64,000 bases of DNA from an uncultured Verrucomicrobiae bacterium (GCA_963706955.1 CAVPOC010000003.1:448001-512000); one strand, 5' to 3'; positions 1 through 64,000 are shown, counted from the stretch's first letter. Notes: generated by a model from the letters alone, not told the origin. Numbers and translations: made by a program.

Positions 1-828
1 AAGACAAGCGAGCCGAAGCTACGGCGTAACATTCGCAACATGGCCGTCGCAGGCACCAGCGCCGTGGCGGTGATTCTTACCAGCGCGCCGGTCACGACCC
101 CGTTAGCCAAATGGGTGCACCGCAGAAATTGCGGATTGGTCAAATGGTTGCGCCTGCCGTGCTGGCTCGAGGTGCCACTTGCTCTGATCCTGCTTGATTA
201 CTCACTTTACCTCTGGCACGTCGCATTCCACAAAATCCCGTTCTTATGGAGGTTCCATCAGGTGCATCATGTGGACCTCGATATGGATGCCTCTACGGCA
301 ATCCGGTTCCACTTCGGGGAAATGGCCATATCCACGGGACTGCAAACCTTTCAGATATTGACTATCGGCGTTTCGCCGCTCACGTTCTCGATTTGGAATA
401 CCTGGCTGATCTCGGAGGTGATCTTCCACCATTCAAATGTGGAGCTGCCATTCGCGTTGGAGCGATGGCTGTGCAAAATCATCGTGACCCCGCGGGTGCA
501 CGGGATCCATCACAGCCTTGTTCCCGAGGAATTGAACTCGAATTGGTCGAGCGGGCTGACACTTTGGGACCGCCTGCATGGGACCCTGCGGCTCGGCGTT
601 CCGCAGAACCATCTTACCCTCGGTTTGGCCGCTTATCCTGACCCTAGCGAAGTGACTTATCCCAAGCTCCTGGAAATGCCCTTCGACAAGCAGCGTTATC
701 CACCTTGGGTGCGCCCGGATAGCACGGTCCCCCATCGCGATAAGGAATGGATTCCCACGCCAACAGCCATTGTTCCGGAGCCGGTCGTGGATCTGCCTTC
801 CGATTCCCCGGCAACCCGGCGCTTCTAA
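1..828 (+). CDS. Sterol desaturase / fatty acid hydroxylase family membrane protein (5' end probably outside window)
   Basis: His boxes YLWHVAFH, RFHQVHH, IFHHSN, HGIHH; hydrophobic segments; frame is open from base 1, upstream of the ATG at 40. Confidence 0.88.
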   Translation, partial: KTSEPKLRRNIRNMAVAGTSAVAVILTSAPVTTPLAKWVHRRNCGLVKWLRLPCWLEVPLALILLDYSLYLWHVAFHKIPFLWRFHQVHHVDLDMDASTAIRFHFGEMAISTGLQTFQILTIGVSPLTFSIWNTWLISEVIFHHSNVELPFALERWLCKIIVTPRVHGIHHSLVPEELNSNWSSGLTLWDRLHGTLRLGVPQNHLTLGLAAYPDPSEVTYPKLLEMPFDKQRYPPWVRPDSTVPHRDKEWIPTPTAIVPEPVVDLPSDSPATRRF

Positions 829-997
829 GCCTCACATCGTTTGCGCCAATCACTGGCGCGGGTCACCTCCCCTAGGGGTTAGGTTACGCAGTTGACGATG
901 AATGCTCGATCGTGTGACTATCGTGCCGAACCCTCAAGATTACCAAGACGTTTTCGCGCTGCCGCGAAAAGCCGAGAACCGCTATTTCGTCCCTCCA

Positions 998-1720
998 ATG
1001 AGCCTAAATGGGAAAGTGTCAATTGTCACTGGCGCGAGTTCCGGCATCGGCCGCGCCACCGCCTTCGCTCTGGCAAACCAAGGCGTTAAGCAAGTCGTCA
1101 CCGCGCGATCGGCCGAGAAACTGGAGAAGTTGGCGAAGGAACTCCCGGGTGAATCGTTGGTTGTCCAGGCGGACATGACGAATCCCAAAGACATGGCCCC
1201 ACTGGTGCAACGTGCGGTCGAGCACTTTGGACGCTTGGATATCCTCATCGCCAACGCTGGGATTTACGTCGCCGGTGACGTTATTGCCGGCGATCCCGAT
1301 GCCTGGGATCGATTAATGCAAACGAATGTTTCAGGCCTATTTCGACTGGTGCATGCCGCCCTGCCACATTTGATCGAAAGCGGATCGGGAGACGTCGTGG
1401 TGACCAGTTCTATTTCCGGGCACCAAGCCATTCATTGGGAACCCGTTTACAGTGCCTCTAAACACGCCGTGCAAGCTTTCGTCCACGGACTCCGCCGCCA
1501 ACTTCTGCAGAGCGGCGTCCGGGTTGGGGCCGTGGCTCCGGGAATCGTGCTCAATGAACTTTGGGGGATCGCCGATCCGGCGGAAGCCGAACGTCGCGCG
1601 AATGCCGGCGAGGGCCTTCGCTCTGAAGACGTCGCCGAGGTCATCGTTTTCATGTTGACACGACCTCGAAATGTCACGATCCGCGACCTCGTCATGCTGC
1701 CGCGCACGCAGGACCTGTAA
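998..1720 (+). CDS. rbtD: Short-chain dehydrogenase, ribitol 2-dehydrogenase-like
   Basis: TGASSGIG and YSASK motifs; segments ANAGIYVAG..GDPDAWD, WEPVY.ASK.AVQAFVH and NVTIRDLVMLP resemble RbtD; ATG at 998 preferred over ORF start 902. Confidence 0.75.
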   Translation: MSLNGKVSIVTGASSGIGRATAFALANQGVKQVVTARSAEKLEKLAKELPGESLVVQADMTNPKDMAPLVQRAVEHFGRLDILIANAGIYVAGDVIAGDPDAWDRLMQTNVSGLFRLVHAALPHLIESGSGDVVVTSSISGHQAIHWEPVYSASKHAVQAFVHGLRRQLLQSGVRVGAVAPGIVLNELWGIADPAEAERRANAGEGLRSEDVAEVIVFMLTRPRNVTIRDLVMLPRTQDL

Positions 1721-1927
1721 CCCGGCGGACCGCTTGTCGGAGCGAGCCTCCGACTCATCTTTCTCAACGCTGAGAGACCTCGGAGAGGCTCCTTGACACC
1801 GCACCGCGCTTTCACTATCAGGGGCCGCAACGGGCGTGTATTAGCACCGCCCATCTCCACAGAAGACCCCGACGATGCTCGAGCCGAACCATGATGCGCT
1901 GGCCCATCTTGAAGTCGCACTCCTAAA

Positions 1928-2923
1928 ATGAACCAGACCGTTGCCGAAGACGCGCCGAAGACGCATCATTCTTTGCTCGCCCGGTTGCTAGCGGTCAGGG
2001 AGTTTGGAACTCTTGCCGCGTTGATCATCATGATTGTGATCATTGCGGCATTCATTCCGCAGTTTCGTCAGATCGAAAACCTGATTAACGTGACTCGGAA
2101 CTTTTCCTTTGTGGGGATCGTGGCCATGGGGATGACTTTAGTCATCTTGACCGGAGGCATCGACCTCTCGGTTGGCTCGGTCTGGGCGATGACCGCTGTT
2201 TTGGCGGCCTCATTGATGTCGAGCGGTTGGCCGATGGTCGCAGCACTTGCGGTGGCGCTTTTGGGAGCTGCGGCGGTGGGTCTTTTCAACGGGCTGTGCA
2301 TCACCCGGTTGAATATGTCGCCGTTCGTGCCGACACTCGCTTCGCTGGCCATCGCGCGCAGCCTCGCGCTGGTCATCACACGCGGGAGGCCGATTTCAAG
2401 TTTCGGACCGCAGCAGGATGCCTTTCTCTGGATCGGCGGGGGATCAGTCCTCGGAGTGCCCAATCCCGTGATCATCTTCGTCGTTGTCGCGGCAATTGTG
2501 TGGATTGTTCTGTCTCGGACGGTCTGGGGGCGTCGTGTTTATGCGGTCGGGGGCAACGAAAAAGCCGCCCGGTTGACCGGCTTAAACGTGAGCCGATTGA
2601 AGATTACCGTTTACGTTATCTCCTCGCTCTTAGCGGGATTGGCTGGAATCGTCCAAGCCAGTTACCTGTCCAGCGTCACGGCCAGCTTGGCCACCGGTCA
2701 GGAGCTGAGCGTGATCGCCGCAACGGTCATCGGAGGAGTCAACCTTGCCGGCGGTGAAGGAACCGTTTTCGGAGTGATTATCGGAACTGTCATGCTCGAG
2801 ATCTTACGGAATGGACTCCTCCTCTTTGGAATTGATCCCTACTGGCAGGGGGTGTTTGTCGGAGCGATCATCATTCTTGCCGTTTCGATTGACCGCTTTC
2901 GCCAGGCGAGCACAAAGGACTAG
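1928..2923 (+). CDS. Monosaccharide (CUT2) ABC transporter permease, RbsC-like
   Basis: GGIDLSVGS, GRRVYAVGGNEKAARLTG, IAATVIGG motifs; multiple TM helices. Confidence 0.93.
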   Translation: MNQTVAEDAPKTHHSLLARLLAVREFGTLAALIIMIVIIAAFIPQFRQIENLINVTRNFSFVGIVAMGMTLVILTGGIDLSVGSVWAMTAVLAASLMSSGWPMVAALAVALLGAAAVGLFNGLCITRLNMSPFVPTLASLAIARSLALVITRGRPISSFGPQQDAFLWIGGGSVLGVPNPVIIFVVVAAIVWIVLSRTVWGRRVYAVGGNEKAARLTGLNVSRLKITVYVISSLLAGLAGIVQASYLSSVTASLATGQELSVIAATVIGGVNLAGGEGTVFGVIIGTVMLEILRNGLLLFGIDPYWQGVFVGAIIILAVSIDRFRQASTKD

Positions 2924-2974
2924 GCCGGCTCCGATTTCGTTTCGAATAACAACAAGCATAATACCAACCACCCC

Positions 2975-3913
2975 ATGAAACCAAAAACATATTTATTAGC
3001 GCTGACCAGTTTGGCCGCTTTGCTTACCTCAGGCTACGCTGCCGATAAGCCCAAGACCTTCGCCTTGGTTCCTAAATCAATTAGTGTTCCCTTCTATGCT
3101 GACGTAGAGAAGGGATGCAAGGAAGAGGCCGAGAAGCTCGGCGTGAAGCTCGTCTACACCGGCCCGAACACTCCTGATGAGGCTGAGCAAGTGCAAATCC
3201 TTAGAGACGTGGTCGCCCGTGGAGTCAACGGCTTGGCCATCGCTCCGATGAACGCCGACTCGGTAGTTGGCGTCATTGCCGATGCCCGCAAGAAGGGGAT
3301 TCCGGTGATCACGTTTGATTCCGATTCACCAAAGTCTGAGCGCATGTGCTACGTCGGCACCGACAACTACGAGGCTGGAAAGGAAGCAGGCAAGGCCTTC
3401 AAGCAACGTTTGGCAAAGGGGAAGTATGCCGTGATAACCGGTGGACTGGCGGCGCAAAACCTCAACGACCGGATTAAAGGGTTCAAGGAAGTCGTCACCG
3501 GAGGCGATTACACCGAGGTTTCCGGTTCTCCGTTTCCGTGCGACGACGACGCCGCCCGGGGAGTTCAGATCATTCAAGATATCCTGACGCGCTATCCGGA
3601 TCTGGATGGAATTTTCCTCTCGGGAGGATGGCCTTTGTTTGGAGCGCCGGAAGCCTATATGAAAGCGATTGGAAAACGGGCTGCCGACATCAAGACAAAT
3701 AAGTTTGTCGTGGTCAGCTTCGACACTTTGCCTGAAGAGCTCAAACTCCTTAAGAATGGTTACTGCAGCGCCCTGATCGGGCAGCGGCCCTACGCCATGG
3801 GTGCAAAGAGCATGGAGGTGCTTAATGAGCTCAGTGAGGGCAAGAAGGTCGAAAATATTAACACGGGGGTCGATGTCGTTGATTCAAGCAACGTCGATCA
3901 ATTTATCAAATAG
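2975..3913 (+). CDS. Sugar ABC transporter periplasmic binding protein (RbsB/LacI-like fold)
   Basis: Signal peptide; GIPVITFDSD, YVGTDNYEAG, QRPYAMG motifs. Confidence 0.92.
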   Translation: MKPKTYLLALTSLAALLTSGYAADKPKTFALVPKSISVPFYADVEKGCKEEAEKLGVKLVYTGPNTPDEAEQVQILRDVVARGVNGLAIAPMNADSVVGVIADARKKGIPVITFDSDSPKSERMCYVGTDNYEAGKEAGKAFKQRLAKGKYAVITGGLAAQNLNDRIKGFKEVVTGGDYTEVSGSPFPCDDDAARGVQIIQDILTRYPDLDGIFLSGGWPLFGAPEAYMKAIGKRAADIKTNKFVVVSFDTLPEELKLLKNGYCSALIGQRPYAMGAKSMEVLNELSEGKKVENINTGVDVVDSSNVDQFIK

Positions 3914-3951
3914 CGGAACGCCGCGGGGCCAAGCGCGCGCCTGAATGATCG

Positions 3952-5460
3952 ATGGCTGCGATCCTGAAAATTAAAGGAATCAGCAAGACCTATCCGGGCG
4001 TCCGCGCGCTCCAGGATGTCAGTTTCGAAGTAGAGCGGGGCACGATTCACGCCATCATGGGGGAAAATGGCGCCGGCAAGAGTACCTTCATGCAGATCAT
4101 CGCGGGCGCCCAGCGCCCGAGTGCCGGCACGATCGAATTCGATGGGCGCGAAGTCCACTTCTCGAGCCCTGCCGATGCACAGGCCGTGGGCATCGCCATC
4201 GTCTACCAGGAACTGAACCTTTCTCCGAACCTGTCGGTGGCGGAAAATGTGTTCTTAGGCTCGGAACCAAGGGTCGGCGGCGCCTTCGTCGACCGCAAGA
4301 CGCAACGGGCCAAGACAACGCAGATTCTTGACCGCTTAGGGATTCATTTCAACCCGGACACGATCGTTGGTCGTTTGACGGTCGGACAACAACAGCTTGT
4401 TGAGATTTGCAAAAGTTTGGTTCGAGAGCCGCGCCTGCTCATCTTCGACGAACCAACGTCAAGTCTTTCCGAAGCCGACGCGGAGATTCTCTTTCGGGTG
4501 ATCCACGATCTGAAGGCTCACGGAGTCACCATGCTTTACATCTCGCATCGGTTTCCGGAGGTCTTCGCGAATTGCGACGCGTTGACCGTATTGCGCGACG
4601 GCAAACACGTGAAGACTCTCTCCATGAGTTCGACGCGAGAATCTGAGGTTGTCAGCTTGATGGTCGGCCGAGAGTTGCTCGCATTTCATCGTAAGGAAGT
4701 CACACCTAGTGATGAAGTAATGTTTGAGGTCCGCGGTTTGACCAAGCGTCATCAGTACAGCGATGTGAGTTTCAAAATTCACAAGGGAGAAATCGTCGCG
4801 ATGGCCGGCTTGGTCGGGGCCGGACGAAGCGAAGTGGCCCTTGGAGTGTTTGGCTGCCCCCCGCCGGACTCTGGAGAGGTTCTCGTTCAGAATAAGCGGA
4901 TCCAGATCAAGCGCGCTCAGGATGCGATGCGAGCCGGGATCGCTCTCGCACCGGAGGATCGAAAGTCCACCGGTCTGGTGCTCGGGGCCAGCGTGGGCAC
5001 GAATGTTTCCATGGCTGTGCTCCCAAGGCTGGCACGGGCGCAGTTTATCGATCAGAAAGCGGAGCGCAATCTCATCCAGCGTTTTGTGAAGCGGCTGAAC
5101 ATCCGAACGCCCAGTCAAGAGCAGAGGGTTGGTCTTTTGAGCGGCGGCAACCAGCAAAAGGTCATGATTGCCAAATGGCTCGCGGCGCAACCGAAATGTC
5201 TCATTGTCGATGAACCCACCCGCGGAGTTGATGTGGGCACAAAGGCGGAAATCTACGCTCTCTTCGATGAACTTGCTCATGCCGGAGTGCCAATTCTAAT
5301 GATTTCAAGCGACTTGCCCGAAGTGCTGGCTCTCGCAGATCGGATCATCGTTATGCGCCATGGACAGATTGCGGGGGAATTGACCCGAGCCGAAGCCAGC
5401 GAGGAAAAGATAATGCACCTGGCAGCGCTTGGCAGCGAAGCCGACGAGCTTCCCCGGTAG
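3952..5460 (+). CDS. CUT2 sugar ABC transporter ATP-binding protein (two ABC domains)
   Basis: GENGAGKST, DEPTSSL, LSGGNQQK, DEPTRGVDVG. Confidence 0.95.
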   Translation: MAAILKIKGISKTYPGVRALQDVSFEVERGTIHAIMGENGAGKSTFMQIIAGAQRPSAGTIEFDGREVHFSSPADAQAVGIAIVYQELNLSPNLSVAENVFLGSEPRVGGAFVDRKTQRAKTTQILDRLGIHFNPDTIVGRLTVGQQQLVEICKSLVREPRLLIFDEPTSSLSEADAEILFRVIHDLKAHGVTMLYISHRFPEVFANCDALTVLRDGKHVKTLSMSSTRESEVVSLMVGRELLAFHRKEVTPSDEVMFEVRGLTKRHQYSDVSFKIHKGEIVAMAGLVGAGRSEVALGVFGCPPPDSGEVLVQNKRIQIKRAQDAMRAGIALAPEDRKSTGLVLGASVGTNVSMAVLPRLARAQFIDQKAERNLIQRFVKRLNIRTPSQEQRVGLLSGGNQQKVMIAKWLAAQPKCLIVDEPTRGVDVGTKAEIYALFDELAHAGVPILMISSDLPEVLALADRIIVMRHGQIAGELTRAEASEEKIMHLAALGSEADELPR

Positions 5461-5537
5461 ACTCGTCCCCCCGTCTCCCAAGGACCTATTGATCCGCCGA
5501 GGTTAAGCGTGACGACGCGGAGCCGCCATGGCAGCGC

Positions 5538-6530
5538 TCATTTTGCCGCTGGGGTGGGCGTGGTCGGCGCTGGCGCGCGGGCGAGCATTTGCTGCTTTTG
5601 GCGGCGCTTACCGGAGATCGAGTCGACCAGCACGCCAAGGAAAATCACCGCGCCCATGACCGCAAAGTTCAATGAACTTGGAATACCGAGCAGGTTGACC
5701 AGGTTCTGCAACACCTGCAGCAGGGCTGTGCCGATGATTATTCCGAGGATTGAACCTTCGCCTCCCCGCAGACTGCAGCCCCCGAGCACCGCCGCAGCGA
5801 TAGCGTAAAGTTCGTAGGTGGCGCCGTGGTTTGCGGGCGAGATCGAGTTGGTGTAGAAAGCGATGAGAATACCAGCAATAGCGACCAGCAGCATCTCGAC
5901 GATATAGGCGCTCATGATGATCAGGCGGCTGTTGATTCCGGAGTAACGGGCGGCGTCCTCATTTCGCCCGACCGCATAGAGGTAGCGGCCAAACACCGAA
6001 TGATGAAGAAGGACATAAGTGATGATCCCCACGATGATCAGCAGCACGAAGGGCATCGGCACCGGCCCAATACTGCCGGTCGCCAGATTGCGCAGCACCT
6101 CAAAGCCGGAGCTGCCGAACCCTTTGGTCTCATCATTAGCGATAAAACGTGCCAGGCCGCGATAAAAGAGCAGGCCACAGAGGGTCACGATGAAAGGCTG
6201 CATCCGGACATACCCGATAAACCAGCCGTGAGTGGCTCCCAGCAGCATGACGCCGACGACGACCAGTAAGACCGCCAGCGGCCACGCCAAGTTCCATTCG
6301 CGCAACATGATGGCCAAGATCACGCCCTGCAATGCAAACACCGATCCCAACGACAGATCGATGCCGGCGGTGATGATCACCAGGCCCACGCCGATACTGA
6401 AGATGCCGTACATGCCGATCAGCCGCGCCATATTGGTGAGGTTCGAGGCGCCTAAAAAGCGTGGGTTCAACACCGCTACGATTATGCAAAGGACAACGAG
6501 GAGAACGGTGATGCCGAGTTCCTTCTTCAT
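5538..6530 (-). CDS. Monosaccharide (CUT2) ABC transporter permease
   Basis: AGIDLSLGS, GRYLYAVGRNEDAARYSG, YELYAIAAAVLGGCSL. Confidence 0.93.
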   Translation of the reverse strand: MKKELGITVLLVVLCIIVAVLNPRFLGASNLTNMARLIGMYGIFSIGVGLVIITAGIDLSLGSVFALQGVILAIMLREWNLAWPLAVLLVVVGVMLLGATHGWFIGYVRMQPFIVTLCGLLFYRGLARFIANDETKGFGSSGFEVLRNLATGSIGPVPMPFVLLIIVGIITYVLLHHSVFGRYLYAVGRNEDAARYSGINSRLIIMSAYIVEMLLVAIAGILIAFYTNSISPANHGATYELYAIAAAVLGGCSLRGGEGSILGIIIGTALLQVLQNLVNLLGIPSSLNFAVMGAVIFLGVLVDSISGKRRQKQQMLARAPAPTTPTPAAK

Positions 6531-6570
6531 ATAGGATGGGTCACGAAAAGGGTTGCAAAACGCTAAGCAC

Positions 6571-8091
6571 TTAAGGGTCTTTGCGGCCGGTCGCGAGGCT
6601 CATGATTGCCTTCTCGGAAAACCGTTCGCGCACGAGAAAGCCGGTGATATCGCCCTCGTGCATGACGGCAATGCGATCGCTCACCCCGAGCACTTCTTCC
6701 ATGTCACTGCTGATCATGATGACGATCACTCCCCGATCGGCCAGTGCGCGCATGAGTCGATAAATCTCTGCCTTGGCTCCGACGTCGATGCCGCGGGTAG
6801 GTTCGTCAAAAATGATCACCTTCGGCTCCAGCGAGAGCCATTTGCCCAAAACCACCTTTTGTTGATTACCGCCGCTCAGGTTCATCGCCCGGGTCTCGAT
6901 TGACGGCGTTTTGACGCGCAAGGCCGCGACTTCCCGTTTGGAGACCTCTTCCTCGCGTGCGGAGCTGATCAGCATTCCGCGCGAGTAGCGCTTCAAGCCT
7001 GGCAAGGTGATATTTTCCCGAACTGTCATGCCGGTGATCAGTCCTGTGTGGCGCCGGTCTTCAGGCACCAGATAAATGCCCGCATTAATCGCCTCCCGCG
7101 CATTGCGGATTTTGACCTCTCGGCGCCCCAGCCGGACGGTGCCTTCTAACGGTGGTTCGACGCCAAAAATAGCCTGGGCCATCTCCGAGCGGCCTGCGCC
7201 TACCAACCCGGCAAACCCCAGAATCTCGCCTTTGGCAACTTCGAAGCTGACGCGATGATGGGGCCGATAAGAGGTGCGCAGCCCTTCGACCTGAAAAAAG
7301 CCCGCTTCCTGCACACCCCTTCCCTTGACAAAGTGGTCTTCCAGCTTTCTCCCGACCATTAGCGCGACCATGTTTTCGTGTCGGATCTGGCCATGCGCGA
7401 GTTCGCCGGCGTTGCGCCCGTCCCGCAGGACCACGGCGCGGTCGGCGATCTGCTCGACCTCGCCGAGCCGATGCGAGATATAGATCACGCTTACCCCTGA
7501 CGCGCGGAGCTCTCTGATAGTCGCCAGAAGCCGATCGGTTTCCGCCATGGTCAGCGAGCTGGTCGGCTCGTCCATAATGATCACACGCGCGTTCTGCGAG
7601 AGAGCCTTGGCGATCTCGACCATTTGCTGCTGAGCGATCGAGAGTTCACTCAACAGCTTTTTCGGCGAGATGAGCAGGCCAAGGCGCTTGAGGTACGCTT
7701 CGCTGTCCGCCCACATCTTGCGCTGATTGACCAACCGCAAAGGTCCGCCTACCAGCGGTTCGCGGCCCATGAAGATGTTGGCGGCCACATCGAGGTTGTC
7801 CAGAACGTTAAGTTCCTGGTGGACAAAGCCGATGCCCAGGGCGATGGCGTCCGCTACGCTGGCAATAGAGACCTTTTTTCCGTCAAAGAAGATCTCCCCC
7901 TCGTCCGGCTGGTGGACGCCGCCGAGGGTCTTCATCAACGTAGACTTGCCGGCGCCGTTCTCGCCGATCAAGGCCACCACCTCGGCTTGGCCGACCGAGA
8001 AACTTACGTCGCTTAACGCGAGAACGCCGGGAAAACGCTTGGTGATCCCCTTAAGTTCGAGCAGCGGGGCTGTGTTGCCAGCGCTCAGCAT
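6571..8091 (-). CDS. CUT2 sugar ABC transporter ATP-binding protein
   Basis: GENGAGKST, LSGGNQQKVVLGKW, DEPTRGIDVGAK. Confidence 0.95.
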   Translation of the reverse strand: MLSAGNTAPLLELKGITKRFPGVLALSDVSFSVGQAEVVALIGENGAGKSTLMKTLGGVHQPDEGEIFFDGKKVSIASVADAIALGIGFVHQELNVLDNLDVAANIFMGREPLVGGPLRLVNQRKMWADSEAYLKRLGLLISPKKLLSELSIAQQQMVEIAKALSQNARVIIMDEPTSSLTMAETDRLLATIRELRASGVSVIYISHRLGEVEQIADRAVVLRDGRNAGELAHGQIRHENMVALMVGRKLEDHFVKGRGVQEAGFFQVEGLRTSYRPHHRVSFEVAKGEILGFAGLVGAGRSEMAQAIFGVEPPLEGTVRLGRREVKIRNAREAINAGIYLVPEDRRHTGLITGMTVRENITLPGLKRYSRGMLISSAREEEVSKREVAALRVKTPSIETRAMNLSGGNQQKVVLGKWLSLEPKVIIFDEPTRGIDVGAKAEIYRLMRALADRGVIVIMISSDMEEVLGVSDRIAVMHEGDITGFLVRERFSEKAIMSLATGRKDP

Positions 8092-8141
8092 AAGGGCTCA
8101 CTCTGACAGACTCGGAGGCCGCTGATGGAGGGATCCGCTAC

Positions 8142-9107
8142 TTATTTACCGCGCAGCTTCTTCAGATTTGCGGCGAACTCATCCACTTTGTCTTTGGTAA
8201 TCGCGAGCGTCGGAACAATGACTAGATTGTTCGCCGGAACCACCGATTTATCTCCATTCAGGTACTTGTTCATCAGCTTGATAGCCTGATAGCCGAACTC
8301 ATACGGCTGCTGGACCACGGTGGCGACGATCGACCCATCCTTAACTCCGGCCAAGGTCTCTTCTTCCTCGTCAAAAGTGATGATTTTGACTTTCCCTATT
8401 TTGTTGGAGTCTTTCGTCGCGTTGAGGATTGCCGGACCATTGTAGCTCCACAATCCGACCAGAGCGGAGATGTCGGGGTATTTCACCAGTGTGTCGAGCA
8501 CGTTGGCCTTGGCACGCACGCGATCTGTGTCATCGGTGCGAGTGTCAATGATCTCGACTTTGGAGCCCTTGAGCACTTCCTTGATACCGCTGAGCCTTTC
8601 GCGGGCATTCTGGGCATCGAGAGTGCCGACGAAGATCATGATTTTACCGCCATCGGGCAGCGCTTGTTTGATCAATTCGCCCGCCTGCCGCCCTGCCGCG
8701 ACATTGTCGGTTCCCACATAGCAAACCCGATTGCTCTCCGGCGCGTCGCTGTCATGGGTAAAGAGCAGAGCCTGCTTAGCCACTTCGTTGAGCTTGATTG
8801 TCTGATTCTTCGGGTCGACGGGGCTGATGGCGATCCCGTCAATGCCCGCCGAGAGGAGGTCATCGAGAATGCGCGTTTGGGTAGCAGCCGTGCCGTCCTC
8901 AGGAATTTTAAATTCCACTGTCACATTCTTCAGTTCCTCGGAAGCTTTTTTGGTTCCCGCCCGGGCGATAGTCCAAAAGTCTGAGGCATTATTGGTGACA
9001 AAGGCCAGTTTTAGCTTCTTGTCCGCAGCTTGGGCATTTTCGCTCAGACCGAATGCGGCAAGAAGGCAGAGGGTTAAGAGAAACCAGCGAACGAGGGGAT
9101 ACTTCAT
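8142..9107 (-). CDS. Sugar ABC transporter periplasmic binding protein
   Basis: Signal peptide ending AQA; DSDAPES.R..YVGTDN, QQPYEFGY; start is either 9107 or 9122. Confidence 0.92.
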   Translation of the reverse strand: MKYPLVRWFLLTLCLLAAFGLSENAQAADKKLKLAFVTNNASDFWTIARAGTKKASEELKNVTVEFKIPEDGTAATQTRILDDLLSAGIDGIAISPVDPKNQTIKLNEVAKQALLFTHDSDAPESNRVCYVGTDNVAAGRQAGELIKQALPDGGKIMIFVGTLDAQNARERLSGIKEVLKGSKVEIIDTRTDDTDRVRAKANVLDTLVKYPDISALVGLWSYNGPAILNATKDSNKIGKVKIITFDEEEETLAGVKDGSIVATVVQQPYEFGYQAIKLMNKYLNGDKSVVPANNLVIVPTLAITKDKVDEFAANLKKLRGK

Positions 9108-9380
9108 AAGGGGGGGGTTCATAGTTAGTCCCTATAGATCAGACTGCGCACAACGTAAAGGGCAAACCAGGGAGTTTGGGGTGCTTTACAGGTAGTGCAG
9201 ACAAGATCAGCTCCTTAGAATACTCTCCGCAACTGCTGGCGCCCGCTCGCTTGTTGATGGATGCCGTCGGCGGCTCGACGGGTGTTCCTCAGGCGAGATA
9301 AGATCCTCTCTCTGGCTCAATAAGCTATACAAGTAGTTGTGTCCTCCGAAGCGTGGCGACCCAAGTGCGCGTGCTCATTT

Positions 9381-9408
9381 CGCCTTCGACCACCCGCCTT
9401 CGACCACC
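9381..9408. repeat. Tandem 14-bp direct repeat (CGCCTTCGACCACC x2)
   Basis: Read directly from the sequence. Confidence 0.85.
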
Positions 9409-9470
9409 CTTCGCAAAGCGCTATCCGTAGCGAGAAGTCTTCGAGCTTCGCGCCAGGCGGCAAACGCCCC

Positions 9471-9681
9471 CTAGGAGACTGTTGAAAAACTCACGTATGC
9501 CACGTTGCTGCCAATTTTCGGAAGATCGCAAGGAGCCAAGCGCAGGCTTGATGGGGTTGCGGGGTCCCCATCTCCCCGCAAGCCGCAGTGCTACGGACAA
9601 GCTTGGCGACACCGCGAGGGCCGAAAATTAGCGCAACCCGGAGGGCGCGAGACAGGCGTGAGTTCTTCAACAGTCTCCTAG
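9471..9681. mobile_element. Non-autonomous miniature inverted-repeat element (MITE), ~203 bp plus flanking CTAG
   Basis: TIRs GAGACTGTTGAAAAACTCACG (9475-9495) and CGTGAGTTCTTCAACAGTCTC (9657-9677), one mismatch; CTAG on both sides (9471-9474, 9678-9681); no transposase ORF inside. Confidence 0.8.
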
Positions 9682-9894
9682 GTGAATATGATCACTTTTT
9701 GGGACCTCTTGGTGAGTTAATCTCTGAAAATCTGTGTTAATCTGTGGACCTCTCGCATTAGCGATGCGTCGGCGGGGACGTGTGTGCGAGCGGTGCGCCG
9801 GGCGCGGCGAACCTCTCAACCATAAACTGGCCCGCCGGGCCGCACGCCGCTCTGGCGGGATGGGAAATGCGCGCTAGATTTTGTGCTAAATCTC

Positions 9895-12800
9895 ATGGAG
9901 GAATTTCAGTTTCATCCGGCGATTGCGAAGTGGTTCGAGCAGCAGTTCGGATCGCCGAGCGAGCCGCAGCAGCGTGGTTGGCCAGCGATCCAGTCCGGCG
10001 CGCACGTTCTTATCTCGGCACCGACAGGCTCAGGGAAAACGCTGGCTGCATTTCTCGCTTCTCTCGATCAACTCTTTCGCGAGGGGCTCACCGGAACGCT
10101 TCCGGATGAAACGCGCGTGCTTTACGTCTCTCCGCTCAAGGCGCTGAGCAACGATATCCACAAAAACCTCGAAGAGCCTCTGGCTGCCATCCGCGAGTCG
10201 TTGCGCAAGGCGGGTCGTGAGGTAGACATCCGCGCGGAAGTTCGGACCGGAGACACGCCGGCTGCGAAGCGTCAATCGATCGTCCGCAAGCCACCGCACA
10301 TCCTCGTGACCACCCCGGAGTCGCTCTACCTGCTGTTGACATCGGAGTCGGGACGGAAGCTTCTCGCGACCGTTCGAACGGTCATCGTCGACGAAATTCA
10401 TGCCGTGGTGAACAACCGCCGCGGGTCGCATCTGGCGCTGAGCATTGAGAGACTTGCCGCGCTGACAAAACGACCGATGCAGCGCATTGGCTTGTCGGCA
10501 ACCCAGAAGCCGATCGAGGAGGTGGCACAATTTCTAACCGGAGGGTCCGAGCACACGCAATGTACGATCGTCAACTGCGACTATCGGCGCCAAATGGATC
10601 TGGCAATCGAATTGCCGGGTTCGCCGCTGGAGGCCGTCATGTCCAACGAGGTCTGGGAAGAAGTTTATGGACGACTTGCCGACTTGATCGCAGCACACCG
10701 GACGACGCTTGTCTTTGCGAATACGCGCCGCCTCGCCGAGCGCGTGGCGCATAACTTGGGAGCCCGGCTCGGCGCCGAGCACGTCACGTCACACCATGGG
10801 AGCCTCTCTGCCAAACTTCGCCTCGATGCTGAGAACCGCCTGAAGCGCGGCGAGCTCAAGGCCTTGGTCGCCACTGCCTCGCTCGAGCTCGGGATCGACA
10901 TCGGGTCGGTCGACCTGGTTTGCCAAATCGGTCCAACCCACTCGATCGCCACTTTTCTGCAACGAGTCGGACGCGCGGAACATCGGCGAAGCGGTCTGCC
11001 CAAAGGGCGGATTTTTCCTCTCAGCCGCGATGAACTGGTCGAGGTCACGGCGATCTTGCGCAGCGTGCGCAACGGCGAGCTCGACGCACTGCAAATGCCA
11101 GAAAAGCCGCTCGATGTCCTGGCCCAGCAAATTGTCGCCTGCGCGGCCTCCGAAGACTGGAAAGAAGATGCGCTCTTCGAGCTGATGAAGTCGCCTTATC
11201 CTTATCGCAAACTTACGCGAAAGGAATTCGATGACGTCGTGCGCATGCTCGGCGAGGGCTTCAGCACCAAGCGCGGCAGGCGCGGCGCGTTGATTCACCG
11301 TGATGTCATCAATCAACGCATTCGCGCGCGACGCGGAGCGCGCATAACGGCGCTGACCTCGGGAGGCGCTATCGCGGATAATGCCGATTACCGCGTCGTC
11401 CTGGAGCCCACCCAGACGTTCATTGGCACGGTCAACGAAGATTTCGCGGTCGAGAGCATGGCGGGCGATATCTTTCAGCTCGGCAACGCTTCGTGGCGAA
11501 TCCTGAAGGTGGACTCGGGCATGGTGCGCGTTGAGGACGCCCACGGCCAGCCGCCGGGAATGCCCTTTTGGATCGGTGAAGCGCCCGGACGCACCGATGA
11601 ATTGTCGGAAGCTGTCTCGCGATTGCGGTTCGAGGTCGATGAAAAGATTCGGGAAACGCTGGAGAAAAACGGGGACGCTCCTGAAACCGCTCTCGTCGAG
11701 TTGTTCAAGGCGGACCTCGGGCTGCCCGCTGCCGGCGCACAGCAGTTGGCCGACTATTTTGCGGCAATCCATCGAGCACTTGGCACGATCCCATCCCAGC
11801 AGCGGCTGGTGCTAGAGCGTTTCTTTGACGAGTCGGGGGGCATGCAATTGGTCGTGCATTCGCCATTTGGCGTGCGGATAAATCGCGCCTGGGGGTTAGC
11901 GCTGCGGAAGCGTTTTTGCCGTTCCTTCAATTTCGAATTGCAAGCGGCGGCCACTGACGACGCCATCGTGCTCTCACTGGGAACCCAGCATTCCTTTCCG
12001 CTTGAGGATGTGTTTCATTATCTCCACACGAACTCCGTTCGCGAAATTCTCGTCCAGGCTCTTTTGGACGCTCCGATGTTCCCGATCCGATGGCGGTGGA
12101 ACGCCACCCGTGCCCTCGCTCTGCCGCGGCAGCGCGGCGGGCGCAAGACCCCGGCACCATTGCAACGAATGGAGTCTGAGAACCTGCTCGCAGCCGTCTT
12201 CCCGGACCAGTTGGCCTGCTTGGAAAACATCGCCGGCGACCGCGTGGTGCCCGAGCATCCTCTCGTGCAACAGACCATCGATGATTGTCTCACTGAGGCG
12301 ATGGACTTTGACGGACTGGCGGCATTGTTGACACGCGTCGAACGCGGCGAAATCGAGCTGATCTCTCGCGACCTGCCGGAACCCTCCCCACTGGCACACG
12401 AAATTCTAAACGCCAAACCCTATGCCTTCCTCGACAATGCGCCGCTGGAAGAGCGTCGCACACAAGCCGTCTATCTGAGGCGAGCGGCGGACACATCAGC
12501 TCCGGGACTCGGACTGCTTGACGCCTCAGCGATTGAAAAGGTGTGCGCGGAAGCATGGCCGCTTGCCACGAATGCTGACGAACTCCACGAGGCGTTGTTG
12601 TTAATCGGGGTAATGACAGAGAGCGAAATCCGAAAAACTACCGGTGGATCCACAGAGTGGCTCGATCTCCTCGAGATGGAAAGGCGTGTGGCCCCCGTCC
12701 CAAGCCGTTTCTGGGCCGCTGCAGAGGGGCTTGCCATGCTTCGCGCGATTCATGGCGAGCGCGTGCCGCCTCCGCCGGCGGCCGCCCTCAACGACCGTCG

Positions 12801-14226
12801 CGAACCGTGGAAATGCGAAGATGCAGTCCGAGAACTCGTCCGCGGACGGTTGGAAGTCTGCGGGCCAGTCACAGCCGTTGCGCTCGCGCAGATCTTGGAA
12901 TTGACACCGTCCGCGATCGATCCCGCCTTAGTCGCGCTCGAGGCGGAAGGTTTCGTTCTCAGGGGCAAGTTCAATCCTGATGCCATCGAGACGGAATGGT
13001 GCGATCGCCGCCTGCTCGCCCGAATCCATCGCCTCACCATTCACCGGTTGCGCGCGGAGATCGAAGCGGTCTCGCTGGCCGACTTTCAACGGTTTCTGCT
13101 GGCGTGGCAACGAGCCAACCGCAGCCATCGCGTCGAAGGTCCGGAGGGAGTCAAGGCTGTGCTCGAGCTGCTGGATGGATATGAAATGCCTGCAGCCGCC
13201 TGGGAGCCGGAAATTCTCGCGTCGCGGGTAAACAACTACACGCCTGCCTGGCTTGACCAACTCTGCTTCACTGGTCGAATCGGTTGGTGCCGGCTGACAT
13301 CGCCACAGGCTGCGAACGGCAGCCTGGCGACACCGGTGCGCTCGAGCCCGATCTCGATTTACACACGCGAGAACCTGCCGCACTGGCTCTCGCTTTCTGC
13401 AACATGGCAGCGGCCCGACTTTTCACACGATGCGGCGGATGTCCTCGACGTCCTCGAGAGCGCCGGGGCTCTCTTCTTTGGCGAGATTGCCCAGAGGGCC
13501 GGTTTGTTGCCTTCGAGAGTTGAAAATGCGATCGCGGAACTTGTTGCCAATGGCTGGGTCACCTCGGACAGTTTTGAAGGTTTGCGCGCCTTACTAGTGC
13601 CTGACGAAAAGCGGCAGCCATTCTCCCAGGCGCGTCCGCGCAAGCATCACCGAGCGGTCACGAGCATTGAGTTCGCCGGACGCTGGTCCGCCGTGCGAAG
13701 TCTGATCGGAAATGTTCCTCCACGCGAGGAATCACTTGAGATCTACGCCTGGACGCTCCTGCGGCGCTACGGCGTCATGTTTCGGCGAATGCTTGAAAGA
13801 GAGTCGCTACGAGTGCCCTGGTTCGAGCTCTTGCGCATCTATCGGAAACTTGAGGCCCGTGGCGAAATTCGTGGAGGTTATTTCGTAAGCGGCGTCAGCG
13901 GGGAACAATTCGCGCTGCCCGAAGCCGTCGGACTGCTCCGCTCGATTCGCAGGGCTCGCCCGCGCGAAGGAGAGCAATCGCCCTCCGAATTGATCACCAT
14001 TAGCGCCGCGGATCCATTGAACCTTATCGGCATTCTCTCACCGGGACCCCGCATCGCGGCCATCACCGCACACCGCATTCTTTTGCGAGACGGAGTTCCC
14101 GTCGCGGCTCTCAAGGCTGGTCAATTGATTTCACTGGAAGCGGAGGCAGCTGATCCATCCCCTCAGGTTGAGCGGACACTCCGCGTCGGCACCCTATCGC
14201 CGGCTCTGCGTCCTTACTATGCATGA
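9895..14226 (+). CDS. lhr: Large Lhr-type SF2 DEAD/DEAH helicase with C-terminal winged-helix/glycosylase-like region
   Basis: [54 protein letters not shown]-terminal LLRRYG, RGGYFV.G..GEQFA, ADPLNL; ~1440 aa. Confidence 0.92.
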
Positions 14227-15013
14227 CGCGAGTGGGCCGCCTGCTCGTTTGGGGACACAGGGATTCCAAAAGCTTTCTCGGGTCTGGCCCGCTTTCGCGG
14301 TGCTAATCCTCGTTGGCTGCGCGGTGGACGATCCGGTGCCCTTCGATCGAAAGTCGCGATTCGTCGCAGGATCCAGTTCCCTGCGGGCTCGCGTCATCTA
14401 CGTCGCCGAAAGGCACAACGAGCCATCGCATCACAAACGCCAGGAGAGAATCATTCGCTCCGTCCACCAACGCGGAAGATCGCTGGCTGTCGGAATGGAA
14501 ATGATCGATGTCACCCAACAGCGCGCGTTGGATCACTACTTGGAGAAGAAGATCAGTTGGGGAATGTTCGCCCGCACGACCGGCTTTGAAAGCGGCTGGG
14601 GAAAAACATCCCCCGCTTACAAGCGCATTCTCGCATGGTCGCGAAAAAACGGCGTGGCGGTCCTTGGTCTGAATGCGCCGCGATCTGTGACACGAAAAAT
14701 CGCCAGAAATCAAAAGCTCACTGCGACCGAAGCGGCATTGGTTCCAGCCTTTCCCGAGCCACCGGGCGGGTTCAAGAAATTCCAGGCAGCGATGGCCGGT
14801 CATCCGGGCTCCGGATCGGTTCGTCAGTCCTACGAGGCGCAGCGCGCGTGGGATAAGACCATGGCGGAAACAATTCTGTCGTGGCTCCGAAAGCACCAAG
14901 GCACGTTGGTAGTTCTCCTGGGAGAATTTCACGCCGACCCGCAAACGGGCGTTCCCTGGTATGTGGCGAGGAATTCAGGCGCAAGGCAGGTGGTCATCTA
15001 CCCGACCGAGTGA
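14219..15013 (+). CDS. ChaN/EreA-like lipoprotein
   Basis: Lipobox LVGC; ERH....HH..Q, VGMEM, AQ..WD.TMA, LLGEFH motifs; ATG overlaps the lhr 3' end; start uncertain. Confidence 0.7.
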
Positions 15014-15344
15014 GCCTTCCGCTCCCCGGAACGAGCCTCGCGCTCGCAACTACAAGCTTCTTTCGTCGCAGGTGGAGACGCGCCTGCAGGATTGTTTGGT
15101 TAAGCGCAACAAGGCGAACCACTCGACGACCTCACCAACGGAGCTGAAAAAAATCGAGCGCCGGCCATCGATCCCTGCCCAAGTGCCGGCTTGCTATTGC
15201 CCTCGCGCATTGCACGCAAGTAGGACGCTTTTGTCCCATGAATTCGAACAAATTCCTATGCCTCTCCGCCGGCCGCAAGCCGGCGGTTCGCCGGCAAATT
15301 TGCGGGCGCAATTTGGCGAGCACCAGCTAGACTCATGGGAACAT

Positions 15345-16601
15345 ATGTCCGCCGAGCCATCCTCTAATCGCGAGCCTCCCGCGCATCCGGAAGAATTTTT
15401 TGATTTCCTGCTCGAGAAGATCCCTGACCAAGTCTACTTCAAGGACCGGCAAGGCCGCTTTCTGCGTGCCAGCAGGGCCGTCGCCGACTATCTCGACGTC
15501 GCGGATCCGAAGAAAATAATTGGCAAAAGCGACTTTGATTTCTGGTCGGAGGACACGGCCAAAGAAGCAGCCGAAGATGAGAAGAGGATCATGGAAACGG
15601 GGCAACCCATGGTCGGAAAGGTCGAGCGGCTCGTTCACCCTGATGGAAGGGTCACCTGGGATTACACCACGAAGATGCCGCTTCTCGACTCGCGCGGCAA
15701 TGTCATCGGCATTGTTGGAATCAACAAGGATTTCACCGCCATGAAGGAGATGCAGGATGCACTGGCGGAGGAACGCAATCGACTTAAGGCTACCACCGAA
15801 GAATTGGAAAAGAAGAACGCCGTTCTTCAGGCTGATCTTCAGCTGGCTCGCGAAATCCAGGAGGCCCTTCTCCCGCGAGACTATCCGACTTTTCCAGGTT
15901 TCGGCGTTTCCGGTCAGAACGCGCTCTCGTTCGCCCATTGTTATCTTCCCGCAGCCGCGGTCGGGGGCGATTTCTTTGACATTTTTCCGCTGTCAAAGAC
16001 CAGGGCCGGGATTTTGGTCTGCGATGTCATGGGGCACGGATTGCGCGCGGCATTGATCACGGCGATAATCCGGGCGCTGCTCGAGGAACTTCGGCCGATG
16101 ATGCATCAGGCGGGACGATTTCTTGAGGCGCTCAATCTGCGCTTACGCGCGGTCCTCGAGCGAGTCGAAGAGCCGTTTGTTGCCACCGCCTTCTACCTCA
16201 TCGCGGACACCGCTAATAAAGAAGTTTCCTATGCCAATGCCGGCCATCCGGGTCCGTGCCGGATCTGCCGGAAAGCTGGAACTGCCGAGGCTCTGAGCAC
16301 GACGCGCAACCAGAACGGACCTGCACTCGGGATCTTCGATTCGGCCTCGTTTCCCACTTCACGGGCACAGTTCGAGCAGGGCGATTGCATCGTCATCTAC
16401 ACCGATGGAATTTTTGAAGTCTTCTCTCCTGAGGGACGGGAGTTCGGCCGAGAGGCTTTGCTCTCCGCCTTCGCTCGCAACTCCAGACTACCGGCCAATG
16501 AGCTCTTTGAAGCTGTTCTCAAGGAAGCGCTTGCCTTCGCCTCGCGACCCGATTTTGATGACGACGTCTGCCTGGTCGCTGTCGAACGCGGGGACGACTA
16601 A
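15345..16601 (+). CDS. PAS-domain PP2C/SpoIIE (RsbU-like) serine phosphatase
   Basis: PAS (YFKDRQGRF..TTKMPL..G...G..D), coiled coil, AREIQ..LLP, VGGDFFD, CDVMGHG, NAGHP, YTDG, DDD; ORF extension back to 14961 looks non-coding. Confidence 0.9.
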   Translation: MSAEPSSNREPPAHPEEFFDFLLEKIPDQVYFKDRQGRFLRASRAVADYLDVADPKKIIGKSDFDFWSEDTAKEAAEDEKRIMETGQPMVGKVERLVHPDGRVTWDYTTKMPLLDSRGNVIGIVGINKDFTAMKEMQDALAEERNRLKATTEELEKKNAVLQADLQLAREIQEALLPRDYPTFPGFGVSGQNALSFAHCYLPAAAVGGDFFDIFPLSKTRAGILVCDVMGHGLRAALITAIIRALLEELRPMMHQAGRFLEALNLRLRAVLERVEEPFVATAFYLIADTANKEVSYANAGHPGPCRICRKAGTAEALSTTRNQNGPALGIFDSASFPTSRAQFEQGDCIVIYTDGIFEVFSPEGREFGREALLSAFARNSRLPANELFEAVLKEALAFASRPDFDDDVCLVAVERGDD

Positions 16602-16648
16602 GGCGTATTAGCTAATAACGTCGCCCGATGAGCAGCGCTAAAGATGCT

Positions 16649-16790
16649 GGGGAGCGCACGCGGCCCCGTCCGGCTAGCTGCCGGAGCGTCCCGCCGGAAA
16701 GCCCGGTTCGGCGAGCACAGTGAGCCGCGTTGCGGCAACGTGCCGCTCAGCGGACGCCGAAAACGACACGCGAGGACGCGTATGCTCCCC
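16649..16790. repeat. REP-like family B element (GGGGAGCRCACGCG ... CGCGTATGCTCCCC)
   Basis: Terminal inverted repeats shared with copies at 37841, 45406 and 58925; lies between convergent genes. Confidence 0.75.
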
Positions 16791-16973
16791 GGAAACATCG
16801 AGCGCCGCACAGCTCGCTGTTGGCCCACCGCTGCTATTGAGGTGGCGCGGTTGGCGCGAGATTAAACCGCAAACTCGTTACGCCTTTCTAAGTAAGTTTC
16901 TCAGGGCACTTTGAAGCCCGCCACGATAAATTCGCGGCTACGGCTATAGGTTTCGTTCCGCCGCAGAACGGCG

Positions 16974-17984
16974 CTAAGGCTCTCTCGAAGAATCCTCCAG
17001 GAATCCAAGGAGGATCGGAAAGAGAACGTCGGGCGCCTCGATTTGAGGCACATGGCCTATGTTCTCGAGGATTTCCAGCCGGCATTCGGGGATTTGAGCG
17101 GCCGCCTTTTTCGCGAGCTCCGGATAGTTTCCCAAGGTCTCGCGAATTTCTGGAGAGACCCATTGCTTGCCGATGGCGGTGCGATCTAAAGATCCCACGA
17201 GAAGTAGCGTCGGCATCACCAGATTGGGGAATTCGTAACAGACCGGCTGCGTAAAAATCATGTCGTAGGTGAGGGCGGAATTCCACGCGACGGCCGGATA
17301 GTCGGGATTAGTCAACCAGCCTGTCGCCAAACGCACCCAGCGTTCGTATTCCGGTTTCCAATCACCATGATAGTAGCTCTCGATTTGGTACTGCTTTTGC
17401 TGATCTGCGGTTACCTTGAGCTCACCGGCATACCATTCGTCGATTGACCTGTAGGGGACGACCTCTTTCCAATCCTCGAGTCCGATTGGGTCGATGAGCG
17501 CGAGCTTCTCGACGCGCTCGGGAAACATGAGGGCGAAGCGCACGGCCAGCATGCCACCCATGGAGTGGCCAACAATACTCGCCGTCCGAATACCGAGATG
17601 ATCGAGCAACGCCCGTGTATTGAGCGCCAACTGCTGGAAACTGAACTGGTAGCGTCGAGGCTTGGAGGATTTTCCAAAGCCAATCTGGTCAGGAATGACC
17701 ACTCGATACCCTGCCGTCAGAAGCGATTTGGCAGTCGACTCCCAATAATACCCGTTGAAGTTCTTGCCATGCAGGAGGACAACGCTACGACCATTCGGTG
17801 CCTCAGGAGCAATGTCCATGTAGGCCATCTCCAAAGATTCGCGTTGCGATTCCAGGCGCAGGGAATTCACCGGAAACGGATAGCGGACCTGCTCGAGTCG
17901 GATTCCGAAGCGCTGGGGAATGTCTTCGTCCGCCATTGCGCAAGCGATTGAGACCGCGAAAACGAGAAGACCGCACCTCACCAC
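16974..17984 (-). CDS. Secreted alpha/beta-fold hydrolase
   Basis: LLHGKNF, PDQIGFGKS, GHSMGG nucleophile elbow, GH.PQ.E; signal-like N-terminus from GTG ~17984. Confidence 0.88.
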   Translation of the reverse strand: MVRCGLLVFAVSIACAMADEDIPQRFGIRLEQVRYPFPVNSLRLESQRESLEMAYMDIAPEAPNGRSVVLLHGKNFNGYYWESTAKSLLTAGYRVVIPDQIGFGKSSKPRRYQFSFQQLALNTRALLDHLGIRTASIVGHSMGGMLAVRFALMFPERVEKLALIDPIGLEDWKEVVPYRSIDEWYAGELKVTADQQKQYQIESYYHGDWKPEYERWVRLATGWLTNPDYPAVAWNSALTYDMIFTQPVCYEFPNLVMPTLLLVGSLDRTAIGKQWVSPEIRETLGNYPELAKKAAAQIPECRLEILENIGHVPQIEAPDVLFPILLGFLEDSSREP

Positions 17985-18072
17985 TGAAAAAAAGATCAGT
18001 CGTCGCTTCGCACGAGAAGCGTGCCCGAGCGCAGACCCAAACGATTTGTATTCAACTCCCCGACCCGCGCAG

Positions 18073-20838
18073 TCATGGAATTTGCGAGACGAGATTGAGA
18101 ATGGCCTGCTCGAGAGAGGAAATGTCAACCGGCTTGACAAGGTGCTTGCTGAATCCCGCTTCCCGGCTCCTCCGAATATCCTCCTCCATTCCATATCCAC
18201 TCATGGCGATGCCCTTGAGCGGATGCCGCTGGCGTATCTGCCGCATGAGCTCACAACCGGTGCCGTCGGGGAGACCGAGATCGCTCACCAGAACGTCAAA
18301 ATGCGCGTTGTCGGCAGCTTCGAGCGCCTCGGCCACAGTGCCGGCAGTTTCCACGGCAAATCCAGAGCCCTCGAGAAGACGCTTCAGCAACAAGGCTGTG
18401 TCGGCATGATCTTCCACGATGAGCAGGCGCAAGAGCTGCTCGGGGGGTCGCCGATTAGTCCGATCCACCACCAAATCGTTGGCTTGTGGTGAGGCGGCCG
18501 GCAATTCGATCGTCACGGTGCAACCTTCACCAACCCCAAGGCTTTCCACCCGAATCGAACCGCCGTGCAGTTCCATGAGTGCCTTGGAAATCGCGAGTCC
18601 CAAGCCGAGGCCGCCAAACTTCCTGGTCACCCCGACGTCGCCCTGTTCAAAAGCGTCAAAAATCTTCGGCAAGACCTCGGGGTCGATCCCGATGCCTGAA
18701 TCCCGGATCTGCACCTGCACGCGCCCGTCTTCCCGTCTCGTGCAAACATGAATCGTGCCGCCTTCCGGAGTGAATTTGGCGGCATTCTTCAAGACATTCC
18801 AAAGAACCTGCTGGAGCCGTGAGGTGTCGGCGTTCACTGATCCAATCGTGGTATCGAGATCGAAGGAGAGCTCGATCCCTTTTTCCTGAATTTGCGAGCG
18901 GCAGATATCGCACACCTGATTAACAGAAGTGTTCAGGTCGACTATTTCCATCTGCAGGGTCAACTTGCCGCTGGTAATGCGGCTCAGATCGAGCAAATCG
19001 TCGATCAACTTTGTTTCCAATTCCACGTTTCGCCGGATCATGGCCATTTCGCCTTGAATAACCTGTGTTAAGTCCGGATCGCGCTCGCGAACCGCTGCGG
19101 TCATGAGAACGGGAGTCAAAGGCGTGCGCAGTTCGTGACTTAGCACTGCCAGAAAGGTGTCCTTCGCCCGGCTGGCTGCCTCGGCGACCTCCTTCGCATG
19201 CTCCAGTTCTCGTTCCGTCTTCTTCCGCTCGGTGATATTTCGGGCGATTTTCGAAGCGCCAATAATTATTCCTTCCTTATCTTTCAAAGGAGAGATCGTC
19301 AGGGAGACATCGATCTGCGATCCGTTCTTACACTGGCGAACGGTCTCATAGTGGTCAACCTTTTCGCCCTGGCGAATTCGCTGGAGGATCTCGCGTTCTT
19401 CATCCTGTCGATCGGAGGGAATGAGCATCATGATCGGCTTCCCGACCGCTTCGTCTGTCCGGTAGCCAAAGATCCGCTCGGCGCCTTGATTCCAGCTCAT
19501 GATCGTGCCGTTCAGATCCTTGCTGATGATGGCATCCTCAGAAGATTCGACAATCGCGGCCAGACGTTGAACCGCCTCCTCCGCCTTTCTGCGGTCAGTA
19601 ATATCCTGGACCGTCCCGACAAAGCGCTTGGGGAACTGGCCCTCGAAAAACGCCCGCCCATTGGCACGGATCCAGCGTTGGTGCCCATCAACCAGTCCGA
19701 TGGTGCGATACTCGACATCCATGGCGCCGTCGCCCTGGGGGTCGAGCGCGCGCTGGACCGCTTCATTGGTCTGCTCGCGATCATCCGGGTGAAGTCTGGC
19801 GAGGAAAACCTCGTAGTTTACGGGAAACTCCGATGGAAGCCCGAAGAGTTCTTTGCATCGAGCATCCCAGATGAGATCGCCAGTAGCTGGAAAATAGTCC
19901 CACGTGCCGATGGCGGTCGCCTCTGTGGCAAGCTGAAGCCGTTGGGCGGCACTTTGCGCTGACTCGTCGGCCTGCTTTTGCGCGGTGATATCAAGGACCG
20001 AGCCAATATAGCCAAGGAACTCTCCCTTTGAGTCAAAGTGCGGAGTCGCGATCGAAAGCACCCGGCGGTACTCGCCACTGGTGTGCAGGAGCCGATACTC
20101 CAGGCGATATGGTTCGCGGCGGGCCCTCGCCGCGGCCGAAGGAACAAGGCCAGCCTCACGGTCCTCGGGATGGATGGCGCTCATCCATCCCTCTTGCTCA
20201 GTTTGGCCGGTAAATTCGTACCATGTCTGACTGAGAAAGGTGCAGTTGCCCTCGGCGTCCGCGACCCACATCATAGCGGGAGCGTGATCGGCCGCGTCGC
20301 GAAAGAGTGCCTCACGTCGCTGGGCCGCCCCCTGCATCTCACGCTGCTCCGTGACGTCGAGCTGAACATTCACCACGCCGAGACAATTGCCGATCGCGTC
20401 GAACAGCGGATCTGCGTGCTCGGCGACAAGGCGCCGCCTGCCATCAGGGCGCTCGATCGTCGATTCGACACCTTCAAGCGAACGGCGCTCACGCAGCGCA
20501 TTTGCCACCGCGGAGAGCGACGGCGGAAGCTCCTTTCCTTCCGGCGTGAGCAAGCGGAAGGCGCCGGTCCATTGTTCCTTTCCAAGCTCAGGGCGACGAC
20601 CCCAGAGCCGGGCGGCTTCTTCGTTGTAAAAGAGAAGGTAGCCATCCTCATTCAGCGCAAAGCATGGCACTGGCAGTTCACTCAAGATCTGGTGGAACAA
20701 CTTTTCATCTAGTGGAAAATCGTCCGCGTCGGGACCGATAACGTTGTCCAATTCGTCCGCGACCGCAGCTCGATAACTCGGCAAAAGTGGTTGGCCCTCG
20801 TCCCGATCTTGACCTCTGAGCTGAGTCTCTTTTTCCAC
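18073..20838 (-). CDS. Cytoplasmic hybrid histidine kinase: four PAS/PAC domains, HisKA, HATPase, receiver
   Basis: LSHELRTPL, NAAKFT, DSGIG, GGLGLGL; receiver VEDH...SDLGLPDG...KP; four PAS-like repeats; no TM segment. Confidence 0.93.
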   Translation of the reverse strand: MEKETQLRGQDRDEGQPLLPSYRAAVADELDNVIGPDADDFPLDEKLFHQILSELPVPCFALNEDGYLLFYNEEAARLWGRRPELGKEQWTGAFRLLTPEGKELPPSLSAVANALRERRSLEGVESTIERPDGRRRLVAEHADPLFDAIGNCLGVVNVQLDVTEQREMQGAAQRREALFRDAADHAPAMMWVADAEGNCTFLSQTWYEFTGQTEQEGWMSAIHPEDREAGLVPSAAARARREPYRLEYRLLHTSGEYRRVLSIATPHFDSKGEFLGYIGSVLDITAQKQADESAQSAAQRLQLATEATAIGTWDYFPATGDLIWDARCKELFGLPSEFPVNYEVFLARLHPDDREQTNEAVQRALDPQGDGAMDVEYRTIGLVDGHQRWIRANGRAFFEGQFPKRFVGTVQDITDRRKAEEAVQRLAAIVESSEDAIISKDLNGTIMSWNQGAERIFGYRTDEAVGKPIMMLIPSDRQDEEREILQRIRQGEKVDHYETVRQCKNGSQIDVSLTISPLKDKEGIIIGASKIARNITERKKTERELEHAKEVAEAASRAKDTFLAVLSHELRTPLTPVLMTAAVRERDPDLTQVIQGEMAMIRRNVELETKLIDDLLDLSRITSGKLTLQMEIVDLNTSVNQVCDICRSQIQEKGIELSFDLDTTIGSVNADTSRLQQVLWNVLKNAAKFTPEGGTIHVCTRREDGRVQVQIRDSGIGIDPEVLPKIFDAFEQGDVGVTRKFGGLGLGLAISKALMELHGGSIRVESLGVGEGCTVTIELPAASPQANDLVVDRTNRRPPEQLLRLLIVEDHADTALLLKRLLEGSGFAVETAGTVAEALEAADNAHFDVLVSDLGLPDGTGCELMRQIRQRHPLKGIAMSGYGMEEDIRRSREAGFSKHLVKPVDISSLEQAILNLVSQIP

Positions 20839-21100
20839 TGGCGTAGGGGCAACGTTACGATGGCCCCGGAGAGTTCGTCAAATTAAGCATCTAAACAGAT
20901 CGAGGCTCAGCGGTTCGTGGATGTAGGGACGGCATTGCCTGCCGGGGCGTTCGGGACACGGTCCCGAGAAACCCCCTGCGCCCTCGGCACCTCGGACCCA
21001 GGCAGTCTAAGAGACTTTCTCACTGTAATTGCGTTACCGAGCAGCTCCGATTGACACCCCATGCGGGATAATCTACGTAGTCCGCATTCAAGGGCGCTCC

Positions 21101-22261
21101 ATGCAAGATCTTCGGTTGGGCATCATCGGACTCGGGAATATGGGGCAGTTCCACGCAAACGCAATTGCTGCTGGCAAGATCGCCCACTGCCGCCTCACGG
21201 CGGTCTGCGATCGGGACGAACGCCAACTGATCAAGCACTTACCGGCCCGAGGATTTGTGTCGAGTTCGGAGTTGATTGCTTCAGGCGAAGCCGATGCCGT
21301 TCTGATCGCCACACCACATTATTCCCACACGACGATTGGAATTGAGGCCCTCAATTCGGGACTTCATGTGCTTATCGAGAAACCTCTCTCTGTGCACAAA
21401 GCCGACTGCGAACGCCTCCTTGCCGCGCACCGCGGGAAGAAACAAGTGTTCGCGGCGATGTTCAATCAGCGCACCGATCCATACTATCTGAAGTTGCAGG
21501 AGATGATTCGCGCTGACGAACTCGGCACGATCCGCCGGATCAATTGGATCGTCACCCATTGGTTCCGCACCGCCGTCTACTATGCATCCAGCGGCTGGAG
21601 GGCGACCTGGGCCGGAGAGGGTGGTGGGGTCTTGCTCAATCAAAGCCCGCACCAGCTTGACATTTGGCAATGGCTTTTCGGCATGCCAAGCAAGGTCCGC
21701 GCATTTTGTCAATTTGGCCGCTACCATGACATCGAGGTCGAGGACGACGTTACCGCCTATTTCGAATACGAAAATGGCACTACAGGAGTCTTGATCACTT
21801 CAACCGGAGAAGCACCGGGGACCGACCGGCTCGAAATAGCCGCCGAGGAGGGACGAGTGATCATTCAGAATGATCGTTTCCACTGGACGCGCAACGAGGT
21901 GCCGATGTCGAAATTTAGCAAGGAATCTCCGGACGGCTTTGCCAAACCGAAAACCAGCGATGTAGAAGTTCCTATCGCCGGACATGGAGGGCAGCACCAC
22001 GAAGTGCTACAGAATTTTGTCGATGCAATTCTCTTTGGCAAACCCCTCATCGCTCCGGCCCAAGAAGGTATCCATTCGGTGGAGTTGGCCAACGCCATAC
22101 TCTTCTCATCCGCGACCGACACGACCGTTTCGCTGCCGCTCGATGCAAGGGCCTTCGAGTGGTGGTTATCGGACAAGATCAAGAACTCTTCTTTCCGCCA
22201 GATAGACGGTCACGGTTCTGATGCTAGTCTTGCCGATTTCAGCAAGTCATTTGGACGCTAG
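21101..22261 (+). CDS. Gfo/Idh/MocA family oxidoreductase
   Basis: GIIGLGNMG, ATPHYSH, EKP, GGGVLLNQSPH; ATG at 21101. Confidence 0.92.
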   Translation: MQDLRLGIIGLGNMGQFHANAIAAGKIAHCRLTAVCDRDERQLIKHLPARGFVSSSELIASGEADAVLIATPHYSHTTIGIEALNSGLHVLIEKPLSVHKADCERLLAAHRGKKQVFAAMFNQRTDPYYLKLQEMIRADELGTIRRINWIVTHWFRTAVYYASSGWRATWAGEGGGVLLNQSPHQLDIWQWLFGMPSKVRAFCQFGRYHDIEVEDDVTAYFEYENGTTGVLITSTGEAPGTDRLEIAAEEGRVIIQNDRFHWTRNEVPMSKFSKESPDGFAKPKTSDVEVPIAGHGGQHHEVLQNFVDAILFGKPLIAPAQEGIHSVELANAILFSSATDTTVSLPLDARAFEWWLSDKIKNSSFRQIDGHGSDASLADFSKSFGR

Positions 22262-22293
22262 CGCCCGTCCGGCGCGCCACCCGCCACCGCCTC

Positions 22294-23409
22294 ATGCTTC
22301 ACCTTGATGGAATGAACTACGCTCCGGAAGGCAAACCTTCCCCCGTGTGCGAGCCGGGCGATTTTCCGTTTGCCGCAGCGCACCTCGACCATGGGCATAT
22401 TTACGGGCAGTGCAATGGCCTTGTTGAAGCGGGCGGAACGTTGAGGTGGGTGTATGATCCCAACCCCTCACGAGTCAAAGAGTTCTGCGAACGATACCCG
22501 CAAGCAAAGGCGGCCGCAGACTTAGACCAAATTCTCGAGGACGCCTCGATCAAGCTCGTCACGGCGGCGGCGGTGCCAAGCGAACGAGGCCCACTCGGAT
22601 GCCACGTCATGGCCGCGGGAAAGGACTACTTCACCGACAAGACCCCCTTCACGACGTTCGACCAACTGGAGGAGGCCAGACAGGTTGTCGAACGCACGCG
22701 CCGAAAGTACATGGTCTACTACAGCGAACGATTGCATGTGGAATGCGCCGTCCTTGCGGGGCAGCTGGTCGAACAGGGCGCGATCGGTCGTGTTTTCCAG
22801 ACGATCGGATTTGGTCCGCATCGCTTGAATGCGGCCACGCGCCCGGCGTGGTTTTTTCAAAGAGAAAGCTATGGAGGGATTTTGTGCGATATCGGCAGCC
22901 ACCAATCCGAGCAGTTCCTGTTCTACACGGGGGCTGGCGACGCCGAGGTGAATTTCAGCGCCGTCGCCAATTTCAGCAATCCGCAATATCCCGAATTAGA
23001 GGACTTTGGAGAGGCCTCGCTGACAGCGGACAACAGCGCTTCCGGCTACTATCGCGTCGATTGGTCAACCCCGGATGGACTCCGGAGCTGGGGAGATGGT
23101 CGCACCTTCATATTCGGTTCAAAGGGAACCATCGAGCTCCGCAAATACATCGAGATCTCCGCCGAAAATCCTCAGGGCGATCAACTCTACCTGGTCGATG
23201 AAACTGGAGAGCATCACATCTCATGCGCCGGAAAAGTCGGCTATCCATTTTTCGGTCGACTCATCCTTGATTGTCTCCATCGAACCGAGACCGCAATGAC
23301 GCAGGAGCACACGTTCAAGGCCGCAGAGCTATGTCTCAAGGCGCAGGCGGTGGCGGTGCGTTTATCGGAATCCTCAAATGCACTTTACAACCGGGGAATC
23401 CGACAGTAG
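22294..23409 (+). CDS. Gfo/Idh/MocA family oxidoreductase
   Basis: LDHGHIY, DK(T)P, GGILCDIGSHQ, WGDGR motifs. Confidence 0.88.
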   Translation: MLHLDGMNYAPEGKPSPVCEPGDFPFAAAHLDHGHIYGQCNGLVEAGGTLRWVYDPNPSRVKEFCERYPQAKAAADLDQILEDASIKLVTAAAVPSERGPLGCHVMAAGKDYFTDKTPFTTFDQLEEARQVVERTRRKYMVYYSERLHVECAVLAGQLVEQGAIGRVFQTIGFGPHRLNAATRPAWFFQRESYGGILCDIGSHQSEQFLFYTGAGDAEVNFSAVANFSNPQYPELEDFGEASLTADNSASGYYRVDWSTPDGLRSWGDGRTFIFGSKGTIELRKYIEISAENPQGDQLYLVDETGEHHISCAGKVGYPFFGRLILDCLHRTETAMTQEHTFKAAELCLKAQAVAVRLSESSNALYNRGIRQ

Positions 23410-23445
23410 AGAGACTCGACCCCAAAACATCACCCCCCAAAAATC

Positions 23446-24780
23446 ATGAAAAAACTTCTTTGGACATCGTGTCTCACGGTGGCCTTTTCCTGGCTGGGCT
23501 TGAGCATCGCGCAGGCCTGGTCTCTCGAAGAGGCTGCGAAGGATTTTAAAGGAACAGAAATCAAAGTCACCTTCCTCGATCGACCCGGCTACCGAGCGGC
23601 CATCGAGATGCTCCCCGAATTCGAAAAACTTACCGGCATCAAAGTTTCCTACGAGCTTATTCCCTACGAAAACAGTCGAGAAAAACAAGTGCTCGACTTC
23701 TCTGCCCAAGGCGATCTGGCCATCGCTCTGGTGGACCTCGTCTGGATGGGCGAGTTCGCCGAATCGGGCTGGATCGTTCCCGTGGACGAGATCAAGAAGA
23801 AGTTTCCCAACCTGATCGATCCTGATCTCGATTTGGAGGACTTCTTCCCGCTTCTCCTAACTGCCTTTGGATCGTGGAACGGCGTGCTCTACGGGCTGCC
23901 TTTCGACAATTACTCCGGCTTGCTTTATTACAACAAGGATATGCTGAAGGCGGCGGGCTTCGATAAGCCGCCGGAAACCTGGGACGAGCTCATTAACGAC
24001 TATGCTCCCAAGCTGACCAAGGATGGCCAATACGCATTCGCCTTGCAATCGCGGCGAGGCGAAACGCAGTCATGCGACAGCTTTATGCGGTTTCTCTGGC
24101 CGTGGGGCGGTTCGCTGCTTGATCCTAAATTCAAGTCCAACCTGCTCGATGTGAGCTCCCAGACCGGGCTGCAGTTCCGGGAAAAGTTGATGAAGTACAT
24201 GCCGCCGGGCATTGTTGATTTCGACCACAGCGAGACGGTTAACGCGCTTGCTCAAGGCCAGGTGGCCATGATTTGCGAATGGTCCGCTTTCTACAAAACG
24301 CTCACCGAGCCGACCTCAAAGGTCAAAGACTCGCTCGGCATCGCTCCTGAGCCAAAAGGGCCGGCCGGTCGCAAGCCTGCTCTCGGCGGCTTCTCACTTG
24401 CTGTCACCAGCCAGGTCGATGAAAAGAAACAAGGCGCAGCCTGGCTCTTCATCCAATGGGTTACCTCTAAGGCCAAAGCCAAAGAGTATGTCGAAAAGGG
24501 CGGAGTTAGCGGGCGTCAGTCCACCTACAAGGACGAAGCGCTCGTAAAGAAATTCCCGTTCATTCCGCCGATGGTCGAGTCCTGGCAGCAGGGTGTGCCC
24601 GAATTTCGCCCGCGCTTTGCCGAATGGCCCCAGCTCTCGGACATCGTTGCGGAGTGGGGCACCAAAATGATGAGCGGCCAGACAACGGTGAAGGAGGGAT
24701 CCGAAAAGATCGGCACGTTGGTCGAAGGCGTGCTGAAGAAAGCCGGCTACTACGACGGGAAGAAAAAACTAGCACAATGA
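23446..24780 (+). CDS. CUT1 sugar ABC transporter substrate-binding protein
   Basis: Signal peptide (AQA), YGLPF....LYYNKD, PETWDEL, AAWLFIQW. Confidence 0.9.
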   Translation: MKKLLWTSCLTVAFSWLGLSIAQAWSLEEAAKDFKGTEIKVTFLDRPGYRAAIEMLPEFEKLTGIKVSYELIPYENSREKQVLDFSAQGDLAIALVDLVWMGEFAESGWIVPVDEIKKKFPNLIDPDLDLEDFFPLLLTAFGSWNGVLYGLPFDNYSGLLYYNKDMLKAAGFDKPPETWDELINDYAPKLTKDGQYAFALQSRRGETQSCDSFMRFLWPWGGSLLDPKFKSNLLDVSSQTGLQFREKLMKYMPPGIVDFDHSETVNALAQGQVAMICEWSAFYKTLTEPTSKVKDSLGIAPEPKGPAGRKPALGGFSLAVTSQVDEKKQGAAWLFIQWVTSKAKAKEYVEKGGVSGRQSTYKDEALVKKFPFIPPMVESWQQGVPEFRPRFAEWPQLSDIVAEWGTKMMSGQTTVKEGSEKIGTLVEGVLKKAGYYDGKKKLAQ

Positions 24781-24887
24781 GGCGCGCAAGCGCCTCTCGT
24801 CCGCTCCGGGTCGAGGTTGTCCTGTCCTAGATGACGGGCGGCCGCGCCGCGAGACCGACGGCATCGACTCTTGGCAGCTTGCGCCTT

Positions 24888-25055
24888 ATGGCCGACGACC
24901 AAGCACGAAAGCAGCTGTGGCTCATGGGCAGTCTCTATGAGCTTGCGATGCTGGTGCTTTTTGAGATCATCGTCTTAGAACTACTCCGGCGAACCGGAAG
25001 GTCGTTCGGGCTGCCAGGAATCGCCATACGAACCTGGAGTGACATGGCACGATGA
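24888..25055 (+). CDS. Possible small single-TM protein (55 aa) within the ABC operon
   Basis: Hydrophobic stretch LAMLVLFEIIVLELL; stop overlaps next start as ATGA; no homology recognised. Confidence 0.3.
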   Translation: MADDQARKQLWLMGSLYELAMLVLFEIIVLELLRRTGRSFGLPGIAIRTWSDMAR

Positions 25056-25975
25056 GAGCAGGAAAAGAAAAGAAGACCTATTCCTCTGGCGCCTGGTATT
25101 TCCTAGCTCCCGCGGTCATCGTCCTTTTCCTGGTCGGCATCATTCCACTGCTCTTTGCCGCCTGGAACTCGCTCCATGAGTTCATCCTTCCGAAGGTCAA
25201 GTCCCAGGGGAGCATCCTGGGAATTTGGCCGCTTTTTAACGCCCCGTTTATCTGGTTTGGAAACTACCTGGCACTCCTGACCGACCAATCCTTTCGCGAA
25301 GCGCTCCTGCGGACTTTGCTCTTCCTGGTGATCAACTTGCCGATTCAGTTATGTCTGGGAATGGCGATCGCCTTGCTGCTGCACAAACCCGGCAACGAGT
25401 TCCTCAAGAAGATCAACCGCGTCGCCCTCGTCATCCCACTGGCGACCACCTTTGCCGTGGTTGGACTGATGGGACGCCTGATGTTCAATCGCGATTTTGG
25501 CGTCCTCAATTATTTTTGGAGCATGATCTTTGGCGAGAAGGCGGACTGGCTCGCCGATCCCACCCTCGCCTTTGTCTCTATCTCGATCATGGAGAATTGG
25601 CAATGGACTCCCTTTTGCGCGCTCATCCTGTTCTCGAGCCTGACGATGGTCCCGCTCGAAATCGAAGAGGCCGCCCGTCTCGAGACAGAAAAATGGTGGC
25701 AGATCCTTTGGAGAGTGCAGCTTCCCTACATGTTGCCGGGAATCACGATCATCCTGATCCTGAGAACAGCAGATATTCTCAAGCTTTTCGATGTCGTCTA
25801 CACGATGACGCGTGGTGGTCCCGGTTCGGCGACGGAACTGGTTAGCGTTTACGTCCAACGCATCGGGTTCCGGGTCTTTGACCAAGGGATGGCCTCCGCG
25901 CAGGCGATTGTCCTGCTGGTCCTGGCGACGATTCTTTCGCGTCTTTACGTCAAATACGTCTACAAGGAAATCTGA
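25052..25975 (+). CDS. CUT1 sugar ABC permease (MalF-like)
   Basis: WQWTPF, EEAARLE (EAA loop), FD.VY.MT.GGPG.ATE. Confidence 0.92.
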   Translation: MRAGKEKKTYSSGAWYFLAPAVIVLFLVGIIPLLFAAWNSLHEFILPKVKSQGSILGIWPLFNAPFIWFGNYLALLTDQSFREALLRTLLFLVINLPIQLCLGMAIALLLHKPGNEFLKKINRVALVIPLATTFAVVGLMGRLMFNRDFGVLNYFWSMIFGEKADWLADPTLAFVSISIMENWQWTPFCALILFSSLTMVPLEIEEAARLETEKWWQILWRVQLPYMLPGITIILILRTADILKLFDVVYTMTRGGPGSATELVSVYVQRIGFRVFDQGMASAQAIVLLVLATILSRLYVKYVYKEI

Positions 25976-25981
25976 GGCCTA

Positions 25982-26821
25982 ATGAAATCACGCGATTCGC
26001 GTCCGCCCTTCAAGTTGGAGAACCTCCTGCACTTTGTTGGCCTCCTGATCGTGCTGATCGTCTGCGTATTTCCCTTCTATTGGATGGTGGCTGCTTCCCT
26101 CAAGTCGCCGCCAGACATTCTCTCCTCCACACCCCAATTCTTCTTCGAGCCGACTTTGCAAAACTATGTCGATGCCTTTGGCAAGTTCGACATTCTCAAG
26201 AGCCTGAAGAACTCTCTCTTCGTTGCTTTGGTCACGGTAGTTCTCTCGCTCGTGCTCGGGACCCCGGCTGCTTACGCGATCGCACGGTTCGACTTCAAGG
26301 GAAAGCGCGACATCTGGTTTTGGTTTATCTCCAACCGGATGCTCAGTCCGATCGTCGTCGCGCTGCCGTTCTTTCTTATCGCTCGCAATCTCAAACTGCT
26401 GGATACGCCTTGGGCGCTCATTCTGATCTATTTGACCTTCAATGTGCCCATCGTCGTTTGGATTTGCGCCGATCAGTTTCGCAATATTCCGAAAGAACTG
26501 GACGAGGCCGCGACGCTGGAAGGTTACAACTCCTTCGCCATATTCTGGAGAGTCGGACTACCTCTCGCGATGCCCGCCATCGCCGTTTCCGCAATCTTCA
26601 GCTTCATCTTCTCTTGGAACGAGCTCCTCTATGCACTCATCCTGACGCGAAGCGACGCGAAGACCGCTCCGGTGGTCGCGACGAGTTTCATGAGCGGGTA
26701 TGAACTCCCCTGGGGACAAATCATGGCGACCGGAACCGTCGTGGCTCTCCCTGTCATCGTCTTCAGCATGATCGTCTCGCGACAACTCGTTCGCGGACTC
26801 ACCGCCGGCGCCATCAAGTAG
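25982..26821 (+). CDS. CUT1 sugar ABC permease (MalG-like)
   Basis: IPKELDEAATLEG, FIFSWNE, LVRGLTAGAIK. Confidence 0.92.
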   Translation: MKSRDSRPPFKLENLLHFVGLLIVLIVCVFPFYWMVAASLKSPPDILSSTPQFFFEPTLQNYVDAFGKFDILKSLKNSLFVALVTVVLSLVLGTPAAYAIARFDFKGKRDIWFWFISNRMLSPIVVALPFFLIARNLKLLDTPWALILIYLTFNVPIVVWICADQFRNIPKELDEAATLEGYNSFAIFWRVGLPLAMPAIAVSAIFSFIFSWNELLYALILTRSDAKTAPVVATSFMSGYELPWGQIMATGTVVALPVIVFSMIVSRQLVRGLTAGAIK

Positions 26822-26830
26822 AGCATGCTC

Positions 26831-26875
26831 TAGCGGCCGTGTCCCCAGCAGGGGTCGGCGGGGACGCCGCCGCTA
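26831..26875. repeat. REP-like family A element (degenerate)
   Basis: TAGCGGCCGTGTCCCC...GGCGGGGACGCCGCCGCTA between convergent genes. Confidence 0.65.
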
Positions 26876-26978
26876 AGGCTCCTCGTGTAGAAGTGGTTGT
26901 GTCAACCGCCTGAAGACAGGCCCTCAACAAATCTTCCAAGTTATTCACCGGCGCGCTTGCGGCAGCGCCAACCTGAAT

Positions 26979-28073
<1,095 letters not shown>

Positions 28074-28305
28074 CGGTCAACCTCTCCAGTTTACATTGCT
28101 TTGGGGGAACGAAAAGGGGCACACGGAGCCGAAGCTTCGTCACGGTGCCATTCTTAAATAGCATTGTCGCATACTCTGCGAGTCTTTTCCCAGCTGCTCA
28201 AGTGAATCGAATGAAGCTGCGGAAAATGATTGCGGTCTCCCGCGCTCCTGAGGCGGCGCCCATCCATCGGTTGTCCCGTCCCGCAGCCATGCTCTATTTG
28301 CTGCT

Positions 28306-29550
28306 GTGACAAACCTATGGACCTGGGTATTTCTCGGAATGCTCCTCGCGGTCACGACCACGCAGCTGTGGTTGGCGCGACGGCAGATCGCCCACGTTCG
28401 CAAGCACCGGGACGCCGTGCCTAGCAAATTCGCTGGCGCAGTCCCGTTGCCTTCGCACCAAAAAGCAGCCGATTACTCGATGGCCAAGGCGCAGTTGGAG
28501 ATCGCGGAGATCTTGCTCGGCGCGCTGACGCTGCTCGTGTTCACGCTTGGAGGCCTGATAAACTGGTTGGACAAAGCCTGGGAGCCTGTCTTTGGGCATT
28601 GGAGCCTTGCCCATGGCGTTGCCCTCTGCGCCAGCGTTGCGATCGTGTCCGCTCTGGTGGACCTTCCTGTGTCAATCTATCGCACTTTCCTCCTCGAGTC
28701 CCGCTTCGGATTCAATCGGGTGACCCCGCGACTGTTTGTGGCTGACCTCCTCAAGCAAGCCGCGCTAGCCGCCCTCTTTGGAATCCCCCTCTTGTTTATC
28801 GTCCTGTGGCTCACGGACGCAATGGGTGAATTCTGGTGGTTGTATGTCTGGGCGGTGTGGATTGGATTCAATCTTTTGGTACTGTTCCTCTTTCCAACGG
28901 TCATCGCACCGCTTTTCAACAAGTTTACGCCGCTTGGGGATCCGGAACTCGCTGAACGAGTTAAAGGTCTGCTGCAACGCTGTGGCTTCCGATCACGCGG
29001 TCTCTACGTCATGGACGGTTCCAAGCGCTCAAGCCACGGGAACGCTTACTTTACCGGCTTCGGCCCTGCCAAGCGCATCGTCTTCTTCGATACGCTGCTC
29101 GCCCGGCTCACCTCTCCGGAGGTTGAAGCTGTGCTTGCACACGAGCTCGGTCACCACAAGCTGCTGCACATTTGGAAGCACGCACTCTTGTTATTCGCGG
29201 CTTCTTTTGGGCTCCTCTGGGGATTCGGCCAATTGATCGACCAACGCTGGTTCTACGAAGGACTTGGAGTTTCCACACCAAGTTCTGCAGCAGGATTGAT
29301 CCTGTTCATGATGGCGGTGCCCATCTTCTTTTTCTTCCTTCAGCCACTTTCGAGTCGCTTTTCGCGGCAGCACGAGTTCGAAGCCGACGCATATTCCTCC
29401 GCGCACGCCAACGCGATGGACCTCAAGAGTGCTCTCGTAAAGCTCTACAAGGACAATGCCTCAACCTTGACCCCCGACCCGTTGCACTCGGCATTTTACG
29501 ACTCGCATCCTCCCGCCATTGCGCGCATATCCCGACTGACGACAGCCTGA
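28306..29550 (+). CDS. M48 family (Ste24-like) membrane zinc metallopeptidase
   Basis: DGSKRSSHGNAYF, AHELGH zinc motif, EFEAD, SHPP; multiple TM helices. Confidence 0.93.
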   Translation: MTNLWTWVFLGMLLAVTTTQLWLARRQIAHVRKHRDAVPSKFAGAVPLPSHQKAADYSMAKAQLEIAEILLGALTLLVFTLGGLINWLDKAWEPVFGHWSLAHGVALCASVAIVSALVDLPVSIYRTFLLESRFGFNRVTPRLFVADLLKQAALAALFGIPLLFIVLWLTDAMGEFWWLYVWAVWIGFNLLVLFLFPTVIAPLFNKFTPLGDPELAERVKGLLQRCGFRSRGLYVMDGSKRSSHGNAYFTGFGPAKRIVFFDTLLARLTSPEVEAVLAHELGHHKLLHIWKHALLLFAASFGLLWGFGQLIDQRWFYEGLGVSTPSSAAGLILFMMAVPIFFFFLQPLSSRFSRQHEFEADAYSSAHANAMDLKSALVKLYKDNASTLTPDPLHSAFYDSHPPAIARISRLTTA

Positions 29551-29654
29551 TCGAATTTTTCGTCTCCATCAGCGCACTTGGAGCCCGGTCGCACCTCGCA
29601 GTTCGTTGCCTCCCCCTTGAAGGATTCATAGAGCCTTCGATCCAAGTCACGACT

Positions 29655-30050
29655 CTACGGTTGCGTCTTGATCATGTGGTCTGTGACCTTACTGGTCTCG
29701 GCATCCGGTACTCGGGCGCAATAGGAAGGGGTGAGAAATAAGAGCGCCGCTACGATCGCAGCTCCAGCGAAGGCGCCTGCAAAAAGCCGCAGGAAATCGA
29801 GCCTCGCGGCACAATGGATCAGCCATCCCCAGATGAGCACCAGATTAACCGCCGAAAGGCTGAAGAACACCTTGCCAAGCACACTCTCTTGCCTTGGATG
29901 AACGAAGGTCTCCCAGGCGATCATTTCCGATGCTTGACCGCCCCGAATCGCTGGCACCAGTCCGGAAGCCATCAGCGCCCCGATTGCAATCATCACGCCG
30001 AAACTAAGGCAGAGAAGCGTTCGAAAGATCGTGCCCAGGATGGTTTTCAC
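29655..30050 (-). CDS. Hypothetical membrane protein (3 predicted TM)
   Basis: 131-aa ORF with three hydrophobic segments filling the intergenic space. Confidence 0.55.
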   Translation of the reverse strand: MKTILGTIFRTLLCLSFGVMIAIGALMASGLVPAIRGGQASEMIAWETFVHPRQESVLGKVFFSLSAVNLVLIWGWLIHCAARLDFLRLFAGAFAGAAIVAALLFLTPSYCARVPDAETSKVTDHMIKTQP

Positions 30051-30127
30051 AGCGGCGAGAGAAAACTACCACAACTCTCCGTTGCGAACGCGGGCAAGAT
30101 CAGCCCGGCCACGACAACACTGCTTGC

Positions 30128-30186
30128 TGTAGCGGCGATGTCCCCATCGCCGAAGGCCTCCCCGGCGATGAGACATCGCCGCTACA
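30128..30186. repeat. REP-like family A doublet (TGTAG...CTACA)
   Basis: TGTAGCGGCGATGTCCCCATCGCCG-spacer-CGGCGATGAGACATCGCCGCTACA. Confidence 0.85.
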
Positions 30187-30350
30187 AGAACACCTTGTCG
30201 AGCGGTTCCTAACGCCGACGCGCGGCGCGTATGCCACCGTCACCACCCGCCGCTGAACAAGGCAAATAAAAGACCTGCTGCGCGAGCCACGACACGGAAA
30301 CGAAACACTGCTTGCCATCGCAGTATTTCGCCCCTGGTTCGATAGCTCGC

Positions 30351-30665
30351 TCACCGCATGCCTGAGGCCATATGTGCGAAACCACTGGATTCATCTGTAT
30401 CTCCCGATTTTGAGGAAAATGAGCGACGCGCAATCGCTTCCTCCGCCAAATCCGGAAGAAACAAATGCGGAAAGTCGGTGTGCCATGCCACGATTTCGGC
30501 CTGGTTGATCGCTTCGCGAATCCTCGCCGTCTCGCCAGGAAAACGGCGCTCATACTGCGCCTGTAGCCGCAACTTCAGCTCGCGCAACGCCACCTCCAGT
30601 CGACCGCAATAGACATCAAGAGCGTCCGGCACAGCCCGACAGTTTGTCGTCAGAATTCCATTCAT
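30351..30665 (-). CDS. Small helical hypothetical protein (104 aa)
   Basis: Directly downstream of the TetR gene; protein-like motif AINQAE..AW.T.FPHLFLP.LAEE, which I associate with Verrucomicrobia (unverified). Confidence 0.65.
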   Translation of the reverse strand: MNGILTTNCRAVPDALDVYCGRLEVALRELKLRLQAQYERRFPGETARIREAINQAEIVAWHTDFPHLFLPDLAEEAIARRSFSSKSGDTDESSGFAHMASGMR

Positions 30666-30712
30666 TGCTTTACTTTATATTTGACCAGTCGTCTATATCT
30701 TGAAAGAAATTA

Positions 30713-31321
30713 TCATTTGTTGACTTCGACCTTGGCTCCGAGGAGGTCCAGAGCGCAGGGATAGACATCCCGGAGTAGTTCGAGATTGTTATGGATGCGA
30801 GCCTGGGTGAGGCCGCCCTGGATGAACATGAAAAGTGTCTTGGCCTTGGCCTTGGGGTCGGGGGCCACAATGAGGCCTTCGGCGTGGGCGTCGCGGATGG
30901 CGGACTCGAAATAGGTTAGCTTTCGCTCGAGGATCTCCTGAACCTTTTCGCGAAGAGCGGTCTCCTGCGTACACACTTCGCTGCCGAGCGCATTGAGAGG
31001 ACAGCCGAGCACGGCGCCGCATTCCTCCTTGACCTGTTGGAGGTATTCGAAACTGAACTCGAAGTAGCGCTTCAGTCTCTCCAGGGGCGGCACCGTCGGC
31101 GAGAAGATGGTATCAAGTTGTGCCCGCTGCTCCTTCCAGTCAGCATCAAGTGCAGCCACGGCCAGATCACACTTCGACTTGAAAAAGTAGTAGAAGCTCC
31201 CCTTCTTGACCTTGGCTTTGTCGCAAATCGCATCAACGGAAGTCGCTCCATAACTGTGACCCCAAATCATCCCCAAGGCGATGTTGGTGAGACGCTCCTT
31301 GGCCGTACTTGTTCTCGGCAT
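30713..31321 (-). CDS. TetR/AcrR family regulator, NemR-like
   Basis: HTH YGATSVDAIC..A.V.KGSFYYFF.SK; C-terminal GCPL..LGSE. Confidence 0.92.
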   Translation of the reverse strand: MPRTSTAKERLTNIALGMIWGHSYGATSVDAICDKAKVKKGSFYYFFKSKCDLAVAALDADWKEQRAQLDTIFSPTVPPLERLKRYFEFSFEYLQQVKEECGAVLGCPLNALGSEVCTQETALREKVQEILERKLTYFESAIRDAHAEGLIVAPDPKAKAKTLFMFIQGGLTQARIHNNLELLRDVYPCALDLLGAKVEVNK

Positions 31322-31334
31322 GCCAAAACTTGCA

Positions 31335-31360
31335 TGAATTTGACTGAATAGTCAAATTCA
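31335..31360. promoter_or_regulatory. Palindromic operator, probable TetR autoregulatory site
   Basis: Perfect 11-bp inverted repeat TGAATTTGACT-N4-AGTCAAATTCA, 13 bp upstream of the TetR start codon. Confidence 0.75.
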
Positions 31361-31412
31361 AATTGCAACTCATCCTGTACCTACGACGTCGCCCATCGCC
31401 GGGCGCGTTTCT

Positions 31413-31527
31413 TGTCGCGGCGATGTCCTCATCGTCGAGCGTCTCCAACCCAAGTGCACACCGGCGAAGACGCGCCCTAGTGAGGACGCGCTTACCTAAG
31501 GTCGGCGGCGGGGACGCCGCCGCTACA
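31413..31527. repeat. REP-like family A doublet with long spacer
   Basis: TGTCGCGGCGATGTCCTCATCGTCG ... CGGCGGCGGGGACGCCGCCGCTACA. Confidence 0.7.
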
Positions 31528-31531
31528 GCAG

Positions 31532-34444
31532 CTAGTGTTTGGCCGATTCGAAGGGAAGCCTGACGCTGAAGCGGGTTCCGTTCGGCCCGGTGCTGAACTC
31601 GATTTTTCCTCCGTGGCGTTCGACAACGATTCTGTGGCTGATGACTAGTCCGAGGCCGGTTCCCGAGCGACCCTTCGTGGTAAAAAATGGGACGGAGAAG
31701 ATATGTGGCTGGGCTTCTGCGGGGATTCCGCTGCCGTTGTCCGAGATCTCGACCAAGAAGAACGGACCGTCACGCCTGGTCCGAATATCGATTTGCCCGG
31801 TTCCGTTCACGGCATAGATGGCATTGTCGATGAGGTTGGTCCACACCTGATTGAGCTCGCCGCCATAGGCGCAGATTTGCGGAAGCGTGCGGTCAAAATC
31901 GCGCGTGACGGTGGCGTTTTTCAGTTTGTGACCCAGGATGATCAACGTGTTTTCGATTCCCTCATGGACATCGATCTCCTGCCAGGGAGCCTGATCCATG
32001 AACGAATAAGACTTTACGGCGTCAACCAGCTCTGAGATGCGCTCGGTCGAATGCGTGATGGACTTGAGCAAGTCGCGCGTAGTGATGTTCGCCGTCAGCC
32101 AGCGGAGGGCATTCATGAGGTCCTGCGGCGGCACTGTTCGTTTCAGCGTCTGGAGCTCATCTTCACCAATGCGAGCGTTTACAAGCACCGGAGCCAGCTC
32201 CCAGGCGTCCTCGACATTTTGAGCGTTGAGCCAGTTTTCGACGGCCTCTTCCCGGTCGCTCTGTTCAAGAGGATTCAATTTTGGCTGAGTCTCGTTGCAG
32301 TGCACGGCGTCCTGGGCCGCGGCAACCAACTGCAGCCACTGCTCCGCGCTGAGCGTCTGATCGAGCTCACAGGCAAAGTCCTGGACCTGTTCCACATTCT
32401 CGCGGAGGTTGCGCGCGGCGTTGTGCGCGGCGGTGGCCGGATTATTCAGCTCGTGGGCAAGGCCTGCGGCCATCGCGCCGAGTTGCGCAAGTTTTTCCCG
32501 CTCCTGTGTATACCCCTCCATATTGCGTAAACGCGTGGCCAGAGTTCGCATGATCTCCCGTGCGACCTGCGGCGCTGTGCGAAGCAAATCCCAAAATCCC
32601 GCCCGCGGAAGGCTGAAAATGCGCCCGTCGCTGATCGCTCGAATGCGCACAACGTGTGAGATGTCGAGCAGGATTTGGATCTCGCCGAAGAACTCACCCG
32701 GTTCCAACACCCCAAGAAAAATCTCCTGATTGTCGAAAAACTTCGTCACCCGCAGCTCGCCTTCAAGCATGACATGAAAATAGTGCGAGGCGTCGCCTTC
32801 GCTAATGACGGTGTCACCGGTCTTGAATCGCATCTCTTGTCCCGTCGAAAAGCAGGCACGTTCTACGCTGCCCAGCGTCGCAAAGAGGGGGATGTCGAAG
32901 ACGGTGGCGAAGGCGCCGTCTGCAACAGGCACCGCTGGTGAAGAAGCGGCCGGACCGATCTCTTCAAAGCGTTCGGCAAGCTCTGCCATAACAACGCGAT
33001 TGGCCGCGAGCGCCTCAGGGGCATCGTTTCGCTCAATCCGATGGACCGGCAATCGCACGATGAAGCGTGTCTCCCCCGGCTTGGACTCGACCTCGATTTC
33101 CCCGCCGTGGCGGTCTCCAACAATTCCCTGGCTGATTGTCAGGCCGAGACCCTTCCCCGAGCCAACACCCTTGGTCGTGAAAAATGGCTCGAAAATCCGC
33201 GAGATATTTTTCGGCGCGACGCCTGGTCCGTTGTCGACTATCTCGACAACGGTTTGGTTGTCTTCACGGTGCGAGCGGATGGAGATCTCACCGCTGCTGC
33301 CGATCGCATCGATCGCATTGTCGAGAAGGTTGACCCAGACTTGCGCCAACTCGCTCGGGTAACCGCGCACCTTCCAGCCCTCGGTCGAAAAGTGCTGGGT
33401 GACATGAATATTTTTCAGCTTCGACTCGAGCAATGAGAGAGCGCTCCTGATTTGCTCAGGAACGTCGATATCGGCCGTTTCGGCGCGTTCCTGGCGGGCG
33501 CTGGAGCGCACCGCATCGACCAAGCTCGCGATTCGTCCGGTAGATTGCTCCGCGTCATCGAGCAGGGACCGGATCGTCAACCGCAGTGCTATCCATCGGA
33601 TGGCGTTGCCGAAAGCGCCCGGCGGAAGCTCGACGCGCAGCGAAGCGAGCTTGCCAGATTCCACTCCGGCGCCGACGAGGATCGGCGCGATCTTCCAGGC
33701 GTTGGGGACGCCATTTTCCTTCAGCCAGGCGCCGAGCACATCCTCGGAGTCGCTCTGCTCGATCGAGTGATTGGAGCCGGTGGCCGCAGGGCTCTTCAAA
33801 GCATCATCGGCGAGCTTGATCAAGCGGTCCCAATGATCTCCCTCGAGTGTTTGATGAAGCTCATGAGCGACGGCTTGAATCGTCTGGATGAGCTCTCCCA
33901 GATAAACAGCAACGCGCTGCGCGGCGGCGGCCGGATTGTTTAGTTCATGTGCCAAACCTGCGGACATGCGTCCAAGGGAAGCGAGTTTTTCCTGTTGACG
34001 GTTAGATCCCTCCAGGTTCCGCAGCCGCACTGCCATCGCTCGAAAAATTTCGCCGGCAATCGAGGGGCACAACCGCAGCAAGCCCCAAAAGCCCTCCGCG
34101 GGAAAAACGATGAGCCTTGAGTCCACTTCGGCGCGCGCAGTCAGGATGTAGGGGACATCGAGCAATAGGGGCACTTCCCCGAAAAATGCGCCCGGGCGAT
34201 AGCGGGCGACAACAACGCGTTGGTCGCCGTACATTTTCGAGACGCTGACCTCGCCTTCCAAGAGAACGAAAAAGCGCGTCGCAGGCGCGCCTTCCTCGAT
34301 CAAGATTTCGCCGGCTACCAGCCTCCGTTCTTCGGCACGCCCAATGCAGGCTCGATCCGCGTCCTGAAGATCGGAAAAGAGGGGAATGCTGCGGAGCTGA
34401 TCGAGCAACAGATCAGAATCGGTAGCGGGTGTGGTCGCGCTCAA
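31532..34444 (-). CDS. Histidine kinase with tandem duplicated cNMP-binding-HisKA-HATPase modules
   Basis: Two FFGE cNMP-like domains, two AHELNNP H-boxes, two sets of N/G1/F/G2 boxes; TTG start overlaps upstream stop (TTGA). Confidence 0.9.
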   Translation of the reverse strand: MSATTPATDSDLLLDQLRSIPLFSDLQDADRACIGRAEERRLVAGEILIEEGAPATRFFVLLEGEVSVSKMYGDQRVVVARYRPGAFFGEVPLLLDVPYILTARAEVDSRLIVFPAEGFWGLLRLCPSIAGEIFRAMAVRLRNLEGSNRQQEKLASLGRMSAGLAHELNNPAAAAQRVAVYLGELIQTIQAVAHELHQTLEGDHWDRLIKLADDALKSPAATGSNHSIEQSDSEDVLGAWLKENGVPNAWKIAPILVGAGVESGKLASLRVELPPGAFGNAIRWIALRLTIRSLLDDAEQSTGRIASLVDAVRSSARQERAETADIDVPEQIRSALSLLESKLKNIHVTQHFSTEGWKVRGYPSELAQVWVNLLDNAIDAIGSSGEISIRSHREDNQTVVEIVDNGPGVAPKNISRIFEPFFTTKGVGSGKGLGLTISQGIVGDRHGGEIEVESKPGETRFIVRLPVHRIERNDAPEALAANRVVMAELAERFEEIGPAASSPAVPVADGAFATVFDIPLFATLGSVERACFSTGQEMRFKTGDTVISEGDASHYFHVMLEGELRVTKFFDNQEIFLGVLEPGEFFGEIQILLDISHVVRIRAISDGRIFSLPRAGFWDLLRTAPQVAREIMRTLATRLRNMEGYTQEREKLAQLGAMAAGLAHELNNPATAAHNAARNLRENVEQVQDFACELDQTLSAEQWLQLVAAAQDAVHCNETQPKLNPLEQSDREEAVENWLNAQNVEDAWELAPVLVNARIGEDELQTLKRTVPPQDLMNALRWLTANITTRDLLKSITHSTERISELVDAVKSYSFMDQAPWQEIDVHEGIENTLIILGHKLKNATVTRDFDRTLPQICAYGGELNQVWTNLIDNAIYAVNGTGQIDIRTRRDGPFFLVEISDNGSGIPAEAQPHIFSVPFFTTKGRSGTGLGLVISHRIVVERHGGKIEFSTGPNGTRFSVRLPFESAKH

Positions 34445-36099
34445 AATCGGTTCAAGTATTGATGGATCAGTTCGATGGCGATCGATCCTTCGCCGACGGC
34501 GGAGGCCACCCGTTTGATCGAGCCGTGGCGCACGTCGCCGGCGACAAAGATTCCGGGAACGTTCGTCTCGAGCAGGAACGGATCTCGCTGGAGAGTCCAG
34601 TTCCGCGGGCGTCGTCCATGGATGGTCAGGTCAGGACCGGATAGGATGAAGCCATACTGGTCGCACTCGATCAAATCCGCGATCGCACTGGTATGAGGCA
34701 TGGCGCCAATGAAGATGAACAGCGCAATCGCCGGAACCCCCTTCACGTCGCCAGTTTCGTCATTGGCGATCGTGATCTCGTCGAGTCTGCCGTTTCCTTT
34801 TGCTTCGACGACGCGCGAGCGAGACTGCACCGCTATGTTCGGAGTTCTTGCGATCTGATCGATCAGGTACTGCGACATCGTCTTGGCGAGCGACTCACCG
34901 CGGACGATCATGGTAACGCGTTTGGCAAATCGCGAGAGATACATCGCCGCCTGTCCCGCAGAATTGCCGGCGCCAACGATGTAAGCATCCTCGTTGGTGC
35001 ACGAGATCGCTTCCGTGGCGGCTGCACCATAATAGACGCCGGCACCAGTCAACTTGTCGACTCCAGGGATCTCGAGGCGTCGATAGGAAACGCCAGTCGC
35101 GATCAGGAGCGCCTGGCAACTGATTTCACTGCCATCGCTTAGCGTGATCACCCGATAAGGACCATTCAGGCGAATTTTGGTTGCGTGTTGCGGGGTTAGA
35201 ATTTCGGCGCCGAATCGTCGGGCCTGCGCGACCGCACGACGCGCAAGATCGCCACCACTCAGCCCGGAGGGGAATCCGAGATAGTTCTCAATGCGCGAAC
35301 TCGATCCAGCCTGCCCTCCCGGCGCTTCCCGCTCGATCATCACCGTGGTGAGTCCTTCCGAAGCTCCGTAAACTGCCGCTGCCAGCCCCGCCGGCCCCGC
35401 GCCGACGATTCCGAGGTCGTACGATGGCATGAGCGCGCGTGTCTTAAGACCGACCTTCTTCGCCACCAATTCCGCCGTCGGCTCTCTCACCCGTGAACCG
35501 TCCGGGAAGAGGACGAGCGGAAGGTTCTTCCCATCTCCCGCTTGCTCATCGAGCTTGCGAGCTTCAGGGTCAATTTCGACGTCCAGCCATTGGAAGGGGA
35601 TCTGATTTCTGGCGAGGAAATCCTTGACCGCATGTGCCTGGGGCGACCACTTCAGCCCAACCACGCGGACGCCCTCAAAGGGAGGATGAAACGTCGCCAG
35701 CCAATCTGCAAGCAGGTCGTCGAGGACCGGGTAGAGCCGCTCTTCAGGCGGGTCCCACGGCTTCATCAGATAGTAGTCGATTTGAACTGAGTTGATGGCG
35801 TTGATGGCCGCGTCCGTGTCGGCGTAGGCGGTGAGCAAGGCACGCTTCACGCTGGGAAAGTCTTTCAGTGCCTCTGCCAGAAACTCGACGCCCGACATCC
35901 GTGGCATTCGCTGATCGACCAGAAAGAGCGCCAGCGCTTCATTGCGCAGCTTGAGCTGTTTCACGAGCTCGAGGGCCGTCGGACCCGAGTCCGCTCGCAT
36001 CACCCGAAATCTTTCCCCGTATTGCCGACGCAAATCCCGCTCAACGGCGCGGAGAACATCTACGTCGTCGTCAACTGTCAGAATTACCGGCTTCTTCAT
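34441..36099 (-). CDS. Receiver domain fused to glutaredoxin-like and thioredoxin-reductase-like FAD oxidoreductase domains
   Basis: REC: VDDD, DQRMP, LTAY, KPW; GAGPAG, IENYLGFP, ATG, GAGNSA, GDVR, AVGEG. Confidence 0.9.
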   Translation of the reverse strand: MKKPVILTVDDDVDVLRAVERDLRRQYGERFRVMRADSGPTALELVKQLKLRNEALALFLVDQRMPRMSGVEFLAEALKDFPSVKRALLTAYADTDAAINAINSVQIDYYLMKPWDPPEERLYPVLDDLLADWLATFHPPFEGVRVVGLKWSPQAHAVKDFLARNQIPFQWLDVEIDPEARKLDEQAGDGKNLPLVLFPDGSRVREPTAELVAKKVGLKTRALMPSYDLGIVGAGPAGLAAAVYGASEGLTTVMIEREAPGGQAGSSSRIENYLGFPSGLSGGDLARRAVAQARRFGAEILTPQHATKIRLNGPYRVITLSDGSEISCQALLIATGVSYRRLEIPGVDKLTGAGVYYGAAATEAISCTNEDAYIVGAGNSAGQAAMYLSRFAKRVTMIVRGESLAKTMSQYLIDQIARTPNIAVQSRSRVVEAKGNGRLDEITIANDETGDVKGVPAIALFIFIGAMPHTSAIADLIECDQYGFILSGPDLTIHGRRPRNWTLQRDPFLLETNVPGIFVAGDVRHGSIKRVASAVGEGSIAIELIHQYLNRF

Positions 36100-36255
36100 T
36101 CTTTCTCGAGCGACAACCGGGCCTTCGCTTCGATCAACGGCGGAGTTTCATCCTCCAAGGCTGGAGGTTGCGTCCGGTTGTCCGAAAACCGAAAGTAGTT
36201 TGGTAGCCATTCAACGTAGTCGCCCTCATCCGCCGCGCTAGTGAAGGTCATCTCG

Positions 36256-37647
36256 TCAAAGATTGATCGCGGTGCCATGGGCGGCGTGGACAGCTTCGAA
36301 GACCGCTTCGCTGAGGGTGGGATGCGCGTGAATGGTCGCGGAGATTTCGTCGTAAGTCAGCTCCGAGGCAATGGCGAGACCGAGTTCAGCGATCATTTCT
36401 GTCGCGTCGGGTCCAATGATGTGCGCTCCGAGGATTTCGCCGTGCGGTTCGCCGACAATCACCTTAACGAAGCCTTCGCTTTCACCAATGGCCCGAGCCT
36501 TGCCGCTGGCGATGAACGGCATCTTGCCAACCTTGAACTTCAGGCCTTTCTCCTTCGCAGCCCGTTCAGTAAGCCCCACGCTGGCGACTTGTGGGTGACA
36601 ATAGGTGCAACCCGGAAAAACTGTCACTTTCTTCGGCTGGTGGCCGGGAACAAAAAGTCCCTCGACAGTTTGGATGGCCTCGAAACTGGCTACGTGCGCA
36701 AGCCACGGCGGGCCGATGATGTCCCCCGCCGCGTAAACGCCGGGAACTGTGGTCTCATAGCGTTCGTTGACCTTGATGAATCCCTTCTCATCCAGGCCGA
36801 TCTTGAGCGATCCTGCGGGCAAGACAGGAGCAACTCCGATGGCCACCAACGCGATCTCTGCATCGAGAGTTTTTTCGGAGCCTTTGGAGTCGGCAACGGT
36901 GATCTTGACGCCCTGGTCGTTCGCCTCCGTTTTGGTTGTCTTATGACTGGTGAGCAGTTGGATGCCCTGCTTTGAAAGGGACTTTTCGAGCGCTTGTGAT
37001 ACCTCGGTGTCCTCGATTGGGAGGATGTTCGGCAGCATTTCGACAACGGTCACTTTTGTGCCGAAGGCGTTGAAGATGTAGGCGAACTCTATGCCGATGG
37101 CTCCGGCGCCGATAATGATGATGGATTTGGGAAGTTGTTCGAGAGCGACGGCTTCCTTTGAGCCAATAACTCTCTTGCCGTCAAATGTCAGCCCTGGCAA
37201 GGGTCGCGAGACACACCCGGTGGTAATCAGAATGTTCTTCGCGGAGTGTGTTTCCTCTTTTCCATCAGCTGCGTGCACCTTCACTTCTCCAGGCTTGTCT
37301 AGAGACGCCTCACCGCGCAGCGGATCGATCTTGTTCTTCTTGAAAAGGAAGTCAACGCCTGCAGACCCCTTTAAGCTGATGTCTCGAGAACGCTTGACGA
37401 TCTTGCTCCAGTCAAAATTCAGTCCATTGAACGCGAAGCCGAATTCCGCCGCGCGGTCTTTCATGTCATGATAAAGCTCTGCGTTTTTCAGGAGTGCCTT
37501 TGTCGGAATGCAACCCCAGTTGTTGCAGGTGCCGCCGTAGCGTTCCCGGTCCACGCAGGCAACCTTCTTGCCAAGCTGTGCCGCGCGGATGGCGCCTTCG
37601 TAGCCGGCCGGACCGGCTCCAATAACAATCAAGTCGTAATTTGCCAT
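36256..37647 (-). CDS. lpdA: Dihydrolipoyl dehydrogenase
   Basis: GAGPAG, GGTCNNWGCIPTK redox disulfide, GAGAIG.E, HAHPTLSE; ATG at 37647. Confidence 0.95.
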   Translation of the reverse strand: MANYDLIVIGAGPAGYEGAIRAAQLGKKVACVDRERYGGTCNNWGCIPTKALLKNAELYHDMKDRAAEFGFAFNGLNFDWSKIVKRSRDISLKGSAGVDFLFKKNKIDPLRGEASLDKPGEVKVHAADGKEETHSAKNILITTGCVSRPLPGLTFDGKRVIGSKEAVALEQLPKSIIIIGAGAIGIEFAYIFNAFGTKVTVVEMLPNILPIEDTEVSQALEKSLSKQGIQLLTSHKTTKTEANDQGVKITVADSKGSEKTLDAEIALVAIGVAPVLPAGSLKIGLDEKGFIKVNERYETTVPGVYAAGDIIGPPWLAHVASFEAIQTVEGLFVPGHQPKKVTVFPGCTYCHPQVASVGLTERAAKEKGLKFKVGKMPFIASGKARAIGESEGFVKVIVGEPHGEILGAHIIGPDATEMIAELGLAIASELTYDEISATIHAHPTLSEAVFEAVHAAHGTAINL

Positions 37648-37840
37648 ATGAAGAAGAGTCTGGTTCGCCAGTAAGGCACCGGCGAGTAGAAACAATTTTG
37701 TGAGATGATGTGTAAGCTCTAAGTGCAAGATCATCACCCACGAACTGGACTGGAGCAACGGTCTTGTTTCAGTGCGGGCTACGCGAGCTTCCCCGCCGAA
37801 CGGTATTCTCCTTAGAGACTGTCGTCCTCGACATGTTTTC

Positions 37841-37947
37841 GGGGAGCGCACGCGTCACCGCGTCACCGCGTGCCATTTCCGGCGTTTCGCCGGAAGCCCT
37901 GTTCGGCGAGACGCCGAACACCACACGCGAGGACGCGTATGCTCCCC
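37841..37947. repeat. REP-like family B element
   Basis: GGGGAGCGCACGCG...TTCGGCGAGACGCCGAA...CACGCGAGGACGCGTATGCTCCCC. Confidence 0.8.
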
Positions 37948-38052
37948 AGACTATTGTCGTCCGAGATTGAGCTCCTCTGTTTTACCTTGGACAAGCGCGA
38001 TGTGGCCGCGTGTTCCTGAGCAATTGAAAACTGCGAGCTGCCTCTGCGCCAG

Positions 38053-39571
38053 CTACTGTCTCCATTCGAGCGGCGTATTTGAAGGCAGTAGCCGGACTGC
38101 CCGAGCGATATCCCAATTGGTCAAGCGCAAACCGCCGATGCTCTCCAGTGTGTTCATTTGCTCGGGAATGCTTGTGCCGTGCAGACCGTAGGGGAGCGGG
38201 TCGGGACTGTCGGATTTTGCGAGGTCGATCCAGATGATACCGATTGGGTTTCTCGGACCTGCGGCGAGAAACTGCTCCGACGCAAGCTTCGGCTTGGTTG
38301 GTGTCGGCGTTGGCGTCGGCGTCGAGCTTCCAAAAAGGGGACCAGGTTTCTTGGAGACTTCCCTCCATGCCTCCTGACGGGTTGCCAGGCGCGGACGCGG
38401 AATCGCGCTGCGAATCGTCCAGGTGCCCCGCCCACGCAAACCAGGACGCGCTATCGACAAGGGAAAGACCGCTACAAGCGTGCCCTTACGGTAGATATTC
38501 AGCTGCGAGAGCCCTTCAATGGCAGCGGTGATGGGATTCTCTGGATCGGCTTGCGGCTGCAGCGGCTCCTCCAATGCTTTCTCGATTTCAAACGGAACTA
38601 CGTTAGGAACTCGAAACTGGGCGCCGATCCCTGGAACAGCTGGCAGACCGCTGTTAAGTGCTCGCAGATACGCCTCGCTGCAATGAAACCGCTCCGCGAC
38701 GAATTCCCACGGACTGCGATACGCCAGCATCGGACTCGCAATAAGCCGCTCATAGGCGGGGGAAGATTTGCCCACGACCGGAGAGCCGGAAGCCCGGCCG
38801 CTCGCCGGCGCTGCCTCTGGACCGTGATGCTCGCCCGGAAACGGCCGTCTCCGCTCGTGGCGGCGAGATGAATCGGAAGTCCTCTCGTTTAAGTTCGTAG
38901 GGGACAAAGACCTCGCTAATGGCCGCCTGTGCCTTCTCCGCTAAGGCGGCATCATCCTTAGCGTCAGCATGATTGCTCTGATAAAGGAATTTAACTTTGC
39001 CGAATGTCGCGGTCGGTTTACCGGTGATTGGACCAGACGAAAACTGCTCGCGATCAAGGAGAATCTGAAGCCGGACATGATTCAATTCCACTTCGGTCTC
39101 CTGACGCGCCGGCTTGGTGGCTTTGCCCTTCGGCGCCGAGATCTCAGCTGTGGCAGGTGACGGCTGCGCACGAGGCGCCGGGGGAGGAATTTTCAAGGTT
39201 TCGCCTGCGCGAATCAGATTGCTCCTTAACCCGTTGGCCTGCTTGATCTGATCCACGGTCACTCCAAACCTCTTCCCGATGAGGAAGAGTGCGTCGCCAC
39301 GCTGCACCTCATAAAGCGCAAATTGACCTTCAGTCGGCGTGGCTGCCGGCGTCGGTGTGGCCTGCGCCAAATGCGTTAAATCGGGCAGTTCAAGTCCCCA
39401 ATTCTTCGGATCCGACGGGACGACACGCCACTTCCAATCAACGGCAGTCTCCAATCCCGGCTCGACTCGTAGGGCCGCTCCTGTTTTGGAAGCAGCTGTC
39501 TGTCCTGAAGCATTCGCGCCGAGAGCTGCTGCCGCAGTCAGAATCAAGACGCACCTTGCCAGCGGACACAT
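38053..39571 (-). pseudogene. LysM + YkuD (L,D-transpeptidase-like) protein split by one frameshift near 38800-38850 (real or sequencing error)
   Basis: ORF 38750-39571: signal peptide, LysM (YEVQRGDAL..I..RFGV....IKQANGL). ORF 38053-38907: EFVAERFH....YL..LN, GPRNPIG..WI.L, YGLHGT. Confidence 0.75.
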
Positions 39572-39690
39572 AAACTAAGAATTAGCCTCTTTGGGTCCCG
39601 GCGCAAAGCGCCAACATTCTTGCGCAAAATCGGAAGGTCGTCACTCAACGGAGGTGACAAGCGGCCTATTTCCGGGAGAAAATTTCGCGC

Positions 39691-40101
39691 ATGAAGCTAG
39701 TTGGGATCCTCTCACTGGTATTGATCGGCGCCGTATTAGCGGGATGCAATCTGAAGGAAAAGTACGCCCGCAACAACCTCGCAGCCGATCAATGGCTGCA
39801 AGCGAACATCGGCTCAAGTGGTCTGAACGTTACGGGAGCGTGGGAGGCAGAGGAATCCGGGTGGGGAGACGTCCGCTTTGAGCAAAGTGGGTCGCAGGTG
39901 AACGGCGCCATGGGAAATTATTCCGCGCGAGGAGTTGTTCGTGGTCCACGACTATTCCTGGCCTTGAGTTCCGGCGGCTACGTTTACTACACCGCTGTTT
40001 TGACAATGAGGGGCGAAACGCTTAGCGGTTTCTATTCTTCATCGGTCCCCTTCGATCCCGCCGACCAGGCAGTGGTTACGCTACGGCGTATCGGTAACTA
40101 G
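39691..40101 (+). CDS. Hypothetical lipoprotein (beta-rich)
   Basis: Lipobox LAGC after a hydrophobic signal; 136 aa. Confidence 0.75.
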   Translation: MKLVGILSLVLIGAVLAGCNLKEKYARNNLAADQWLQANIGSSGLNVTGAWEAEESGWGDVRFEQSGSQVNGAMGNYSARGVVRGPRLFLALSSGGYVYYTAVLTMRGETLSGFYSSSVPFDPADQAVVTLRRIGN

Positions 40102-40198
40102 TGCCTTGAGCGCCAGCGCAAGCTGAAGCGCGTGGACCTGCTCGGCAGCGCGCGCGTATGCTTCCCAGAATACCCAGACGTCCATTCGTGGGTTTTCC

Positions 40199-41806
40199 TT
40201 ACAAGGTCTTGAGGTGCGCATGAAGGATCCGCTTGATCTCGGTGGCCGCGTCCGGGTGGAGGAAAGTTTCATGCCCAAAAGGGATGATCGTTTCCGATTC
40301 AGCGCCCTCGAGGTGGCTGCTCGCATAGGCCACCACGCCGTCGGTTCCTGTATGCACTGGTCCGGGGATTTTCTGACCAATGATGCTATGAAAGGGAAGT
40401 GCCGGTGGAATCGCCGCCAGGGCCATCAGCGCCGGACTGTTGGCGGAGAGCGTGCGAATTGAGCTAAGCTTTCCTTCCTTGATCAACCTTACGAGAAAAG
40501 GATTAATCTGATCGAGGTGGTTTGCGAGCAGCGAACGAAAAGCCTCCTGCACTTCGCGATCGGCACGATAAAGGCTTTGGCCGAGATTCCCAATCCAGTT
40601 GTCGGCCACCGAACTGCCGCGATGAGGAACAGAAATCAAGATTGCGCGGCGGACGCGCCGTTCGCGTTCGAACAGATAGATGGCATTGAGAACGCTGCTG
40701 GTATTCGCATCGCAAGCAAATACCTCTGGCCGCACTGTGATGACGCTATCCCAAAGTTTGTATTCGGAGTCACAGATCAACGTGTGAGCAAGGATCCCAC
40801 CCATACTATGGCCAAGCACCACAAGATGGTTGGTAGCAAAGTCTCTGCCGGATGGATCAAGCATGCTAAGGGTTTGGCCGAGAATCCGGCGAAAGACTGC
40901 AGCATTGTAGAGCACCGGAGTGCCAGTCCGATAGTGGTAATGCCAAATTTGGTATCGGGCATAAATCTCCCGATCGGCGAAGAGGTCGTTGACGAGATTG
41001 ACAAAAGAAACCGGCGTAGATTGCAGGCCATGCACCATGAGCAAAGGGATGCGGTTCGGATCGTAGCGCTGGATCAGGTAGAGCTTCTCACGTCGCGCAA
41101 TCGCCGAGGGATTCAACATTCCGCGAAATCCAGTTCGACGAAACGCTTCGGCAGTTCGGGCGAGTTTCGCACTGGGCGCAGTGAAGTTTGCCGCCAACGG
41201 ATGGGAACGCGCCCCCACTGACACGCTTTCTCTGGTATAGGGCGAGAGGAAGCGCAGCGTCCAGTGATCGCCCGAGCGCCGCTCAAGAAGAGCAGTCGCC
41301 GGCACGAAAATTCCTTCTGGGGGCCTCAGCATGTCCCACTTCTCGGAGTTATCATTGGGCCGCCAGGCAACCACCGGGACACCAACCCCGGGCCGCCTGT
41401 GAGAACGCATCAATCGAAAAGCAGGCACATGGTGTGCAATGCTGAATCTGTAGAGACCGCTCTCATCAAATTGATCGCTTTCGATCGTCAGTCCGACTTC
41501 GCGGCAAAGGTCGGTCCTCCGGTCTACGGGCAGAGCGTCAAACCATTCAACGAGTCGTGCCACCGACCGGTAGCTTTCCCGAAAGAAACGAGGATTCTCA
41601 GGATGGGCAAGCCACTCAAGGTGCGCAGCCTTTGCCAGCGCCAATGGCGCCTTGCGAACGTGCCACCGCCGCAGGAGGAGAGCGACGGTTCCTGCGAGCG
41701 CTACCGTTGCCAGCGCACACGAGAGTTCGCGGGCAAGTCTCGGTGAGCACGCCTGCCTTGACCACAGACGCGGCCGGCCATTGCCACGCTCGCCGCTCTT
41801 GGTCAC
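40199..41806 (-). CDS. Alpha/beta hydrolase (esterase/lipase-like) with N-terminal membrane anchor
   Basis: MVHGL.S.P, GHSMGG, PHRGS, DGVV.Y.SSH, GH; GTG start overlaps the pyc stop. Confidence 0.85.
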   Translation of the reverse strand: MTKSGERGNGRPRLWSRQACSPRLARELSCALATVALAGTVALLLRRWHVRKAPLALAKAAHLEWLAHPENPRFFRESYRSVARLVEWFDALPVDRRTDLCREVGLTIESDQFDESGLYRFSIAHHVPAFRLMRSHRRPGVGVPVVAWRPNDNSEKWDMLRPPEGIFVPATALLERRSGDHWTLRFLSPYTRESVSVGARSHPLAANFTAPSAKLARTAEAFRRTGFRGMLNPSAIARREKLYLIQRYDPNRIPLLMVHGLQSTPVSFVNLVNDLFADREIYARYQIWHYHYRTGTPVLYNAAVFRRILGQTLSMLDPSGRDFATNHLVVLGHSMGGILAHTLICDSEYKLWDSVITVRPEVFACDANTSSVLNAIYLFERERRVRRAILISVPHRGSSVADNWIGNLGQSLYRADREVQEAFRSLLANHLDQINPFLVRLIKEGKLSSIRTLSANSPALMALAAIPPALPFHSIIGQKIPGPVHTGTDGVVAYASSHLEGAESETIIPFGHETFLHPDAATEIKRILHAHLKTL

Positions 41807-44800
41807 GTGGTTGTTTCGATCACCACGAGCAGATCCTTTGTATCCACAGTTTCGCCAACTTGAACCAGCCTCTCGACGAGCTTGCCGGCGATCGGCGCGT
41901 AAACGGTGGTCTGCATTTTCATCGCTTCGATAACAAGCAACCGATCTCCTTTGGAGACACTGTCACCCGTCTCAACCATGATGCTCGTCACGGCTCCCGG
42001 AATCGGCGCGCCCACGTGACCGGGGTTGGCCGGATCCGCCTTGGCGCGTTCGACAGTCTGTGCCTTCAGCGACTCATCCTGAATAGTAACTTCCCGCGGC
42101 TGACCGTTCAGCTCGAAGAAAACTGTTCGCTTTCCCTCGGGGTGGGGCTCTCCCACGGTGAGGAATTTAATGATGAGGGTTTTACCCGGCTCGAGCTCGA
42201 CGAGGATCTCTTCGCCGGGCTCCATGCCATAGTAAAACTGAGGTGTGGGCAAGACGCTCACATCGCCGTAGAGCTGCCGCTTTTGATCAAAGCTGAGAAA
42301 TACCTGCGGATACATCAGGTAGCTCAGTAAGTCGGTCCGATTTACGTCGTGACCGATCTTCTCGCGAAGCGACGCGCTGGTCTCCTCAAGATCCACCGGC
42401 GCCAGATATTCTCCGGGTCGTCCGGGTTTCGGGCGCTGGCCGCGCAGCACCACCTCGAGCATCTTTTGCGGCCATCCACCGTCGGGTTCGCCGAGAGCAC
42501 CGGAGACCATTTCCACGACCGAATTTGGCAGGGTGAGGGTATGGTTGGCGCCGAGCCGTTCGAGTTGTCGGATGGTCGTGCCGTGACTCACCAGAAAGAG
42601 AGCCATATCGCCCACGACTTTGCTGGAAGGGGTAACCTTCACGATGTCGCCAAAGGCCATATTCACCTCGGCGTAGGTCCGGGCAATCTCCGGCCATTTA
42701 TGCCCCAGTCCCATCGACTCCGCTTGTTCTTTGAGGTTTGTATATTGGCCGCCCGGCATTTCGTGCAGATACACTTCCGCGGTGCCGGACTTTGGACTGC
42801 TGTCAAAGGGGAGATAATAGTGGCGCACAACTTCCCAATAGTCGGCGCATTCATTGAGAGCCTCGAGATCGACTCCCGGACTGCGGTCGGTGTTCTCCAA
42901 GGCGGCGACCATCGAATTGAGATTGGGCTGACTGGTCGTGCCACTCATTGAGGCCACGGCGGCATCGACGACATCGACTCCTGCTTCGCTTGCCTTCAGA
43001 AGTGTGGCCGCATTGATACCGCTGGTGTCGTGGGTGTGGAAGTGAATAGGCAGAGCGATCTCCTCTCGCAGGACTTTAACCAGCCTTTCCGCGGCGTAGG
43101 GCCGACAGACCCCCGCCATGTCTTTGATCGCGAGAACGTGCGCCCCCATGCGCTCGAGTTCCTTGGCCTTCCTTATATAATAGCTTAGCGGATACTTGTC
43201 GCGCTTCGGGTCGAGAAGATTTCCCGTGTAGCAGATTGCTGCTTCGCAGACTTTCCCGCTCTTCACGGCTGCCTCCATGGGCACCTTCATGTTTGGCAGC
43301 CAGTTTAAAGAATCGAAAATACGAAAGATATCGATCCCCTGCGCGGCGGACTCGGAGATAAACTCTTCGACGACATTATCCGGATAGGCGGTATAGCCGA
43401 CAGCATTGGATGCCCGCAACAGCATCTGAAAACAAATATTTGGAATCGCCTGGCGTAGGCGCTGCAGTCTCTCCCACGGATCCTCATGCAAGAAGCGCAG
43501 TGCCACGTCGAAGGTCGCGCCGCCCCACATCTCCAGGCTGTAAAAGTTATGCAATCGCTCGGAAACGAATCTCGCAATCGCCAACATGTCGTGGCTGCGC
43601 ATGCGTGTTGCGAAGAGCGACTGATGCGCATCGCGGAAGGTCGTGTCGGTCAGCAGGAGTTGCGATTGCTCTCGCGTCCACCTGGCAAACCCTTCAGCTC
43701 CCAACTTTTCAAGAAGCTGACGCGTCCCGCTACGAGGCGAAGATGACGCCTCGTGCTCGGGGACAACGACTGACCGCATGTGGGCCGGCTTAGATTTCCC
43801 CGCGACCTCCTTATTCCCATTGACGATCGTCTCGCCGATAAAGCTGAGGAGTTTCGTCGCCCGATCCTTTTGCGGAACGAATCGAAAGAGATCGGGATTA
43901 TCATCGAGAAAGCCTGTGGTGGCGCCTCCTTCTTGAAAGATCGCATTGTTTACGACGTTCTCCAGAAACGGGATGTTCGTCCTGACTCCGCGGATGCGGA
44001 ACTCGCGCAAGGCCCGATCCATCCTTTGGCACGCTTCTTTGAAATTCACTCCCCAAGCGGTCACCTTGACGAGCAAGGAATCGTAATAAGGGGCGATCGT
44101 CGCTCCTCCGTAGGCCGAGGCGCCGTCGAGTCTTATCCCGAATCCGGCGGGCGAGCGATAGGTATGAATCTTCCCATAGTCCGGGACGAAGTTGTTCGCG
44201 GGGTCTTCTGTGGTCACGCGACATTGGAGAGCGAAGCCGTACCGCGGAATCTCGCTCTGCTCCGGAAGACGCATCACTTCGCCATGCAACGCCTGCCCTT
44301 GAGCCACCAGAATCTGCGAGCGGACGATGTCAATACCGGTGACAACTTCTGTGACGGTATGCTCCACCTGAACGCGAGGATTTACCTCGATGAAGCACCA
44401 ATCGCCACTTTCAACATCCACGAGAAACTCGACGGTGCCGGCATTGAAGTATTTCGCCTCGCGGGCGATTCGCACCGCCGCAGCGCAGACTTCCTCGCGA
44501 ATCCGCCCGTCGAGCGCAACAGCCGGCGCCACTTCGACGACCTTTTGATGGCGGCGCTGGACCGAGCAGTCGCGTTCATAGAGATGGAGGATGTTCCCGT
44601 GATGATCTCCAAGGATTTGAACTTCGATGTGCTTGGCCCTGCGGATAAAGCGCTCGAGGAAAACGGCATCATTGCCAAACGCCGCCGCCGCCTCTTGCCG
44701 AGCTTCGGCGATCTTCGCCTCAAACTCGCTTTCGGTGGCAACGATCCGCATCCCACGCCCCCCTCCGCCGAATGCCGCCTTAACAATCAACGGGAATCCA

Positions 44801-45252
44801 ATCTCGCCGGCTACTTGCCGGGCCACGTTGGTGTCGGTCACCGGTTCTTCGGTTCCCGGAATCACCGGCACGCCTGCCTTCTGGGCAAGGCGCCGCGCGG
44901 CCGTCTTATCGCCGAGCAATCCTAGAAGATCGGCCGACGGACCGACGAAGGTAATTCCCGCCTCTCTGCACGCGTTTGGCAGGTCTGGATTTTCGGCGAG
45001 AAAGCCGTACCCCGGATGGATCGCGTCAACACCCTTTTCGTGCGCCATCGCGACGATGCCGGAAACGTCCAGATACGCTTGAACAGGCCCTTTTCCTTTG
45101 CCTATTAGGTAGGCTTCGTCCGCCTTGAATCGATGGAGACTTAATCGATCCTCCTGCGAATAGACGGCTACGGTGCGCAAGCCAAGTTCCGAGGCCGCCC
45201 GAAGAATTCGAATGGCGATCTCACCACGGTTTAAGGCCAGCAGCTTTTTCAT
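41803..45252 (-). CDS. pyc: Pyruvate carboxylase
   Basis: NRGEIAIR, HPGYGF, RDCSVQRRHQK, DTTFRDAHQS, EMWGGATFD, HEMPGGQY, KVTPSSK, EAMKM biotin site; ATG at 45252. Confidence 0.97.
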   Translation of the reverse strand: MKKLLALNRGEIAIRILRAASELGLRTVAVYSQEDRLSLHRFKADEAYLIGKGKGPVQAYLDVSGIVAMAHEKGVDAIHPGYGFLAENPDLPNACREAGITFVGPSADLLGLLGDKTAARRLAQKAGVPVIPGTEEPVTDTNVARQVAGEIGFPLIVKAAFGGGGRGMRIVATESEFEAKIAEARQEAAAAFGNDAVFLERFIRRAKHIEVQILGDHHGNILHLYERDCSVQRRHQKVVEVAPAVALDGRIREEVCAAAVRIAREAKYFNAGTVEFLVDVESGDWCFIEVNPRVQVEHTVTEVVTGIDIVRSQILVAQGQALHGEVMRLPEQSEIPRYGFALQCRVTTEDPANNFVPDYGKIHTYRSPAGFGIRLDGASAYGGATIAPYYDSLLVKVTAWGVNFKEACQRMDRALREFRIRGVRTNIPFLENVVNNAIFQEGGATTGFLDDNPDLFRFVPQKDRATKLLSFIGETIVNGNKEVAGKSKPAHMRSVVVPEHEASSSPRSGTRQLLEKLGAEGFARWTREQSQLLLTDTTFRDAHQSLFATRMRSHDMLAIARFVSERLHNFYSLEMWGGATFDVALRFLHEDPWERLQRLRQAIPNICFQMLLRASNAVGYTAYPDNVVEEFISESAAQGIDIFRIFDSLNWLPNMKVPMEAAVKSGKVCEAAICYTGNLLDPKRDKYPLSYYIRKAKELERMGAHVLAIKDMAGVCRPYAAERLVKVLREEIALPIHFHTHDTSGINAATLLKASEAGVDVVDAAVASMSGTTSQPNLNSMVAALENTDRSPGVDLEALNECADYWEVVRHYYLPFDSSPKSGTAEVYLHEMPGGQYTNLKEQAESMGLGHKWPEIARTYAEVNMAFGDIVKVTPSSKVVGDMALFLVSHGTTIRQLERLGANHTLTLPNSVVEMVSGALGEPDGGWPQKMLEVVLRGQRPKPGRPGEYLAPVDLEETSASLREKIGHDVNRTDLLSYLMYPQVFLSFDQKRQLYGDVSVLPTPQFYYGMEPGEEILVELEPGKTLIIKFLTVGEPHPEGKRTVFFELNGQPREVTIQDESLKAQTVERAKADPANPGHVGAPIPGAVTSIMVETGDSVSKGDRLLVIEAMKMQTTVYAPIAGKLVERLVQVGETVDTKDLLVVIETTT

Positions 45253-45405
45253 GGAAAGACGGCTTTGCCCGAGAGGGTGGTGACCAATTGTGACATGGCC
45301 GATGATTGGAAGGTTTCCCGCCTGGCAAGAAAAGCGTTTTTCTGCGGGATCGCTGGTGCGGCCGATGGTGGTGCAAACGATCAGGGAGCTATCGCCATTA
45401 GGATC

Positions 45406-45587
45406 GGGGAGCATACCCGTCCTCGGATGTGATTGTTCGGCGTCCACGCCGGACACCTCCACACGCCGAGAGTAGTGACATTCGCGACCGTCCTGTCAGT
45501 GATGATCACAGCTTGGCCGGGAGATTCAACCGACGCGTGGTGCTCGGCGAGACGCCGAGCACCATACCGGGGACGGGTGTGCTCCCC
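45406..45587. repeat. REP-like family B element
   Basis: GGGGAGCATACCCGTCC...CTCGGCGAGACGCCGAG...GGACGGGTGTGCTCCCC. Confidence 0.8.
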
Positions 45588-45652
45588 GAAGGTTCGCTTT
45601 TTAGCGCACCGCTTTTCGGCGAAGCGCACGCGCGCGGACAAATCTGCATCGC

Positions 45653-45681
45653 TTGACTTCCGGCGGTAGCGCCAGCACTAT
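45653..45681 (+). promoter_or_regulatory. Putative sigma70 promoter for the GH13 gene
   Basis: TTGACT-N17-CACTAT, ~85 bp upstream of ATG 45767. Confidence 0.5.
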
Positions 45682-45766
45682 CGGCGCGAACCTCTTCCTC
45701 CGCGAGTGCCGGTAATGGAAACTCGCCACCGATAGCTCAAAAGCGATTCTCTTCGATCCTCCCGCC

Positions 45767-47723
45767 ATGTACCAGCATCAGCTGCACCAGCAAATTAACC
45801 AGTGCCGTCAGGAGAAGGATTTTCCGAATAACGATGCCGGCATCCTCTTTCACACCCGCTTCATCGCGAATGGTGACCGCCATAAAGGCTCTCTATGATG
45901 AGATCTACGGGTCTCATCCGAAAGCCAGTGAGAGCTTCGCCCGGTTGCTCACTATCATCACGAGGGCCTTTATCAATCGGCCGGAGTCGATGAAAGATAC
46001 GGACGAAGAGAAGTTGGACCAGGGGCATTGGTTCCTCAGCAACAGCATCACCGGTATGAGCCTCTACGTCGATCGCTTCGCCGGTGGCCTAAGCGACGCC
46101 CAAGACAAACTCGACTACCTGCACCGACTCGGGGTCAATCTGCTTCACCTCATGCCGATCTTTGAGAGCCCTCTCGGTGAGAGCGACGGTGGATATGCCG
46201 TTTCAGACTATCTTAGCGTGGATGCGCGTTTTGGCACGCTCGAAGACCTCAAGGCACTAAGACGGCAAATGGCCGACCGGAAAATGGTCCTCATGCTTGA
46301 TATTGTGTTAAACCACACCTCGCATCACCACGAATGGGCGCGCAAGGCCAAGCAGGGTATCCAAAGCTTCCAGGACTACTACTATATGTTTCCCGATCGA
46401 AGCGTGCCCGAGCGGTTCGAGCGCAGCATGCCAGAGGTTTTCCCGGAATCTTCGCCGGGGAATTTCACCTATTGCCAGGAGATCAACAAGTGGGTGATGA
46501 CGGTCTTTCACAGTTACCAGTGGGACCTCAATTATCGAAATCCTGCCGTTTTCCTGGAGATGCTCGAAACTATCTTTTTCTACGGCAACATCGGGGTCGA
46601 CATTCTGAGAATCGACGCCCCGGCGTTCATCTGGAAACAAGAGGGCACCACCTGTCAAAACCTTCCGCAAGCACATACGCTCCTTCGGCTCATCAAACAA
46701 TGCGTTCAGGTCGCCATGCCAGGTATGGCGATCTTAGGCGAGGCGATCGTCGCGCCGAGAGAGATCATGAAATATTTCGGCACCGGACTGTTTACGGCGC
46801 GGGAGTGCGACCTGGCATACAACGCCACCCATATGGCACTGCAATGGGACGCGCTCGCCACTGGTGATACCCGAGTCATGCTGGCCGCACAGCATGAGAT
46901 CTTGCAGAAGCCTTATGGCACAACTTGGATCAGCTACACCCGCTGCCATGATGACATCGGCCTCGCCTACGAAGACTACATGATCCAGCACGCGGGCTTC
47001 GACCCGTTTCAGCATCGGAAATTTTTGCAAGATTACTATTCGGGGCAGTATCCAGGATCCTTTGCAACGGGAGCGCTCTTTTCCGTGAATCCCAAGACGA
47101 ACGACGCCCGGATTAGCGGATCGCTGGCATCGTTGTGCGGTCTAGAAAAGGCGCTCCTTAGCGACGATCTCGCGGCGGTCGATTTGGCGATTGCCAGAAT
47201 CGTGATGATGCAGGCGCACAGTTTCCTGATCGGCGGAGTGCCCATGATTTTCTATGGCGACGAAGTAGGGCGCACAAATGATTACTCCTACCTCGATGAT
47301 CCCGGAAAGAGCTACGATAACCGTTGGATGCATCGGCCAGTCATTGACTGGGACCAGAACAAACGAATCGACACGGAAGGGAGTGTCGAGGCGCGCGTCT
47401 ATGGGGCCACCCAGCGGGTGATTGCCATTCGCAACAAACTTCCGATGGTTGCCGACGCGAAAAACCTCACCTGGCTCACTCCACACAACATTCATGTCGC
47501 CGGCTATCTGCGAACTCTAGAGGATCGGCGCGTCTATTGTCTCTTTAACTTCACCGATCGACACCAGTCGCTGACATGGTTTGCCCTTAAGGAACATGGT
47601 CCTATTTCCCAGCGACTCTATGATCATTGGAGCCAGCAAGAATATTCCCTGGGGCTGGACCATGAGTCGATGGCTCTCGCGCCATATCAGGTGCTAATTT
47701 TCGAGCCGCTGCCACCGAGTTGA
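45767..47723 (+). CDS. Amylosucrase-like GH13 glycosidase; probable 1-bp insertion near 45872 separates the true N-terminus
   Basis: SDGGYAVSDY, LNHT, QWDLNY, LRIDA, GEAIV, RCHDDIG, RISG; main ORF 45834-47723; upstream frame MYQHQLHQQINQ...FHTRFIAN joins plausibly. Confidence 0.85.
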
Positions 47724-47821
47724 AACTAGTTTGGAATTCTGGCCGTGCGGATGAATACGCTTAGGCTATCCGCGCCGCGTCTTGAGATGCACTCCTCGGG
47801 CCTGCTCGCGCGTTGCGCTGC

Positions 47822-47880
47822 TGTTGCGGCACTGTCCCAGCGTCGGAGCACGTGCTTCGGCGGTGGGGACACCGCCGCTA
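47822..47880. repeat. REP-like family A doublet (degenerate left half)
   Basis: ...CGGCGGTGGGGACACCGCCGCTA. Confidence 0.7.
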
Positions 47881-48121
47881 AATCGACGAGCAGCTTAAGC
47901 TTTGCACAGAGGGTTTCCAAAAGGGGCCAATGAAAGCCGACGCCGCCGTCGGTTTGCTGCTCCTTTTCGACGATCACTATCCTAATGTTGGAGAAAATCT
48001 ATTGTTTAGTATGCAAGCTTCTGCTAGCTCCCGCTCGAACCCGCGTATTGTGAAAACTAATCTTCTGTCCAACAACCTGTCCCATTCCAATAAGCTGATT
48101 TCTCCGGGAAGAGTCATACGG

Positions 48122-49783
48122 ATGGCTGCCGCCTTGGGGATCTTGCTGGCAGCCCTTGCCCTTAGTTCATCCCGTGCGGCTACAGTGACCACTAATGGCT
48201 TTGATCTTTTTGTAAACGGCAGTCGCATGGTCATCAAGGGCATTAATTACTCGCCCTGTGCCCATCGGCGCAGTCCCCGGCAACCCTCCTTACGGAGATT
48301 ATTTCGTTCCGGAATACAGCAACGTCTGGACTCCCGACATTCAAAGCATGCGCGCCGCTGGCGTCAATGCGATCAAACTTTACGCCGGCAATCCGGCGCT
48401 CAACGCCGGCGCAGCCCGGTTCTGCGGGCAATTGGAAGGCAGTTCCTGGATGCCTGTTACAACAATGGCACCAGTCCGATTTACGTCGTGATGTTCTCCT
48501 ATGTTCAGGGGGATGTCATCGCGGCTGGCGGGGCTGCTTACCAGCAGTATATCACCGACTATCAGAACCTCGTTGGGAGCACCGTCACCCATCCGGCGAT
48601 CCTCGGCTATTGCGTTGGCAACGAAATCTTTGGCGGCGACGTGACATCCAATGCTCAATTTTGGGTCAACTTCGGCGCCCTCCTCAACGCCGCCAAGGCG
48701 GCCGGTCAAGAGCAAGGCGTCACACCCTTTCTTGATGACCGCCACCAACGACGACTACACACCCGGCCAGACATGGCCGGCCATTCAGCTGGGCGAAAAC
48801 TCCGATCAGCTCGACCAATCTGGATGCTTGGGGAATCAATGTTTATCGTGGACCGCTCTTCGGCGGAGCCGGCAACTCGGTGTTTGTGCAATACCAGCAG
48901 CTCATGACTAGTCTCAATAAGACGAAACCCCTCATCCTGGGTGAGTGGGGAACACCACACTCAACGCGCCAGGCACCGGGCGTTTACGGTAACGATGGTA
49001 GTGGTGGACCCCCTATCAATCTCGACGACGTCCCTCAAAACCAGATGGGCCAGGCCAGCCATATTTTGCCGCGACAACCACCTCGCAGTTCCTAACGACC
49101 CAGTGGCAGACGATCAGCGGCCAACATCGGCGCGGGAACAAACCAGGTCTGCGTGGGTGGCTTCATCTTCGATTGGTCTGACGAATACTGGAAGGCTGGT
49201 GACCCAGTAACCACCTCGGTGGTCCCGATCAAGGCTTTAAGGGCGGGGCATTCGCCGGCGGCTATGCGGATGAAGCCTGGTATCGGGATCACAAGCGCGG
49301 TTGATCAATCACAATACGGAAATAACCAGCCCAACATCAACCGAACGCTCTTTGACGCCTACGCCGGGATACGAGCCTTCTATACTTCGACGACGCACCT
49401 AGCCAGCGCCACTCTACGGCCATCCGGTGTTCGGCGCGCCGAATCGGGAGCGGCCAGTCATCGACATCGAATGGCCGACGCGGAAGTCAATTATCACGAA
49501 AGAGGAAACCGTGGTGATCCGTGGAACGGCTTCCGGGGGCGGCGGCATCGATCAGATTCTTGTCCGGGGTCCGCGCGAGAGCTATCAACTCGCGACGGGC
49601 ACCACCGATTGGAGCAGCCAGGAAGACCTTCGCTTCGGAAGCAATCGCTTCACCATTAAGGCGGTCGGCGCCACCGGCGACACCACGACCAAAACGATTA
49701 CGATTTACCGAGATTCCCGACCATCGGCGAGGGAAGAACGATTGGCGTGGCAAGAACCATTGGCGAAGAGATCGCTAATTTAG
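48122..49783 (+). pseudogene. Secreted clan GH-A (TIM-barrel) glycoside hydrolase with C-terminal Ig-like domain, broken by many frameshifts
   Basis: Fragments in alternating frames: signal peptide, IKGINYSP, MRAAGVNAIKLY, HPAILGYCVGNE, WGINVYRG, KPLILGEWG, GGFIFDWSDEYWK; then an Ig-like segment (GTAS...GSNRFTIKAV). Confidence 0.75.
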
Positions 49784-49818
49784 CGATCCCTTCGCCCTTG
49801 GACAAAGGATACTCCGGT

Positions 49819-50916
49819 TCAAGCTTCCGGCGCGATCTGTTCGTTCTTTAGCAGGGAAAGCTTGCGTTCGACGCCCCAGCGATAGCCGGAAATGCTCCCG
49901 TCCCGGCATAAGACACGATGGCATGGAATGACAACGGCCAGCCGATTGGAAGCAATGGCCCGCGCGACGGCGCGAACTGCCTTGGTGCGCCGATGCGCTT
50001 GGCGATCTCCGAATAACTGGAGATCGTGCCGATCGGGAATCTCTCGAAGAGCCTTCCAGACTCGGCGCTGAAAAACGGTTCCGCGCAGGTCGAGCGGCAG
50101 ATCCAAACCGGTCCGCGGAGCCTCGACGAAGCGGATCACCTTGGCAACGAGATCTTCGAAATCTTGATCGCCGGCGATCAGTTGGGCCTTTGGAAATCGC
50201 TTCGCGAGATCCTTCGTCAGCGCGGCTGGATCGTCGCCCAAGAAGATCGCGCAAACGCCCTTCTCCGAGGCGGCCACCAGGATCGACCCAAGCGAACATT
50301 TCCCGACGGCGAAGCGAATCGCCGCTCCTCTGCCTCCGTTTTGATAATCTTTTGGTTTCATGCCAAGTATTCCCGAGGAGTTCGCGTAAAATCGGCCGTT
50401 TGAATTAAATCCCGCCTCATAGATCGCCTCGGTAACTGTCTTGCGCCTTCCGAGCTCGGCACGCATGCGTTCTGAGCGATGAGCCATCGCATAGGCCTTC
50501 GGGGTCATCCCGGTGGCGGTCTTGAAAAGTCGGTGAAAATGGAAGCGGCTCAGGCCCGCGCTCTTCGCCAACGTGTCGAGGTCGGGCACCTCTTCAGCGG
50601 TCTCAATTCTACGGCACGCCGCAGCGACCAGGGCCGCTTGTCGCTCAGTCAGGCTCGGTCCATTCGGATGGCATCGCCGGCATGCTCGAAATCCAGCTTT
50701 CTCAGCGTCCGTAGCCGTTCCGAAGAATGTCACGTGCTTGCGGTGTGGCCGGCGGGCGGAGCAGGAGGCGCGGCAGTACACGCCGGTGGTGGCCACACCG
50801 AAGAAAAATTTGCCATCGGCCCGGCGATCTCTCCGCAGAACCGCGCGCCACCTTGCGTCGTCGTTAGCGCTCGTGGATGGCAAAGATCGAGTGACACTCA
50901 TGGATGATATTTTCAT
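49819..50916 (-). CDS. ada: Bifunctional Ada regulator / O6-methylguanine-DNA methyltransferase
   Basis: Zn site YCRASC...RACRRC, AraC HTH, PCHRV active site; a ~17-codon out-of-frame patch at ~49984-50036. Confidence 0.92.
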   Translation of the reverse strand: MKISSMSVTRSLPSTSANDDARWRAVLRRDRRADGKFFFGVATTGVYCRASCSARRPHRKHVTFFGTATDAEKAGFRACRRCHPNGPSLTERQAALVAAACRRIETAEEVPDLDTLAKSAGLSRFHFHRLFKTATGMTPKAYAMAHRSERMRAELGRRKTVTEAIYEAGFNSNGRFYANSSGILGMKPKDYQNGGRGAAIRFAVGKCSLGSILVAASEKGVCAIFLGDDPAALTKDLAKRFPKAQLIAGDQDFEDLVAKVIRFVEAPRTGLDLPLDLRGTVFQRRVWKALREIPDRHDLQLFGDRQAHRRTKAVRAVARAIASNRLAVVIPCHRVLCRDGSISGYRWGVERKLSLLKNEQIAPEA

Positions 50917-51060
50917 GGAAGCACGATAACCGCTTCGGCGCGCGAAAAACTCCGGTTCTTGCTTTCAAACTGAACATTGCGCGAAAGCGGTATCTTCCAC
51001 AGAAATTTTTTCCCTAATCCGACGGTGGTTGCAGGAGAAGGATGCTGTACACTTCGATTA

Positions 51061-52371
51061 ATGAAGAGCGCAGAAATCGATCGGCTCCAAGACTGGCTCG
51101 TGAAATGTGGGCTGGCCGGCTCGTCCGAGGTTGATCTCCTGCGCAACTTCTGTGACCACTGCCGGTCCGCCGGCTTGGATCTATCAACCGCCACTGCGGT
51201 AATCGATACACTGCATCCTGTCTATGAGGGCCGTGCATTTCCCTGGCGCAGCGATGGTGCCGAGGAGAGTCCCTTGATGGAGTATGGCAGCACTTCGGAA
51301 GGGGAAGCGGCTGCCAATTGGGAGAAAACTGTCTTTTTTCACCTGCTGACGACCGGAGCAGACGAATTGCGCCGGCGTCTTGGAGGTGATCCGACGGATT
51401 TCGAGACCGGAGAAATGCTGTTGGGACGGCGAGCAGGGAGTACCGGAGCAGGTGATCGGACGGATTTCGCATCCATCGAAGAATTAAAGGCTGAGGGCGA
51501 GACCGATTACATAGCCTTCGTCCACCGGTTCGCCAAGGATAGCGTCATCGGGGAAATGGATTGTGTTTTCTCGTACTGGACGACACGTAACCCTCACGGG
51601 TTTTCCGATGCGGATCTGGCGGCTTTGCGACGACTCGTTCCGACTTTGGCCCTCGGCATCAAATGTGCCTCGTTGGCCCGGATCGCTGACACACTCGTGG
51701 AGGTGTATCTCGGCCGCGCTGCCGGACAACGGGTCCTTAGCGGTCGGATCTCGCGTGGAGTGGCCGAACAGATCAATACCGTGCTCTGGTTCTCGGATCT
51801 GCGCGGCTATACCACGATAGCGGATACAACCTCTCCGGACGCAATCATTCCTCTCCTTAACGACTACGCCGAGGCGGTAATTTCGACGATTCATGAAGCA
51901 GGTGGCGATGTGCTCAAGCTCATTGGAGACGGCGTGCTCGCGGTCTTCAACATGGATGATCCCGCTGATGCCTGTCGGCGCGCCCTGCGGGCGGAAGCCG
52001 ATCTCAGAACGCGAGTTGAGACTCTCAACGCAAGCCGCGCCGAAAAAGCACATCCAGTTACGACGGTGTATCTGGCGTTGCACATCGGTGAGGTTTTCTT
52101 CGGCAACATCGGGAGCGACGAACGGCTTGACTTTACCGTCGTTGGTCCCGCAGTGAATGAAGTCAGCCGGATCGCGTCGATGTGCCGCTCGGTCGATCGA
52201 CTGATACTCGTCTCGGCGGAATTCGCCGCCGCGACACCAGAGCCCGAGCGCAGGGATTTGGTCTCGGTCGGCCGCTATGCCTTGCGGGGTCTCTCGCGAG
52301 CGCAGGAGCTTTTTACCATAGATCCAGGATCGCGGCATCCACCGGCCTCTCGCTCACTCAGCTCAACGTGA
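51061..52371 (+). CDS. Class III adenylate/guanylate cyclase with N-terminal GAF-like region
   Basis: FSDLRGYT, LKLIGDG, LHIGEV, DFTVVGPAVNEVSRI (Lys/Asp pair indicates ATP specificity). Confidence 0.88.
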   Translation: MKSAEIDRLQDWLVKCGLAGSSEVDLLRNFCDHCRSAGLDLSTATAVIDTLHPVYEGRAFPWRSDGAEESPLMEYGSTSEGEAAANWEKTVFFHLLTTGADELRRRLGGDPTDFETGEMLLGRRAGSTGAGDRTDFASIEELKAEGETDYIAFVHRFAKDSVIGEMDCVFSYWTTRNPHGFSDADLAALRRLVPTLALGIKCASLARIADTLVEVYLGRAAGQRVLSGRISRGVAEQINTVLWFSDLRGYTTIADTTSPDAIIPLLNDYAEAVISTIHEAGGDVLKLIGDGVLAVFNMDDPADACRRALRAEADLRTRVETLNASRAEKAHPVTTVYLALHIGEVFFGNIGSDERLDFTVVGPAVNEVSRIASMCRSVDRLILVSAEFAAATPEPERRDLVSVGRYALRGLSRAQELFTIDPGSRHPPASRSLSST

Positions 52372-52420
52372 GTGGAGCCGGCGCCTTTATAGATTGCGGC
52401 TCTCCACGGGACGCGAGCCA

Positions 52421-53461
52421 CTATCCCTGGCGAGGGACGCCCTCGGACGAACCAAGCTGACGATCGAGCCAATCGCCAACCCGCTGAACTGCGTCGGCCC
52501 GGTTGCTGTCATGGATCAGATCGTGGTAGCCGTCAGCGAAACGCTGTCGCTCCTTCTCCGGGGCAGGAATGGAGCGCATAAAGCGAGCAAAGGCGCCCTG
52601 GCCAACACCGGCCGTGCCGATGGGATCTTTGTCGCCCGTCAACACGATCACTGGCACTTCCATCGAAGTCGCCGCGATGCGTGCCCGGGCCCCCAGCTTG
52701 AGAGTTTCATCGAAAAATGCCCACGAAAATCCGGGTCGAACTCGATCCCGCGAGAGCCCCCAATAGCGATCAAATTTTGGATCGTTGGTCAGGGCCGGCT
52801 TTTCTCCAGAAATCAAACCAACTCTGAAGAGCAGTCCTCGCGGCTTGAAACTGCGCAGTTGCCCGACGCCGAGGCGCACGATCGGCGAGGCATAAATCAT
52901 AGCCACAGCCGGAGAATGCAAGATGATCCCGGCAGGACGGATCTGGCCAGAGCGATTCGATTCTCGAAGCACGAGCATGGCAACGAGCGATCCCATGCTC
53001 TGACCGTAAAGAAACAGCGGGATCCCTGGATGACGCCGCTGGACCCATCGAACAAATTCGGAGAAGTCTCGTTCCCACAACCGGCCATCATCAATGTGTC
53101 CCTTCGTGCGTTGTCGCGCCGCGGACAAGTCACCGTGCTGTCCGCGGACACCGGTTGAATACGAAGAGATTCCGCGCGGTGCGAGATATCTTCCGAGAGG
53201 CTCCATGTCACCGGCGGTTCCATTCCAACCGGGAACTCCTACGATGATAGCCCGCGCTGATCCATCCGACGGTCCCCATGTGCGATACATCAACTGCCGG
53301 CCGTCCGACGTTCTCCAGCAGGGCGGGCCTTCCTTACAGAGCGCCGGACCCAACCGACGAACCACCGGCGCTTGCTGTGGCGCACAAGAGACCAAGCTGA
53401 AGGCTGCCAGCAGCGTTAACGCGTGAACCGCTCTGCACCCTCCCCGGCACCGAGGACGCAT
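52421..53461 (-). CDS. Lysophospholipase/monoacylglycerol lipase-like alpha/beta hydrolase, lipoprotein
   Basis: Lipobox LVSC; LFLYGQSMG, GDKD, YHDL triad motifs; start uncertain. Confidence 0.8.
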   Translation of the reverse strand: MRPRCRGGCRAVHALTLLAAFSLVSCAPQQAPVVRRLGPALCKEGPPCWRTSDGRQLMYRTWGPSDGSARAIIVGVPGWNGTAGDMEPLGRYLAPRGISSYSTGVRGQHGDLSAARQRTKGHIDDGRLWERDFSEFVRWVQRRHPGIPLFLYGQSMGSLVAMLVLRESNRSGQIRPAGIILHSPAVAMIYASPIVRLGVGQLRSFKPRGLLFRVGLISGEKPALTNDPKFDRYWGLSRDRVRPGFSWAFFDETLKLGARARIAATSMEVPVIVLTGDKDPIGTAGVGQGAFARFMRSIPAPEKERQRFADGYHDLIHDSNRADAVQRVGDWLDRQLGSSEGVPRQG

Positions 53462-53665
53462 CGGCGTGCGGCGGCGGACTTTTGGGTTCACGATGCTCAC
53501 ACCGCTGGGATACTTTCCCCTGAAAGGAGCGTTGTCAAACGACGCCGACCATCTCATGGGCTTGACGGGCCATCTGAAATCGTTCCCCCTTCCGAAAAGA
53601 ACCGGATCAGTGTCCTGGGAGCTTTCCCTCTTTCGTTGTAGGTTTAGATCCTCTCAGGAAATTTT

Positions 53666-54067
53666 ATGCCGACGCCATCCGAATACCTGTTGTTGTTTCG
53701 CGGAACCCAATGGCACAAGGGGCTTTCTCCGGCCGAGATTCAGAAAGTGATGTCTCGATGGAGAGCATGGTACAACGCGCTGCAAACTCAGGGCAAGATG
53801 AAGGGCGGGCTGCCGCTTATGAACGAAGGAAAGATCATCTCCGGTGCCGGCGGACGATTTGTGACCGACGGTCCATTCACCGAATCGAAGGAGGCGATCG
53901 GAGGATACTTCTTGATCTGTGTGGACAACCTTGCCGAGGCGATCGAGATTGCCAGGCAATGCCCAGGGCTCGAGCATGGCGCGGTCGTCGAGATCCGTCC
54001 GGTAGCCCAGGAGTGCGCCGCCTCTGAACTTGTGCGCCAAAACGAGGGAACGTATGCGAACGCCTGA
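53666..54067 (+). CDS. YciI/DGPF family protein
   Basis: VTDGPFTESKEAIGGY, EAIEIA..CP, VEIRP. Confidence 0.9.
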   Translation: MPTPSEYLLLFRGTQWHKGLSPAEIQKVMSRWRAWYNALQTQGKMKGGLPLMNEGKIISGAGGRFVTDGPFTESKEAIGGYFLICVDNLAEAIEIARQCPGLEHGAVVEIRPVAQECAASELVRQNEGTYANA

Positions 54068-55367
54068 TCCCAGCGAGACCCTTAACCCTCAAGCGTCCGA
54101 TATGCCCGAGGTCGTCGAAGATCTCTTCCGGCGGGAATGGGGTAAAATCGTCGCGACATTGACGAGGATCTTCGGCATTGAGCGACTTGCGCTCGCCGAA
54201 GATGTTGTCCAGGAGGCGCTGGCGAGAGCCCTGCAAACCTGGCCTTACTACGGCATTCCGGAAAATCCCTCCGCCTGGATCATGCGCGTCGCGCGAAACC
54301 TCGCCCTGGATCAAGCACGGCGAGAGGTCCGCTTCCGGAACAAACAAGAAGAGATCGCCGGATTCTTCGAGCGCTCCTTCGGCGACCCCCCGGTGGCGCA
54401 AGATGAGATCGAGGATGACCGATTGCGGATGATCTTCGTCTGTTGCCATCCTGAGATTCCACAGGAGGCTCAAGTGGCACTCGCATTGAGAACGCTCTGC
54501 GGATTCAACGTCGCCGAAATTGCCAACGCGTTCCTGACCAGCGAAGCGGCCATCGCCAAACGATTGACACGCGCAAAACAACGTATTCGTTCCGCGCGGA
54601 TCCCCTTCGAAATTCCTGCCGGACCAGAGCTAACCGCGCGCCTCAACGGAGTCCTCCAGACACTCTACTTGCTGTTTAATGAAGGCTACAAAGCTTCGGG
54701 CGGAGATCGATTGATCCGAGAAGAACTGTGTCACGAAGCGATCCGCCTAACCGACTTGGTCGCCAGGCATAGCGCCGGCAATCGACCACCAACGCACGCG
54801 CTGCTTGCTCTAATGTATCTTAATGCTGCGCGCCTGTCGGCACGCACCGATTCGGAGGGCCATATCCTTCGCCTCAAAGAACAGAATCGCTCACGATGGG
54901 ACAAGAGCATGATCGCCAAGGGGATGTTTCATCTTGCTCAGTCTGCAGCTGGCACCGAACTCAGCGTATATCATCTCCAGGCAGGCATTGCCGCGTGCCA
55001 CTGCGCCGCACCAGACGCCAAGTCGACGAACTGGCGCCAAATTCTCTCCCTCTACGATCGCCTTGTAGAGCTCGATGCCTCACCGATCGTCGCCCTGAAC
55101 CGGGCCGTCGCAGTAGCGCACGTCCACGGTCCAGCCGCGGGCATGTCGGCCATTAAATCCCTTCGCGATCGTAGAGAGCTTCAGTCCTACTATTTGCTTT
55201 ACGCTGTCCTTGGGGAATTCGAAGCGCAACTGCATCATCCTGAGGCTGCAGCGGCGTATTTCCGCAGGGCTCTCAAGCAAACCGGGATCGCGTCCGAACA
55301 GCAGTTGCTGCAAAAAAGACTCCGCGAATGCGAAAAGCAGATGGCCTCGGAAGTGACGGCGAGTTAA
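54054..55367 (+). CDS. ECF sigma factor with C-terminal TPR-like extension (ECF42-like)
   Basis: AEDVVQEA...W...G.P.NP.AW, LRMIFVCCHP, LYLLFNEGY, Y.LQA.IAA.H, LNRAVA; directly follows the DGPF gene. Confidence 0.88.
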   Translation: MRTPDPSETLNPQASDMPEVVEDLFRREWGKIVATLTRIFGIERLALAEDVVQEALARALQTWPYYGIPENPSAWIMRVARNLALDQARREVRFRNKQEEIAGFFERSFGDPPVAQDEIEDDRLRMIFVCCHPEIPQEAQVALALRTLCGFNVAEIANAFLTSEAAIAKRLTRAKQRIRSARIPFEIPAGPELTARLNGVLQTLYLLFNEGYKASGGDRLIREELCHEAIRLTDLVARHSAGNRPPTHALLALMYLNAARLSARTDSEGHILRLKEQNRSRWDKSMIAKGMFHLAQSAAGTELSVYHLQAGIAACHCAAPDAKSTNWRQILSLYDRLVELDASPIVALNRAVAVAHVHGPAAGMSAIKSLRDRRELQSYYLLYAVLGEFEAQLHHPEAAAAYFRRALKQTGIASEQQLLQKRLRECEKQMASEVTAS

Positions 55368-55497
55368 GCCAATCTCTCGACCCCTTCAGGCCAGTGCTTC
55401 CTTGTCTTTAGACGAGCCATTAGATAGCTTGGTCTGCGTGCCTTGAAATTGAGAGGCCAGCGTGCTTCCTGCGGCGCCTCGCTGAAGATCGGCTTGC

Positions 55498-56515
55498 ATG
55501 AACCTTCGTCCGCTGCGTGTTGTCCTCCTGGTAATTCCTCCGGTTCGCGAGCTCGACCTCGTCGGAATTGTCGATGTATTCGCGACGGCCAACACGTTTT
55601 TACCATCCGACCGCCACTATCATCTGGAACTGGTCACCTCCAGCACCCAGAAGACGATTCAAGGTATGTGCGGGCTGCAGTTTACCGGCGCACGTCATTA
55701 CTCCACGCTGGAGGGCGAAATCGACACCTTGCTAGTCCCCGGCGTGCAACCGGAGAAGGTCCAGCTTTCGCCGGCGGTCCTGCGGTGGTTTCGATCACGG
55801 GCTCGCAAATGCCGTCGGGTGGGATCGATCTGTACTGGCGCCTATATCTTGGCTCAAGCTGGTCTTCTTGATGGTAAACGAGCGGCGACTCACTGGGCGT
55901 TCGTTAACGAATTCTCCTCTCGCTTCCCAAATGTCTCGATCGACGGCGACCCGATCTGGATACGCGACGGCAACATCTACAGCTCGGCGGGGGTGACTTC
56001 GGGCATCGATCTTAGCCTCGCCCTGGTCGAGGAGGACCATGGACAAAAAGTCGCCCTTGAAGTTGCGCGCATGTTGGTGGTTTTTCTCTGCCGGCCCGGA
56101 AATCAAGCGCAATTTAGTGTGTCGCTTCGCGAACAACGCACCGACAACCGGCCTCTTCGTGACCTGCAGGTTTGGATCGTCGAAAACCTGCAGAGGGATC
56201 TTTCAACACCGGCCTTGGCTGCTCGGGTCGCCATGAGCGAGCGCAACTTCCAGCGGGTCTTTACCAGGGAAATCGGAAAACCGCCCGCCCTCTATGTCGA
56301 GGAGATCCGCCTGGAAGCCGTGCGGCGAAAGCTCGAAAGGTACTAACCGCGGATTAGAAGAAATCGCGTCTGTCTGTGGCTTCAACAGCGCGGATGTTAT
56401 GAGCCGGTCGTTTCAGCGCCATCTCCAAACGACCCCGGCAGAGTATCGTGCCCGCTTTCGCACCAGCGGCGCGCAGCCTCTTTCGAGGCAGAGAAAAGAG
56501 CCAAAAAATTCCTGA
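55498..56515 (+). CDS. GlxA-family (DJ-1/PfpI + AraC) regulator; 1-bp insertion near 56338 truncates the ORF at 56346
   Basis: SICTGA, AATHW, SSAGVTSGID; second HTH (LEEIA..CGF......R.F......TP..YR) continues in another frame to 56515. Confidence 0.85.
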
Positions 56516-56561
56516 GCAATTTTCGGGGAGTGGGAAACCGAATAGCGGGCGATGTATTTTC

Positions 56562-56621
56562 TGTAGCGGCGGCGTCCCCGCCGCCGGAAAGACCCTCGAC
56601 CGTGGGGACACGGTCGCTACA
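56562..56621. repeat. REP-like family A doublet (60 bp)
   Basis: TGTAGCGGCGGCGTCCCCGCCGCCG-GAAAGACCCT-CGACCGTGGGGACACGGTCGCTACA. Confidence 0.88.
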
Positions 56622-56752
56622 ACAGAAGCGTGGGACCGCAGGACGGCGTTGCTACCGCGGCTCGGAACACGCCTGACCCAAAGCAGGCTCATCCGGCTTG
56701 TGGGTTTCGCCCCAAAAGGTAGACTGGCCGGCGACGGCCCCCGAATCCAGCG

Positions 56753-58858
56753 ATGCAAACGCCTCCGTGCAAGACTACCCTCGGCGAGCCCTATCCGCTC
56801 GGCGCTATTCCCTCGAAGGGCGGTGTAAATTTTTCGCTGTTCGCGCAACATGCTACGTCGGTGCAGTTGCTCTTATTCGAGAGTTATTCTGATTCCGTCC
56901 CGCAGCAGGTGGTCAACTTGCATCCGGTTCTGAATAAAACGTTTCATTATTGGCATGTCTTTGTCGAGGGAGTCAGTCCAGGGCAGCTCTACGCGTATCG
57001 ACTGGGTGGACCTTACGATCTTAGCCAGGGCTTTCGTTACAACCAGAATAAGGTCTTGCTCGATCCCTATTCACGCGGCGTGGTCTATGGGCGGAACTGG
57101 CGCCGCGATCTCGCCTGCGATGGTTCAGACAATTGTCAGAGCGTCATGAAAAGCCTCGTGGTGGACGCAGACATTTACGACTGGGAGGGCGTGGAAGGAC
57201 CCGACCTTCACCTTTCCGATTGCGTGATTTATGAACTGCACGTCCGCGGCTTTACGCAACATCCTTCTTCCGGAGTCGCCCACCCCGGGACCTTCAGTGG
57301 TTTGATCGAGAAGATTCCCTACCTACAGGAGCTTGGGGTTAATTGCGTTGAACTCATGCCCGTTCACCAGTTTGACTCGACAGAAAGTGCCGCCACTCAC
57401 CCCGAAACGGGCGAACGGCTTACCAACTACTGGGGCTACAACTCGATCTGCTTTTTCGCTCCACATCGCGGCTATTACACGGCCGATTGGGAGAAGATGG
57501 AATACCTGACAGGTTTTCGGGACCTCGTGAAGGCGCTTCACAAGGCGAACATCGAGATCATTCTCGATGTGGTTTTCAACCATACCAGCGAAAGTGACGA
57601 AACCGGTCCGACCATTTGCATGAGGGGAATAGACAACTCGGTCTATTACATGCTCGATCCAGACGACCGCTCACGCTACCTAAACTACACGGGGACCGGC
57701 AACACGGTGAACTGCAATCATCCCGCGGTGCGCCGGATGATCCTCGAGTGCCTGCGCTACTGGGTCGGCGTGATGCACGTGGACGGTTTTCGTTTCGATC
57801 TTGCCTCCATTCTCTCCCGCGACGAACTAGGCCGCCCGATGCAAAATCCTCCGCTCCTTTGGGAAATCGAATCCGATCCCGTTCTTCACAACGCCAAAAT
57901 CTTTGCCGAAGCCTGGGACGCGGCCGGGCTGTATCAAGTCGGAGGCTTCCCGGGCGAACGATGGGCCGAATGGAACGGGCGCTATCGCGACGACGTCCGA
58001 AGATTCATCCGAGGCGACGAAGGACTCGCCGGGACAGTCGCCTCGCGAGTGGCCGGAAGTGCCGACCTCTACCAGCATCTCGCCCGTGCGCCTTATCAGA
58101 GCATCAACTTCGTGACCTGCCATGACGGCTTCACCCTCAACGACCTCGTTTCTTACAACCGGAAGCACAACCTTGCGAACGGCGAAGGTGACCGGGATGG
58201 ATCGAATGACAATCTTAGCTCAAACTATGGAGTAGAGGGTCCCACGCAGGACCAACAGATCGATTCCCTCAGGTTGCGTCAGATCAAGAATTTTGCTGCC
58301 ATCCTGCTGCTTTCGCAGGGAACACCGATGCTGCTGGCAGGCGATGAGTTTCGCCGCACGCAACGAGGAAACAACAACGCCTATTGCCAGGATAACGAGA
58401 CGAGTTGGCTAGATTGGACGCTACTGGAAAAGCACCGGGAGTTGTTTCGCTTTTTCAAGCTAATGATCAAGTTTCGCTTGAGGCATCCCGCTCTAAGACG
58501 AAGACAATACTACTGGGGGGAGAAAGATCGCCACGGCTGTCCCGAAATCGCCTGGCACGGCGTCCAACTCGAGAACCCCGACTGGGGCCATCAATCACAC
58601 TCTTTCGCGTTCACCTTGTCCGGCTTCGCAGTCGACGCGGACATCCACGTGATAATCAGCGCTTATACTGAAGCTCTCCGCTTCGAACTGCCACAGCCGC
58701 AACGCGGAGAGTGCTGGTTTCGCGCGATCGATACATCGTTGCCTTCTCCTGACGATGTTGCCGATGACGGAGAGGAAACCGCAATCCACGAAGCGACCTA
58801 TCAACTCGCGCCTCGATCTGTCGCCGTCCTGATTCAGCCGCCCTCTACCGCAGTATAA
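56753..58858 (+). CDS. glgX: Glycogen debranching enzyme (isoamylase)
   Basis: G.PYPLGA, IYELHVRGFT, NYWGY, DVVFNHT, DGFRFDLA, AEAWD, NFVTCHDGFTL, GNNNAYCQDN. Confidence 0.95.
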   Translation: MQTPPCKTTLGEPYPLGAIPSKGGVNFSLFAQHATSVQLLLFESYSDSVPQQVVNLHPVLNKTFHYWHVFVEGVSPGQLYAYRLGGPYDLSQGFRYNQNKVLLDPYSRGVVYGRNWRRDLACDGSDNCQSVMKSLVVDADIYDWEGVEGPDLHLSDCVIYELHVRGFTQHPSSGVAHPGTFSGLIEKIPYLQELGVNCVELMPVHQFDSTESAATHPETGERLTNYWGYNSICFFAPHRGYYTADWEKMEYLTGFRDLVKALHKANIEIILDVVFNHTSESDETGPTICMRGIDNSVYYMLDPDDRSRYLNYTGTGNTVNCNHPAVRRMILECLRYWVGVMHVDGFRFDLASILSRDELGRPMQNPPLLWEIESDPVLHNAKIFAEAWDAAGLYQVGGFPGERWAEWNGRYRDDVRRFIRGDEGLAGTVASRVAGSADLYQHLARAPYQSINFVTCHDGFTLNDLVSYNRKHNLANGEGDRDGSNDNLSSNYGVEGPTQDQQIDSLRLRQIKNFAAILLLSQGTPMLLAGDEFRRTQRGNNNAYCQDNETSWLDWTLLEKHRELFRFFKLMIKFRLRHPALRRRQYYWGEKDRHGCPEIAWHGVQLENPDWGHQSHSFAFTLSGFAVDADIHVIISAYTEALRFELPQPQRGECWFRAIDTSLPSPDDVADDGEETAIHEATYQLAPRSVAVLIQPPSTAV

Positions 58859-58924
58859 GAGATTCTTGGAGGCCGACTGGAGGGCACGTTGTTGCTGAGC
58901 ACACCTTAGGTCCCGATCGGTCTC

Positions 58925-59105
58925 GGGGAGCATACCCGTCCCGGGTGTACTTGTCCGGCTTCCACGCCGGACAAACCTCTAGAGATGGAAAGGTGATATC
59001 GCCGCTGTGTCCATGGGCATTAGAGCTTGCCTGCGTTCGCACTGATTGAACCTACGCTCGTGCCCGGCGAGACCCCGGGCGACACCCCCGGGACGGGTGT
59101 GCTCC
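58925..59105. repeat. REP-like family B element
   Basis: GGGGAGCATACCCGTCCCGGG ... CCCGGGACGGGTGTGCTCC between convergent genes. Confidence 0.75.
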
Positions 59106-59141
59106 GACCAGGTAGATCGGAGCCTTCAATCGATCGTTCCC

Positions 59142-59993
59142 TCAGAAGAAGGCGGGTGGGCGCGAGCCAGGGCCGCTGGTCGGACGATATCCTCGAAAGC
59201 TTTCAACAACAAAGGTCTTGGGATATTTCTCCAGAGGCGAGGGCAAGTCTGGACCATCGGCAAACTCGAAGATGTCCAACATGAACTGCATTGGATAGGA
59301 AGGAGATTGGCGGACGACCTTAATCAGCTGATCGTCAACATAGAAAGCAACAAGCTCCGGCCTCCATTCGGCCGCGTAGGTGTGCGATTGCCGGGCGTCG
59401 ATCTCGACCACCTCCGCTGAGAACTCGTCTCGGATCTTCGGATCCCCGAAAGGATGAAGACCCATTCCGACACGGCACTGACGCGGGCCGACGTCGCGTC
59501 CGAATATCTCGCAGATACAAATTTCCGCCGAGTGGGTCGGCTCATCCTCGTAGCCGATCATCCAAAGAGCTACCATGTTCGCAGGATCATCAAGGGCGCG
59601 GGCCTGCAGTTCAAAAAGGCCATACCTGGGAGTATAGAGAGCGCGATTCTCTTGGGCTTCGCGGACAACAAGCCCTTTGCGAAAATGATGTTGTCCCGTT
59701 GTGCTACCAACCGGTCCCGCGAATAGTCCGGTCTGCAGCGACGAGACGCGCAGATAACCGGTGTCCTCCACAGGCCACGGCTCCTGGTCAGCCTCGATGA
59801 ACAAGCGGAGCGTCCCCTCGCCAAGAGCATAGCGGGCGGCCGAAGCTGCACGAGAGCTCCACTGTGGCAGGTAGTATGGAATCCATAGCTGCTCGTTTAG
59901 CACCGATACATCGAAGCGGTCCTCCACCTCCAGCTCGTAGCCAGTTCGATCCAAAATCGACGCGGCTCGGCGCCGCTCCGGTTTATTGCTCAT
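59142..59993 (-). CDS. GH16-like beta-jelly-roll protein, no signal peptide
   Basis: ED.F, YG.FE..A, ALWM.G, EICICE at the catalytic motif position, HTYAAEW.P..V.FYVD. Confidence 0.78.
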   Translation of the reverse strand: MSNKPERRRAASILDRTGYELEVEDRFDVSVLNEQLWIPYYLPQWSSRAASAARYALGEGTLRLFIEADQEPWPVEDTGYLRVSSLQTGLFAGPVGSTTGQHHFRKGLVVREAQENRALYTPRYGLFELQARALDDPANMVALWMIGYEDEPTHSAEICICEIFGRDVGPRQCRVGMGLHPFGDPKIRDEFSAEVVEIDARQSHTYAAEWRPELVAFYVDDQLIKVVRQSPSYPMQFMLDIFEFADGPDLPSPLEKYPKTFVVESFRGYRPTSGPGSRPPAFF

Positions 59994-60098
59994 GCTTTCC
60001 TGCTTCCTCCAGCTGCTCTCCTGAGAATATCACCTCGTGCCAGCGTTTGCACGACCTCTCCGGTGCGGGATGGTGACTTCACCGTTAAGGGCCTTTCT

Positions 60099-60158
60099 TG
60101 TAGCGACCATGTCCCCACGGTCGAGGGCCTTTCCGGCGGTGGGGACACCGCCGCTACA
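60099..60158. repeat. REP-like family A doublet (60 bp), inverted near-copy of 56562-56621
   Basis: Reverse complement differs from 56562-56621 at 4 of 60 positions. Confidence 0.88.
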
Positions 60159-60504
60159 AAAAAGGGTCTTCAAATGGCAGTCCTATAAGTTTGAGGTGTA
60201 GGGGCGCTGCGACACCGAGCCACTTGTCACTGCATACTCCCACCTCGACTCTTCGTGAGTCTCAGTCGTCACTCTTTAGTCGTCTGGTGCGCGACTGCTT
60301 ATAAGTTACCGCAGATGATCGCATACGCAGCGTCTATGCTCTTGGACACTTACGAGCGCCCGCCATGCTTAGCGTGCGAATATTTCTTCATCGCGTCAGG
60401 GATTTAGCGCCGTTCGAAAAAGCTTGTATTAGCCTGAGCGGATTGCTAAACATAATCTCAAGTCGGGCCTACGTGTCGTGTGTCGTTCAACCAACCGACT
60501 GGAC

Positions 60505-62646
60505 ATGAAGCATTTTCGAGTTCTTCTCGCGCAATCGTGCGGACTGACGGCTGCCTTAGCTGTGGCGACGAGTTCCTGGAGCGCGCCGGTCGATGAAGCA
60601 AAGGCTGAGGGAAAGACGCCCGCCGACTTCCCAAAGATCACCGAGGACGTCTTTAAGCCAATGGATCAAGGGGCGATTATTGGGGAATTGACCGAAGAGG
60701 AAATTCGCGGGCGGAATACCTGGAACCTGTGGGCCGCGGGCAATCAGCATTTTTGGGACAGCGTAGCTCGTAATAGCTACGGACTTATGGATCTACTTAA
60801 GGCGCTCGACAATCGCAAGTATCCACGCGGAGAGCGTTTCAAGACGCTCGGGCTGGTCAATCAACCCGGCTTTCGGGCTGCGACGAAGCCTGACGAATAT
60901 GGCCTTTGGCTAGACGAACCGACCGAACCCGAACCAGCGGGCATCGACGAAAAAGTCTATGGAAAGCCGACCGGCGTTCTCGGTTTCAGGTTGTTCCCGA
61001 ATCCGGATTTCGACAGAGCCGCTCGCAAGAAATGGGATGGCGAGCGCTTTATGAACGACCCGAAGTACTATAACGATAACAAGCTCGTCCGACCGTATCG
61101 CGTCGGGGTGTCGTGCGGTTCGTGCCATATTGCCCCCAACCCGATCAATCCGCCGGAGGATCCCGAAAATCCGAAATGGGAGAACCTCGCCTCAGCCATT
61201 GGCAACCAGTACATAAGCGAAGGCCGAGTCTTCGCCTCCAACGTCGCCAAGGGGGGCCTCTTCTACGAAATGATTGAGGCGCAACCGCGCGGGACATCGG
61301 ATACCTCACGGATTGCCACCGATCACATCAACAATCCGAATACGATCAACGCCATCTTTCTCCTTGCTGAACGCGAAAGAATTGCTGTGAACGAGCAAAT
61401 GGCCGGAGGCACGCTCGCCTTACCGGGAGAGAAGGCCACCATGCCGGTTCCACACATCTTGAAGGACGGAGCGGATTCTGTCGGCGTGCCGGGTGCCACC
61501 ATCCGGGTATACATAAATATCGGGATGTTCTCCGAGTATTGGCTGACGCTTCACAATCGCCTGATCGGTCTCACGCCGCAGAGTCCGTTTGACGTCGCAA
61601 CCGCTCAGAAGAATTCTGTTTTCTGGCGCGCGACCGAGGAGCGCCTAGGCGATATCGCCGCCTTCTTTCGCAGGCTGCACCCGTTTCATCTCAAAGACGC
61701 GCCAGGCGGCAACGAGCTAATTGCAAGTGACGAAACGGCGATGACTCGCGGCAAGATCGTCTTTGCCGAAAACTGCGCTAGCTGCCATTCGAGCAAGCAA
61801 CCGCCGGCCAACGTTGATCCGCACTCAGGAGAAGGTAGGGCATGGTTCCGGGCCGAAGTCGTCAAACCCGATTTTCTCGAGGACAATTTCCTTTCCACAG
61901 ATCGCCGGTATCCGATTTCCAAAATCGAAACCAATTCGGCGCGCGCGTTTGGAACGAATGCCCAGGCCGGCCATGTTTGGGACAACTTCTCCTCGAAAAC
62001 CTACAAGGATCTCGCCAAAGTCGAGGAGCAGGAATGGTACAATCCTTTTGACGAGAACAACCGCATCAAATTCAAACCCAAGGGCGGTGGTCCCGGTTAC
62101 TATCGCGTGCCCTCGCTGGTCAGTATCTGGACTTCGGCGCCGTTCTTCAACAACAACGCTCTTGGAGAGTTCACCGGCGATCCCTCAGTCGCAGGGCGCA
62201 TAAAGGCATTCAACGATGCAGTCGAAAAGCTCCTTTGGCCCGAAAGGCGACTCGGCAAAGACTCGATCTGGCGCACGCAAAACGAGTGTGCGCTCAGCCT
62301 CCGCAAGGAATTTGTGCCACTGGCGCTCCGTCCCTTAGCGGACGCTGATGGGTGGATTCGCATTGGGCCAATTCCGAAAGGCACTCCCATCAATCTGCTG
62401 GCGAATCTTGAGCCGGACTTCAAGCAACTCGTTGTGCTCAAAATCAAGATCAGCAAGGCGTTGGCAAAAATCCATGCACTGAATCTCTCACCGGAAGCCT
62501 CAACCGCCGAGCTCGTGAAGCTTGTTCCCGAGCTTCTCGCCGCCAACAAATGCCCCGACTTTATCGAAGACAAGGGCCACTATTTTGGAGACACCCTGCC
62601 TGACGAGGACAAGCTCGCGCTGATCGAGTTTCTAAAAACCATGTAA
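60505..62646 (+). CDS. Secreted dihaem c-type cytochrome, RoxA/MauG-like fold
   Basis: Signal peptide; CGSCH (61114-61128) and CASCH (61774-61788); YRVPSL..IW..APF; C-terminal GH.FG..L.D.DK.ALIEFLKT. Confidence 0.8.
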   Translation: MKHFRVLLAQSCGLTAALAVATSSWSAPVDEAKAEGKTPADFPKITEDVFKPMDQGAIIGELTEEEIRGRNTWNLWAAGNQHFWDSVARNSYGLMDLLKALDNRKYPRGERFKTLGLVNQPGFRAATKPDEYGLWLDEPTEPEPAGIDEKVYGKPTGVLGFRLFPNPDFDRAARKKWDGERFMNDPKYYNDNKLVRPYRVGVSCGSCHIAPNPINPPEDPENPKWENLASAIGNQYISEGRVFASNVAKGGLFYEMIEAQPRGTSDTSRIATDHINNPNTINAIFLLAERERIAVNEQMAGGTLALPGEKATMPVPHILKDGADSVGVPGATIRVYINIGMFSEYWLTLHNRLIGLTPQSPFDVATAQKNSVFWRATEERLGDIAAFFRRLHPFHLKDAPGGNELIASDETAMTRGKIVFAENCASCHSSKQPPANVDPHSGEGRAWFRAEVVKPDFLEDNFLSTDRRYPISKIETNSARAFGTNAQAGHVWDNFSSKTYKDLAKVEEQEWYNPFDENNRIKFKPKGGGPGYYRVPSLVSIWTSAPFFNNNALGEFTGDPSVAGRIKAFNDAVEKLLWPERRLGKDSIWRTQNECALSLRKEFVPLALRPLADADGWIRIGPIPKGTPINLLANLEPDFKQLVVLKIKISKALAKIHALNLSPEASTAELVKLVPELLAANKCPDFIEDKGHYFGDTLPDEDKLALIEFLKTM

Positions 62647-62702
62647 AGCCGACCCGCAGGTATCGCAATCAATTTGGCAAATCTCCACACACAGGCACAG
62701 CA

Positions 62703-63158
62703 ATGACTATCGCCGAACTCAAGAAACTGTCGCAGCAGGAACTCGATGACCTTTTCCGTCAAAAGCCAGCCGGCCCGATTCCAAATGGTGAAGCGAAGGG
62801 AACTGCGCTCGTCCTTCCGGGCACGGCGGTCACCAACATTATCGCCGACCTCATCCGAATCAAAATTTGGAAAGGCAAAGTCTTCGAGAGAGATGCCAAG
62901 AACTCGGATCGCGGCGTTCTCAAGAACAAGATCCTTCCACTCGGCCACCAGGCGATCGAAGCAAATGTTTACAAGGACAAGAGCTGGTTCGATGGCAAGG
63001 AGTGCGTCGTCCTCGATTACTCGAAGACCTCTTTGATCGCGAAAAAAATCCGGGACGAGATTCGGGAGATTCAGCCCGGTTTCTACCTGGGAATTGTCTA
63101 CTGGGGCAAGAAACGCACCATCGGCTTTGCGTTGGAATTCCCTACTTCACGCACTTAG
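62703..63158 (+). CDS. Conserved hypothetical protein (151 aa)
   Basis: Well-formed ORF between the dihaem and catalase-like genes; motifs ELDDLF, WKGKVF, SWFDG..C.VLDY, IRDEIRE..PG.YLG. Confidence 0.8.
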   Translation: MTIAELKKLSQQELDDLFRQKPAGPIPNGEAKGTALVLPGTAVTNIIADLIRIKIWKGKVFERDAKNSDRGVLKNKILPLGHQAIEANVYKDKSWFDGKECVVLDYSKTSLIAKKIRDEIREIQPGFYLGIVYWGKKRTIGFALEFPTSRT

Positions 63159-63197
63159 CCAGAAGCGCTCCGCCAGATCCGAGTTGATTTTTCCACC

Positions 63198-64000
63198 TTG
63201 AGTTCAAATCCGAGTCGCTCAGCGCCCCGAGCAAACACAGGCTCCGCGTTTTTGAATCGCTTGAGCGACTTTTTTACGCGGATGCTGCAGCTCGAGCGCC
63301 GCTTCGATCCGTTTATCCGTCCCGCTTTCGACGCTCTCTTACGCGATCCGATTGCCGAGATGACGACGGCACTTATTAACCGTAAGCGGCCAAACGACGG
63401 CCTGAAGATCGCCGAGGAAAAGACAATGCCTGGCGAAGAGGAATACCTCGACTCGATCGTTTCAAGCTTCACCAAGCAGATGCATCTGCTGTGGAAATCG
63501 GGAGCGTTCGAGCGAGGTGGCAATACCAAGACACATGGAATCGTGCGGGGTGAATTTATCGTTCACCAAGACCTTCCGCCAGCGCTGCGGCACGGCATTT
63601 ACGCTGAGCCGAAAACTTATCGCGCCTGGGTGCGCTTCTCCGGTCCAGGACCCTACATCACTCCAGATATCGAAGATGTTGGTTTCATGAGCATCAGCAT
63701 CAAACTCATGGGAGTGCCCGGGCCGAAGCTAATGGACGATGAAAAGTTTACCCAGGATATGTTCGGCGTTTCCACACCAACTTTCGTGACCCCGGACACC
63801 AAAGCTAATGCCCAGTTGCAAATTGAGAGCGTAAAGAACGCACAAATCTTCTACTTTCTTAACTTTCGCCGGCCCCACGTGCTGGACCTGATCATGCAGT
63901 CCTTGTGGATCAAGACGCAGAGCAGTCCTTTGGAAGCTCCCTACTTCAGCTGCGTGCCCTATTTGCTCGGCGAAGGGCAGGCGATGCAATATTCAATTTG
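63198..64000 (+). CDS. Catalase-like haem-fold protein (partial, runs off window; not in the ORF track)
   Basis: Open frame from TTG 63198 to window end: RGGNTKTHGIVRGEF, LRHGIY, AWVRFS, IKLMGVPG.KL, TQD, PTF, SPLEAPYFSCVPYLLG...MQYS. Confidence 0.82.
   Translation, partial: MSSNPSRSAPRANTGSAFLNRLSDFFTRMLQLERRFDPFIRPAFDALLRDPIAEMTTALINRKRPNDGLKIAEEKTMPGEEEYLDSIVSSFTKQMHLLWKSGAFERGGNTKTHGIVRGEFIVHQDLPPALRHGIYAEPKTYRAWVRFSGPGPYITPDIEDVGFMSISIKLMGVPGPKLMDDEKFTQDMFGVSTPTFVTPDTKANAQLQIESVKNAQIFYFLNFRRPHVLDLIMQSLWIKTQSSPLEAPYFSCVPYLLGEGQAMQYSI

Follow-up and report, generated by a model that had tools for sequence, protein, structure and literature searches.

A conserved five-gene haem-protein operon of soil bacteria, possibly a membrane-spanning pathway of lipid oxygenation

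Near the 3′ end of a 64,000-nucleotide stretch of DNA (the window) from an uncultured Verrucomicrobiae bacterium lie genes for two putative haem proteins and a small third protein, which raises the question of what these proteins do together. A reading of the sequence alone (the sequence-only reading) described three co-directional genes separated by 56 bp (P1-P2) and 39 bp (P2-P3). They were said to encode a protein of about 713 amino acids with two CxxCH motifs some 220 residues apart and a GH.FG...ALIEFLKT terminus (P1), a 151-residue protein (P2) and a catalase-fold protein that the ORF track had missed (P3). The ORF coordinates bore out the genes, gaps and motifs (Table 1). The missed ORF is real; it begins with TTG, its catalase profile matches have E values of about 1e-9, and a TTG or GTG start was kept in nine of nine orthologues inspected. 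P3 is open at the end of the window and has its stop 424 bases further on in the genome. The operon does continue there, as had been expected, with the genes for P4 and P5.

Table 1. Genes and haem-related residues of the operon (C3, genome coordinates; other positions counted from the first letter of the window)
Feature	Position	Strand	Description
P1	60505-62646	+	713 aa from ATG; probably exported di-haem c protein with predicted RoxA/MauG/CCP fold, own subfamily
P1 haem 1 motif CGSCH (residues 204-208)	61114..61128	+	putative five-coordinate catalytic haem, by analogy to RoxA H195
P1 haem 2 motif CASCH (residues 424-428)	61774..61788	+	seen in sequence; conserved
P1 His692	62578..62580	+	putative second axial ligand of haem 2, RoxA H641 equivalent
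P2	62703-63158	+	151 aa; predicted eight-stranded lipocalin-like barrel, without export signal
P3	63198..64000 in window (genome C3:511198-512424)	+	408-aa haem protein with catalase fold by sequence profile, TTG start
P3 Asn109	63522..63524	+	replaces catalase/cAOS distal His; 35/35 orthologues
P3 Val191	63768..63770	+	replaces catalase distal Asn; 35/35 orthologues
P4	C3:512430-513731		433-aa membrane protein; 5 bp after P3; wholly beyond the window
P5	C3:513728-515266		512-aa DyP-type peroxidase; 4-bp ATGA overlap with P4; wholly beyond the window

The five genes are a conserved operon of soil bacteria, and the three genes in the window are its first part. The arrangement exceeds chance: of 71 other loci whose downstream sequence extends to at least 600 bp, 70 have P2 directly 3′ of P1. 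Of 53 related loci flanked by at least 5 kb of downstream sequence, 34 have P1-P2-P3-P4-P5 in the same order, which agrees with the supposition that P1, P2 and P3 co-occur in other genomes, and 19 have P1 and P2 without P3-P5. In nine of nine genomes of the latter kind that were searched (incomplete assemblies), P3 was not found elsewhere; coupling is therefore not obligatory. Seventeen well-flanked metagenome loci of P3 all contained P2, P4 and P5, and 12 contained P1; a PF03098 gene was present in four (three of them without P1), and in two both P1 and PF03098 were absent. The conserved unit is P2-P3-P4-P5 rather than the three-gene unit first described, with P1 as its commonest partner, and P1 and P2 also occur alone. 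The gene order varies among the metagenome loci, yet the same gene set re-assembles; both locus scans took the best 80 loci and are biased toward close relatives.

The distribution is patchy. When 150 further genomes of the phylum were searched, P3 had a match in one (35% identity). With thin taxonomic sampling, P1 was found in two out of 251 genomes from the phylum of G151, and the centre genome is one of the two. Four out of nine RNA-labelled soil or rhizosphere runs were compared with the locus; in these, each of the three window genes is partly covered by short contigs from related strains, and at least three contig pieces (runs X3 and X5) span the P1-P2 gap; since the word shares are small and a silent-stretch control was lacking, these contigs are not evidence of transcription. 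No description of the operon or of P1, P2, P3 or P4 was found in the full-text literature (main texts of mostly open papers); a genome-neighbourhood table in the supplement of some paper could list the cluster.

P1 has an N-terminus that resembles a Sec signal by eye and by hydropathy, with a basic start, a hydrophobic stretch and the sequence SSWSA-P. Many of its relatives have a lipobox cysteine, and many are lipoproteins or contain additional transmembrane helices. The genome contains two cytochrome c assembly genes (PF01578). In its predicted structure (pLDDT 93, pTM 0.91) P1 has the two-domain CCP fold of the RoxA/MauG/CCP superfamily, to which the sequence-only reading had likened it: RoxA (4b2n) was the only Foldseek match at E≤0.001 (1e-6), and the model gave Z scores of 8-12 with RoxA, MauG, CCPs and a hydrazine synthase chain, the value for RoxA (Z 10.8, 371 residues, rmsd 4.6) being tied with those for MauG and CCPs. 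The histidines of both haem motifs are conserved in the family (H208 in 125/126 aligned rows, H428 in 128/129), as is H692 (118/122) in the C-terminal GHYFG...ALIEFLKTM, and residues 689-713 weakly match the ends of the RoxA, RoxB and RoxC models. By analogy with RoxA, haem 2 seems to have two His ligands; for the role proposed for haem 1 the precedent is RoxA H195, as described in PMC6311187.

By sequence P1 stands apart. It scored below the cut-offs of all three NCBIfam models (RoxA 12.5 against 1000 bits, RoxB 15.7 against 900, RoxC 12.5 against 900) and reached 35.2 of the required 150 bits (E 8e-9) with NF040606 (di-haem cytochrome c peroxidase/FadCCP), a model that we take to cover PA2077 and PA2078. 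At the MauG motif PYxHNGSVP it has APFFNNNALG, with Asn549 at a position occupied by His in 102/123 family rows. An LKDG motif (K320 in 98/129 rows) may replace the WDG of RoxA; hhalign did not align the two. Comparison by hhalign with the other RoxA-like subfamily broke down over the N-terminal half and did not place the inter-haem Trp and the distal pocket; no equivalents of RoxA F317 and W302 could be named. Candidates for distal residues of P1 are R334 and N338. The clade comprises 508 clusters at 50% identity (E≤1e-30), and close relatives carry no functional name, in line with the view that no close homologue has an assigned function. Single-sequence or narrow-profile searches of PDB and Pfam with P1-P4 yielded motif-level matches or none.

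P2 is, according to its model (pLDDT 83), a lipocalin-like (calycin) barrel with eight antiparallel strands and N-terminal helices. The model matched 4mve (Tcur_1030) with Z 11.2 (rmsd 3.7, 128 residues, 15-18% identity) and lipocalins and avidins with Z 5-6. The nearest named Atlas cluster, GXWXG/DUF4334 (score 0.86, 160/256 features), is a lead only; against the corresponding Pfam families PF14231 and PF14232 P2 had no match at E≤1. Invariant are K59, N75, Y90, D105, Y106, R117, D118, E119 and R121, and also Trp56. Among the best 120 long matches, the P2 domain is fused to a di-haem c protein in 71, to a GMC enzyme in 13, to full-length P4 in 11, to patatin in two, to P3 in two, and to P450 and PF03098 in one each. 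Each P2-P3 fusion is a lone sequence, and one resembles a lost stop codon; both were given little weight. In 70 of the 71 di-haem cytochrome fusions the P2 domain is N-terminal to a hydrophobic segment, so P2 is likely to be on the cytoplasmic side. The system had been thought to be extracytoplasmic; this fits P1 with its signal-like N-terminus, whereas the sequences of P2 and P3 contain no export signal, which does not support an extracytoplasmic location of the whole system.

P3 has, by sequence profile, a catalase fold. A profile of 10 sequences matched catalases and 3e4w at E of about 1e-9, the identity to annotated catalase-family proteins being 28-36%; Pfam alone gave no match, and a narrow profile found in PDB coral cAOS only, weakly (E 0.12). 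The haem-binding set R106, R146, R379, Y383 and R390 is present in 35/35 orthologues and in each of the 10 rows of a separate alignment. The comparison with catalase-related allene oxide synthase stood as to the fold and fell as to the enzyme type: where cAOS has its distal Thr-His pair, P3 has Gly108-Asn109, and the AOS/HPL hallmark is missing. Thr112-His113, considered as the pair, was rejected by alignment with His-bearing relatives and catalases; its register is off by four residues, and 16 of the 35 orthologues have Gln instead of H113. In cAOS, according to PMC5617202, cleavage of the hydroperoxide is initiated by the distal His. P3 does not have this residue and so may be a haem protein of weak or no catalytic activity, and with a presumably Tyr-ligated haem but no acid-base His normal catalase chemistry should be impossible.

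P4 belongs to no known family and matched unnamed Atlas clusters only; it consists of two related halves flanking one hydrophobic segment. In the loci examined P5 always follows directly. P4 is predicted to bind P5: the complex scored 0.89 and the best of three controls 0.00, with contacts agreeing to at least 94% between runs and a partner pLDDT of at least 90; the mark for this score was reached by 116/157 solved pairs vs 2/215 mismatched pairs. P5, whose sequence contains no export signal, scored 81.6 bits with TIGR01413 (cut-off 100.5, E 6e-23) and 19 of the required 20 bits with PF20628. Its D168 (GxxDG Asp), H327 (proximal His) and R375 (distal Arg), invariant in 54 rows, we take to be the DyP functional residues in these roles. 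Fusions of the type P450-P4(C half)-DyP exist.

Among the neighbours suggested by the sequence-only reading, GMC oxidoreductases were found in 26 of the best 80 loci and in 10/17 well-flanked P3 loci, and are commoner than lipases or dioxygenases. Genes of the haem peroxidase family PF03098 adjoin six of the best 80 P3 loci; all six encode a YR(L/M)H motif, and the nearest relatives of the one tested are fatty-acid alpha-dioxygenases of plants (E 3e-124). P1 is also present in two of the six, so the two are not strictly alternative. Genes for patatin-like lipases adjoin relatives of P1 or P3 in six of the best 80 metagenome loci and also on rhizobial plasmids. Lipoxygenase, the third suggestion, had no match in this genome, nor had PF03098 (controls silent; genome 92.5% complete), cluster-type patatin or cluster-type GMC. 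On the opposite strand, 3 kb downstream, lies a GMC-like gene to which the cluster-type GMC query gave no match; it was set aside.

We propose, tentatively and at a little short of an even chance, that the five genes encode a membrane-spanning pathway with lipid oxygenation outside and hydroperoxide conversion at the inner face. P1 would be exported, loaded with two c haems and act at haem 1 as a cofactor-free dioxygenase, like RoxA and PA2077, on an unsaturated fatty acid or similar lipid, the product of which would move to the inner leaflet. There P3 would rearrange or cleave the hydroperoxide via O-O homolysis (isomerase or lyase type), and P5, tethered to the membrane by P4, would reduce or further oxidise the lipid product. 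P2 might bind a lipophilic intermediate or act on it through its invariant polar residues. A lipid-like substrate is our best guess. In Pseudomonas aeruginosa, according to PMC4496055, PA2077 oxygenates oleate and PA2078 isomerises the resulting hydroperoxide, both being large periplasmic proteins with a P1-type fold.

For this pathway speak the P1 fold, the presence of P2, P4 and P5 in all 17 well-flanked P3 loci, the PF03098 and patatin neighbours, the P2 barrel and its fusions, the weak P3-cAOS match, the P4-P5 prediction and the cytochrome c assembly genes. Against it speak that lipoxygenase, PF03098 and the cluster-type patatin and GMC queries had no match in this genome, that P1 and PF03098 are not strict alternatives, that P3 lacks the distal His, that P1 is far from the PA2077 and RoxA models and has Asn549, that P1 and P2 occur alone, and that the GMC neighbours fit an H2O2-fed aromatic pathway equally well.

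The operon could instead serve peroxide defence. P1 would then act as a peroxidase in the periplasm, and H2O2 or lipid peroxides would be removed by P3 and by the DyP tethered to the membrane, with no deliberate product. Three peroxidase-type folds in one operon and the tie of the P1 Z score with those of CCPs and MauG would fit, as would a genome in which KatG was not found (controls positive) and one small catalase-family gene lies elsewhere. We regard this as unlikely: P3 is devoid of either distal catalase residue, P1 is twice the size of a CCP and nearest to RoxA by Foldseek, the distribution is patchy, and the neighbours are of dioxygenase, lipase and GMC type, neighbour clustering having yielded no recurrent stress-type family.

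DyP-type peroxidases act on aromatics, and the substrate could be hydrophobic without being a lipid (an aromatic from plants, a terpenoid or a secondary metabolite); a GMC oxidase would then provide H2O2 or aldehyde chemistry and P2 would be a cofactor-free lyase or cyclase. The frequent GMC neighbours, the 13 P2-GMC fusions, the P450-P4(C half)-DyP fusions and the nine invariant P2 residues, more than a passive carrier needs, all point this way. Such a substrate is nevertheless quite unlikely, given that this genome has no cluster-type GMC match, that P5 is without export signal and predicted to be membrane-tethered, and that the alpha-dioxygenase-like and patatin neighbours suggest acyl chains.

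That two separable modules are merely clustered, P1 and P2 doing one job and P3-P4-P5 another, would account for the 19/53 loci with P1 and P2 only and for the 5/17 well-flanked P3 loci in which P1 is missing. We find it improbable, since the set re-forms where the order is shuffled and since P2-domain fusions to P4, P3 and di-haem proteins bridge both halves. It is very improbable that P1 modifies proteins in the manner of MauG or MbnH, with P2 as its protein substrate or docking partner: the constant position of P2 after P1, the tie with MauG in fold and the invariant Trp56 are in its favour, but P2 has no export signal and is placed across a hydrophobic segment in the di-haem fusions, and haem 2 of P1 looks bis-His, in contrast to the Tyr-His ligation given for MauG and BthA in PMC6405878. 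Hardly credible is a rubber (polyisoprene) oxygenase, despite RoxA as best structural match and a similar size and haem spacing (220 vs 199), in view of 12-16 bits against cut-offs of 900-1000, a TM-score with RoxA of 0.34-0.37 at 14-21% identity, and the many P1 relatives that are lipoproteins or have extra transmembrane helices, unlike a secreted polymer-cleaving enzyme.

If the five genes do encode a lipid-oxygenating pathway, it might be a new bacterial oxylipin-type pathway spanning the inner membrane. On the outer side P1 would represent a new class of lipid dioxygenase with two c haems; on the inner side there would be a His-less catalase-fold enzyme that converts hydroperoxides with a distal Asn, a membrane-tethered heteromer of the DyP with P4, the latter a new protein family, and a catalytic lipocalin-like barrel. 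Taken as a whole this is doubtful. If true, it would provide a physiological substrate for a large DyP clade and for hundreds of unnamed RoxA-like clusters of soil bacteria. In the RoxA/MauG/CCP superfamily few members have a known function and every new clade has brought new haem chemistry, and the P1 clade is large and unnamed. Two features are novel and directly testable: a Tyr-ligated catalase fold in which an invariant Asn replaces the distal His, and a DyP predicted to have its own partner anchored in the membrane. The P4-P5 pairing bears on the cellular role of bacterial DyPs. The operon is present in bacteria related to uncultured Verrucomicrobia that are abundant in soil, and part of it in rhizobia and streptomycetes, which are cultured and can be studied.

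How do the proteins compare with known systems? P2 shares the eight-stranded barrel with N-terminal helices with Tcur_1030 and GXWXG/DUF4334, for which no function was found, and differs by its low identity to 4mve and by the missing Pfam match. P5 retains the GxxDG Asp, proximal His and distal Arg of DyP-type peroxidases (TIGR01413); it differs in scoring below the cut-off and in its predicted heteromer with P4, of a kind that we did not find described. P3 has the small catalase core of coral cAOS (1u5u, 3dy5), coral cHPL and Mycobacterium avium MAP2744c (3e4w), R64, R102, Y353 and R360 of cAOS corresponding at the same spacing to R106, R146, Y383 and R390; in contrast to cAOS, T66-H67 is G108-N109, N137 is V191, and P3 is not fused to a lipoxygenase. 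Nostoc punctiforme reportedly has a linoleate 10S-dioxygenase with a separate catalase-related 10S-hydroperoxide lyase. Some P3 clusters are similar in combining a dioxygenase (here an alpha-dioxygenase-like gene) with a stand-alone catalase-fold enzyme; they differ in that the candidate dioxygenase of the present operon is a c-type di-haem protein accompanied by three further proteins.

RoxA from Steroidobacter cummioxidans 35Y, RoxB and RoxC are, like P1, large di-haem c proteins built on a CCP core, exported in their case and probably also in that of P1, with two CxxCH motifs about 200 residues apart, a C-terminal GH motif and a probable bis-His haem 2. Expression of RoxA-type proteins in E. 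coli failed according to PMC6311187. P1 differs from RoxA in its low identity and TM-score, in falling below the family cut-offs, in the Asn at the MauG-motif His and in being encoded together with partners of the cytoplasm and the membrane. For the chemistry proposed here the PA2077/PA2078 pair is the nearest precedent: these periplasmic RoxA-like di-haem proteins make a fatty-acid hydroperoxide and then rearrange it (PMC4496055). There the second step is catalyzed by a second di-haem protein; here it would be taken over by the catalase-fold P3 together with the DyP across the membrane.

The window corresponds to G000:C3:448001-512000 (contig C3 of the genome G000), and the three co-directional genes that the sequence-only reading had described at its end are real, with matching coordinates, lengths and motifs and with intergenic gaps of 56 bp (P1-P2) and 39 bp (P2-P3). 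The operon continues past the window, as had been anticipated: the downstream genome sequence completes P3 and adds P4 and P5, after which the genes lie on the opposite strand. A tblastn search of the genome with all five proteins found no second copies. P3 begins with TTG (63198-63200); all nine orthologues examined also have TTG or GTG, a kind of start that may keep its translation low.

Genes of the operon (window positions, or contig positions where prefixed C3)
Gene	Product	Position	Length	Features
P1	RoxA-like di-haem c protein	60505-62646	713 aa	CxxCH at 204 and 424; C-terminal GHYFG...ALIEFLKTM
P2	lipocalin-like barrel	62703-63158	151 aa	
P3	catalase-fold protein	start TTG 63198, end C3:512424	408 aa	runs past window
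P4	membrane protein	C3:512430-513731	433 aa	
P5	DyP peroxidase	C3:513728-515266	512 aa	ATGA overlap with P4 stop

A GMC-like flavoprotein gene with an N-terminal extension (C3:518420-520219, minus strand) lies 3 kb beyond the operon; it was not matched by a query with the type of GMC found in the clusters. Further on, 8-16 kb past the window, C3:520605-528144 (within the retrieved locus L001 to 525999) is possibly a defence island, judged by the sequences of its ORFs: one looks like a TIR-domain protein, another like a P-loop NTPase carrying WD40-like repeats, and a third seems to combine TIR-like and SLOG-like parts. A 701-aa ORF in the window (56753-58858), outside the operon and unrelated to it, presumably resembles the glycogen debranching enzyme GlgX.

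Anchored on P1, the genome collection gave 104 stretches, the best 80 of which yielded 76 loci; all P1-anchored counts refer to these. P2 directly follows P1 in 70 of the 71 loci with at least 600 bp downstream; where at least 5 kb is available, P1-P5 occur in the same order in 34 of 53 loci and P1 and P2 alone in 19, with zero partial sets, which confirms the expected co-occurrence of the first three genes in other genomes. The nearest of these loci (85-93% P1 identity) are from MAGs of Verrucomicrobia whose titles read Terrimicrobiaceae or uncultured Verrucomicrobiae. In nine of nine genomes (incomplete assemblies) whose locus is without P3, the gene was not found elsewhere either; the positive control, a single genome with P3 in its locus, gave a match. 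The distribution is patchy: when 150 other genomes of the phylum were searched, one gave any P3 match (35% identity). Two variants were seen: a divergent P1 paralogue (37-46%) 2-8 kb upstream of P1 in L024, L025, L039 and L061, and a tandemly duplicated P2 after P1 in L015, L016, L017 and L073, loci that are without P3-P5.

Anchored on P3, the best 80 of 576 confirmed metagenome stretches, many of them short contigs, had beside P3 the genes for P4 (62 loci), P2 (50), P5 (50), P1 (33), GMC (26), the haem peroxidase family PF03098 (6) and patatin (6), in widely varying orders. P4 is immediately upstream of P5 in 42 of the 47 loci with both labelled; the remaining five pairs, missed through over-long ORF starts, are also adjacent by match coordinates. 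In the 17 well-flanked loci of this set (at least 6 kb upstream and at least 5.5 kb downstream) P2, P4 and P5 are always present, P1 in 12, GMC in 10 and PF03098 in 4, three of these without P1; two loci have neither P1 nor PF03098. From these counts the conserved core is P2-P3-P4-P5, with P1 as the most frequent partner and P1+P2 also free-standing. An ORF of 290-307 aa without Pfam matches follows P5 in four metagenome loci (L109:4130-5053, L111, L126, L133).

P1 scores 35 bits against NF040606 (cut-off 150) and 12-16 bits against the RoxA/B/C models (cut-offs 900-1000), the latter match being limited to the last 25 residues. With the P1 model (pLDDT 93, pTM 0.91; 129 sequences) Foldseek gave RoxA as sole match at E<=0.001 (1e-6; TM 0.34-0.37), followed by MauG, BthA and CCPs; in VIA-align RoxA (Z 10.8, 371 residues, rmsd 4.6) is level with MauG (Z 10.9, 254 residues), and a hydrazine synthase chain ranks above both (Z 12.4, 239 residues). 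The family alignment has H208, H428 and H692 almost without exception and shows no highly conserved Met C-terminal to haem 2, consistent with RoxA, in which haem 1 is five-coordinate and haem 2 bis-His (PMC6311187). Asn549 occupies the position of the MauG-motif His, and alignment gave no clear counterparts of RoxA F317 and W302. Sub-cut-off scores, modelled fold and ligand pattern together place P1 in the RoxA/MauG/CCP superfamily, as had been suggested from the sequence, but outside RoxA, RoxB and the NF040606 family. Its own family (5091 matches among 8000 scored; 508 clusters at E<=1e-30) has no name, in line with the view that close homologues have no assigned function. On rhizobial plasmids P1 relatives (35-38%) occur with two other di-haem proteins, old yellow enzyme, GMC and patatin; in L078:9990-22342 and L079:9966-22343 the operon also encodes a small membrane protein, and P2-P5 are not annotated near the P1 relative.

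P2 has no matches in the family libraries. It is modelled as an eight-stranded barrel (pLDDT 83; 106 sequences) whose best structural match is Tcur_1030 (4mve; Foldseek 7e-4; Z 11.2, rmsd 3.7, 128 residues); lipocalins, avidins and fatty-acid-binding proteins come next, and kinship with GXWXG/DUF4334 is no more than a lead. Longer relatives of P2 number 374; in the best 120 of them the P2 domain is fused to two-CxxCH proteins (71), GMC (13), full-length P4 (11; Streptomyces and Arthrobacter where the organism is named), P3 (2) and patatin (2). Single fusions join it to P450, to PF03098 and to a partial protein of the P1 family, and a few to unrelated domains of the TIR, caspase or ParA type; the fusion protein P0396 has a double P2 domain. 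The di-haem partners belong to another RoxA-like subfamily, which is homologous to P1 (hhalign 97.5%, E 6e-12), and 70 of the 71 have the order P2, hydrophobic segment, haem domain. Since c haems mature outside and the P2 domain precedes the hydrophobic segment, P2 is probably cytoplasmic, which argues against a periplasmic carrier for P1; the sequence-only reading had proposed an extracytoplasmic system with P2 as carrier or adaptor. Given its invariant charged and aromatic residues, P2 may have a catalytic role.

P3 shares 28-36% identity with proteins annotated as catalase family, and a profile of P3 with such relatives reaches E about 1e-9 against catalases and against MAP2744c, and 6e-6 against the allene oxide synthase cAOS. 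R106, R146, Y383 and R390 correspond to the cAOS haem-binding set R64, R102, Y353 and R360, as listed in PMC5617202. The relatives have R-x-x-H-x-K-x-H-G where P3 has R-G-G-N-T-K-T-(H/Q)-G: in 35 of 35 orthologues the distal His site is Asn109, preceded by Gly, and the catalase distal Asn site is Val191. All 76 metagenome ORFs matched by motif search have RGGNTK. These residues rule out both a catalase and a Thr-His enzyme; of the earlier assignment the catalase fold thus stands, and the comparison with allene oxide synthase does not extend to the Thr-His pair. CYP74 enzymes have an invariant Asn above the haem that splits hydroperoxides, so that by analogy hydroperoxide homolysis by P3 stays plausible; alternatively, P3 is a non-catalytic haem protein. 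In Sinorhizobium fredii NGR234 (pNGR234a, L081:9944-15997) a catalase-family gene with the distal His kept adjoins a di-haem peroxidase-family gene and a patatin gene.

P5 is a DyP (TIGR01413, E 6e-23, under cut-off) with invariant D168, H327 and R375 and no export signal. P4, without matches in family libraries or the PDB, consists of two weakly related halves (E 4e-5) and has one Pro-rich, strongly hydrophobic segment around residues 212-240. None of the 55 plasmid records matching P4 spans 80% of it; in plasmid fusions of Pararhizobium and Novosphingobium its C half sits between P450 and DyP domains, and such fusions of about 1430 aa are found at L083:7886-12157 and L084:7727-12058. Co-folding of P4 with P5 scored 0.89 (best control 0.00), a mark that 116 of 157 solved pairs reached, against 2 of 215 mismatched ones, in a rough calibration with alignments made in this analysis; contact agreement between runs was at least 94% and partner pLDDT at least 90. 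The prediction supports binding of P4 to P5, and may partly mirror known oligomers if P4 is a DyP-like barrel. Both P4 halves contact P5 in the predicted complex, which suggests that the hydrophobic segment is a re-entrant membrane anchor.

We favour, with somewhat less than even confidence, a lipid hydroperoxide relay, in which P1 would be a dioxygenase on the outer side of the membrane and P3, P4-P5 and P2 would perform conversion and handling steps on the inner side. The neighbouring patatin genes, the lipocalin-like barrel of P2 and the putative membrane anchor speak for it, as does the alpha-dioxygenase-like gene in some clusters without P1: the one PF03098 gene tested matches plant alpha-dioxygenase 4kvj (E 3e-124), and all six PF03098 cluster genes have YR(L/M)H. 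The relay is weakened by P3 being without the distal His and by this 92.5% complete genome, in which no lipoxygenase, PF03098, cluster-type patatin or cluster-type GMC was found; of the neighbours proposed from the sequence, GMC (26/80) and PF03098 (6/80) do occur at P3 loci. A peroxide defence operon, an unlikely reading, would fit a genome in which the search found no KatG or typical catalase, only one small catalase-family gene lying elsewhere (C14:60575-61456). A pathway for a non-lipid hydrophobic substrate is also rather improbable. That P1+P2 are separable from P3-P5 weakens the relay further; two independent modules are doubtful at best. Protein modification by P1 has very little probability, and rubber cleavage by P1, which is outside RoxA and RoxB, is scarcely credible.

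The operon is real and conserved, and apparently undescribed: full-text literature searches found no published account of it, in agreement with the sequence-only reading. All folds are known except that of P4. The relevant precedent for P1, which also favours the lipid hydroperoxide relay, is PA2077/PA2078 from Pseudomonas aeruginosa: according to PMC4496055, these RoxA-like di-haem enzymes of the periplasm produce oleate hydroperoxide and isomerise it. By analogy, the logic of the operon resembles that of known pairs of a dioxygenase and a hydroperoxide enzyme.
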